From Utricularia gibba (taxonomy: Eukaryota; Plantae; Magnoliophyta): 64,000 nucleotides of DNA. This document shows, one piece after another, positions 1-64,000 of the stretch. Made by a program: the position numbers and the translations under genes. The notes below the pieces were generated by a model. It did not search any database. It was not told where the DNA came from and saw nothing but the letters and a program-made list of their open reading frames with translations. The stretch lies in the NCBI GenBank assembly GCA_002189035.1, contig NEEC01000016.1:496001-560000 (forward strand), in the 5' to 3' direction. The first letter of the stretch is position 1. Every line of letters starts with the position of its first letter.

Positions 1-1028
1 CGGTAAGTATTCAACGATTGGACGAGTAAACTAGAAAAACCCTTCGTTTACAGCCTTGTTTTTTTTTCTCGCTAGGGTTTTTGGTTTTGATGAAGAAACA
101 ATCCCAACTCAATATGGCGTTTCACTTCCACATGCAAAAATCGAGCAACCCCCTTGTGAATTCACCGCAGAGACCAAAAAATACAAAAAAAATTAGAAAA
201 AAATGGTTGTATCATCCGGCAGAACTCCCCTCTTCCCGGGAATTCAATATACGAATCTCAGGCTCGTCCCGTTCCCGTTCCCGTTCGTGGGGAATATTTT
301 CAGTTCAGCGTATCAGCAATTTAATATTTCTTATATTAATAATAATTATTATTATACTCACGTACCCGGTACCCACCCTGCAATGCACAGTCAGATTCAG
401 TCAGATTATTTTATTTTTTACAAAAAGAAATTATAAAATCATGCTTTAAGTAATTAAATATAAATAATGTTTCTGTTCTCATTTCGTTTGATATTTTTAA
501 ATATATATTGTGATAATTCCTAAGAATAGATTCTCTAAAAAAGAAAAGGGTAAAGATGGAACATTTTTATAGCTTGATCTTAAAAGTCAGATGATGCAAT
601 TAAATTAGTTTTATATCTCAATCATTCGATCTCTAATGGTTTCTGTGCAAAGTAATTAAGGTATAATTAAATTTAACCTAATCCCTATTACAAATTATTA
701 GTAATTTAAAATGATTCAGTCACGATTTTTTTAAATAATCTTCCCCATCTCTTGTAGGTTGAAATGTAACTAACTAAGCTTTATACTTCAATTCAAAAAC
801 CCCACAATGAAACTGTCAAAAAAAAGTGTGAAAATCTGTACTCTGGACAAGAATGCTCAAGAACAGAAAATACTCCCCAGGCTCAGATAAAAAATCATCA
901 CCATCATCAGCAACATGAGGATCTCCAGAATTTGGTTTCAAATGCCTCAAGAGATGAATGTAAAGCCTGTAGGAATAGGTATCCTCTGATAGCAGGAAGC
1001 AACTAACCGGTGTTTCCTTCAACTGATG

Positions 1029-2589
1029 CTATTGATCGTTGTGATCATCTCCTGAAACAATGTCATCATATGAGACGGGCACCCGTATTCGATCATGAAC
1101 TGATCTACGTTTCTGGGCATCAGTTGGAATCTCAAACTGGATGCTGTCTTCAGGGGTGACCTTTGGAACAGTGGATGGATCACTTTGCAAAGTGGCCTCT
1201 ACCGGCTGCTTCAGTTCTAGCTTGTTATTAGCTTGTTGCTTAAATTGCTTCTGTGAGAGCACAAGATTAATGCATCAGATGCTCATATGTCAGCTCATAC
1301 ACATGAAATTCTTGAACTGTGCACAACGAGAAACGTTTACATACCTCAAACTCTTTCCCCTTTTTCATTATTTCCTTATACGCAGTTGGATCACGCACCT
1401 TGATGAGGCTCCACAATATACCACCACCATTACGAAACCGGCTTCCATCTGCAGTTCTTTGCCCTCCGCATGATTGAATAGCATCCACCTGAAAGTCATT
1501 TATGTCATGGTATGCGGGAAAAACACCCACGGACTGCTAAGGTCAAAACTGCATGCTCATGCTTGACTTCATAAATGACACAGCCACAAGTTGATTATGT
1601 GATCAATTAGTGGAGTCGATAGGCAAGATTTATCACGAGCCTTCTCTTTTTGAAAAAAAAAATATTAACAGGAGTATCCAGATTTGATGAAGGCTTCGTG
1701 GCTAATTGCCTCGAATCCCACCAATCAGCAAGAATGCTGGGTGTATTAATCTCGTGTGAGAGGCGACTAGGAAAAAGTGAAAATTGAGCCATAAATGCAA
1801 AACCATGAAAATCAACCTACATCAATGGAAAAGATGAGGAAGCATTCTTATATCAAAGTTTCATTTGGATGAAAGCAAGAAATTCTTCAAACGGTGGATC
1901 TGCGAATGAATTGAGACAACATCAAACCAAGAGCAAGAAGACACAGTCCGAAAGCATGTGGGGTGTTGTGGTTTAATTTGTCTCACCTTCAATTAGAAAA
2001 CGCAGTCTGTCTCTAACAGACATCGGCGGCAGGATAAAGTTAATGGAAAGATTATGTTGTGTGGTTAATTGTTAAAGTATAAAAAAACATTCTGGTTGAA
2101 AATATGATGACATGGTAAGAGGAGTTTATATAACATTACCTCTTTTAAGAGATCACTCAATGCAGAGACACCAAGACAGCCAACAGCAGTCCATATAAGA
2201 TATGATTTTCTCTCTCGCAAACTCTTGCATGCTTCAGAAACAAACCTAAACAGTGCAACAGAGCAAAAAAGTATCACAAAACAATTCAAAGCGAAAGCTT
2301 TAAGAAATTGGCAACGAGTAAGAGAAGAAGCAAACTTGTTAATGTTGGTCACATTTCCGGCTTTACAACGGCCTCTTTTTTTCCGGTTCTTCTTCCTTGT
2401 TTTCTTGTATTTTAAAGTCTTGCTGCTAGAATCTTCATGTCCATGTTCAAAACTATCACCACAAGTTTCCCCTTCTTTGCTTGGTTCAATAAACTCGCCT
2501 TCTTCAGCATCAAGCATCTCAATGTCTAGCCCGTTTTCTGCACCTTCCTCATCAAAAAGCGAATCCAGCAAGCTCTCTTCGTTTTCCAT
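1029..2589 (-). CDS. PHAX: PHAX RNA-binding-domain protein (phosphorylated adapter for RNA export), 4 coding exons (~2589-2337, 2246-2140, 1489-1345, 1250-1029)
   Basis: Spliced reading MENEESLLD...RFVSEACKSLRERKSYLIWTAVGCLGVSALSDLLKE|VDAIQSCGGQRTADGSRFRNGGGILWSLIK...KEFE|KQFKQ matches the plant PHAX RNA-binding domain; GT-AG junctions join ORFs 2065-2667, 1267-1530 and 1029-1262 in frame. Confidence 0.88.
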
Positions 2590-3096
2590 GAGTGCAGGAC
2601 CTTTAGAATACCTACATGACAAAATAACATGCCCCATCATGAACGAAAATTGACAAAAAAAAAACAACCCAACTCCCGAAAAGAAATCGCAATTGTATGT
2701 TCTATCAGCGATTGCGAACCAGCTTCCATGACAACAAAAGAAGCATAAATCATTAAATCATAAACAGAAAAAGGCATCACAATCAACTTGTAAGATCCCT
2801 AAAAAATCTCAGGAGAACCGATCTAATGATACCCGGAAGAAGTCAGTGACTTGCACAGGGAGACCACAGAAACCCTACACGGCGAAGAGCGGCTCCCCCC
2901 AACTTCACAGTTTCAAAATAATAGAATGTTATATGCAACGAAAATGTATCTGTTCTTTTTTCTTATTTTAGATAATGAATAAATTGATACTGCTTCTTTT
3001 TCCTCGTAATTCCGCGTTTTCTCTAAATTCAAGAAGGGCAATTGAGTTGCGATTGGGGTTTCTTACCTGAAAGTTAGGTGACTCGACCTCTCGACG

Positions 3097-5243
3097 ATGT
3101 ACGCCGATCAGCTGGAGGCTCAAGCCAACAGATCGGTGAAGGACCGGCTGAACGGAAATTTTGCTTCTGCTGCAGGTGGCCGCAGACCCGTCGCGGGAAA
3201 GAGGTTAACTTGTTTGAACTCTGGAACTATTCTTATTTGTCAAGAAAACAATTGTGTTGTGGTTATGTGGAACGCTTTCGGTGCGCATGATTTGCTATGA
3301 AGTTAGGCCTCTTGACCTTGTATGGCTTTTAACGGAAAAATGGATAACTCTTCTGCTGATTGTTTTTTTACCTTTGACTGCTCTAAGATTGGTCCGTGGT
3401 TTTTAAGTATAAACCGGTGGTATATATTGAATGAAAAGAACGCTTATTTGAAACTTGAAGCACTTGCTTAGGGTATGTTGATGTGCAAGGACATGTTGTC
3501 TCTGTAACGTGCAGATAGCGTTGAAGGTAACTAGGTTTCTTGGCAGTTACAGATAGGCTGTGTTTGATGTGGCTGATTTTCCATGACATTCTTCATTGAA
3601 GTTTTTGTATTTCGTGTTTTAAAATAGTAGTGGAATCTATGAAATTTAAGATAATGTGATGACAGTTATGGAACCATACATATTATGTTATGCTTAATGA
3701 ATAATCACCAAGTGTATGTGCAAAAATGTCAGGATAAACAGGAGCTTAGCTTGTGTAGACTTGGTCTCTTTTAGGATAGATTTGAAGTTCAGTGGTCCAG
3801 CTGCCCCATGCTTGTTATGTGCTGTTGTACATATTACACACTGTTCATGCCTGCATTTTTTATTTGGGAAGACCACCTCATCTTGTGGATACAAATGTCA
3901 TGTAGAAGAAGAGAAGATGATGGGAAGTGGGAGCACGATCTTTTTCAGGATAAAGTACCTGCTGTATCAAGTATGGCGAGTTGTTTTATGCTTAATTAGT
4001 ACAGGAAATATGGATTTCTTCAGTTACCTGGATGCTGTACAAATAAGCTGTGAATCATATTTAATGACTTTGAAGATCGCATGATTGGTGCAAGGGATCT
4101 TCGTCTGAAGCTCCAAAGGAAGAATATTATTGAACGAGCTGATCAAAACTTGAGGGAATCTGTTTCTGGTACAAGGGACTTGCGTGAAAAGCTCTCTGGT
4201 ACATTGTATACTCGTCCTTCCAAATCTAAGGTATCTGCAGTTCGAAAAAATCCTGTTTCTGAGGTCACCAAACGCACTCGGAAGAGCATCATATTCCAAG
4301 CATCTAATCCAGAAACCAATACAAATGATGCCAAAGCAAAGAAACCAGTACAACAGGGGGTGAGCCTCATGATTTTTGTTCTCTTCCGGTGGATGTTTGC
4401 TGCCACCCTGCTGCTCCTGCTAGGGGAGACGCAGGTGCTCCTTCATCAATTGGTTCATTTTCTTTTTTCAGTTATGCTCCGTGGATGACTTCCTGCAGTC
4501 ATTGGGCCTTGAGAAATATTCGATTACACTTCAGGCTGAAGAGGTAACCTATATACCTTAATTTTTTCAAAGGTGGATATATGATTTTCCTAATTCATAT
4601 AGCAAAGTGAAAATATATGGCAGGTTGATATGACAGCTCTTTTGCATATGAAGGATGAAGACTTTAAAGCTCTGGGAATTCCAATGGTGAGCTTTTAGTT
4701 TGATATGATTTCCATAGCAAATACGAATATTCTTCATGATGCTATTTTATATTATAAACGAGTAATGTTTCAAGACTTACCCTTTCTGCTGTTAGTCCTT
4801 ATTTATTCCTGCATGCACGCGCTTTCAGTTAAATACGGACTATACTCGTTGACTATACCCTCATTAATGGCCATTCATTCTTGGAATGTATACTTTACCT
4901 TCTTTTTCCTTAAAGTAGCTTTACTCTTTCCAAGCTAGAAAGACCTACGGCCTGATTCATACTCAATTGTTTAGTTGCAGAAACGCTATCAATTAATCCC
5001 CTCAATTCGATAGATTTCCCTATTGCTCTGACCAAGGCTTCCTCTTATTTGCTTGAGTTTTATCTCTCCCATCCTCGTACGAATTACTTCAATTCAGCGT
5101 CTGCGTAGTGCATGGCACGTTATTGACAGCACTGGGTGACCTTCATGGATGCCTAGTAATAATCACTCCAATCTTCTTGCTTCTTGTTTCAGGGACCAAG
5201 AAAAAAGATTCTTCTGGAACTTGAATCGAAATCCAACATCTGA
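3097..5243 (+). CDS. Sterile alpha motif (SAM) domain protein, multi-exon
   Basis: Exons MYADQLEAQANRSVKDRL..., RREDDGKWEHDLF, GARDLRLKLQRK...RDLREKLSG, LCSVDDFLQSLGLEKYSITLQAEE|VDMTALLHMKDEDFKALGIPM|GPRKKILLELESKSNI*; the C-terminus is a typical SAM domain, and all junctions checked are GT-AG. Confidence 0.88.
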
Positions 5244-6035
5244 GTTTGCAAGGCTCTTCGATTTTCTTTTCTTGAGGCTTTTTTCTAGGAAAAATTGCTG
5301 GATCAGCTGGCTTGCGCTTCCTTCCTGTTAGGCCATTATATATTTGTTGTTGCTGTTGTTGTAGAGCAAGCAAGTTGAAGCGATCTTATTTCTGTACTGA
5401 ATCATGGCTCCTGCTTAGTCATTTATCAAGATGGTTATTATTAGTTCTAATTTTTAATATTTTTTCTCTGCCCCGTTTTCTTCTCTTCTCCCACATGTTC
5501 TTGTGCTCGCTTCTCATCAACCTGCTTTGAGATTAGTAGTAAATGCGTTTACCGCAGACATGAAGTACACAGATCATCCCCTGGACTGTAAATGATGTAT
5601 ACTGTACGGTCATCATCACTTATCCCCCACCCTGAACATCATCCATGGCTAACTTTTTCAACGTTCCAGATTCCGCTGCCTGACGGCGATTGAAGTTTGT
5701 CTTTGGTGGATGATCAATGAATGCTTTTATCTCCAGAATAAAATACTGTTTCCAGGTTCCCCACACTTACATATTGCATTATTTGATGGCGACATGGAGT
5801 TTAACAGCTGGAGGAAGAAACTTGGAGGAAATTTTGACCAAGGGTGAAATGGAGATGCGAAGGTGACCAACCAGCAAAAATCAGAAGTTCTGGTCAAATC
5901 ATCGACCGGTCCTTCTTCTTCCATGCGGTTTTGTATACAGGCACCTTCATCGCTCCTTCTTTGACTTTCCTCTGAGAAGTATCAGAGGTCGCTTAGTACA
6001 GAGTGGAAAGGGATCACTTCGAGTTTGCAGAGATC

Positions 6036-7787
6036 ATGGCTGTGAGTTCGCCTCCATATCCTTTACTGCAATAGTTGCTTTACTTTTCTAAAAAGCCTGT
6101 ATTTGTTTCTCATCACTATCTTACTTGGAGTATTGCGTTTTATGTACATGTAATCTATAGCTGCGAACTAGTTCTGTTGTATAGATGTGTGTTCACTGCA
6201 GATTGTGATGATTTTGGTTTAACAAGCATTTTGATGTACCTATTTTAATTCGCTGCTGTATACAATCCTACATGTCTTTGCATCCCGTATGTTGTTTCTG
6301 CAGAGGCATGATAAACCAGAGTGGGGTGTGTCGGCAGTCCTAAAGAGAAACATAAATCCAGATGGGCCAAAGGGCAGTCCTGAAATGTCCCCTGCTCCAC
6401 CAAGAGTCATACAAGAGGAATCACAGAGAAGAGGGCTATCCAACCCTTCCTCAGGAAGAGGAGGTCAGGGAGGAAATGGTGGCCTGCAGCAGCCTCCAGT
6501 CCAACAGAGGGTTAGAAAACCCTCGGCGTACTGCCCCTATGAGCAGCTGCCTGCATCTTCCGGAAGACCAGGTGCAAGGTCTGAACAAAGCTATGAGAGA
6601 TCACCTCTTCATCCCCAGCAGAGCCTTTCTTTGAGGCCTGGTGCGATCATGGATTGTGGCTTTGGAAAGTCCCCAGCTCATCCAATTCAAGCTCGTTCTC
6701 CGAAGGTGGATGCCAATTCCAATCAGAGGTTTGAAAGGTCTCCTCATCATCCGCAGCTGCAAGCTAGAACTGCGCGCCAAGGCAAAGATAAATCTTATGA
6801 AGGGGCCGGGGCAAAGCAAACCAGGGAAGATGCAGAAAGTGTAAGTTTTTTTTTTTTTTTTTTTGCTAGATTTGTAACAAGGATCACTTAATTGCTCCAT
6901 CATTTTGTAGTTGAAAAATCCCAAAATGTCCCCTGCTCAACCAAGAATCGTACAGGAGGAAACACTGGGAAGAGGGCTGTCCAAGCCTTCCTCAAGAAGA
7001 GGAGGTCGAAATGGTGGTTTGCAGCAGCCTCCGGTCCAACAGAGTGTTACTGACAGCTCCGCATACTCTCCGTATGAGCAGCTGCCTGCACCTTCCGGAA
7101 GACCAGGTGCAAGGTCTGAACAAAGCTATGAGAGATCACGTACTCATCCCCAGCCGAGCCATTCTCCGAGGCCGGGTGGCTTTGAAAAGTCCCCAGTTCA
7201 TCCAAATCAATCTCGTTCTCCCAAGGTGGATGCCAAGCCCAATCGCAGGTATGAAAGATCTCCTCTTCATCCCCAGCTGCGACCTAAAACTGTGCGCCAA
7301 GGCAAAGATAAAGATTATGAAGGGACTCGGGCAAAGCAAATCAAGCAAGATCCAGAAACTGTAAGTTTTTTTTTTTCCCCTTTATTCCTAGTTTTGTAAC
7401 AAGGATCCCTCAACTGCTCCATCATTTTGCAGCCTGATGAAGAGGTGGCTATTCCAGAATTCAGCACATTGAACAGAAAAGATTCCGAAAAGGTGTCCGA
7501 GATATTCGGTATAATTTTTAAATCAAGGCAGAATCCAAATCACCCTCTCCACACCAATCGCTCCAATCCTCCCTCAGAATCAAAGGTCAGTTCATCATCC
7601 CTTTGGCTTGAGTGAGAACACCAGTTCTTATTGAAAGTAGCCAGTTCCAACACCGTTCCTACTTTCTCCTCTTGAACTTGAGAAGCAGTACTGCGGCATT
7701 TAGCTTGTGTAAGATTCACTGTGCTCGAATTCAAGTGTGTTTGTCTCATGCCTCTTGCAGAAATCCTGGTGCTGCTTCCCCTGGTGA
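6036..7787 (+). CDS. RIN4: RIN4/NOI-family protein, highly diverged, ~390 aa; exons 6036-6041, 6304-6840, 6911-7360, 7433-7585, 7761-7787
   Basis: Diagnostic 6-nt first exon ATGGCT|GTGAGT; MARHDKPEWG...INPDGP N-terminus; repeated ERSPLHP motifs; phase-0 intron before PDEEVAIPEF (cf. PEKVTVVPKF); last exon KSWCCFPW* (CCF palmitoylation anchor); adjacent to CDC45. Confidence 0.8.
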
Positions 7788-8179
7788 TGCCGCTGCTCCT
7801 CACAATGAGTTGTCCAGAACGCACGTGCACGTGGACTTTACTACAGAACTTATAACCAGTCTGAGATTGAATTTGAAATTTGATTTTTTTCAGTAATTTT
7901 GATAAAAAAAATCCTAAATTTAAAAATGTTAATTTAGATAATTATTTCAATGTTTCAAAGGATATTAATTTATTGTAAAAGGAAATTGTAGATGAATTTA
8001 AAAATATTGATTATAATTTAATAAATAATTGCAATATTCTTTTTATTGGAGGAATAAATAAATGTAGTTTAATTAGTTAAATCTGAAATATGGCAAGAGA
8101 AAAAAAAAAAAAAAGCAGCCAATAATGGAAAGGGCTTAACTGTCTTTTCCATGCATGATCCAAAAGCCAGGAGTCAAAG

Positions 8180-8187
8180 GCGCCAAT
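8180..8187 (-). promoter_or_regulatory. E2F-type site (ATTGGCGC on minus strand) upstream of CDC45
   Basis: GCGCCAAT fits the WTTSSCSS consensus ~430 nt upstream of the CDC45 ATG; replication-initiation genes are typical E2F targets. Motif match only. Confidence 0.45.
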
Positions 8188-8611
8188 TCTTGGCGGTGGT
8201 TGCAAATTTTCGAAAGTGTGCTGCCCTCTTCAAATCTTGAAACTTTGAAGCCCACCAAATTGGTTTGAGCATCCGATCTGCTCGGTGCCCATTTAGTTTT
8301 CCTCCAGTCGAAGAGAAGCCGCTGTGGAAACGGAACGGCGGAGGGCGGCAGGACCCCAATTCTACTCTGTCAAAACAATTTTCAGGTGTACCATTCACAA
8401 TTTCTCCTCTTTGCTACTAATTATGAGGAGCGAGCTTGAACCCATCTCAGAATTTGTGTCTGGGTTCATGTTCAATCGTAATTTAGTCTCGGAGATGGGT
8501 GCTAATATATCCCGAGTTGAGATAGCATTGTTTCATGAGTGCTTGTGAAGATTTACAGCACTAATATTTGGTCTTTTGTTGGGATTACGTTTTTTGTTCT
8601 CGGGTGTTGGT

Positions 8612-10408
8612 ATGGTTAGGGAGCAGAGTGTTGACTCCTTTTACTCTCGTTTGAGGGCGTCTGCGCTAGCCTCTGCTTCATCTGCACCTCTGTTGATTTT
8701 CCCTTCAACTTCAGATGTTGATTCTTTATGTGCCTTGAAGATTATTGGGCATGTTCTGGAATCTGATTCAATTAGATATGCTTGTTATCCAGTTTCTAGT
8801 TTTAAGGAAATACACAACTGTACTGAGCCTTACTTGAGTTCGTCTCTGGATGAACCCCTAACCATTTTGTTAATAAACTGGGGTTGCCATAGGGATTTGA
8901 GAAAAGAACTGGGTATCGGTTCAGCAGCTTGTGTTTTTGTTGTTGATAGTCATAGGCCTATTCACTTGCATAACCTAAGCAGCAAAAATGATCGGATTGT
9001 AGTTCTTTATACTAGGGATGATGAACTGCAGGCAGATTTGTCATACGATTTTGATGTGTCAACTCTAGCTAATGAAAGTAATTTGGATATTGATGATGAA
9101 GTTGAGGATGATTTAGACAGCGATGATGAAAATGGAAGTGAAAGTGATGATGACGATGGAGGAGGAGGTAGAAGAAGTAAAAGGAGGAGGGTTTCAGATG
9201 AAAATGAGACAGATAACGTAAAAGTTTACAGGAAACTGAAGAGAAGTTACTATCACTTGGGGACTTTTCATGGGAAGCCATCAGGATGTTTAATGTATGA
9301 TTTATCTCATTTGCTGAGGAAGAACAAGAATGAGTTGCTTTGGCTAGCTTGTGTCGCTTTAACTGATCAATTTGTGCATGAAAGGTTGACTGATGAGAGA
9401 TACCAGGCTGGAGTAATGGAACTTGAGCAGTATATCAATAGTTCTGGAAACGCTGATGCTGCAACTCATGTCACGCTCAAGGATGGCACGAAGTTTAGCT
9501 TGCCCGACACTTCCAGAATTGCTTATGAAGATGAGCCAAGGCTTATGTTATTGCAGGAGTGGAACTTGTTTGATTCAATGCTCTGCTCATCTTACATTGC
9601 CACCAAATTGAAGACATGGAGTGCTAATGGTTTGAAAAGGATGCAGTTACTTTTAGCTCGCATGGGATTTGCTAGAGAAGAATGTAAACAAAAATACCAA
9701 TATATGAGTGTTGAGATAAAACGAAGAATGAAGGATATGTTTGAACAATACCTACCTGAGTTTGGATTGACAGATTTCTATTACAGAGGTTTTTTGCTAT
9801 GGTATGGTTATAGTTCAAAGATTTCAGCTGCTGATGTTGTATATGGAGTTTCTGCCTTGTTAGAGTCGTCTGTTGAAGTGGATGGAGCTTCTTGTTCGAA
9901 GCAATTTGGTGTTGCTTATGATGCTTTATCAATAAACAAACTTGAGAAACTGGAAATTGGAATGAAGCAGGCCATCATGGTACAAAGAGCTGTTCTTAGA
10001 CAAGGAAGCATGGCCATAACAAAGAAGGGGTTCATTAGAAGTGGCAGCAAGTTTCGGTGGGTGAAGCTGGAAGACTCTGCAGACACAAAGCTCTTGTGTC
10101 ACCCTCAGGCTTTGACCAAATTTGGCTACTTTCTCTTTGATGCTCTCCAACAGAAAGGTGCAAGAATGAAACCACTTATATGTGTTTGCTACATTGGGGA
10201 ACAGAAGAAGAATGTTCTTATCGTTGGACTTTGTGGGAAGCCACGGCTTGGTGCAGTTCAAGGGAATGCATTTGGAGTCTCGCTGAGAAGTGCTGCTCAG
10301 GAGATTGGAGCAGAGTATTTCCATGAGCTGTTCGAATCATCATGGATAATTTTAGAAGCAGTGGCTGTGAACTCATTCATGATAAGATTGACAGACAAAC
10401 TTCTCTGA
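8612..10408 (+). CDS. CDC45: Cell division control protein 45, single coding exon, 598 aa
   Basis: MVREQSVDSFYSRLR...DVDSLCALKI...INWG...VVDSHRPIHLHN, acidic loop, C-terminal GNAFG...FHELFESSWI; uninterrupted ORF. Confidence 0.96.
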   Translation: MVREQSVDSFYSRLRASALASASSAPLLIFPSTSDVDSLCALKIIGHVLESDSIRYACYPVSSFKEIHNCTEPYLSSSLDEPLTILLINWGCHRDLRKELGIGSAACVFVVDSHRPIHLHNLSSKNDRIVVLYTRDDELQADLSYDFDVSTLANESNLDIDDEVEDDLDSDDENGSESDDDDGGGGRRSKRRRVSDENETDNVKVYRKLKRSYYHLGTFHGKPSGCLMYDLSHLLRKNKNELLWLACVALTDQFVHERLTDERYQAGVMELEQYINSSGNADAATHVTLKDGTKFSLPDTSRIAYEDEPRLMLLQEWNLFDSMLCSSYIATKLKTWSANGLKRMQLLLARMGFAREECKQKYQYMSVEIKRRMKDMFEQYLPEFGLTDFYYRGFLLWYGYSSKISAADVVYGVSALLESSVEVDGASCSKQFGVAYDALSINKLEKLEIGMKQAIMVQRAVLRQGSMAITKKGFIRSGSKFRWVKLEDSADTKLLCHPQALTKFGYFLFDALQQKGARMKPLICVCYIGEQKKNVLIVGLCGKPRLGAVQGNAFGVSLRSAAQEIGAEYFHELFESSWIILEAVAVNSFMIRLTDKLL

Positions 10409-10821
10409 AATTCCCCGTGGATTATTCACAAAGACTAATGTGAACTTCTAGAACAGGTTGACTGAAAGATGAGATTTTCCATCTCCCTTGTTTCAAAACA
10501 TTGAGTTTACTTTTATTTAATGTACCATTCTACACTTTCCTAATTTTGCTGTCATCGTAGCTTGAACTTGTAAATGTATGCATTGCGATTCTACTTTGTA
10601 ACTAAGAACCAAATCATTCTCCATGTATTGGTTGCCTTTGATGATGCTAATGCCATGAACTCAACTTGGAATTACAACCTGTCAATGCATGAGATCAAGC
10701 AGCTTGAGAATGTACTGCAACAACCAAAACTATGAAGCTAGAATCGTGTAACTGATGCCTGTGTAGTCGAATTAAAATAGAACAGGTTAAGTTAACATGG
10801 GAAGTGATCTGGTCTGCTGCA

Positions 10822-12348
10822 TCAGCAGGCTGATATCATGTCATTTGCTTCATCTTCTGAAGGCAAAAAACAAGCATTATTTTCCTTGTCTCCCTCCCAA
10901 GGACTGTCGTTGAACTTTTTCACTCTTCTCCTCTGGCTCTCTGTAAAATCACCCAAACAGCTTACACATCGTTCCCATATACAAAGAACATGTGACAATC
11001 GAGTAAAGGCAAGTTCTTTGAATGACATTCAGAAGGGTAGTGAAAACATGCAGTAGTTTGTCTCACTCTTGCTGTTGATTGCCAAACGTGTCATTGCTAA
11101 AAACTCATCCCAGCTGAACTTGCTTAGTTCCTGCTTTTCCTCCTCGGAGAGTTCAAAATTCGGCTCCCTCCCACACATGAATGCGGCCCTGCAGATCGAA
11201 GAGAAGCGCAGTCTTTGGTTGAACATGAAAAGTCTTGTGAAAATCACGTTTGAGAAAAGGGGTAAGAGAACAAGACCTATCATACAAACGAGCAGCCTCC
11301 TCTTGGGATCTAACAGTTCCCAGATGGATCTGTTTTTTGTCCACTTTGATAGCAGCTTGCCATTTCAAGTTCTTGAAATATACTCCTCTCATGATACATG
11401 GTTCCTGGTTATCGATATGCTTTCGCCGGTGCCGCTTTCTTCTCTTTACCTCTGGAAAATAAAAGAAAGAGAGCACACATACTTCTAAGAATTCTCGCAC
11501 AGCACAAGCTTATAGTGAAAAAACCACTAACCAGAGAACTGTTGCACTACTTGCTCTTTAGATGAAGACGAGGCACTAACATTTGATGAATGCACTCCAT
11601 TTTCTGAAGCGGCTTCCTAAATGAACAAGGAATGAACAACTCTTTAGTACATATTCTGCACTTTTATGGTCATTCAAGCGTCCTTTCACAAATGAATCCG
11701 ATGCAGAGTGAAATGCAGCAATGCTATGCAAACCTTACAGTGCTATCTGACAAATGTGGCTTCAAACAGCAAGCACGGGCAGAACACAAAGCTAGAGGAT
11801 GCACTAATGGCATTAGTAAACCCATGCTCACTTCCTTTGCGTTGAAAACCCATCAAAATCCAGTTACCACATGGTTCAGTAGGGCAGGTATAACAGGGGC
11901 AAACGATCTAGACAAGTGGGATAGGTTTCTGCTCCCAATGCAACAAATGTAATGAATTTTAACAGTAGCACAAGAGGAATTACTCATAGAGTAGCCTCAA
12001 GAAGCATGATTCAGAACGCCATAAAAATGTAATATGCATTCACGACAGGGTGCGAGTGTGGCTTTTAACACTCATGGAGAGGAGCATAAATCTAGAAGCA
12101 TGAACAGGAATTGTAAAAGAAGCTTACTTCTTTTGGCTTGAATTCATATTCTGAATGAGGATGCAAATTGAGTGATCTGCTCTCCTCAGTACTATCTTCC
12201 TTCTTCAAAGACTTCTGCTCTACAAAATCACAAGTAAAACAACATTTAGCAGATGAGCCAAAGTGTCAGTTATCCACATTGCAGTGGCAGATCAGAAAGT
12301 AATACCAGCGCATGATGCTAAAAGCTTGCGTCTTCGTATGCTTACCAT
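10822..12348 (-). CDS. Soloist-type AP2/ERF transcription factor (At4g13040-like), multi-exon
   Basis: Start MVSIRRRKLLASCA; AP2 domain RRKRHRRKH...MRGVYFKNLKWQAAIKVDKKQIHLGTVRSQEEAARLYDR|AAFMCGREPNFELSEEEKQEL; last exon ends ...NDMISAC*. Confidence 0.88.
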
Positions 12349-14338
12349 ATCCTCTCTTATTCTCCTAGAAGGAAAAACAAAGAGTTAGCAAGAGGCTGGA
12401 TGCAAATCACAGTTTATCATTGCATCAGAATCCACTAAAAACGCCATGGCATTTGGAGTTGGGGGGGTATCATTTTCAAAGCATAAAATGAGGTAGAGTG
12501 TGTAAGATTAGGAGCTCGAATCCTCAAAGTCACTCTGTGTTTACCTCTATTTCAGGAATTTTACTTTGCTAAAGATGCACAAATTCTGTAACATTGTGAA
12601 AACAAGCACTTTTGGTATAGTAGAACAGCCTCAGTACACAACGTATAAGGCAAGTGAGAGAAATCCTGAACAACCATCTACCACGAAAAATAAATCCTCG
12701 TAAGATCCTATGGACAAAAGCAAATCCAGAGTTAAATCGAACAGCTAAAAGTTTTGAGACGGAGTCAACCCAAGTACTTTATTCAAACAGGTGAATCACA
12801 AAAACCCATAAACTCAGATGCCGAAATCCTTCGTCTTTTGCAAGATTTTGCAAGTCAACCCTCTAACCTACCACCTTTCTCCGAGCAATGAAGGGACAAA
12901 AGTAGCAAAGAAATCAACCAGGACAACAACCAAAGAAGCTGGAGAAACTTGGTTCAAACCATATTACAAAACGACTCCAATCCCCTAATCACTATCACCA
13001 ATTAGCACCAAAGCAAGCAACTCCACCAATGCTGACAAAACAAACGAAAGATCTCACAACCCTTCAAAAAACCTCACAACCAAGAAATATCACAAACCAA
13101 AAAAGTTGGTAAAGAAATATGCAAGAAAACGGGAGGAGAGAAAATACCCAGAAGCTGAAATCTATAGAAAGCGAAAAAACCAAAGAGATCAAGACCACAA
13201 AAGAGGGTAGGCTTCAATCGCCTTGAAGGATGAGAAAAGTAAAGAAAAATAGAAGCTAAAGCAGCAGCAAGCTTCTGATTTTTCCAAGCCAACGCAGAGA
13301 GCGAACAAGACAGAGAAGTAAAGGGAGGGGGGCGCTGTTTTACTCATGCATCTACCACCTTTTGTTTCAAGTTTCACTCTCAAAAATTATCATGTCCCTA
13401 TTGGGTGGATACAAAAATAAAACCCAAAACATTACCATTCCCGAGAGAGAGAGAGAGAGGGGAGGTTCGGTTCGGTTCGTTGATGGTTGAATACCGAAAA
13501 ATTTTGACTTTCCTCCGCATCTGAACACAGGCTTCCCATCGGACACAACTGCCCCTCCCAGAATCTCCGGAGTCCCTGACTGGACAAAGTCCTCACCTGT
13601 CTTACACATCAACCAACCCAAAATCCTCAGAAATGATGGTGTCCGAAAAGTGGAAAAATATATATATTTCAATGAATTAATTTTAAATTCCTAATTTTTG
13701 AATAGTATGGTTTTGCTCTCAAGGGTAGTTTGGGTAATCCAGAAGGGCTTTTATGTCATTTACTTAGGCATCAGTTACACTCCCAGGCCAACAGTTTTTT
13801 TTGGTTCTTTCAGGGAACAGTTAGATGGGATGGCCTTTCCATTATTAGTTATCAAAACTCCGCCAGGCTGGCCTGCCCAATCCTACCACTTTTAGCCTCC
13901 CGCCCCCCATTAATGCCCTCCCAACCCTAACCTACATTATTACAACAATTAATTAATTAATCATCTTGTAGCTGTAGCAGCAGCAGCATACTTTCCCTCC
14001 TTCCATGTTTCATTTGCATGGAAAATCAGTTGACACTTGATTCCAACAACCCCTCATGACTCAACTCATCTTCCAGGTGCAGTTCACGTTTGGGGATAAC
14101 AAACAACACCTCCTGTGCCTGCAAATCTTGTCTCCAGGCTGCTTTGAGTTGTCAGTCACCTTCTTCGTATACTTGAGCTGCCCAACTCAAGTCTCCTGCT
14201 CTAAAATGATCACATGGTTAGGATCTACTGGGAGTGTCTTGCTCTGGCATCACTGACTGCTCCTTCAGTTTTCTGCACAATCAAGGGAGTAGTAAGCAAG
14301 CTTGTCATGGGGTGTTAATGGCTCAGGGATGAGAAGGG

Positions 14339-16603
14339 TCACCTGTGTTTTAGTGTGATGAGGGACATTGGTCTCTCGTAGCCACCTTCCTTGTCCTTTT
14401 CTTGCCGCTTTGGTTTTCCTGCATTTCTGGGCTCTGGCTTCCAGCATGCGTTGATCAGGGATTCACCTAACAACTGGACAATGCTGGTGGACATTGTCTC
14501 AGCTTTCTCGACGAAAGGGAACCTTTCCTCCTCCAACTGGTTGGATAACCATAAGTACATGGACAAAACAAGATACCTCAACTCAAGGTCCAAAAGCTCG
14601 GTATCGTTGCGAGCAGCGCCTCTGGGCATGCCCATGGCAATGGAAACTGGTTGCTTCTGTGCATACGAAGAAGCAAACTTTTGAAGATGATACATTGCTT
14701 TGGGGTCCCTTGTGTTTACTGGAGCAAAGCAAAAATTGAAGCGGTCATGTAGAGATAATCCTGGTATTCGCTCCAACATGTTAGCAATCTTTCGAATGTG
14801 TAAGTTCTGGCATAGGAAATAAGAACCATCAACCTTGCAGCTGTCACTGAATTTCTCGAGAATCTTTGCAAACCTCATGTCTGGAAGCTGGGATGCAAAG
14901 AGCTCGACCTGCCCAAATGCAGGAAACAGCCCAACTCTCTTGACTTCATCAAAAGGTTTCTTTAGGCATTCAATCAGGTAGTCCAAATCTTCAAGATGAA
15001 GGGTGGTGGTTAAACCATCAGGATAACGGCTTCCTCTTCGACCTGCTCTCCCGGCGATCTGCTTCACCAGTGATGCAGGGACCGGGACGATTGAATCACC
15101 ATTGTATTTAGAGAGGCTGTAGAAGACAATTCTTCGAATATTTAAATTCAAACCCATTCCAACTGCATCACTTGCAACTAGAACATCAAACTCATTGTCT
15201 TGATTGTTGAATAGAGATGCTTGATGACGACGAGTCTCTGGTGGCAAGGCGCCATATATTATGCAACAACGATGGCTGGTTAACTTTTCAATCACCAACT
15301 TCACTTCAAATATTTCTTTTCTCGAAAATGCAACAATGCAGTCCCCAGACTTCACATTTTTCAGGTCCCCTAGAAGGGTCTTTGCTTCAACAACAAGAGG
15401 CTTAAATCTCTCATAGTGATGTTCAACTAGTTCATCCCCAGTATCAGCACAAATCTTCCTTATTATATTCAAAACGCTAGGATCACCACACACATGTATC
15501 TCATCAGCCTTCAGTCCCAGCAGTGCTCGAGTCCAAGCATAGCCTCTGCATGAATCAGCCATCATCTGAATCTCGTCAATCACAGCCACATCATACAGCT
15601 CATCCGTCGAGACCATCTCAACAGTACAGGCAACATGACTAGAGAAGGGAAAAAACTTCTTTTCTTGGCCAGTAAGAAGACTGCAATAAACACCCTTTGC
15701 ATTTACCCTATCAAAAACCTCCATTGCCAGCAACCTCAGAGGGCTGCAATACACACCTTTCTTTGCTTCCATAAATCTCTGCAGCGCATTATATGTTTTT
15801 CCACTATTCGTTGGCCCACAATGATAAATTATCTTCCGTTTCATCGCCCTTGCAAACGGGAACCAAGTGTGAGGCTTAGTCATGTCTGCAGACTCTACCA
15901 ATTTCCTGAATCTCTTGATTTCATCAGGAAACTCGTCTATACAAAACTCTACAAAAATGGGGAACAAAAACATATCAGCCTGACGACCAGGTCCTAGAGA
16001 CAGCATATACTTAACCAATTCATTATTGCACCTCTTCAAGAAAAAACTGCCGAACTTCTGAGCTGCAAGAGGGAAAAATTGTGAGCCAATATAAGCAGCA
16101 AGTGCTTGGTTGGACGCCCAACCCGATTGGGAAAAACCTCGAAGTATCTGAATCAAAGTATCACGGTCACAAGATTCCTTTTTAGAAGAAGATGAGCCCT
16201 TAAGCTCTTTATATACTTCCACAGGATCTTGATTAGATATTTTGGAAAAATTCAATCCTCCCGCGGCTGGCCTTGGAGTCCCAATTCCAGACTCGTTAAT
16301 TTCAACAGACTCCGCTACAAGTTCACAACTTTCAGGGGATTCTAAAATTGGTTTTTCGTTCTCCAAGACAGTGCAGAAAAATTGCTTGTGTAACGTACCA
16401 TGTAAACCGCCAAACTGCGCCCGCGGGGTAGAGCAAATAGAACGCAAGTCCGAAAATGAAGAGGAAGGGAAAGAGCAAAGCAAATATCTTGAAGAGCCGG
16501 AATCATGCAAAAAACGACAGGGATGCACACTTCTACATACCAATATACTCTTATTCTTACAAAAATATACATGAAGCAGCCGTCTTGCTGCCCCTTTTCC
16601 CAT
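14339..16603 (-). CDS. SUV3L: Mitochondrial SUV3-like DExH RNA helicase (DExH18 type), single exon, ~754 aa
   Basis: GPTNSGKT Walker [31 protein letters not shown] and QIAGRAGR motifs; N-terminal presequence-like [10 protein letters not shown]. Confidence 0.93.
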
Positions 16604-18502
16604 CGTAACTCCTAACACAAGAAAACGGAGACGACAACGATACCTAGTCTTCAAACCCCAAAGAGGTGGGAGGGGAGAGAGAACGAAGCTTTCAACCCTG
16701 CCGTAAAAAGAATGAAGAAATACAGCCCATAGGAGACAGCATGGCCTGGTAATGAAAACTCCTCCACTAACTCGCCGGAGCGACCATTTCTCGGCCGCGA
16801 AAAAACGGTCTGTTTAAAGGCCATCGGTAGGGATGCAAGTCGTGCCCTAAGAATGCCCGATGGGCCAGCTCTGTTAGTATTTTCAGTATATAAAAAAATC
16901 AAATACTTAAGAACGATTTGATTTAAAATGAAAAATAAATTACAATCTAATTTAATTAATATTAATAAATAGGATAATATTCACATTTAAAATAATATAT
17001 TTGACTAAAAATAATTAAAACGTGATGAAATTTGAATATTCATATAAAAATATAAAAGAAATATTAATTTTCATGATATTCCAAAATATGAATAAGATTA
17101 TCAAATTCATATTTTTATAATTTAAATTCTTACTAAATAATAGCTTCCAAATTTTAACATTTATATCAAATAAAATATTTCATTTAATTTATATCAAATT
17201 CATACAATTAAGTACTATTACACTCTTATTGAATTTCAATTTTACATACACAATATTTTTGGTACGTTAAAAGTTTATTCTTACCAACTTATAACGAGTT
17301 ACGAAACACTTTCATGACCTAATGTGATAAATTTGAAATGAACTTCATGATCAACTCAGAATGAGTTTCGAAATGAAGCATACATATTTTAAATTTGATC
17401 TAATAAGACTATACTCATTTCGTAAACAATTTGATCTTAATAATAAAACTTTCATGAATGATTTCAAGAATATGAAATTTTTCAATGATAAATATGAATA
17501 CATAATATAACATACAATAGCACGAGGGAAATGAAACGTGTTAGATGTAGAAAAGTAAATAGAGGAAATGAGTATTGAGAAAAATCAACTTTAATATATA
17601 AACGAATAGTTAATAATATATCATCTACTATAAAGAATTTAAATTCAACTATAAGTGCTATCTTATGTTGCGTACGACTAATATACAGTATTTGCATAAT
17701 CAGTTTATCATATTTTGATCAAACGCAAAAAGGTTGAGATAGATTATGTGCTCAATGGAAAATGTGAGAATAGTCGAAATATATTGCATAATAAATATAA
17801 TAAAAAAATATAAATATTATCTCATACATCATATTCATACTCTTGATTATATAGAATCAAAAAAATAATTAACGTTTTAAACAATATGGATTCTCGTCAC
17901 TATTAGAAAAAGTATGATTTATGTGTTACTAGTGGATATTAATATGAATAAATAATAATATTTAATAAGTAAAACTCGTATCATGAATAATTATTCTATT
18001 AAATAAGTATTATTTAGATTTATTAATGCTAATATATCTAGTTATTTTATTTAAACAATATTGAAAGATCAATAATAATAATAATATCATCGTATTGTAC
18101 GACAGCAGCAGCTCCTAGGATTGTGAAGGCGCCAACTGTTTCGACATGGATGAGGGGTTTTGTCGGTACCTGATACGCGGGATATACCCACTGCTTTCCC
18201 ACTTCCTTTTCTTTTTCTTTATTTTTTATTTTTTTTTATTTTTCCCATGGTATTACAATTTGTTCGGATTTAAGGAAAATAAAAATGGAAAAGTACACGC
18301 GTCAAAACATGACTCGTCCTTCTAGAAAACTCCGACGCTTTTACGTCTCTGGGTCGGCACGCCGGAATGGGAGAAGAGAAATATCCGGGAATTAGGAATG
18401 GATATATAGCGTCATTGCACTCGTCAGCATCCCCTCCTACAAAAACCGGCGGAGAAAATCTCCCAACATTTCAAATTTGTTGATTCAACTGGAAATTCTC
18501 TA

Positions 18503-19155
18503 ATGTCAATGGCGTGCAACGTCGCCCCGAACCCTAATTCACCCGTTTTCGTCCTTTCCAGCTCCAGTCGAGCCGCGAAGGCTACCAATGTCTGCTCCGT
18601 TTCCTTCCCTGCCGTAGCCGGAAAGCGGAGCATCCACCAACACGCATTTAGAGTGCGGCGGCCTATGATCGTGGCTTCTTACGCGCCACCGCGGAGCGAG
18701 GAGTCGCTGTACCAACTACTCGGGATTTCGGAAACGGAGAGCAGCCCCTCCGACATCAAGAAGGCGTTCAAGAGAATGGCGATGAAATATCATCCCGACG
18801 TCTCTCCTCCGGACCGCGTCGAAGAGAACACCAAGAGGTTCGTGATGGTGAAGGAAGCGTACGAGACTCTGTCGAATCCGCAACAGAGAGCTCTGTACGA
18901 TCAGGATCTGGCTCACGGATCTCGGTTCGGGTTCCCGCACAGGAAAAATCACCATTATTCTCAGGTATGCCTCTATTTCGATCCTATTTCCATCCCATGG
19001 CCTGGATTTGGCGATTAATGTATTGAAATTCATGGAATCTGCAGAGGACGGAAGAAGCAGGGGACTGGAAAACCAGGTGGCAATCTCAACTCGATGGATT
19101 GAAACGCCGGAGTGCCGTTCGCGAGGCTTCCGGAAGAAGACGAAACAAACCGTAA
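18503..19155 (+). CDS. J20: Chloroplast J-domain chaperone J20-like; exons 18503-18966 and 19045-19155
   Basis: Ser-rich transit peptide, J domain with KYHPDVSPPDRVEE...EAYETLS; second exon RTEEAGDWKTRWQSQLDGLKRRS resembles the J20 C-terminus. Confidence 0.85.
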
Positions 19156-19640
19156 GGCGATACAACCAACCACTCTCCCGGTGTCAAGTAATTAGCGCAG
19201 AAGAGCGGTGGATTAAGGTAGAGGATTAGCGTGTAATTAGCGTTTGTTCCTTTGGCTTCTGTACTAATGTAAAACATTTACATTTTGATACAAAGACAAA
19301 AATAGCCCTTCGGTGTATTTTCTGTATTCTTTAATACTTTTGTAAAGTAAATTTCTCTGAAAATAAAAGAGGAAAAGCAACACTGTGTGCTGTGCTATGG
19401 TGGTCGGATCCAGGTGTGCCACGCGTCCGGCTGGTGTGCTAATCTACGACGACAAGTGGTTCGCCTATCTTGGTCGGGGGTGCGGGGATGGACTTTCGGG
19501 GTAATGTCTGATGATGAAGTCTTAACTGTGGATGGGGCTTTTTCTCGCACAGCTACAGGTCGTCATCTTGTGGCTTTCTTTTGTAAAACGATCGGCCAGT
19601 TAGAGTGTGGGTTGAGAGATTTTGTTTGGTTCTTGGAGCC

Positions 19641-21938
19641 ATGGCGGAACAGTCCTCTGATTCCTCGCCGTTGGTGGCTCCGGATCCGGTGGCCGGCCCA
19701 TCCGAGATTGACCTCGAGGCAGGTCCGGATGAGCAAATTCAGTGTCGAATTTGCCTAGAGACTGACGGTAAGGCGTCTCAATTCTGGTCAAACTATGATT
19801 TGAGGGTTTGTTTTGGCTGTCGGGGTCTTTCCTCTTTTGCCTTGTCGGGTGTGTTCTGTAGTTCTGTTAGTTGGTTAGCCCAGCTCTGTGTCTGCGAAGT
19901 TTATTGATGCGTGGGGATTGTTCATAATGAGCATTACCTAAGATACAGTGGGTAAAATGAAAAGTATGCCAGTTAATTAACACTGTCTGTGTGTTCCTTA
20001 CCAGGAAGAGACTTTATTGCTCCTTGCAAGTGCAAGGGAACATCCAGATATGTTCACAGAGAATGTTTGGACCATTGGCGTGCAGTGAGGGTACGGTTTG
20101 TTAGCGCATTGAATTCGAAAATAATTGGCCAATCCTATTTCTTTGATCTTCTTCATTGTAATCATTCTTAAGATCTAAGTATGATGGCCACTGCTGTCAT
20201 GTTTTCCTTTAGGTGCTTTTCATGCATTGTTCTAATCTCGTATTGGGTCGCGGAAGATGCAGGATGTTTCTTTCAGTTTTTCAATATATGCCTTTCATGT
20301 GTCTTTTAGTTCACTCTGAAGTTTTTCTTTGGTTATTGGTTTCCTCCTGTCTTGCAGGAAGGATTTGCGTTTGCTCATTGTACAACTTGCAAAGCTCCTT
20401 ATTATTTGCGAGTACATGTAGCTGCTGACAGAAAATGGCGGGCATTAAAGTTTCGGTTTTTTGTCACTAGAGATATTCTTTTTATCTTCTTCGCTATGCA
20501 AATGGTGGGTTATGACGTTCTCATTCAATTTATTTTCTTTTTTTTTTCGTTGCACTGGCAGTTTTTTTATTTGTATGTCTTGTAAAATAAAAAGTTCTTC
20601 GTGAAGCGAATTTTCTATCTCATGTTTTAGGAGTGATAACAACCGTGTGGTGCAGGTTATTTCGTTATTGGCATATTTGGTCTATCATATTGATCGATAC
20701 CAGGAGTTTTGGCTTCACAAAGCCTGGCATTTTGATGGCGTGCTGAGCTTCTACTATATTTTTGGTAATGTATCAAAGCTTCTAATCATATAGATAACGA
20801 GTCCAACTCTTGATCGCACTATCTATCCATTCCTGTTGTGCAGGGGTATTGCTATTTTTTGCTTTGCTTGGTCTGTCTGGGTGTTTTATAACTTGCTATG
20901 ATAGAAGAGTTCGAAATGATTTGGCCCAACCTTGTCGAGAGCTATGTCTTTGCTGCTGCCGACCTGGGTAAACAATCCATCTGTGCATTGCATTTTATTT
21001 CAGAGCATGTCCAATATACTATTTTTCTGTGCTCATTACTTGGAGAGTGTGATATGTAATGATTGTTATTTCTTCTAGTGTTATTTGAGTCTCCTTTCCA
21101 GAGATTGGATGAGAACCCTTCAGGAATAGTTATGAAGGAGGGAAACATTCATTTTAATACTGATGCCAAGTATGCTTCCCATTGGTATATGATGTGATGA
21201 TGTTATTTCGTTTCTAGCTATTAGATCCAAGAGTAATATGCTGAGAGATCCCATTCTTGAATTGATTTTGATTCGTTCCTCTATTTTTCATTTTGCAAAA
21301 AAGTTCGTTTTGTACTTCGAAATCTTCATTCCTGATGGATGTTATATCTGCTACACTACATTCTTTGCCTCCATTCTGTCACTCGTTGTATTGATCCAAT
21401 TATTATGCTTTCTGCATCTCCCTCTCGCTACATCTTTTTTCTCCATCGTTGCAGCATTGATTGCCACTTGCCAGGCACCATATGCATGTGGACCGACTGC
21501 ACCACATGCTTCGAAAGTTTCACAACTGGAGTGGGTGAATGCGGCTGCCTGGGAGGTGCTGGAGAAGCAGGATTGCCGATTCTTGCCATAGCAGCAATAG
21601 TCGTGCTTGGTTTATTCACCGTCGTGGGCATATTCTACAGCGTCCTGGTCGCCACGATGGTGGGCCAAAGGATTTGGCAGCGCCACTACCACATTCTTGC
21701 CAAGCGAATGCTTACCAAGGTAAGGCGCCTTTCTTCTCCCCTCCCTCCACTGATGCCAAGTCCATCACTGTGCTACGTCATGCCGAAGCTTCTGTCTGAT
21801 GACATATATATTATACACATTTCTCTGTAGGAGTACGTCGTGGAGGACGTTGATGGCCAGAACTCCTCTGCCGACTGGTCGCCTCCTGCTCTGCCTCCCG
21901 AGCATGTTCAACAGCTGAAGGCTCTCGGACTTCTCTAA
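19641..21938 (+). CDS. RING-CH (RINGv/MARCH-like) transmembrane E3 ligase, multi-exon
   Basis: CRICLETDG|RDFIAPCKCKGTSRYVHRECLDHWR|EGFAFAHCTTC, TM segments, Cys-rich region, RIWQRHYHILAKRMLTK|EYVVEDVD...LPPEHVQQLKALGLL*. Confidence 0.9.
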
Positions 21939-22404
21939 CCCCAAGGACTCAGGTTTAGTCCCATGTTGGTAGTTGCCTGTCCCTGTTTGTGCACTTCATG
22001 AATACTCAGTGATTACATGTGATAGAAGAACAAACGAGTAAACAGAACTTCAGGCTACTTGTATCCAGTTACAGCCTACCTGTTTCTAGATGTGTGGATT
22101 GACATGACATGGAGATAACAAAGCATTTCAACTGCCAAGTGTCTGTTTTCCTGATGTGAGAAGATGATCAGTTCTCACAGTTCATGAATTTTAGTGAATC
22201 TAAGTCGTTTATTTTTCTAAACCGGATAAGAACTCTAGAAAGATGATTGGTTGGGTACACCACTGCTCACTTCCATGCCCAAGCTTCAATGGTGGATGTG
22301 CATAAAACAAGAAATGGCGTAAGCAGTTGGTTCCTGATGGCTCACATCTCGAGTTGACCTGTTTCAGGACAAGCTAACACCTTTAATTTGTAGTGTAACT
22401 GCTG

Positions 22405-22814
22405 TTACAGACATCTCTGCAGCAAACTGTGGTGAAAAGTGCAGGACACCATTAAAACGCGTTCATCGCTGCCATCCAGGTCCTCGTCACCCACCTCCAC
22501 CGTTATCACGGTGGCCCGGCGAGAGGACCCGTCACGGCACGGCGGAGGAGCCACGCGTCCACGCATTCCCTGTGGAAAGTGTGACTGCATCGGAGTTTCC
22601 TCAGCTCATCCCCACGCTGATACACCTTCAAGCAAACTGGGCACTCGGGTGGCTCCTCCCCCGCGATCTACTCGTCAAAGAGCTCGACGGAACCCGCAAC
22701 GGTCGATGCTCTGTTAGCTCCGGTGATGAACAGTGCCAATCGGAGGAGGAGAATGGTGAAGGATAGCACTGCTCTCGCACAAAAATGGAGCAATATTTGA
22801 ACCAGAGATGCCAT
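22405..22814 (-). pseudogene. Decayed intronless RING-H2 E3 ligase gene with N-terminal hydrophobic segment
   Basis: ATG at 22814 reads MASLVQILLHFCARAVLSFTILLLRLALF...DE*(TAG 22670-22668)IAGEEPPECPVCLKVYQRGDELRKLRCSHTFHRECVDAWLLRRAVTGPL; then a 1-nt loss near 22520 where C-R is expected, continuing as RATVITVEVGD...RCL*. Confidence 0.75.
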
Positions 22815-23187
22815 CACACCTCACCCTTGCCCAGTGAGGAGACCAATAAATGCTTCTCTTATGCAAGAAGACTGCTGAGACACCTACACCACAATATGTA
22901 GACACATGCAACACTTCCCAGTCAAAACCCTTGAGCAAGGCCGCTGCGTTGTGGGCGCTGCTCATTCATGCGTATGGGTGCAGGCAGCATTAGAAAATCC
23001 TCATCAATGGCAGGGCATTCATCTGCTACAAGGTAGTTGTGAAGTCATTCTTTCATACTGCTTTATAGAAAAAATGCATATGTTACTATGGTTTCTGAAT
23101 AATGGTGTCTTTGTCTCAGAATATAATAGACTAGCAGCAGTTATGCCGTGGTCCATGGACTTGTTCTGTTTACATTTGTCAGGTGAT

Positions 23188-24926
23188 TCAACCTGCAGCA
23201 GCAATGTGATGAAGCAAAGCCTCCAGGTCCGACAATCTTCATGAAACGAGTCCTTGTTTCAGTGAAAAAGGTGGCAAAAGAAAGATGGATTTTTTTCGGT
23301 CCTGAGTGAAAAACTAGCTCGTTCTTACCTGATGTTGCCCAGATCAGGGTACACTGCAGCTGCTTGTTTGAAATCCTGTTTTCCAGATGCAAGGGCAGAT
23401 GCGGAACACTGTGGAAAATGGTGGTTTTGAGAAGAAAACAAACCTGGCTGGCTGTGGATGATGTAAAGGAGATCACACAAGACATTCCTGCTCCAGTTGC
23501 AGCCTGCAACAGCAACAGCAGCAACGAGTGTGTATGAGACAGTCAGGCAACTGCGGCCATGGATATACATGTTATTGTTCAGATAAAACTGAGTAGATCT
23601 TGCGGGTGAACCTGCAGGCCGATGACACTATCTTCTACCACAATGCAATCCTTCTCGGATACACCGAGTCGCTGTGATCATGGGGTGGGGATCAGAAACA
23701 GATCACTGGAATAACACCTGAATGGTTAGTGGTAGCAACCTTGGCAGCAGTTATGTAAATTGAAGGATCAGGTTTCTTTTCCTTGACATCATCTCCTGCA
23801 GGGAAGTCAATTCGGCATTGTTTTTGCTTTGGTGGTAACTGGGAAATACAAGTCCTTTTGATTTACCTGCGAGGAAGCAATCGAGGTTTTGGAACCGCTC
23901 CTGCAAGGAATTCAGATGCAGTGCTACTGAGGAGGATGTGGTTAGCTCAGGGAAGAGGAAAATGCAGAGGTAAGAGTGTTTTCACCATCCCGATCAGATT
24001 TTCCAAGCACAGGATAACTGAACTTTTAGTTGCAGCAGAGCAAACGGCTAGCTTCTTACCCTTACAGCAAGAATCAAAAGAAAGAAATCAATGCTGGCAT
24101 GCCTAACATCAATAGTTGATCATGATCAAACTTACAGAAGCCTTTGCCTCGTCCATTAACCTCAAAACTCCGGGCCGAGGTTCAACCTGTTCCATTTCAA
24201 CAGCATTGCTTGCCTGAATTCTGATAATTGGAAAAGCATGCATACAGAAGACTACACTTCTTCACTTCAAAAGAATAGCAGTTGTTCACTTACTGTTCCT
24301 GACTTGATTATCTCTTTGTACCTCTCTGTTTTCCAATCCTGCATCATTTCCCTCCATTAATGATGGGCTGTAGTTGCAGATACAAGAAGCGCAAAAGATG
24401 TTGAAAGACCCCATCCATACATTTGACAAACCTGAATGACATCAATCAGTTTTGCTCTATCTTCATCGTTCTCCGGGGATGAGCTGAAAATGGTCGAAGT
24501 CGGCCATCCATACTCTTTGAAGTACCTTGAAATTCAAAGCAAGAAGAAGAAGAAGATACAGGACTGAAAATCGGATACCCCATCGAGAATTACAAACCAT
24601 CTCATTTTGGGTTTTCCGCCGCCTATCCGATTTTGAAGTTCATCGTAGAACTCGGGGTCCCAGGTAAGCACCTGACTGGAAACGCAGCGAACGTCGAAAT
24701 GGACGAAGGCGTCGTTGTAAGCTTCACGGTGGAGGTGTTCCGACTCAAGAATCACGCCATCGCAATCGAATATCAGAGCCTCCAGAGCCGCCCGCGGCGA
24801 AGTAGAGAGGCGTCGGTATCTAATGGGTCTCGAAAATGGGGCGAAGCAGAAGTTGATTCCGCCGCCGCGGAGAGATGGGGCGAGACGAATTGGGGGCGTA
24901 AGGCGAACCGCAGCCGCAGAAGCCAT
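23188..24926 (-). CDS. Plastid HAD-like hydrolase (CbbY-like, At4g39970 type), ~10 exons
   Basis: LEALIFDCDGVILESEHLHREAYNDAF, GGGKPKMRW|YFKEYGWPTS, VEPRPGVLRLMDEAK, GDDVKEKKPDPSIY, VVEDSVIGLQ|AATGAGM; ends LSDLEALLHHIAAAG*. Confidence 0.92.
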
Positions 24927-26040
24927 GGCTGAAGATGATCCCACGGATGTGGCGGAGGAGACGCTTCTTGCTCTCTGTTAAGTTAAAAAATGCAGGTGAC
25001 ATAGTAAAGGGCTGTCTTTTCACCATCACAAAGACCAAGCACCCAACAAATTTGAGCCGTAAAAGAAGGATGCCGTCAACTGACTCCCACACAGCAAAGC
25101 ATATCACCAACCAATGGTTGAAGGTCTCTGAAACAGCCCACAACTTTCAGATCTGAATGCTTTTAAACAGTGCATTTCAGGTCACAGCGGATTACCCGGC
25201 GAGCAAACATACATGATCCTCGAGGAGTGAATTGTACTGAACATCATTTTGCTGTGGAGAGATTCACAGAGGGAATGGAGACCACCCACATAACCAGACT
25301 GTTTGACATACCTATTTCACCACCTGGGCTGCAACCTTTTGACAGAGGAAACCATAGTACAGAAGTAAAGCCATTGTTGCCCATCGGTCTAAGAAGAAGG
25401 AAGATATCAAGATTCAGGGCAGGAAAAAAAATGGGCCAGCAACATATGAACACAAATTGACGACGATTCGATCATCTTCGTCCCCAAACGCACAAACTCA
25501 ACTGAGAGTAACCCCACATCATTCAATCCGTCCACACCTCACGTCAGAGGAATCGACCCGTCGCCGCGCAGACACCCCACAACCAAGAACAAACAAATTT
25601 TGTATTTTTAAATTGATGACGCCGGATTCCGGCGTATGTATCTTGTGAAAAGGCTGATTGGACTGATCATCTTCCTTCATCGGTAGGAATAGTGTATACT
25701 TTAGACGGTCTACAGATGATTCCCATTTCCTTTACCGACAACCACGTGGGGTATGTGAAGATCCCGAGATGATAAGAAGAGGAGGAAGAAGAAGAGGAAG
25801 AGGAAGAGACGTGAGTTCGAAGCAGGGAATAAAAATTGGAACATCCAAATATTTCATTCCCAGACAAATCAAATCACCGACCGGAGACTCTGTACCATCT
25901 CGACGATGAGTCTCCCCGGCCCCCGACATGTTTCAATCCGACGATTCCCAATGTACTAAAAACATGACATTTCCAAGTAATAATAATAAACAGAGAGGTG
26001 TAGTAAGATCGTGGGGTTCAAGATTCCGAATTTGTTGACA

Positions 26041-26511
26041 TCAGGGATTGTACACATGGCTGCCGCATCTACACTTCCATCCCAGCGGCTTGTAATTCGA
26101 GTACCTGTTTCCGGGCAACGGGTAAAAGTAGTCCGCCGGCAACTTTTCCATGACGGCGGTGGGTTCCGGCCGCAGACGCCGGTTGCCCGTTGGCATAGAA
26201 GGCACTTGAACTGCGTAGCACGGGTGGCACTGGTTACATTTGTTGTGGCAGCTCGGCGGCCGTGACCCCAGTCTCGTCTTCTCCGTCGTCACAAGCCCCT
26301 GCTGCTGACAACAATCATACGTCATGTGACCGCGCTGCACTAAAAAAGAAATCTTAAAAAAAAAACAGAGCCTCGTAGTACCTTGTAGGTGGTTGAGGAA
26401 TGGGCATGGAAGAAGACATGGAGGAAGAAGAAGAAGAACAAGAGTGGAACGAAAAGGGGGAGAGAGGAAGAAGAGGCCACCATTGCTGTTGCTGTTGCTG
26501 TTGCTGTTCAT
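26041..26511 (-). CDS. EPFL1: EPIDERMAL PATTERNING FACTOR-like peptide precursor (EPFL1 type), one intron ~26381-26302
   Basis: Hydrophobic signal-like region, then RLGSRPPSCHNKCNQCHPCYAVQVP...YSNYKPLGWKCRCGSHVYNP* with six conserved Cys. Confidence 0.85.
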   Translation of the reverse strand: MNSNSNSNSNGGLFFLSPPFRSTLVLLLLPPCLLPCPFLNHLQGTTRLCFFFKISFLVQRGHMTYDCCQQQGLVTTEKTRLGSRPPSCHNKCNQCHPCYAVQVPSMPTGNRRLRPEPTAVMEKLPADYFYPLPGNRYSNYKPLGWKCRCGSHVYNP

Positions 26512-28850
26512 TAATTGACGAGTTCCATCTCTTTCAGAGAATCAAATTGCAGCTCAGGGGGAAAGAAAGAAAGACAGGGGTGGGCTTTAAAGCTTCAGCC
26601 TTCAGGGTAGAGTAGTGAAGAGGAGTGGTAAATGGTGGGGGGGTTGCTGTTCAACAGTTGAAAACAACAAGTCAAGAAGGTAAAAAAGAATTGCTGGCAG
26701 CAACAACGAACACAGTGGGCAGGGGACCCCTAAACTTGTGCACTTTGGCATCATCCATTCAAATTAGGTGTTCGGAAAGCGAACTCTGTTTTCTCTTTAT
26801 CCTCTTTCTGCTTCCAAAGACAAACAAACTCACTACTCCACATTCACCTTTTCCCCAAATCAATCATTTCGCAATCTTCCCCATCACATTAAACGGTAAA
26901 CCCCACAACCACAAGCTTTGCCTTTCCCGCAGGTCCCTTCCGATCCGACCCGCGCCGGAAAATCAAATGTCTCTGTGATTGACGTAAGAGAGAACCAGGG
27001 GTGTGTCTGTTCGGGGAGCTCCAGCCTTAGGCCGTATTGTAGAGCTGGCGGAGCGTATGGAACAAGGAGAACTTAATGACTCTGAAGGGAAGCAGCAGCG
27101 GCAGCCACCCCATGCGGAGGGTGGCAACGAGTCGGACACGGAGACGAGAGTCAGATACGAACCCCAGGGACTAGGCTCAGATTAGGGCTCCCTCTCAAAC
27201 TCTGTGCATGCGTCTAATAATCCAAATTTATTTTCAAAAATTATTTTTAAAAATATATTATTATTTTTCTTCTAATTTTTTTTTTAATTATGGTACATTT
27301 TGGAAATAAAATTGAACTTATTAAAAAATAGTTACTTTTGACCGGAGGTGGACGGGCGGTGAAAACGCGTAGACTTTTGAGGACTTGAATGCATGCAGGA
27401 TCAGAGTGCGGAGTGGGCTCGGTCTTTAGAGGTTTGACCCTGAAGGACTCTTTAATATTTGTATTTAAAATAAATAAATAAATTTTGAAAACTGAGCTGG
27501 TGGCTGAGTCATGTGTGGCAGGGGGTATTTCATAGGATCGTAGGTGGCTCTAGGGTATATATTTACAAAATAAAAATTATTATTGGGTAAATTATGAATA
27601 TTAATTTTTACTATATATATATAAAACATTAGTTGAATATAGATAAATCATATCTTATTATTTTGCTATAAAATTAGAGCATATATGATGTGTGATATTA
27701 TATATATTAAAATGGAAAAAATTTATCAATGGTCCTTACCTAAATGACAAAGTTAGTTTCTTAAGATAATATTTTTAATCTATACTATTTCAGAATTATT
27801 TAAAATTGGTCCCTAGTGTTTCAAACTCGGGCAAAAATAGTCCACATTATTTGAAAATTGAACAAAAATCATCTTTATTATTTTAAATTCAGATAAAAGT
27901 AGTCTCCATTATTTTAAATTAATAAGCAAATTGTATAAAAATAATAATAATACCAATTAATTCAAACAATGAGAATTATTTATATCAGATTGGTGAATAT
28001 TAAAATATTGAAGATCAATTTTGTCACTATATTAAAAAAGGAGAATTAATATTGCTACTGTTTTAAGACAACAGGGATAATATTAAACTAGTAAAATCAT
28101 TATTGCAATTTTTTACAGATATTGAGGATCATAAGGTCAAGCATCCTTAAATTAATTTTACAATTTTTTTGTTAAAAAACAATTGACCCATATATATACA
28201 GACCAGCCCAAATACTATCGCGGCCCAGCCCAAGAGTGTTATGTAATCAAGAAGACCACACAGATTTCCATTTAATACAAGCCGAGCAGTTGCTATTGCT
28301 ATCCACGTTACTACCCCACAAAGGTAATAAAACTGTTTTTGTAATAAGCAGTTTCTATTACAACAAACAGATGGGTTTCATATTGGTTTGAGATTGGGTT
28401 AACAAAAAACAAAAAAAAAAAACAAGAAAATACATTGAACTTAAATGAAATTAGATCGATATATGATATAAATATTATTTATGATTAAACAAAAAAATAA
28501 ATTTTAACTTAATTAAATACCAATTCGACTTCAGGTTAAATATTAAAACAAATAATCTCACATCAAGATTTGAAAATGACATAATCAATTATATAAGAAA
28601 TTATAAATTATTAGTAATTGATTGTACCTAATATTTTTTAATATGATACATGTTTATTATATATTTAGACTTCATGTATATTTATTCGATTTATTGGATC
28701 ATGAATTTCAATAGTTTCAAACATAACCTTAATGTTTTGTATATATTCATTTAGATTTACAATATGTTTTGGTCATTTAGTGAGCTGTTGTGTTATGATC
28801 TTCTTGCTTATGAGAGGTGTTGATCGTACTGTACAAACAGACAAGAATCC

Positions 28851-29910
28851 ATGATGTGGCGTATGTTAGTAGCATTGAAAGAGTGAGTTCTCTTCTATCC
28901 CATCCCATTTCTTGTAAGTCTTCTTTTGTGTTTCTTGTACACTTTGACCTGGGAATATATTCCTTCAGCAAAGTTGAAGTCTTTCCATGAAATATGAATC
29001 TCCCCTTCAGTTCCATTTCTTATAAGTGTTTTCCGCAGAAGGGGATGTCCCCAATGCTGCAATCCCGTCAGGGATGGCTCTGTCAAGGAAGGTGGAGCAG
29101 TGCAGGATATGCCATGATGAAGACGAAGAGTTCAACATGGAAGCTCCTTGCTCTTGCAGAGGAACCCTAATGGTGGGCTGCTTACTGCTTACTGATATGC
29201 ATCATCAGGCTGTTTCTTGATTCATCATGTAGGATGTCTCTATCTCTGCAGTTTGCTCACAGGCTGTGCGTTCAGAGATGGTGTGACCAAAAGGGTAACA
29301 CCATTTGCGAGATCTGCCTTCAGGTAAAACCTGTTCTCTGCAAACCCCATTCTGCAGAAATGATGGGATTTAGATGAGGTTGCTGTGGGAGTGCAGGCGT
29401 TTGAGCCGGGATACGTAGCATCACCTCATCAGGGTGGGAGCGATTTCCACTTCTTCATCCCCATGAATCCTTCTGATGAAGAATTTGTGAATGAAAACTT
29501 CTTTGATGATCACGCGATGCGCTACTCGAGCTGCGGGTGCTGCTGCCGCACGCTCGCCATGATCGTAATCTTTTCTGCTCTCAGTCTGCACAGAACAACA
29601 CCCATGAATGAACGTCTTCTTAAGGCTTCTGTTTTAGTTTCAGTTTATTCTTCTGGTTTCGCTACGACACACTCTGCCGTTCGTCGCCGGCGAATACAGC
29701 GCGTCCGTCGCCATGGTCAGCTACTCTTGCTGTTCCTTCATAGCTGTCTGTATACTGATGATTCAGCTTCTCATTCAGCTGCTGGCATTGCGTGCGTCGG
29801 GGGTTCTTCTACCGGTGTTCCTCATCCTGAAAGCGTTTTCTCGAGTAAAGAGAAGGCTAAGCCCACAGGTACGCCCATTTCTTTAACAGGATACCTTGTT
29901 GAATATTTGA
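28851..29910 (+). CDS. Second RING-CH (RINGv) transmembrane protein, multi-exon; start exon uncertain (ATG 28851 or 29074)
   Basis: QCRICHDEDEEFNMEAPCSCRGTLM|FAHRLCVQRWCDQKGNTICEICLQ|AFEPGY...CCRTLAMI|FILLVSLRHTLP...LLALRASGVLLPVFLILKA; putative final exon DTLLNI*. Confidence 0.82.
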
Positions 29911-30365
29911 ACAGAGTGGCTAGTTCCGGCAGGATAACCGTTTGCCATAATGGATAGACGGCGGCGCGTGCGGTGCAGAAACTATTACAGTCACAAATAT
30001 TTGCTCTTGCAAAGGGGTGGTTGCAAGAAAGTTTCTATTTTTTATGTATCTGCTCATTGTATTTGTTGAATCCGTTCTGCTATACTGCTTAAAACAACGA
30101 AAAGTCATTTCCTTATTCATTGGTCTCAATTCTTTTAACCCATAAATCAATAATCTACTACAAATTTGCTCATCCTCAGACATTTATAGTTCAAATAGGG
30201 GAAAAAGGGAGATTTTGGAGGTGTTGTAACCGTACTTGCTGCTGCTGTTGCTGCGAGCAGGAAAAAGGGAAGAAAGTTCCAGTAAAACAGGTGTGCCTGT
30301 GTTTAAAAATGTCACATTCTAGCTAAAAGTTGAAATGATGCGATATGAAAAGGAAGAAAGGAACC

Positions 30366-33300
30366 TTAGGCAGCTTGGAGCAAGCCATTGTGTCTCAGCA
30401 GGGCGTCTGGGGATGGTTCCCTGCCTCGAAACTGCACAAAGACCTGAGAAAACCAGAACACGCTTGCTTTTCTATCAGCTCTTCCCATCTAAAAAACAAG
30501 AGGTAATGGTGAAAATCCTGACCTCCAGAGGTGCTTTTCCACCCCAAGTGCAAGGATGGTATCCCGGAATCGTTGCCCTGTCTCCTTCACCGCCTGTCAA
30601 GGAGAAAGAATGGTGATTTTGTATGGAATTGGAGGGTGGGCCTGGATAGAGATAGCAGATAGGCGTCTGAATACCTTGTCATCGTTCAGGCCGGCATCTT
30701 CGAATGCTGAGAAGGCATCCGCAGACAAGACCTCAGCCCACTGCAAGTGGAATATTATAACGTGAATACGCTTCAAATAAGGAATGACACAGGGATTGAA
30801 GTGATGTGATCCTCACCTTGTAGCTGTAGTATCCAGCTGCATATCCACCAGCAAAAATATGGCTAAAGCCACAAAGGAACTTATCCTCCGGTAGTGGAGG
30901 CAATACCTGTGTTTTCTGACTAACCCTTTTATCAACATCAAAGATTGATTCAGGCCCACCGGGTACGTACTTGGTGTGGAGCTCTAGATCAAGTGTTGCA
31001 AACCTAAGCTGTAATGAACATGAAAAATTTGAGGGTGTAAAACAAAACCAGGGCACTGGGGCTTCTAATTTTTAGAAACCTGTCGAAGACTTTGGGTGCC
31101 TGCACGGTAGGTCCTAGCAGCAAGGAGCTTCTCATATATGTCATCTGGGATACTTTCGCCAGTTTCGTAGTGCTTGCCAATGCTCAGCAATGTATCTCTG
31201 GGACGAGTCACAGGTAAGTTTCAAGAACAACGCATTTCTAGACTATGCAGAATGACTAGTGTGTAAAGAAAAAAACAAGATGAACGTTTTCATGCTTTAA
31301 AGGTAATTCTCCAAGTGGGAATCATGGCAGACCTATGGTAGCACCAATTCTCCATAAATTGGGAGGGTAGTTCCACAGCATCCCATTCAACATTCCTTAT
31401 GCCAGCAACAAAACCGTCATCCTGCTTTGTAAGCATATGCTGAAGAGCATGGCCGAACTCATGGAAGACAGTTTCAACCTGTAGGCACATCAATCATCCA
31501 TCTTCAAAATCACAATACACAAACAGAATCATCTGGTGTTAAAAGAGTCTCCTTTTTCCAAAAGTTCTGTACAATTCGATTCAGATGAATGCTTGGCAAC
31601 GCCTAGATTGTTATTAATTAAAACTTATGCCCACCTCACGAAATGTCATCAGGCTTGGTTTGTCACCCACTGGCGGCATTTGGTTGCAAACCATATGGGC
31701 AACAGGCAACCTAACAGGGGAGCCATCATGAGATAAGACACAACTTCGTCCAACAACTTCATCCATCCAAGCTCCTCCTCGTTTTTCTGATGGACGAGAA
31801 TATGGGTCAAAATAGAAGAATGCAACTGGGCTACCCGAAGAATCATTCACTTGGTAAAACCGGACATCATTGTTCCAAACCTGGAAATATCAGGGGTCAA
31901 TAAAAAAAACACAGACCATTCTTGCAAAAAACCATGACTTACAGAAACAAATAAAAAGAAAAAAAAAAAGGAGAGAAGGCAGATCCGTTACAGGCGGGAT
32001 GACTTACTGGTGCTAAACCATCAACTTGTTCAATATTGACACTGAACAATTTATTCGCAAGAGCAAATAGACCGCTCATCACTCTGGGCAATGAAAAGAA
32101 AGGTCTCAAATCTTCCTGGTGAAAAAGAAGAAAACACCAATTAGAATAACTAATGCACGCACTCCGTATTTAACAAATGGCCTAAAATTGTATTCAAACA
32201 CAACCAGAAAAGACCATGAAAAATGATGCCCTGATATTCAAAAGCTCTGATATTTTTAAAGGTCAAAATATTTAAAAACGTAAGAAGATCACCTCATTTA
32301 TTTCATACTTAGATTCACGAAGCCTCTCACTCCAGAAGCTAATGTCCCAATGATTTAAATTTTCAGCTTCCGGAGCACCCTGATTTTTTGCGAAAATTTT
32401 AAGCTCCTCCATATCTGACATTCAAATATTGATGGTTGGACCATGACATCCAAAATAACCACCGAGCAGAAGCATTAGCAACACCAAAGTTGGAAATGAG
32501 ATATAATATCGATATGTGCATACACAGTAACATAGATATCTGAATTAACCACCAAATAATTTGCAGAACATGGAGTGTGATCATTCTTAGTACCTTGAAT
32601 TGCAGGATCCCAAGATGCAACACGAAGCTTCTCAAGGAGCTCAGCAGCCTTTTCGACAGTAGCCATTTTGGTCGCCATGCTTACCTGATGATGTTGTCTT
32701 GTTACACATGCACATAAAGATTACATACGAATATATATTCCAACCTCGGCATAGTTTTTGTACCCAAGAAGCTTTGCCTTCTCCAGCCTAAGCTTCAAAA
32801 TTTGGTCAATTATTTCAGTATTGTCCAGAGTTCCTTCAGAGGCACGGGTTAAATAGGCACGATACACTTCCTCTCGTAAATCTCGGTTTTTTGCATGCTG
32901 CATTACAGCCATATAGCTTGGAGCGTCCAATGTTATTACCCATGGCCCATGTTCAGCAGTTGCATTTTCGTGACCCTGTTGAATAAAATTGGACAGTTGA
33001 GAAAAAAATGTCACGATTCACAAGCTCCCATGCTCAAACTGGATGAAGTCAGCAGAACAACAGAACTACCTTCGAAACTGCTGTTTGAGCAGCCAAACCA
33101 AGGGCAGTACTAGGAAGACCATCAATGTCTTTTTTGTCTGTTATTAATTTTTCAAATTTCTTCGTGGAATCAAGAACATTCTCACCAAACTTTTGTGATA
33201 GTTTTGCCAATTCCTACATCCACAAGAGACAAAATGTTGAATAACCAACACGGAAAAAGTTCAAATATATTCATCACTATACATCCCATAAATCCAAATA

Positions 33301-34283
33301 CTCGGTTAATGCTTACCTGTTCAATCCTGTTGAATTCTTCCCTTTTATCATCTTCAAGAGCAATGCCGCTCAGAACAGCATCCTTTATTTGCGCTGCAAA
33401 GGGATCGATATCAGCAAACAAAAAAGTAGAAAGCCCCATAGCACAGTTTCTGCAGTCTTTACCTTCAACTATCCTTTTGCGAGCATCACTCATGAGCTCC
33501 CAATCAGGCGATTCCCTGATGGCCTTAAAGGCGTTGTAAATAGGCTTACTCTGGCCCAACCTTAGCTCAAAAGCCACTTTTTCTGGCTACCGAACAAAAA
33601 TAGCACATCAAAGAGTCAGCCCTAAAACATGAACCACGAAAGCAAAATCAAACACACCTGAACTTCTTCAATAGCGGCTCGAAGCTCTTCATTATCCTTC
33701 ACAGCCTTGAGATGCGAAATCGCACCCCATACCACCTGCAGCCTATCAACTATCTTCTCCAGAGGCTCCACCAGATTCGTCCACGATGGCTCAACAGTTC
33801 TCTCCAGTACCTCAAGATCCGATTCCTGATCAAACCCATCAACAAAACACAGTTTTTCAAAACCCAGTTTCACAAATAATCACAAACGCACCTAAAACGC
33901 AGCTCTTAAAAACATACCAATTTCTTAAGCAAATCACGGATTCCGGACCGGACATGCTTGGCATCTATTACATCATACGGGGGAAAGTAAAAAGTTTTAA
34001 GCAAAGGATTACTCTCAACATCCGCCATATCCGTGGACGCAACTGAACAGAACCCCACTAGCTTATTACTCCTACCGGCAGATCCGAGAGGATAGGAAGA
34101 AGGCGTGCAAATGCGGCGGGGAGAGAAACGAGAAGACGAGATGGGACACTTGGGAAGCGAGTGGTGGGAAAACAGAAAACGGGTTTTGGAGAGCGTAGAC
34201 GTCACAGGGCAAATAGCTTGCAAATGAACCGAGCGACACAGCGCAAAGGGTGCCGCCATGAAAACAAAAAATAGCAACCGCAT
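30366..34283 (-). CDS. OOP: Organellar oligopeptidase A (peptidase M3), multi-exon
   Basis: Targeting peptide, [59 protein letters not shown] zinc motif (~31449-31463), [30 protein letters not shown]. Confidence 0.94.
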
Positions 34284-34939
34284 GCCTAAAAATATTGGGC
34301 TTGGGACACTCCACAGGAGACGTGTAGGATTCCATTTCACGATTTAGGGATTTAGATTCTGGATTGATGATGGATGGCCTGGATATGCATTGGGCCCACC
34401 ACCAGTACCGGTTCAACCGGCCAAACGAAATGTCACTAAGAATATATTTATCAATATCAAAAAATGGTGACGTTATATTTCCAGAAATTGAGTTATTAGG
34501 TTTATTTTATTAAATTGTCTTTACGTTTGTATCAATTTCCAAAAATTATAATATTAAAATAAATGGTATAAATTATATTTTAAATTATTTCCAGAAAGAA
34601 ACCATATTTCCTCATTTCCATTTTTATAAGAAATGAAAAACAATTGTAATGGTTTTCAAAAACATTTTCCCATTTACGGAAATGCGGAAACGAGTAAATA
34701 TGCTGTAATGGTACAATCCAAGATCCGAGTTTGATTACCGGTTCAAGGGGACTTGAATGCCGGTAATGAAAAGAGTAGGAAGCTGACAGTTTTTTACCCA
34801 TCTTTCTCTGTGTCTTTACTTGGAACAAACAAGGAACTTGTAATGCTTTAAGGTTCATTGAGGCTGGAGAAGATGAGAAGTTGACATTTATGCAAAAGTA
34901 CAACACTGGGTAGAGCAGCTTCTCAGGGGAGAAGCAGGC

Positions 34940-37660
34940 TCAGACTCTGTACTTCATGGTTTCCTTCTCGAAGCCAATTGTGGGGAACTGTTTAGCATAC
35001 TCTTCCACATTGTGGCGAAGTTGTTGGATTTCGGATTGGAAAGAAGGGGTGGACTGCATCGTGCTTATGAAGTCCTTCAACTTTGTTCCTGGACAAGGCA
35101 AAGGTAGCAGTGAGGGAATGAGCATTGCTTCGAGGCAATGCAGTCTGTTTTGATTTGAGTGAGCAAGGTGCTACCTTTGGTTTCGTTCTTTATCTTGATG
35201 GCTATGTTAACCGCAGCATCGAAGAACTCGGCAACCTTGACGAAATCTTCTTCCAGGAAGCCTCTGGAGGTAAGAGCAGGAGTACCTGTGAAAGACGATG
35301 GGCTCAGGTGCCATTTTGTTCTACTATTTTCGCACTTGGTACTGAGGAGTAGTAGCTCATACCCATTCTGATGCCGCCGGGAACCATGGCGGAAACGTCT
35401 CCAGGAACGGTGTTCTTGTTGGCCGCAATGTGCACTGACTCCAGCACCTTTTCCACCTTGGAACCATCGATACCCTATGCACCAAAGCTCGGTTTCGACA
35501 TTCTTTCTGTTTGAATGTTTTCAATGCAACTGAAATCAAAGATATTACCTTGGTTTTCAAGTTGACCAGAACCAAGTGATTGTCTGTTCCACCAGAGACA
35601 AGCTCATATCCCAGCCCCTTCAGAGCCTGCAGCCATATACTTGTAACATTCATTACAAGATATCCTAACTTAAAGATGGAAGTTCCTTGCAGACCAACCA
35701 ATACCTGCGCGAACTTTGAGCAGTTGCTCAGCACTTGTTCTTGGTAAGCTTTGTATTCTGGAGTCATTGCCTGCACTCACAAAACGGGAAGCATGAAGAA
35801 GGATCAGTGCAAAACTATAACTTAGCATCCTCAGAAGATTGTGTTCCAGAAGAAAATACTTGTTTCAGTGCAACAGCCAATCCGGTAATGGTGTGATTGT
35901 GTGGACCACCTTGGAGGCCAGGGAAAACAGCTTGGTTGATTTTATCTTCGAAGTCATAAAAAACCTGCATAGAAGATGGGCATGGTGGCTTAAAATAAAT
36001 CAATATTCAGAGTAGGTGTTTGAGATGCAGTGCTACCTCTTGGCCCTGCTTATTTATCTCCTTCACACCCTTCCTGAAGAAGATCATGGCGCCCCGAGGC
36101 CCCCGAAGCGACTTGTGGGTAGTGGTAGTCACCACATCTGCATAATCAAATGGTGATGGAATGACCCCAGCTGCAACTAGTCCACTAATATGAGCCATAT
36201 CTGCTAACAAAATTGCTTTCTGCTTGTTGCAGATCTGAAAAAAAGAAGGAATGCAATGTGTGTAAGCACAGGGTTCTGAATTTGAGAAATTGTGTGTCTG
36301 AATTCACCTTCCTGATGCGATCATAATCATAGAGACGTGCATATGCACTTGCACCGGCGACAATTAGTTTCGGCCTGTAGAGAACAGCATTCTTTTCCAG
36401 CTGGGAATGCAAACATATTTGTGAGGGAAGAGCATTGTAGGATGAGAGAAGCTTGAAATGGTACACATTTGCATTGAAATACCTGATCATAGTCTATGTA
36501 GCCAGTGCTTTCATTCAATCTGTATGGCATAGTCTCAAAAAATATAGACACCGCAGATATTTTCTTTGTGTCAGTCTGCACAGATTGAAGAGATCAGTGT
36601 TGCTGAAACGAGGGTGACAATAGAATCTACATGGGAATGATGATCTGACACACTGATTACCTGGTAACCATGAGATAGATGGCCTCCATGAGGAAGATCA
36701 AGAGCCATGATTCTGTCATGGGGTTTCAGTAAAGCTGTGTAAACTTGGAAGTTGGCTGGAGATCCAGATAGAGGCTGTACATTCACTGCAGCAGGAGCAA
36801 AAAAAGGGCATATGGGAACAGGAATAGCTAAAGAGAAGGATCAAAGAAGAAGCATATGGGGAAGATATCACAAGCATCAGGCAATGAGATGGTGCCATGG
36901 TAACAGGAATTGAGATGTTCAGCATCATTACCTCCCCATTTTGCAGGGTCTAACCGGAAGGCTTCTAAGGCGCGTTTTTGGCATAAGGTTTCGGCCATGT
37001 CAATGTACCTAATCCCAGATCATGGTTCAGAGGATAAACATACTGAGAGTTTTCAAGAATCCAGTACTCTGCTTACTCATTTCCTCCATAGTATCTGGCA
37101 CCCGGATATCCTTCACTGTACTTATTAGTCATCACTGAACCAACAGCTTGCATCACAGATACAGAGGTAAAATTCTCAGATGGAATGAGCTCAAGTCCCT
37201 GTGCCAAAACAAAATAAAAACGCCATGCGATGCTTTACTGCAAAGCAACTGTGTGAAAAATCAAGTAACCATCACTGACCTTCCATTGCCGAGCTTTCTC
37301 CAGCTCAATTATGTCGGCAATCTCAGGATCAACTGTCTCCAATGGAGCATTCAGCTGCTTTGGCCACTACAATTTCACCAACAAATAATGAATTTTTAAC
37401 GATCTACACCCAGTATTATTACTCCCACTCAAACATACCGAGACCCCATTCTTCTCCTTTTCGTACACAGCTTCACTGGATACGGATGACTGCACAAAAA
37501 CGCCAACATTCGTCCCGTGAGCTTGGACAGGAAATCAAGAAAAAAGAAAAGGAAAAGAGGGTAAAAATGAAGATACCATCCAATAGGGAGAACCCCCGCC
37601 GCGCTTGATGGGCTTGCCAACGGAGAGGGAAAGCCTCCGTAGAGCCATAGCCAGCGCCAT
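34940..37660 (-). CDS. SHM1: Mitochondrial serine hydroxymethyltransferase, multi-exon
   Basis: [11 protein letters not shown] presequence, [39 protein letters not shown] (PLP lysine), [27 protein letters not shown]-terminus. Confidence 0.95.
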
Positions 37661-37843
37661 TTTTCTTCCTTTCTGCTTCTATCCAAGATTCATGGACATA
37701 CTATAGGGGAACAAAGCGCCAGTCTTTTAGCATCACTAGTTTTGGGTAAGATCACATTTTGGGTGGATATGGAAAATTCCCCAATATTTCTGGACGACTT
37801 CCCAGCACTAAAATTGTCCACAAACACTCAAAATTATTTTTTT

Positions 37844-38590
37844 CTAACCAAAAGGTGAGAATGCTATCTGTAAACACACTCTTATGACAGTACTCGGTGG
37901 TTGTCGGTACAAGAAGATGTCTGTGAAATTTGAAGATGTAACCGTTCCGAAAGCAATGTCCAGGTAACAACTAGATATGTCAACAGAAAAGCGAGCAGCT
38001 TGGGTGCTGAGATTTTCAATTAAAAAACACCATAAAGAACCCATCTGTAACAACCCAATCGATTCATGTGATGAGGCTTGCTTCGATTTATTTGGATCTT
38101 CCATGGAATCCGAAGACAACAAATCTCCGAGGTAATCACATGAAGGTGTAAATACATTTGAGTGGAACCAGCGGGGAATGCTCCATTCCAAAACCAACCT
38201 ATATTTGAAGTGACCCCCAATATAAGAACTTCTGATTATGGGAGATGGAAATCACAGGGGATGTCCCAGAGCAATGAGAGCCTCGCTTTTGCTTCTTGGG
38301 CCAACATGTTTACTGCTCCAGGATTTCCATTCGGTGCCAAAACCGATTCCTGCTTTGTTGTTATCTGTTCTTTGGCGATGCATTCTGATACGTTTCCTGC
38401 TACCGGATTTCCTTCGGTTTCTTGAATCGGAGATAGAATTTCTCAAAAACCAACCCATCCAAAGCACAAGATGCGAGCGGGTAATCGCGACCATAAAGCC
38501 ATAGGCAGTGTAAACCCGCCCTTCGTCGGAGTCGGCGGTGGAAAGAGAAGCAACCGGTGGAACTGGCATAGGAAGGCTTTCGCCAATCAT
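37844..38590 (-). other. Unassigned coding-like frame (~250 codons, one internal stop at 38254-38252); possible pseudogene or orphan
   Basis: ORFs 38252-38593 and 37844-38197 are the same frame, separated by a single TGA; no family recognised. Confidence 0.3.
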
Positions 38591-40533
38591 CACTGAACAC
38601 GTGGTAGCAGACAGCTGGAGATGCCAAGGAATTCTTGTTTTTTTCTATTTATAGGAACATATAATTAAAGGTTCTTACTTTAATCAGTATAGTCCAAAAA
38701 TGTTATTATTACACTCAAGTATAGGAACATATTCATGGATTACTAATTAGGGTAATTCGGATACCTAATCATCTAAAATATTAGACATACCAATTCCATT
38801 TTCGATACTGAAATATTAGGTTCATGCAAATATTGTTGGGAAATAATCGAAGATAATAACTCTTTTCGATAAATTTGAAATACGAAAAACATCATTTTAT
38901 AGAATATATTATTTAATTAAATAAATATATAAATACACAATCTATTAAATCAAAAAATTAAGGAAACAAAAGCAAAGATTAAAGCACTGGTTACCTATAG
39001 AAATTGGGATTTAAACAGTTGGTATATTAGATAAAAAAATGATCACATGAACACTGACTTTTACCTTATCAAATATTTCATAAAAAATTTATAAATTAAT
39101 ATATATTTGAATAGATTTTGGTATTCGATATTTATCCAAATTTCAAAGTATAATATCGAACCGTTATAAATTTAAATACTAGAATACTTTAATAATATAA
39201 ATTAGATATGAGAACTATTTTGTTTACATAATTTTATGATGTTATTCAGTTTAATTTTTAAACATTTTAATCTTTAAATTTTATATAAGAAAATCAAAAT
39301 TTTAGATTCTGTTATTAATTTTATAAATTATTGAATTTATGAATAATAGATTAATTAGAAAAAATATAATATTTAATTTTAAAAATATATTTATATAATA
39401 AATGAAAGTATACAATAATTTAGTATATTACAATTTATAATATAATTTATTTTAATAAATATTGTAATATAAATTTGTGAAAATTGTAAAAATAAATCAA
39501 TATAAAGAATTCAAATACCAAGTTTTATAATTACAAAAAAAACATACTAAGTTGTTAAAACTGTTCAAGAAATGTTCAAACGGTTTTTTCAAACTTTTAG
39601 ACTATGAATCGATTCTTAACATCGTGAATCAATTATGGTTTCACATTCAATAAAATTTTATAATAATACTTTTTGAATTCGTATATGAAGTTCGAAGAAT
39701 CAAAATTCCTTATTAGAGTTATATCATAATTTTTGGAGTTCTACAAGGATAAGATTATATAGGAAAAAGTATAGAAGTTGTAGATAATATTTACAACGAT
39801 ATACTATTAAAATGATATTAAGAATCAAAATATATTAGTTTTAATAACATGAGAGATTAAATATGTAATTTCATAAATTAAGGAGCAAAATGTTCACAAA
39901 AAATGTAAATTGAAAAACTTATGATGCAATTTTGAAACTTATTATTAGACTTTTTCATACTATTGTAATTTGGAGTGTTACCCTCAAACTCAACCCATAT
40001 AAATTTATATAATTTTATAATTATAAAACTAATTATATTAATATAATTTTAAAATTAATTAGAAATACTCATTTAAAATATAACACACCCATGGTATTGG
40101 AGTTACCCTCCTCATTACCAGCTATTTTTTTTGTAAACATTGGATGCATCAGTTTGAAAACAACACAAGGATGCAAATGAGATGATTCAGGTTTGAATCA
40201 GATTGATCCTTCCCAAATTCCATTTGGATTCGTGTAGTTGTCTTCAGCTCGGTATACGAATTTGCGTACAGCCCCCGGCGATGCCACACGCGTATCGTTC
40301 ATGTCCCTGTCGGAGAATGCCTCCCCCAGCTCCGTCAAGGTCCCCCACCGGAACAAAGCATGGACTGCAAAAGTGCACGTATGCTCCAAAACAAATGCAG
40401 TTGGGAATATTAATTGCTCGCTACGATTTCGATGACAAGTTGCGCAAATTCGAAAGGGAAAGCATTAAAAACCCATACAGTTCCCACTGGTTTTTATACT
40501 CCCTCGCCGGACAGGCCATTCTCGTTCGGGCAA

Positions 40534-41319
40534 ATGGCGCAGGAGGTACGAGGATTGAGGAAAGGGGCGTGGACGAGGGAAGAGGACGCCCTCTTGAGGA
40601 AATGTATACAGATGTACGGGGAAGGGAAGTGGCACCTGGTTCCTCATAGAGCTGGTATTCATGGCTTCCTGCTTTGGGCATACTTTGTCCTGTTCCTGTT
40701 TCGTGTCTGAGACACAAGTTTTTACAGGGTTGAGTCGGTGCAGGAAAAGCTGCAGGCTGAGATGGCTGAATTACCTCCGCCCGGACATAAACCGGAGCTG
40801 CTTCACTGAGGATGAAGTCGACCTTCTCCTCCGCCTCCACAAGCTTCTTGGCAACAGGTCAGTGTCTAAATCTGGTGTGGTTCAGTAACAGTTCAATGCT
40901 GGAATAACCGTTTCTAAACGATCAGATGGTCGCTGATCGCCGGTAGACTGCCGGGGAGGACGGCGAACGACGTGAAGAACTTCTGGAACTCACACGTGCA
41001 GAAGAAAATGTCGACGGGAGGCGTCTTCAAAATGTCCGCCGCTAGGAAACAGAAACCTATTGTGATAAGACCTCGCCCTCTCCGGTTGTCCCGTAGAGAG
41101 GAGCCTCCTAAAGAAAACCCGACGGAAAAGGAAGCGAAGATCCTGGCGACGCCCCCGAGGGAAGAAGAGGATCCCGAGTGTTTCAATTGGTGGAGCAAGT
41201 TGCTGGAAATGGCGGAGAACGGAGACGGGGACCAGCTTCACGGCTACACAGAAACTCCGGCGGACATGTCGACGGAGATGGATCTCGGGTTCTTTTCCTC
41301 CATGTTTGAAGACATTTGA
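40534..41319 (+). CDS. R2R3-MYB, subgroup 6 (anthocyanin activator type), copy 1; exons 40534-40654, 40728-40857, 40926-41319
   Basis: KGAWTREED...[13 protein letters not shown]|[18 protein letters not shown], bHLH-binding [24 protein letters not shown] motif, KPIVIRPRP and WWSKLL; canonical 130-nt exon 2. Confidence 0.92.
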
Positions 41320-42784
41320 GATCAACGTATACATGTATGTCGGCATAGTGCTACAGTACAGGGTTGTGAAGTCAAAGGCATGCAGGGGAAAAATACATGT
41401 ATTTTTTTGGGGGTTGGTGATGAAAAAAACAACCATACATATTTCAATTATATCCTAATAAATTGAAAATTTTATAAATAATAATTATAAAAAATTTATA
41501 TATCTCCAAATTATAATTTTTCAAAATTATTTCTGGAAAAATGTGTCGACAAATTATTACAGTTTGTGACAAGTGTTGATATGCATTCAATTTGAAGGTA
41601 GATGGTTAGAGAAATGTGAATTCATAAACTGTCGAAAATATAAGAAATATTTCGTGTAAATGTAGATTATTTTGAGTTATGTAATTAAAAAAATATAGAT
41701 TGTGATTAAAATTTGAGCCAATAACAATTGTGAAATTAGCCTTAAATATCATTGTTTTATATGTATTTAATTAGTATTTATTGTATTCCTTATTTTCTTT
41801 TAAAAAAGATTAATGATTCAATATGCTAGTGATAATTCTCATCAAGCCTTAAAATGAAGTTAATTTCTAATAATATATCTTATTAGCACATTATAAGCGC
41901 TCTTCTTCATATTAGATCATGATTTCATGTTTTATTTAGAAATAGTGTTATGATGCGAATTGAATTTATAAATTTTATTTGATATGATAATTTTATACAA
42001 AACAATATCTAAAATCCTCACTCATCAAAATGAAGGACTACTTTATCTTAAATAATACACAATAATAATCAATTTGGTAAAAAGTAATATTTAGTAGTAT
42101 GGATGATACACTTAGAAAATATTTAATTTTTTAATCATTATAAAACATACATCCATTTCCCAAATTAATTTACTTAATTGCAGTATGAGTTTTTAAAAAA
42201 AAGATAACATATTCTTTTTTATTTTTAAAAAAATAATTATCAGTTTTCCCAATTGCTTGATTGATTCTCATTATTATAAATTTGATTATTTTATCTCTAA
42301 AAATATTAAATCAATCAAAAGTTGAAATATTAGTAAGGAAAAACAAAACTCAATAATAATTAAAATACATACTTTAAAAAATAAAAAGTAGTATTTAAAT
42401 ATGTTTAATCCTTTCTTTTATTTATTTATAAGTTCGAATTTAAATTCAGGTTAAACTCCTGATTTTAAAACAATGATTTCGACATAATGGAAGTTTTTTC
42501 AACATCAACATTTCATATTCTATGGTATTTGTTCAACGGCTAGTTGAAGATTTGGTATGCATATACTTTTAAATATAAATATTGTAAATGACTTGTTCAA
42601 AGAAAGTGTATTCGTTGATAATTCATTCTATTTTTAGTAGAAAAGGGATTTTTGAGTTCTAAGAAGAAACATTTCAAATCCATGCAAAAATTCACAGCCA
42701 TCGCCACATTTGTGTCTTCCTCCATAATCGCCGTCGCGAGTGGTTTCCAATGGTCGCAGTCCTCCTCCCGTTGCTCCTCCGGTG

Positions 42785-43557
42785 ATGGGAGAACCCGCAG
42801 AGCCCTCCACGCCGCCGCCTCCTCCTCCGCCGCCGCCCGGGTTCACGCTTGTTCGGCCTTCCAGCAAGAAGAAATACCGACCCACAAAAGTATTCCGCAT
42901 CTTCCGTAACGTATTCCGGTCATTCCCGATCATAACCCCGGCTTGCAAACTGCCTTCCCTCCCCGGCGGCCATATCCCGGAGATCAAGGCCTCCGGTGGT
43001 GGGCGTGTCACCGGAACCCTCTTCGGGTAGGCGTCTTTGATTTATTTCATCGTGTGTTTAGATTGTAGAAGGAGAGCAGTGATCACAACCGCAGGTATCG
43101 AAAGGGGCGTGTTAGTCTCTCCATCCAGGAAACCTCGAGGACGCTTCCGACGGCGGTGGTGGAGCTCGCGATCCAGACGCAGGCCCTGAAGAAGGAGATG
43201 AGTCTGGGGATGGTGAGGATCGCGCTGGAATGCGAGAAAAAAGCCGACAAGGAAAAAATGGAGCTCCTAGAAGAGCCCTTGTGGACGATGTTTTGCAACG
43301 GAAAGAAGATTGGGTACGCCGTTAAGAGAGAGGAGACGGAGGAGGATCTCCGTGTGATGGAGCTGCTGAAGGCGGTGTCGATGGGCGCCGGCGTGATACC
43401 GCCGTCCACCCCCACGGAGGGCCCCGACGGCGAGCTTGCTTACATGAGGGCCCATTTCGATCGGGTTGTTGGGTCAAAGGACTCCGAGACTCTTTACATG
43501 TTGAGCCCAGATGGAAACTCTGGCCCAGAGCTAAGCATTTTCTTCGTCAGGGTATAA
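42785..43557 (+). CDS. MIZU-KUSSEI 1-like (DUF617) protein; 68-nt intron 43027-43094
   Basis: RVTGTLFG|YRKGRVSLSIQE...RIALECEK...EPLWTMFCNGKKIGYAVKRE...VSMGAGVIP...GELAYMRAHFDRVVGSKDSETLYMLSPDGNSGPELSIFFVRV*. Confidence 0.9.
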
Positions 43558-44610
43558 CCGTCATTGTACATTTTATGTAATTTAATTATTTTTCTCATGC
43601 CTTCTATTTTAACTCCACGATGGGCTTGTTCTATTTTACACTTTTTTTGAAATGATTCTTTTTGAAAACCCTAATCTTTAGCTCTTTTTAATAAAATTAT
43701 AAATTCATAATTTATGATTATTTTCATAAATTATTATATTTCTTGAATTTCTATAAATTTATATTGATGATTTTTGGTTTCTAGAAGATAAGATTATGAT
43801 AAAAAAAAAACATAAAATTTGTGTTCTTGATGCTATCTTGTGCATTGGCTTGGGATCATTTGAACCTGAGGTAGGTGCCTTGAGTTAGGAATGTTTTCAT
43901 GCACCATTCACTTTCAACATGATATCTTTCAAATCGTGATAATTCATAGTAATCACAACATATCGTTTCAAATCTAGACATCTATATGGATTAACCTGAG
44001 ATTGATCGTACCTATGACTCATATCCATAAAAAAATGGGTATAAATCGTATCAATATTTGATGGGTACACATATGATTCATGGGCCAAAATGAGTTGGGT
44101 TTGCAGATAGATCCATTAAAAAATAATGATGTAAGTTTCAAGCACTATAAATTCTCATTTCCTGTATTTTTATAAATTTTACTTATATTTTTTTAAAAAA
44201 TATATTTTAATACACGGGCTGACTGGAATCCAAATTTGAACCCATGGAGGATCCGTATCCAACGGGTCATGTGCAACATGGACTATACGGGTGCCCGTTA
44301 CTGTGCCCAGGTATGCCCGTACGCGTGCCCAACGATGGAATCACAGGTGGTGCTCCCTATGCCCCTAACCTGCACAAGAAATGTGGTCCTACTGTTATAA
44401 TGCAAGTGGGCCCCAATGAGAATAACTTCAGTGGGCCCAGACGATGAAAAATACGGACATAAACCACCTTTCCCTTTCTTTTTCCTTTTTTTATTTGAGT
44501 TTTAAAAAATAAAACTAAATAAATGTGTTGATATTGGGAAAGATGATTGTCCTTCTTCCTCGTCAGCATTCCTTGTTTAGCCGCTTTCCCAGTTTTGTAT
44601 GAGTTTTTTA

Positions 44611-45005
44611 GGCCGTGTTTGGTTAGTTATTATATTAAATGGGAGTTTAATTTATTTGAATTTTTTGAATTAATATCTCTGAATTTTTAACTCTCTTAAA
44701 CATTTGTTTTGTAATATGTAAAATAGAATCAATTCAAAATTATATGAATATGATTAGTTTTTCTAATTAAAAACTGTTGTGTGGAATAGTATACTATTAT
44801 AGGATAAAATTTACTAAAATAAAAATATATATTCTAAATTTTAATATATTATTTAATTATTAAAAAATCAATAATTTTAAAATCAATCATATAATAATGA
44901 AATATTAAAATTTTCAAAAAATATACACACTAAATTCAATCCTACTGTATGCAAATAACATTATTATGAATGACTAAAAATAAGTTTTTTCTTCCAAACA
45001 CAGCT
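44611..45005. mobile_element. Possible Tourist/PIF-Harbinger-like MITE remnant upstream of MYB copy 2
   Basis: GGCCGTGTTTGG at 44611 (preceded by TTA) and CCAAACACAGCT at 44994 form a 10/12 inverted match around AT-rich filler; no right-hand TSD. Confidence 0.35.
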
Positions 45006-45771
45006 GGGTTTCTGCATCCATTCAATTGTGTATTGCATTGCTTCTCTCTGCGGCTGCCGGGAAACACATCCCCAACCCCCGGTTTCAGCAATTTGCTTGT
45101 ACGTTCCTGAAGGCTGAATGCCCTTGAGTGGGGGAAAACGATAAGATTTGCAAGAAAGCTGTGGCTCTTTGTCGATTGTGTCTCTGATAGACTTACTCAG
45201 TGGGTTCCCACATGAATAGCAGTGCTGTGAATCTGGCTCACCGGAAACGGGGCCCCGGCGCTCCGTAAACCAGACGTTGATGATATTCTCTTGCCCCCAT
45301 TCCGCTGGCGCGCTTTGCCTCCAAGTGTGGGTGGGTGTTACTGTACTAAAAATGAAAAGACTGAGCTCAAATTCAGCTATGTGAAAAATTCTGGTACATG
45401 GATGAATTTGACTATCCGCCATGAATTTCTTGTGGGGCGTCGTGTCTTCCTACGGCTGTTTCTAGAGCTACAGATGTGTGAATTGGTGTTTTGACACGCT
45501 GCGTTGGTATTGGCCGTGCAAAAAGTTACGGGTTTTCTTTTTACCACGTGATTCCATTTTGGTGTTCGCCATGTCCTAATGTGTGTCACTGATCGAACCT
45601 ATTTAGAAGGGGGACAGCAGAAGAAGGTACGTATTTTGCTGAATCTACTACTGGTACAAAAGGAGCCTTTTCCCCTCTGTGCCATGTTCGTCTCAGATGC
45701 TGCTGAATAAGGATATATTTATAAATGCCCACCCTGCATTTCTTTTCTCATATCCTTCCTTGGCTGAAGGA

Positions 45772-46612
45772 ATGGAGGATAAGCTGCCAGCGCTGGGTGT
45801 GCGGAAAGGGGCTTGGAGCAAAGCGGAAGATGAACTTCTGAGGAAATCTATCGATACTTATGGAGAAGGAAAATGGCACCTGGTCCCGTTTAGAGCAGGC
45901 AAGCGCGCTGCTCAGATTCTTTCTTGTCTGTAATCTCTTCTTCTTCGTGGTTTCTGGAGGTGTTCTTTTGGTGTGTAGGATTGAACCGGTGCCGGAAGAG
46001 CTGTAGGCTTCGGTGGCTGAATTATCTCCGCCCTGAACTGAACAGAAATCCTTTCTCGGAAGATGAAGTTGATCTTCTTATCCGGCTACATAAACTCCTA
46101 GGCAACAAGTAACTCTCTCGTTGCACTACGTTTCCATCTGATTTTCACAAGAAGAAATCAGTTTAGCAACGCATTATTGATTCAGATGGACTCTGATCGC
46201 CGGCAGACTTCCGGGGAGAACTGCTAACGACGTGAAGAACCTCTGGAATTCACACGTGAAGAAGAAGGTCACCGCCCCATCTGACTCCACTCACAAGAAT
46301 GTCGGTGCCGCCGCCGACACTAAAACACCCCAAACAATAATCCTTCACAGACCCAAACCAATCCGTCTTTACCCACGCACTTCTTCCCATAAAGCAACGG
46401 CTGGAAAAACCAGGTTTGCTCCCTTGAGCCCCGTTGACACCCCACCGTCGCCGTCATTTGGATACATGTTCGACGACAGAGCGGGCCGAACCCTAAACTT
46501 CCCAGTGCCTTCCGGCGAGTTGTTTGCGGAGCCTCCAGATGCAACCGCCATCCCGAAGTTGATGGCCGTTGACGATCTCGATTTTCTGCATCAACTGTTT
46601 GAAGCCTCCTGA
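45772..46612 (+). CDS. R2R3-MYB, subgroup 6 type, copy 2; exons 45772-45898, 45979-46108, 46186-46612; GC-AG first intron
   Basis: [12 protein letters not shown]...[13 protein letters not shown]|[18 protein letters not shown]...[11 protein letters not shown]|[30 protein letters not shown]; the donor reads AG|GCAAG. Confidence 0.9.
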
Positions 46613-47771
46613 AGCTGCTGCCAATATACTGTGCTAATGATTATCTAATTATTTTTTTCGATAACTATTTCTCTAAATATTTTTAAATATAATTAACATA
46701 TTTATATAAAAATCATTCGTATTGCATAATAAAATTATTGATCAACTATTTTAATAAAATTAAAAACAAAGTCTTAAACTATTTAATTTTAAATCTCATT
46801 GAAAGCGACGTTTTCTGATAGAATTTCGCATATATGATGCGTCTTCTTCATTTATGACCGCTTTTGTGGGCCCACCCACAAATGAAAATACGAGGATGGA
46901 TTATAATAATTCTACGGGGTTTTATTAAAAAAATACGTCATTGTCCAAGTATTTTAGAAGTAGTTAGATAAATGCGTATTACTATATTTAATTATAGTAT
47001 AATTGGATATATGTATATTTTTTAATTGTATATAACGTTGTATATACAAAAATAAAATTCTGAATATGCGGATAATATAAATGTAATTAACTCTGTATAT
47101 TATTCATATATTCAAAAAATTAGTATAGAAAATTATATAGTTATATAAAAATTATATGCATATACTAATTAATATAAGAGTGATTTATATTTAATTTTAA
47201 TAAACATATATTATATTATATTATAAAATATATTTTTTAAAATCGTTAAAATTAAATTCTATTCAATTTAAACGTGGGACACTGTTTAAATAATATTTTT
47301 ATAAAAATTAAGTTTTCTAAAAATAAAAAAGAGAGAAAGTATTTGATTCAACATCATGACTTTTTGGCATGTCCAAGAGGCAGGCCTTGTTGTACGTTTC
47401 TCAACCGCAATCTGATTTCGGGTCTTCTACCTACCTCATTTATTGGTTTTTCCATGCAAAAAAATAAATCATATTTATTGGATTTATTTCTTTTAATTTA
47501 ATGGAAAAATATTTTTCAAAAATTATTTATATTTTCATTTAATAATTTAATTTTTAGAATTTAAAATATAATAATTGTTAATAAAAATTGTGTCAATGTA
47601 ATCATATTGTTATAAGGCAAAGCATGGACAGAGTTACTAGGTCTTGTTACCAATGGTTAACTCTTAATGCAGGAGGTGTCTGAAAGCAGCTCTGTGATGT
47701 TTTGCTTGTTGATGATGGATTACTCAGAGGGAGATTTCATTCGAGTTTGTGGTTACTGAAAAGAAACTTCT

Positions 47772-50022
<2,251 letters not shown>

Positions 50023-50867
50023 CTTGTTCTCAATTTTCAAGCATTTGCCACGTGGGATATGATATACTTGTTTTCCCCAAACAACTATCTTGGTTAGAAT
50101 ATCCAGAATCCGAACAAAACATGGAAGTTTAAACAAGTTACTCAAGATTTTATCAGTGTACAAACAGTACATCAGATTTTTATGGTAGTTGGTTTAATGG
50201 TGATTTCAAAGTATGTTTTATTTAACCCACAAATGAGAAAAAGAAGGATCCAAAATGACAAAGGAGAAACCCTAATGTGATCTGGGCGCCAGAGTCTTCA
50301 TTCAAAGAAATCAAGCAGGCAGCGTTCCAGCATTCACATGCTCAGTCTAAGCACGCCAACTGTTTATTTGTCATCCAAATAATTCTGATGTATTCGATCC
50401 TAAGTTAATGTGATCTGCAGCGTTTGTGGAGCTGCGGTTGTTTTGCTGGGGAAATTACGATGATGAAGTGTTTCTTGGAGGCTGTCAAGTTGAATGAGCG
50501 CCACCGACATTGAGCACAACTCAATTTTTACCAGTACCAGCTGCTCAGACATGTAAAGAGACAATATGTTTGCACCATTTCTGAAATGGGGTTGAAGGAG
50601 TCAGACAGCAAAAGTGGAGAAATGGGTTTGCGAAGCCATAGCTGACTTATGCCTTGTGAACCGGAATGTGGAAGACGGAGTCAGCATAGATTCCCTTCCG
50701 GTGTCTGTTTCTCTGGTGGTCACCGTACATCACATTTCCGGTCAAACCTTATGCGGTGGAGCCCGTGTTGAAACATTTGGGCGCCCCGCGTTTATAAAAG
50801 GAGCCCTAGACCCATGCAGACTCACCAAGCAGCAAGCATTTAGCAGCATTTGTGTTTCTGGAAAACA

Positions 50868-51986
<1,119 letters not shown>

Positions 51987-52391
51987 CACTCTTAATGCGT
52001 GTTTCAGTTATCCCACAATTTCCTTTTGTGTTGGAATCCATACCATGTTCTCCAAATCAGAATTAAAGTGAGTTTTGTTTCTGTTAAAATTTATAAAAAT
52101 GGGTGTTTTTGTTTTATAAAAAATAAACCAATATTGATGGATAATAATAAGAATACTCAATATTGATTTTTGTAATGAGAACCAGCAAAATCAAAATTAT
52201 TTTTTTAAAAGAATTATTTTTTTAAAAGGGTCATTTTTAAAAAAATAAAGACATAGTTGCTTTAATTATAATACTACACATCACTTTTAAATAATCTAAT
52301 ATACTATAAATTTTGATTTTTTATCATTAAAAATATTAATTTTTTAAATATATAAATGTCATGACTCACGTTTTTTATACAAATGATTATT

Positions 52392-52836
52392 GCAAATTCA
52401 CCCATAAAATTCACAAGCAGATGCAACAATGTGCTCAAATATTTGCAAAAATGTTTGAATGTATATTTTTGCCCCAAATGTTCAAAGTGTGCACTTTTGA
52501 CTAATACTGGTTTTATTATTATTATTATTTTAGAATAATAATAATATCAGTTTATGGTTTAAATCATCATCATCATCATCATTCTCATCATGATACTCAA
52601 ATATCCCATATCAATTTATTATTATTATTATTACTACTACTACTATTAGTATTACTATTGATATTATTATTATTATTATTATTATTACTATATTTATATT
52701 AATAATAAAAAAACCCGTATTGGACAAAATTGTACAATTAGAAACATTTGGAAGCAAAAACACATATTTAAATGTTTTTACAAATATTTGGGGGTATTAT
52801 TGTATTTGTGTATAAACTTTAAGTACCAATTTGTGC
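52392..52836. mobile_element. Long-TIR (Mutator-like) MITE or foldback remnant with a TTA/ATC microsatellite core
   Basis: ~110-bp imperfect inverted repeats 52392-52507 and 52717-52836 (caaatatttgcaaaaatgtttgaatgtatatttttgcc vs reverse complement caaatatttgtaaaaacatttaaatatgtgtttttgct), differing mostly by transitions; no TSD seen. Confidence 0.6.
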
Positions 52837-52904
52837 CACATTAAACTATTGAGATAAAAATATTCATGTGTGTAAATAGTTGGAGTCATTTCTGCAGATA
52901 TCCC

Positions 52905-53513
52905 CTCTTCTTGAAGTCAGAAATTAGAAACAGAAACCATCTTTTTTTTTTTCATCTAGCACAAAATCTGCTGTCACTTGATGTATCAGATCCATCATCA
53001 AAGTGCAAGCTCTACTAAGGCACTGACTTGAAAAGGTCATAGAGACGAAAAATCAGAAGAGGGTGCTCAGCGTTCGTATTCAGCATGATTCCTCTCTGAG
53101 CTACAACACCTATCTATTGAAAAACACAAAGTTGAAAACCTCAATCTCATGCATCCAAGTATTCAGTAGTAAAATAGTGGAACTGTCATAAGAGATTCAA
53201 CACTCACTCATTGGATTCGGGGAGTCACCAAAATCTGGAACCTACAGAGAAAATAAGCAGCAGTATTGAATCCCGACTTCTACTTTTCATTCTGCTTAAT
53301 TTGCTTTGACCATTTTTACTTCATCTCTTTCATGCAGGAAGAAAGTTCACAAGAAGGAGCAATTTCCTATTCACCTGGTAATGACCATTTTGATGATTTT
53401 TGGGAATGTTCTGCTGAGGAGAGTCCACATCTGCTGGAGCCATCATCGTTATCCCCACAACCATTAAATCTCATATTCGTAAGTAGCCATTTACATCCAA
53501 TATATTATCTTAG
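52905..53513 (-). pseudogene. Duplicated internal fragment of the MED26-like gene
   Basis: Same-orientation copy of 61168-61885, including the DVDSPQQN...HYQ and VPDFG.SPNPM exons, with a ~100-bp deletion in the next exon; no start codon or N-terminal exons. Confidence 0.8.
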
Positions 53514-53995
53514 TCCGGTAAGGAGGAGACTGTTTGTAGCTTCAGAACTCGAAGCCGGGTCTGGTTTAAGGTTCTAAACTTGAAGCGGAGAGATACTGTA
53601 AACTTCTCAGAGGAAAAATCTGTTTACTCAGATGGTTTCAACCCATATTTATACTACAATGCTGAGCCAAGCCACAGATCCAACGGTTACATTTGTGACA
53701 ATAGCAATTAAGTACAGCAAATCAATGTTCTTAGCACACATGCAAACACTATCCAATTTGCATTCTTAGAACATAACGGTTAACTAGTTGCTCAATCAGA
53801 CAGAATTTCTGCTCTCTCTCCACACATCAGCAGCCCACCTATGCATGTACCTTTTATTCATCTGCCCTCATTTCATGGGGATCGTCACCCTTAACATGGG
53901 ACGGGACGTGGGAATCATCTTCGGTTCCATCATCATCAGGGGTTGCTGGTTCACTCCTTCTCCTTCACTTCCAGCCTGTGCCACACACGTCATCA

Positions 53996-54445
53996 TTACT
54001 TAATGTCAACAACACCTGGTGGGGTGGTTCCAGCCGGTGGACCGGTTACTGCGCCAGTGGTGGACACATTTTTGAGGAGAAATCAAAGACATTTTTACAT
54101 CAAAGATATATCTTCTTTTCTGCATAACAGGATAAAACTCGGGTCTAATGCAGCACAGAGACACCCACAAAAGTTTTATGTAAAGAAAGCTAGTTCAAAC
54201 CTGGGACTAGATGGATACACATATCCAGAAGAAGCAGCTGACATCAAACAGAGCAAAAAGTCAAAACTCGCGGAGGAGTAAAAAGAACATATTCTGTCGA
54301 AGTTACTTACTGGGGGGAGTTTGAGTCTCAGTAGCAGTTCCAGAGAAACCACAGCTTCCAGCAACTTGTCCCGATCTCTGGTAATAGCTAGCATAATTGC
54401 AGTGATCTCTGACAGTATTTGGATTAAAACAGGTGTCAATGTAAT
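53996..54445 (-). pseudogene. X8-domain / PDCB-like gene remnant
   Basis: Minus frame CFNPNTVRDHCNYASYYQRSGQVAGSCGFSGTATETQTPP|GTAAGT, next exon TASSGYVYPSSPS (54237-54201), then a Thr/Gly/Pro-rich stretch behind a CAA (mutated AG) acceptor; the N-terminal part of the X8 domain is missing. Confidence 0.7.
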
Positions 54446-54690
54446 CTTATAACAGCATGGACAGAGTTACTAGGTCTTGCTACCAATGGTTAACTCTTCT
54501 TCTTGCAGGAGGTGTCTGAAAGCTGGTCTGTGATGTTTTGCTTGTTGATGATGGATTACTCAGAGGGAGATTTCATTCGAGTTTGTGTTTACTGAAAAAG
54601 AAACTTCTCTTTGATTCTGATTTGGAGAACATGGTATGGATTCCAACACAAAAGGGGATGGTGGGATAACTGAAACATGCATTGAGAGTG

Positions 54691-55808
<1,118 letters not shown>

Positions 55809-56511
55809 TGTTTGCAAAAAGCGCAAATGCTGAATGCTTGCTGCTTGATGCTTCTGCATGGGTGTAGGGCTGCTTTTATAAACGCGGGGTGCCAAAATGT
55901 TTCAACACGGGCTCCACCGCATAAGGTTTGACCGGAAATGTGATGTACGGTGACCACCAGAGAAAAAGACACCGGAAGGGAATCTATGCTGACTCCGTCT
56001 TCCACATTCCGGTTCACAAGGCATAAGTCAGCTATGGCTTCGCAAACCCATTTCTCCACTTTTGCTGTCTGACTCCTTCAACCCCATTTCAGAAATAGTG
56101 CAAACATATCGTCTCTTTACATGTCTGAGCAGCTGGTACTGGTAAAAGCTGATTTGTGCTCAATATCAATAAACGCTCATTCAACTTAAAAGCCTCCAAG
56201 AAACACTTCATCATCGCAATTTCCCCAGCAAACACTGCAGATCATATGCATTCTGAGAACACTTGCCCCGAGCATCTGGCCTTTTGAAAAATTAAAATTA
56301 TTTTAATGATGACTCCGTTAACTTAGGATCGAATACTAGTCTCATACATCAGAATTATTTGGATGACAAATAAACAGTTGACGTGCTTAGACTGAGCATG
56401 TGAATGCTGGAACGCTGCCTGCTTGATTTCTTTGAATGAAGAATCTGGCGCCCAGATCACATTAGGGTTTCTCCCTCGTCATTTTGGATCCTTCTTTTTG
56501 TTATTTGTGGG

Positions 56512-56825
56512 TGTTTTTTATGGATTGTTTTGAGGTAAATTAATGTGGATTGTTTGGTAGGTACTTTTGAAAGGTGTTTTATTTAAAGTAGGGGTTTTTT
56601 AATAAATTCTATTTTATGATTTTAAATTTAGAATGTGTTTGATAAATAGATTTAAATGTGTTATATTTTGTAATGAAAAGATATTTGGATTATGATCCTA
56701 AACGATTGGTTTTACATTTATTTAGAAATGCAATTAAGATAAAAGTAAATTAAAAATAAATATTCCATTTAGTATAAAACATACCATCCTCTCCATTTAT
56801 TTAAAACTTATTACCAAACGCATAT
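56512..56825. mobile_element. ~310-bp AT-rich indel present only in the unit-2 intergenic promoter segment; weak Tourist-like ends
   Basis: Absent at the homologous position (~50223) in unit 1; GTTTGGTA (~56550) and TACCAAAC (~56812) are inverted. Confidence 0.3.
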
Positions 56826-58021
56826 CTAAAATAAAACATACTTTGAAACCGCCATTAAATCACCTAGCAAATAGTACCTTAGGGTTTATTATTTAGGGTA
56901 TGATGTACGGTTGCACATAACTTGTGTAACTTTCTAAGTTTTGTTCCGCTTCTGGATATTGTAAATGAACATGAATTAGAAGGTAAGTTGATGGTTGATC
57001 AGTCACACTTCCAAGGGTTAAAGACACGAGTCTTGTCTTCCCCTCCTCGTAACCTGTTGCTGCTCTAGTTTGTTAGGATCAGTTGCTATTCTGTCGTTAG
57101 GTTTACATTCTGGATGAAGGTGAAACTTTGTTCTGGTGTTGTTTGTTATGCATATGTCCATTTATTGCATTGAGTTGTACTGAAATCTGCCATCCTTTTG
57201 CATCAATAAACGTCCAACTCCATCACATTTAGTGTAAGAGCAGATTTAGCAGCAGAGTAATTCGCATCTGCCAAACGTTTTCATCAAAGTGGCATCAGTA
57301 GAAATTGTTCAAGTACCATGTTACCAAAACCACCCAAATCTAAAGGGTACATAAACTACATTGAAACGCATCATGTGTAATAGGCAAGTTAGTTAGCTGT
57401 GGTTTGCCATTCCTTTTGTTTTGTTATGGGCTCCTAAACAAAAACGAGACAATTATTATTAGAGCAAGTAATCCCACGTAGGACGATTAAAATGGTATGT
57501 TAAAGTTAAATTTTTATTAATATAATTCACGTTTATTATGTATTTATATTTTATATGAATCATTGTATTCTTAATTTCAATAAAATAAAGAACACAGCTA
57601 TCTATCATAAGAAATAACATGCTAAGGCTTGTTATATTTGTGCCAATGGGTATGCTCAAAACTACAAGAAATTGGAGAAAAACATATTATTATATTGTAA
57701 TGGTGGCCTTGCCGCTATGTTTGACGTGTCCACGTCCTCACCCGCGTTGAAAAAACGTACAGAAGGAGATTTGTCTGACTTCATTTGTGAATAGAAACGT
57801 ACACGGCGGCAGACACAGAGTCAACTGGTATGCTCTTCTGCTTTGAACGCCGTACGCACCTTTTCTCCGGCATCGGAGGGGGTGGAGCCCGTGTTGAAAT
57901 ATTTGAGCGCCCCGCGTTTATAAAAGCAGCCCTACACCCATGCAGAAGCATCAAGCAGCAAGCAGCAAGCAGCAAGCAGCAAGCAGCAAGCATTCAGCAG
58001 CATTTGGGTTTTCAGCAAACA

Positions 58022-59128
<1,107 letters not shown>

Positions 59129-59959
59129 CACTCTCAATGCATGTTTCAGTTATCCCACCATCCCCTTTTGTGTTGGAATCCATACCATGTTCTCCAAATC
59201 AGAATCAAAGTGAGTTTTGTTTCTGTTGAAATTTATAAAAATGGGTGTTTTTGTTTTATAAAAAATAAACCAATATTGATGAATATAATACTACACCACT
59301 TCTAAATAATCTAAATATACTATAAATTATGATTTTTATCATTAAAAAAATTTATTTTATAAATATATAAATACCATTAACCACATTATCATTGTACAAT
59401 ATTATTTGATTTATACATCCAATTTTTATGATTTTTTATTTTTATTTTGAATAAATAGACTCATATAAGATTAAAAAATTATATATATTTAATTACATAA
59501 ACTCTATTACGTGTACTAATAAATGTGGTATAATGTTATCAGATTCATTATATTACCTTATCTTATACATGCTCGTATTTTACTTTAATATCAAATATCA
59601 CGATCTATTATCTTATTATATGACATTATCTTTTTCAAATATGCAATACTTATAAATTCTTACTAGATACCTATTTTGTGTATTTTTTAAAATATTCACT
59701 ATTAGTTGGAAATTATATTATATAAAGTCATTTTTATTTTAAATAAATTAAAAATTTAAATAGAAGTAGGAAGTGAAATGATTTTATGTAAAAGTAGATA
59801 TTTGATTTGAATAGAAGGAGCAATTGTGGGGGCTGTTACTTCATGCTTGATTTAGTGCCCGCCTCTTGGATTTCTACAGCCCACGTCTCTTCTCCTTCTT
59901 CATCATCGTCATCGGTTATAAAATCCTTCATCACTTGCTCTGCATCATCAGACGTGATA

Positions 59960-60406
59960 ATGGCTTCTGGAGTTCTGGGCTTCCTGATCATGGCGCCGTT
60001 CCTTCTCCTCTCCGGCGCATCCGGCAGGGAGCTTCATCTGCAGCGCTCCGTTCTGGGGCTGGCGGCAGCGAGAACCCGGCACGTCGGAAACGCCATGGAG
60101 TGTTGGAATGCACTCAGCGAGATCAGGGCGTGCGGAAAGGACATTGAAGCTTACTTTGCCAGTGGCGCAATTGATATTACTCCTAGCTGCTGCGGGTCCA
60201 TCTCCACCGTCGTGCGTGGCTGCATGCCGGAGCTCCTCACGGCCTTGGGATACACCAAGGATCAGGTCTACATTTTGAGAGGCTACTGCGATGCTACCCC
60301 TTCCTTTTCGATCAATTTGGGGCCTGTACTGAGCCCAGCTGCGCCCCCTTCGTGGTCCGGCGCCGGCGGAAGCAAGCCACCGGCGGGCATGGACAGCCAG
60401 GACTGA
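59960..60406 (+). CDS. Egg cell-secreted protein 1-like (prolamin-like domain), single exon, 148 aa
   Basis: Signal peptide, then ECWNALSEIRAC...ITPSCC...GCMPELLTALGYT...ILRGYCD (EC1 six-Cys pattern) and a Pro/Gly-rich tail. Confidence 0.82.
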   Translation: MASGVLGFLIMAPFLLLSGASGRELHLQRSVLGLAAARTRHVGNAMECWNALSEIRACGKDIEAYFASGAIDITPSCCGSISTVVRGCMPELLTALGYTKDQVYILRGYCDATPSFSINLGPVLSPAAPPSWSGAGGSKPPAGMDSQD

Positions 60407-60828
60407 AAAACTCATAAATGGTTCCACTGCAATCCCATCAGAGGCGTTTCGACTGCATGATTGTCTACCAAGAAGGCATGTAATAAAGTAACATGAAGAT
60501 TTTGCTTCAATCTGCAATCTTGCAAGAGGGGAATGATAACCACCAAATGAAAACTCTTTTTATTATGAACTCAAGTAGCAATATTGACATCCACAATCGA
60601 AACCACAGGTTACATAATCACTCCACAATGACAAAATAAGTTGCCTGAGAAAGCTGCTAAGGAAGCGATTCCCTAGCTTGGTACACAGGTAAGCACTGCA
60701 AAACAAAGCAAAACCATGACTTGAACCGTATCTGCGATGAAATGTATCAGCTCCTTGCAGGGACGCCCTTTGGCATGATCCATGCTACCTATTATAACTT
60801 ATATGGTACATGGTGAACGATTGGGGAA

Positions 60829-62907
60829 TCAACGATTGTGCCTCCCATGAAAACCTCCTCTATTCTTGGGAAAGAAGGCCTTCTTTGGTTTAGGAATCTC
60901 ATGGATGTCCATCACCTGAATGGTTCTTTGCTTTTTGGCTTCATAGTTCGAAATTGGGACAGAAAAAGTTTGTGAGAAAGCGAAATCAGGATATTGGCAA
61001 TTGTTGAAAGAGGAGTTTCAGAGTAGAAAACACACCATTCTCAGCTTCTTGGTAGTTTTCATGGAGCCGCCTTCTAGCTGAATTTAATCTCTCATCATCC
61101 AGAACAGGGTCTGCTCGTTCCCTCTGCACAAAAATGCAATGATCTAGTTACCCATGATTTGGGCTATCTCTTAAAGACAGAAATAGAAACAGAAACCATC
61201 TTTTTGTTTTTCATCTAGAACAAAATCTGCTGTCACTTGATGTATCAGATCCGTCATCAAAGTGCAAGCTATACTAATGCACTGACTTGAAAAGGTCATA
61301 GAGACGAAAAATCAGAAGAGGATGCTCAGCGTTAGTACCCTGGGAGTTGGGGCTGAGGAAGACTTGGGATTTGAAGGTGGTGGCCTGGATGGGGTTTCTC
61401 TCCGGGCCACAGATCGAGGCTGTTTGTGCTTCGGCTCATATTCAGCATGATTCCTCTCTGAGCTAGAACACCTATCTATTGAAAAACACAAAGCTGAAAA
61501 CCTCAGTCTCACGCACCCCAAGTATTCAGTGGTAAAATAGTGGAACTGTCATAAGAGATTCAACACTCACTCATTGGATTCGGGGAGTAACCAAAATCTG
61601 GAACCTACAGAGAAAATTTTCAAAAGATAAAGCAGCAGTATTAAATCCAGACTTCTCCTTTTCATTCTGCTTAATTTCCTTGTTTGACCATTTTTACTCA
61701 TCTCTTTCATGCAGGAAGAAAGTTCGCAAGAAGGAGCAATTTCCTATTCACCTGGTAATGACCATTTTGATGATTTTTGGAAATGTTTTGCTGAGGAGAG
61801 TCCACATCTGCTGGTGCCATCATCATTATCCCACAATCATTAAATCTCATATTCATAAGTAGCCATTTACATCCAATAGTATCTTAGACCTAATTCATAC
61901 TACATTATGGGGCAAGTTCATGATCCAAGCATACATTACCTATTAAGTTCGAAGTTGTCTCGGGTTGGTTCACCTTCACCCATTCATCCACGATTTCCTT
62001 CCACTTTCTGAACTCCAAGAGATAAAAATGGAATCATTCAAAACTCCAGAATGAACATTTATAAAACATAACAACCAGCTGGGGTTTAGAGAAACCTGAC
62101 TAGCTGTTTCACCAATCTACGAACTTCACCAGACTCATGCTTCCTCAATCGATTTACATGTCTTCCAATATCAGTTTCCTAGATAGCATTTCGAATGTTT
62201 CAAAATATCCATCTTTCCACTCCTTATAAAGAATATAATCTTTTGTTTCCTTAAAAGATACATAAATAAACATCAAGGAGTTTAACCTTGAGAGCTTGAA
62301 ACGTTATATCCATATCAGCTAAGGTTTGCAGTAGATCCATCACAGAATCTTCACTCTGAACAGCAACAGATTAATCATGTTCCTCAAAACATTGCTCGAA
62401 AAAGGAATTAAAAGTTAAAACCTGCTCAGAGTCTTCAAGTTGCTTTTTTATGCTGAGAATTGTGCTCTGTTCATCATCAAACAACCCACCATAGGGATCG
62501 AGATCATCACCATCATCCCCTAAACCACTAAAAGTTCTATGATTTGATTCAGGGGTCAACGGACTTCGACTGTAATCCTTGCTCAAGCCTTTATTAACCC
62601 CATACCCTTCAATATCAATGCCTCGCTTCTTTTCACGCATTCCATGTGTATTATCCATATCATCCCCACTATCACTAACATTCTCACCAAACACTCGACC
62701 TTCGTGGTTCACACCGCTCCCAATTCCACCATCACAGTTCTTGCACAGTTTCGAAGACGGGGCGTACAACAACTCAACAATTCCATCTCGCCGGCGGCGC
62801 AGCTCCTCGCCGTAGTCCGAGCTAGCCACCTTAATCGCAGCCTCAATCATATCCCAAATCCCCGCCCCGGATCTCGACAAAACCGCCAGAAATTCATCAG
62901 GATCCAT
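60829..62907 (-). CDS. MED26: Mediator subunit 26-like (TFIIS N-terminal domain) protein, ~9 exons
   Basis: [25 protein letters not shown]..., [15 protein letters not shown]|[14 protein letters not shown]...LVR|[25 protein letters not shown]|[18 protein letters not shown]. Confidence 0.9.
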
Positions 62908-63925
62908 GGAGAAAGAGCCTCCACCGGCGCCTTCCCCCTCCACAAGCACCGCAGTCAGCAAATATGACCAGATTCCTCAATCCAAATCACCGATCTGAAA
63001 AAAAAAAGGCTCAGAAAAAGCTTAAAGCAGGTTCGCCGGAGCAGGGATTCATCACGACTGCGTGAACCAAACGATAATCGGATCCTGATTTTCCGATCAA
63101 AGCAAGATTAAGCGAGACAATGACAAAAAATGTCAGAAATTGTTCAATGAATTATTCTATTCCTTACCTTTTTCCTCCGTTGACCAATTTGGACGTGGCG
63201 TTTGGCCCAGGTCTTACACCCAAATCCAACACTCTTACACCCAATTATTAAAATATTTTAATTTATTCGATATTAAATAGTATTTTATTAAAAAATATTA
63301 TTTAAGAAAAATATTTATCAATTAAAAATGTTATAATTATGCATATAACATCTCTAACAATAATTTTTTTTGAAATAGAAAGTATAATATGATATTTTAC
63401 TATTATAAAAGTAATTAAATTCACTTAATATATAATTTACATTTCATCATTAATAAAGCATTAAATAAAATTAATTAGGTATTTAATTGATGGTATAAAA
63501 TTGTTTAGTAGAATTTATTTAAGCTGTTTGGTATTAGATATTATTTATATTAATTTTAAAAAGGAGTATGTTTTATAGATAATTTATTTAATGGAGGTTT
63601 ATTTATCATTTATTTTATTGAAAAAATATAATTAACACAAAAAATATAATATTTAATAATTGAATTTATGGGCCTATGGCGTTCAAGAAAGATGGGCATT
63701 GCGGATTTGGATCCGGGCCAGGCCCGGTTTTCAGACGGGGCGGGCCTGAGCTTTGCCGTCTGTATTTGGACTTTGGAACAGAGTGCATAGTACGTCGTGC
63801 ATTTTCATACAATTTGCAGAGACGACGCAATATAGTTTGCCACGTCATCTCCTAACCTGAGAAAGTGACGACGAGCGTGAGGGCAGATTAGCGCGAGTTG
63901 TTTTTGTTCATGATTTTTGATCGGA

Positions 63926-64000
63926 ATGTCACGATCTACCGTCAAGGAGACGGCTTCGCGGCAGTATGCAGCGGGAGCTTTGTTCGCGCTTGCCCTGAAC
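63926..64000 (+). CDS. Start of a DUF726/TMCO4-like protein, truncated by the window edge
   Basis: MSRSTVKETASRQYAAGALFALALN resembles the recalled QRYAAGALFAIAL N-terminus of this family; GGCCC/TGGGC site-II-like motifs lie upstream (63670-63750). Confidence 0.55.
   Translation, partial: MSRSTVKETASRQYAAGALFALALN

Follow-up and report, generated by a model that had tools for sequence, protein, structure and literature searches.

Among the guarded hubs of plant immunity, RIN4 is the textbook case. Conservation all the way from moss to flowering plants has been described for its NOI motifs and for T166 and S141 (PMC3661340, PMC6681865, PMC9514647). The window analyzed here, a stretch of 64,000 nucleotides, contains a gene that a preliminary description, made from the letters alone, took to be a RIN4 that keeps its membrane anchor and has lost the motifs targeted by effectors and monitored by NLRs. 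The locus raises two questions: whether this gene is RIN4 at all and, if it is, what is left of RIN4 once its NOI motifs are gone.

Orthology, gene model and transcripts

The gene (6036–7787, +) has five exons and a product of 390 aa ending in KSWCCFPW. All of its introns are GT..AG and phase 0, and the nearest in-frame stop 5' of the start lies at 5994. The features of the locus are listed below, where X1, X5, and X6 denote RNA-derived contigs of organism A from three studies.

6036–6041 (+): exon 1, the 'MA' micro-exon with the start codon; joint seen in X1 and X5, with an equivalent in Sesamum
6304–6840 (+): exon 2, residues 3–181, the N-NOI remnant followed by central repeat unit 1
6911–7360 (+): exon 3, residues 182–331; its last residue, T331, forms with P332 a TP, the equivalent of the S141-P site
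7433–7585 (+): exon 4, residues 332–382, the degenerate C-NOI exon; its Sesamum orthologue reaches 78 bits on PF05627
7761–7787 (+): exon 5, KSWCCFPW and the stop, the putative C-terminal acylation (anchor) motif
7788–7891 (+): 3' UTR to the poly(A) site, from the end of the X6 contig
8612–10408 (+): CDC45, intronless, the downstream neighbor and synteny anchor; 84–85% identity to Sesamum CDC45

CDC45 microsynteny, exon architecture, and full-length profile similarity identify the gene as the positional RIN4 orthologue. In the Sesamum locus (L001) a PF05627 gene at 5718–8363 (+) is followed by CDC45 at 10001–11788 (+), the same order and strand as here, and that gene is a RIN4 of 254 aa with an MA micro-exon (ATGGCT/GT), three phase-0 introns, and a KCCFPWW end. 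In Paulownia, Buddleja, Penstemon, Nyssa, Camellia, and Anisodus, six further asterids, the locus tags of RIN4 and CDC45 are adjacent, and the pairing is visible from the gene numbers even in Arabidopsis (AT3G25070 and AT3G25100). Within the 21.8-kb Sesamum locus no synteny wider than the RIN4-CDC45 pair was found. The CDC45 sequence places the source genome inside the non-Oleaceae Lamiales, which rules out an origin from a non-seed plant. The known exon plan of the RIN4 orthogroup, with introns ahead of the N-NOI, the C-NOI, and the C-terminal cysteines (PMC3661340), is reproduced in the gene, the only extra intron being a copy of the pre-C-NOI intron that arose by tandem duplication. The likeness to canonical RIN4 (Sesamum, Paulownia P0127, AtRIN4) extends from the CDC45 neighbor, the MA micro-exon, and the phase-0 introns before both NOIs to the last intron just 5' of the Cys motif, the [ST]P at the exon junction (S141 equivalent), the SEQS[FY]ERSPLHP block, the PNHP/PKHP...K(K) tail, the CCFPW end, and a low-complexity, disorder-type composition.

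A profile HMM built from 70 complete RIN4s gave the 390-aa protein 32.1 bits in a collinear alignment, while 1000 shuffles reached at most 6.6. The top phmmer matches are the CDC45-linked copies P0127 (36.8 bits; Paulownia Pfo_007509) and P0219, and a tblastn search with exon 2 of Sesamum RIN4 as query matched 6352–6618 (E 5e-5). These data bear on the alternative that this is an unrelated proline/serine-rich gene sharing a C-terminal CCFPW by chance. It would explain why Pfam finds no family on the exons and why exon 2 drew no match in two very large protein searches: a word-indexed search that returned no match (proteins of 98–313 aa only), and an exhaustive HMMER search that covered 1.84 billion representatives and gave 0 matches. 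The latter did not retrieve even the gene's own protein, so that the gene is absent from that library and the result has little bearing on plants. With exon 4 as query, the ESM Atlas gave no usable match and the PDB sequence search only a chance one (CFAP143, E 0.7). Against these stand the CDC45 synteny and identical exon plan, the collinear profile score well clear of the shuffles, and the near-identical SEQS[FY]ERSPLHP block. A convergent C-terminus on an unrelated gene is barely credible, and we consider it ruled out by the Sesamum synteny, the profile score, and the MAFFT alignment. The identification as a RIN4-type gene is thereby borne out. As to the possibility, raised at the outset, that profile searches might place it in a non-NOI family, the RIN4 profile recognizes the protein, whereas Pfam on the exons assigns it to no family at all.

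RNA-derived contigs show that the gene is expressed, with splicing at the intron positions of canonical RIN4 and with polyadenylation. The joints 6041/6304, 7360/7433, and 7585/7761 are present in the contigs X1, X5, and X6. The first of them is exact in X1 and X5 and reads 6041/6306 with two replaced letters in X6. The joint 6840/6911 is bridged by one contig, with exactly the 7 exon letters between. In X10, contigs of a close relative (organism B), the joints 7360/7433 and 7585/7761 recur. A poly(A) end is indicated by the loose end TAAAAAAAAAAAAAAAAA behind 7891 in X6. The absence of any transcript had been named as grounds for refutation, and spliced contigs from three studies answer it; the intact frame of about 390 codons with good splice sites, claimed beforehand, is likewise what the gene model and these joints give.

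Loss of the NOI motifs and retention of the flanking elements

The regions that correspond to the two NOIs contain the following remnants.

6313–6333 (+): N-NOI remnant, KPEWGVS in place of VPKFGNW; MAFFT against the 70 complete RIN4s, no Pfam match
7451–7474 (+): IPEFSTLN in place of VPxFGxWD, an AvrRpt2 site disrupted by G-to-S and W-to-L changes
7493–7507 (+): VSEIF, the best-aligned remnant of [YF]THIF, with Ser353 at the T166 position and the I and F kept; register scan and HMMER

After KPEWGVS the N-NOI core, PYTxxFxKAR, is deleted, with about 17–20 residues missing in the MAFFT alignment, and the C-NOI reads IPEFSTLN ... EIFGIIFKSR. These motif changes had been described before, and the motif scan and the alignment confirm them. 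The PxFGxW sites are broken at the F and W positions (N-terminal) or the G and W positions (C-terminal), and neither PxFGxW nor a strict [YF]TxxF occurs anywhere in the 390-aa protein, the C-NOI included. Canonical RIN4 has all three elements (PxFGxW, [YF]TxxF, and the N-NOI core), all of which are missing here by strict match. The same motifs were counted in 120 asterid RIN4 homologues. Two PxFGxW are present in 100 of these, all but two of which also have two [YF]TxxF. Among the 19 with a single PxFGxW, 15 are short models (171–221 aa), and the remaining four, of greater length, end without the usual Cys motif; the one homologue with none is an N-terminally truncated model.

Consistent with the motif scan, the protein lies outside the Pfam NOI family: exons 2, 3, and 4, searched separately at E≤10, matched no family, PF05627 (AvrRpt-cleavage, the NOI domain family; gathering score 20.3 bits) among them. 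The positive controls gave 78 bits for the Sesamum C-NOI exon, 20.5 for the Sesamum N-NOI exon, and 81.4 for P0127, so that canonical RIN4 reaches 78–81 bits where this gene has no match. PxFGxW is the consensus recognition sequence of AvrRpt2 (10.1101/583054), and since both NOI signatures are lost, the protein should not be an AvrRpt2-type substrate, as judged from that consensus.

The position of T166 is a separate matter. It had been aligned to Gly in the preliminary description, with the caveat that this depends on the alignment, and that register is not the best one: the register scan scored VSEIF against [YF]THIF at 16 and the other registers, the one on Gly included, at 4–5. HMMER and MAFFT also prefer VSEIF, which places T166 on Ser353, keeps I168 and F169, and requires a 3-residue deletion upstream. 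Because T166 falls on a serine, a phospho-acceptor may survive at this position.

Outside the NOIs the picture is different. The C-terminal WCCFPW is intact, is of the same kind as canonical ends (KKCCFPWW, RMKCCFPW, CCFPWW, CCFPW, and similar), and the exon 5 motif is identical in the relative (X10). A Cys-Cys motif with flanking aromatic residues is the site of S-acylation and the plasma-membrane tether of RIN4/NOI proteins. We infer from this motif that the 390-aa protein would still be tethered to the membrane; the retained anchor claimed earlier thus holds as a predicted acylation site. The best-kept central motif is also intact:

6580–6615 (+): SEQSYERSPLHP, near-identical to the canonical SEQSFERSPLHP

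We take SEQSYERSPLHP to be the equivalent of AtRIN4 S111/S116, and no differences are listed for it in X10. The ERSPLHP module, of which canonical RIN4 has one copy, is present in six copies, three per tandem unit. A literature search for RIN4 and SPLH together found no paper.

Internal duplication and rates of change

Canonical RIN4 has about 250 aa; the greater length of the protein here (390 aa), and its extra exon and intron, come from an internal tandem duplication.

6378–6910 (+): tandem repeat unit 1, the exon 2 tail and intron 2; repeat families D1–D4, 83–87% identity to unit 2
6919–7432 (+): tandem repeat unit 2, exon 3 and intron 3

Intron 2 is the duplicate of intron 3. Between the units there are two indels, of 6 and 15 nt, both in frame, and the comparison of the units gives a dN/dS of 0.86 at a dS of 0.185. 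At half of this inter-repeat dS, the repeat unit would have stayed free of stops with a probability of 0.07, and the whole CDS with one of 0.011.

Comparison of organisms A and B gives a dN/dS of about 1.7 (4 synonymous and 22 nonsynonymous changes), a value drawn from short Logan contigs. Part of the gene is represented by two haplotypes in B, and some A–B differences may therefore be allelic or paralogous. On these counts omega 0.2 is rejected at 3e-6 and omega 1 is not rejected. In the C-terminal contig all 12 changes are nonsynonymous (P = 0.053 under neutrality), with pN 0.043 vs about 0.02 in the 3' UTR, and in exon 4, the former C-NOI, there are five amino-acid and zero synonymous changes relative to B. 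Identity to Sesamum RIN4 is 36%, where taxa of equal CDC45 divergence keep 60–63% and about 60% would be expected. In the relative, S298F and H301Y destroy one ERSPLHP copy. Accessions X5 and X6 share a 3-nt deletion, listed at the second letter of codon S298 (7260), and X6 has an additional T after 6729, a frameshift with which translation would stop at about codon 145. The protein is thus changing in a roughly neutral manner while its frame is maintained.

An omega near or above 1 fits a dispensable gene equally well. One alternative is that the gene is a relic, transcribed and open by chance and drifting toward a pseudogene in a lineage that no longer needs RIN4, for example after an earlier loss of guarding NLRs or partners. 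Both dN/dS values, the rejection of omega 0.2, the exon 4 counts, the X6 frameshift allele, and the deletion at S298 all agree with this, as would, if the plant is a bladderwort, the loss of NDR1 and EDS1/PAD4 reported for bladderworts (10.1101/572560). Nevertheless, the frame has stayed open over a dS of 0.185 since the duplication (P about 0.07 from substitutions alone) with both indels in frame, and about two thirds of the residues have changed since canonical RIN4 without a stop or the loss of a splice site. Moreover, the terminal CCFPW and the first SEQSYERSPLHP were kept while the NOIs, normally the best-conserved parts, decayed, and spliced, polyadenylated transcripts occur in three studies. 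A gene already dead is hard to square with such a frame, with indels that preserve it, and with an unaltered anchor, and we consider a relic unlikely, although it is the strongest of the alternatives.

A second alternative is adaptive escape, in which effectors (AvrRpt2-like proteases and AvrB/AvrRpm1-like modifiers) selected for loss of the NOIs and the host function shifted elsewhere in the protein. The replacement pattern and pN of the C-terminal contig would be expected on this basis, as would the altered consensus positions at both cleavage sites. However, the overall nonsynonymous excess is not significant (P = 0.24), the N-NOI core was wholly deleted rather than tuned, the changes extend across the whole protein including the spacer, and this plant has no known guard NLR or effector context. 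We regard escape as improbable, and distinctly more so than a relic.

The preliminary description had gone on to call the gene a functional but rewired immune hub. The functional half of this draws support from the frame, which is still open, from indels that do not shift it, and from the kept anchor. The rewired half is uncertain: a dN/dS of about 1, the frameshift in X6, and the destroyed motif copy fit relaxed constraint at least as well as rewiring.

Proposed scaffold, its significance and related proteins

The reading that we favor, with somewhat better than even confidence, is that the gene encodes a membrane-tethered, phosphorylatable, disordered RIN4 scaffold whose NOI-dependent roles have been relaxed or lost; a newly specialized hub is less likely. 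We propose that, in a fast-evolving, compact-genome Lamiales species, RIN4 remains at its CDC45-linked position and its C-terminal Cys-Cys motif would still tether the protein to the plasma membrane via S-acylation. The protein would retain as candidate sites the T331-P332 (an S141-type Ser/Thr-Pro), the weakened [YF]TxxF in the form of VSEIF, and the six ERSPLHP modules, and the roles of effector target or guardee and of PTI suppression would be those relaxed or lost. In accordance with such a scheme, NOI10, which is without the site, is not cleaved by AvrRpt2 (10.1101/583054), and a RIN4 from which both NOIs are missing fails to suppress PTI (PMC6681865). Both the residual scaffold function and the cause of the relaxation are what we infer from this pattern.

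The gene amounts to a natural deletion experiment in which the NOI-dependent functions (effector cleavage, AvrB/RIPK targeting, and PTI suppression) are separable from the rest of RIN4, and it draws attention to the unstudied ERSPLHP module. If the lineage is confirmed to have a pared-down immune system, the RIN4 NOI motifs would join the immune components that decay together. That the plant is without any NOI-competent RIN4, and hence a natural 'NOI-less RIN4' angiosperm, is a tentative idea that we hold to be doubtful. Were it true, RIN4's role as guardee and effector target could be dispensed with after the loss of the matching guards or partners, and an NOI-independent core function, never studied, would be isolated, with the anchor and the multiplied ERSPLHP phospho-motif as its carriers. 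On RIN4 in carnivorous plants or the Lentibulariaceae, our literature search found only the preprint of Baggs et al., which scored RIN4 as conserved in 18/18 species; presence/absence surveys by reciprocal BLAST can call RIN4 'conserved' despite lost functional motifs.

Two kinds of known proteins resemble this one in part. NOI10 and NOI11 (At5g48657, At3g07195) are Brassicaceae-specific two-NOI RIN4-like proteins whose C-NOI lacks the AvrRpt2 site and T166 (PMC3661340, PMC9514647, 10.1101/583054), and they share with it the C-terminal Cys anchor. They are, however, extra paralogues beside a canonical RIN4 and keep the N-terminal cleavage site and recognizable NOI domains, whereas the gene described here is the CDC45-linked RIN4 orthologue itself, in a Lamiales genome, with both sites lost, and is not of the NOI10/NOI11 type. 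The short one-NOI proteins (PF05627) likewise have the C-terminal Cys/aromatic acylation motif and a presumed plasma-membrane tether. They combine it with a strong NOI domain and no long disordered spacer, and the protein here is the reverse, a spacer and an anchor without an NOI.

Gene structure and orthology with RIN4

Assembling the exons from a read of 5500-8400 gives the following model of the RIN4 gene.

6036-6041, + strand, exon 1
6304-6840, + strand, exon 2
6911-7360, + strand, exon 3
7433-7585, + strand, exon 4
7761-7787, + strand, exon 5

All introns are GT..AG and in phase 0, and the coding sequence of 1173 nt specifies a 390-aa protein that begins with MA from the first exon and RHDKPEWGVS from the second and ends in KSWCCFPW and the stop codon. 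With the closest in-frame stop 5' of the gene at 5994, translation can begin no earlier than the ATG at 6036. P/S/Q/E/K/R/G/A make up 70% of the protein, in which Ser/Thr-Pro occurs 13 times and the motif [E/G][R/K]S[P/R]xHP six times. Within the gene, 6378-6910 and 6919-7432 form a tandem duplication (83-87% identity) that extends over the intron downstream; intron 2 thus arose by copying intron 3, and three introns were present in the gene's ancestral form.

The individual exons found no match in Pfam (each large exon, E≤10), in the ESM Atlas or PDB sequence searches (exon 4), in a word-indexed search of proteins of 98-313 aa (exon 2), or in an HMMER scan run exhaustively over 1.84 billion representatives (exon 2), a library from which the gene's own protein is absent. 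The window gene, whose architecture the preliminary description had read as RIN4-type, is the positional orthologue of RIN4, based on synteny with CDC45, the exon plan and significant similarity. Its downstream neighbour (8612-10408, + strand), 825 bp past the RIN4 stop codon, is an intronless CDC45 gene of 598 aa whose best matches are all from Lamiales (82-84%; Sesamum, Handroanthus, Buddleja, Paulownia), with PF02724 relatives at 84%. A maximum-likelihood tree places this CDC45 inside the non-Oleaceae Lamiales on the longest terminal branch of the tree (0.22 versus a median of 0.049, about 4.5-fold). The Sesamum locus has the window's arrangement: immediately 5' of CDC45, and sharing its strand, is a 254-aa gene that matches PF05627 (AvrRpt-cleavage/NOI in Pfam). 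It has an ATGGCT micro-exon followed by GT, a second exon starting RSNVPKFGNW, a phase-0 intron preceding PDKGAAVPRFGEW and a last exon ending KCCFPWW, which is the canonical RIN4 plan (Afzal et al., PMC3661340). RIN4 and CDC45 locus tags are also adjacent in Paulownia, Buddleja, Penstemon, Nyssa, Camellia and Anisodus, and the Arabidopsis genes are AT3G25070 (RIN4) and AT3G25100 (CDC45). It should be noted that the NCBI product names of two Capsicum annuum proteins (P0077, P0208) are swapped, the CDC45-domain protein being called 'RPM1-interacting protein 4-like' and the PF05627 protein 'cell division control protein 45-like', which is probably an annotation slip arising from the adjacency of the two genes.

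Against 120 RIN4 homologues, phmmer with the 390-aa model scored the Paulownia copy next to CDC45 at 36.8 bits, and an HMM built from 70 complete RIN4s gave 32.1 bits, where 1000 shuffles reached at most 6.6. The HMM alignment is collinear from the central region through the last residue, the block RPGARSEQSYERSPLHP is near-identical to the canonical RPSAGSEQSFERSPLHP, and exon 4 and the canonical C-NOI exon align over their full lengths.

Expression and transcript variants

The gene is expressed with the predicted splicing. Among public runs containing the gene stretch, the top five include 0.56-0.72 of the words sampled from it, near the exon share (0.67) of the 1752-nt stretch. When contigs of four runs were aligned to 5700-8200, the joints 6041/6304, 7360/7433 and 7585/7761 (the last reported as 7583/7759 and cut here two places further right) were present in X1, X5 and X6, which come from three studies of organism A. 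The absence of a transcript, named in the preliminary description as a refutation, is thus not what is seen. The 6840/6911 splice is exact, the contigs of these runs reading 6575-6833, seven letters, and then 6911 onward. X10, from the close relative organism B, contains 7360/7433 and 7585/7761. A poly(A) run lies behind 7891 (X6), and a minor contig retains intron 1.

Transcript contigs reach at least 340 nt 5' of the start codon (5700-6035), and probably more than 800 nt in X1; this region, with eight upstream ATGs, may belong to a long, uORF-containing 5' UTR or overlap the upstream gene's transcript. In one X6 contig, at a depth of about 20, a T inserted after 6729 turns AGG TTT GAA into AGG TTT TGA (6729-6734) and would end the protein near codon 145; it is absent from X1 and X5 and may be a natural truncating allele. 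X10 has two contig versions over 6434-6563 and 6996-7103, one equal to the window and the other 3-5% different; they may represent two haplotypes or homeologues, or the sample may be mixed.

NOI signatures lost and motifs retained

Both PxFGxW signatures and the Pfam NOI signal are lost, in agreement with the preliminary description. Among asterid RIN4 homologues, 100 of 120 have two PxFGxW, 19 have one (15 being short models of 171-221 aa and four longer ones without the usual Cys end) and the single one with none is an N-terminally truncated model, whereas neither PxFGxW nor [YF]TxxF occurs anywhere in the window protein. In the N-NOI, KPEWGVS replaces VPKFGNW and, by MAFFT, about 17-20 residues after it are deleted, including the PYTxxFxKAR core, the alignment restarting at INPxxP; in the C-NOI, VAIPEFSTL replaces AAVPRFGEW. 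Pfam gave 78 bits for the Sesamum C-NOI exon, 20.5 bits for its N-NOI exon and 81 bits for Paulownia RIN4 (P0127), versus no hit for the window exons, and the protein is outside the NOI-domain family by the Pfam definition.

The protein still has its anchor and central motifs. The terminal WCCFPW, read as a membrane anchor in the preliminary description, corresponds to canonical ends such as KKCCFPWW and RMKCCFPW. Where exons 3 and 4 meet, T331-P332 supplies the [ST]-P site that corresponds to S141-P, and the central ERSPLHP module is kept, which we take to correspond to S111/S116 of AtRIN4. S111/S116 are listed among conserved predicted phosphosites (PMC9514647). The earlier placement of T166, the RIPK/AvrB threonine, on Gly is not the best reading, since an explicit register scan favours SEKVSEIFGIIFKSR versus ADNYTHIFNKVREER, as do HMMER and MAFFT; in this register T166 falls on Ser353 and I168 and F169 are kept (score 16, versus 5 for Gly and 4 for the ungapped register with T on Phe). 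The core of the Y/FTxxF site is, as judged from this alignment, probably kept.

Near-neutral protein evolution in a maintained frame

The amino-acid sequence evolves near-neutrally while the frame is maintained. The repeat units differ by dS 0.185 and dN 0.16 (omega 0.86), their intron copies being 87% identical. The comparison with organism B yields 22 nonsynonymous changes against 4 synonymous ones (21 against 4 in a codon-wise count; pS 0.022, pN 0.037, omega about 1.7); an omega of 0.2 is rejected (P = 3e-6) and the excess over 1 is not significant (P = 0.24). A single C-terminal contig gives 0 synonymous and 12 nonsynonymous differences between organisms A and B (P = 0.053), with five replacements and zero silent changes in the ex-C-NOI exon and exon 5 unchanged versus organism B. 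Other organism A accessions also carry replacements relative to the window. In the last ERSPLHP copy, X5 and X6 lack 3 nt in frame (listed position 7260, the second base of the Ser298 codon), and organism B has S298F and H301Y; single motif copies are therefore expendable. Identity to Sesamum RIN4 is 36%, versus 60-63% in taxa with equal CDC45 divergence (Camellia, Nyssa, Anisodus), and thus the acceleration is gene-specific, on top of a fast lineage.

Besides adaptive escape from effectors, a lesser possibility, the main rival explanation is that the gene is a dispensable relic. However, with random substitution at the observed level a repeat unit stays stop-free in 7% of cases and the whole coding sequence, at half the inter-repeat dS, in 1%; the two indels that distinguish the units preserve the frame; and although about two thirds of the residues have been replaced, splice sites, phases and anchor are intact. 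We propose instead that the window RIN4 persists under weak constraint as a tethered, phosphorylatable scaffold, which would be S-acylated and located at the plasma membrane. AvrRpt2-type proteases would be unable to cut it; NOI10, in which the site is missing, provides a precedent, as AvrRpt2 leaves it uncleaved (10.1101/583054). NOI-dependent activity would also be lost, and RIN4 without both NOIs is unable to suppress PTI (PMC6681865). Of the interpretation first suggested, the RIN4 identity, the anchor and the loss of the cleavage motifs stand, T166 on Gly does not, and the 'functional but rewired' hub is unproven. The placement in Lamiales, the long branch and the gene density may point to a bladderwort-type genome, a lineage for which NDR1, EDS1/PAD4 and helper NLRs are reported lost and RIN4 'retained' by BLAST (10.1101/572560).

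Elsewhere in the window, a single, seemingly intronless 771-aa ORF (14339-16654, - strand) with GPTNSGKT and DEIQM motifs looks by eye like a SUV3-type mitochondrial RNA helicase, and a 171-aa ORF (18503-19018, + strand) has a J-domain-like KYHPD motif and a transit-peptide-like N-terminus.
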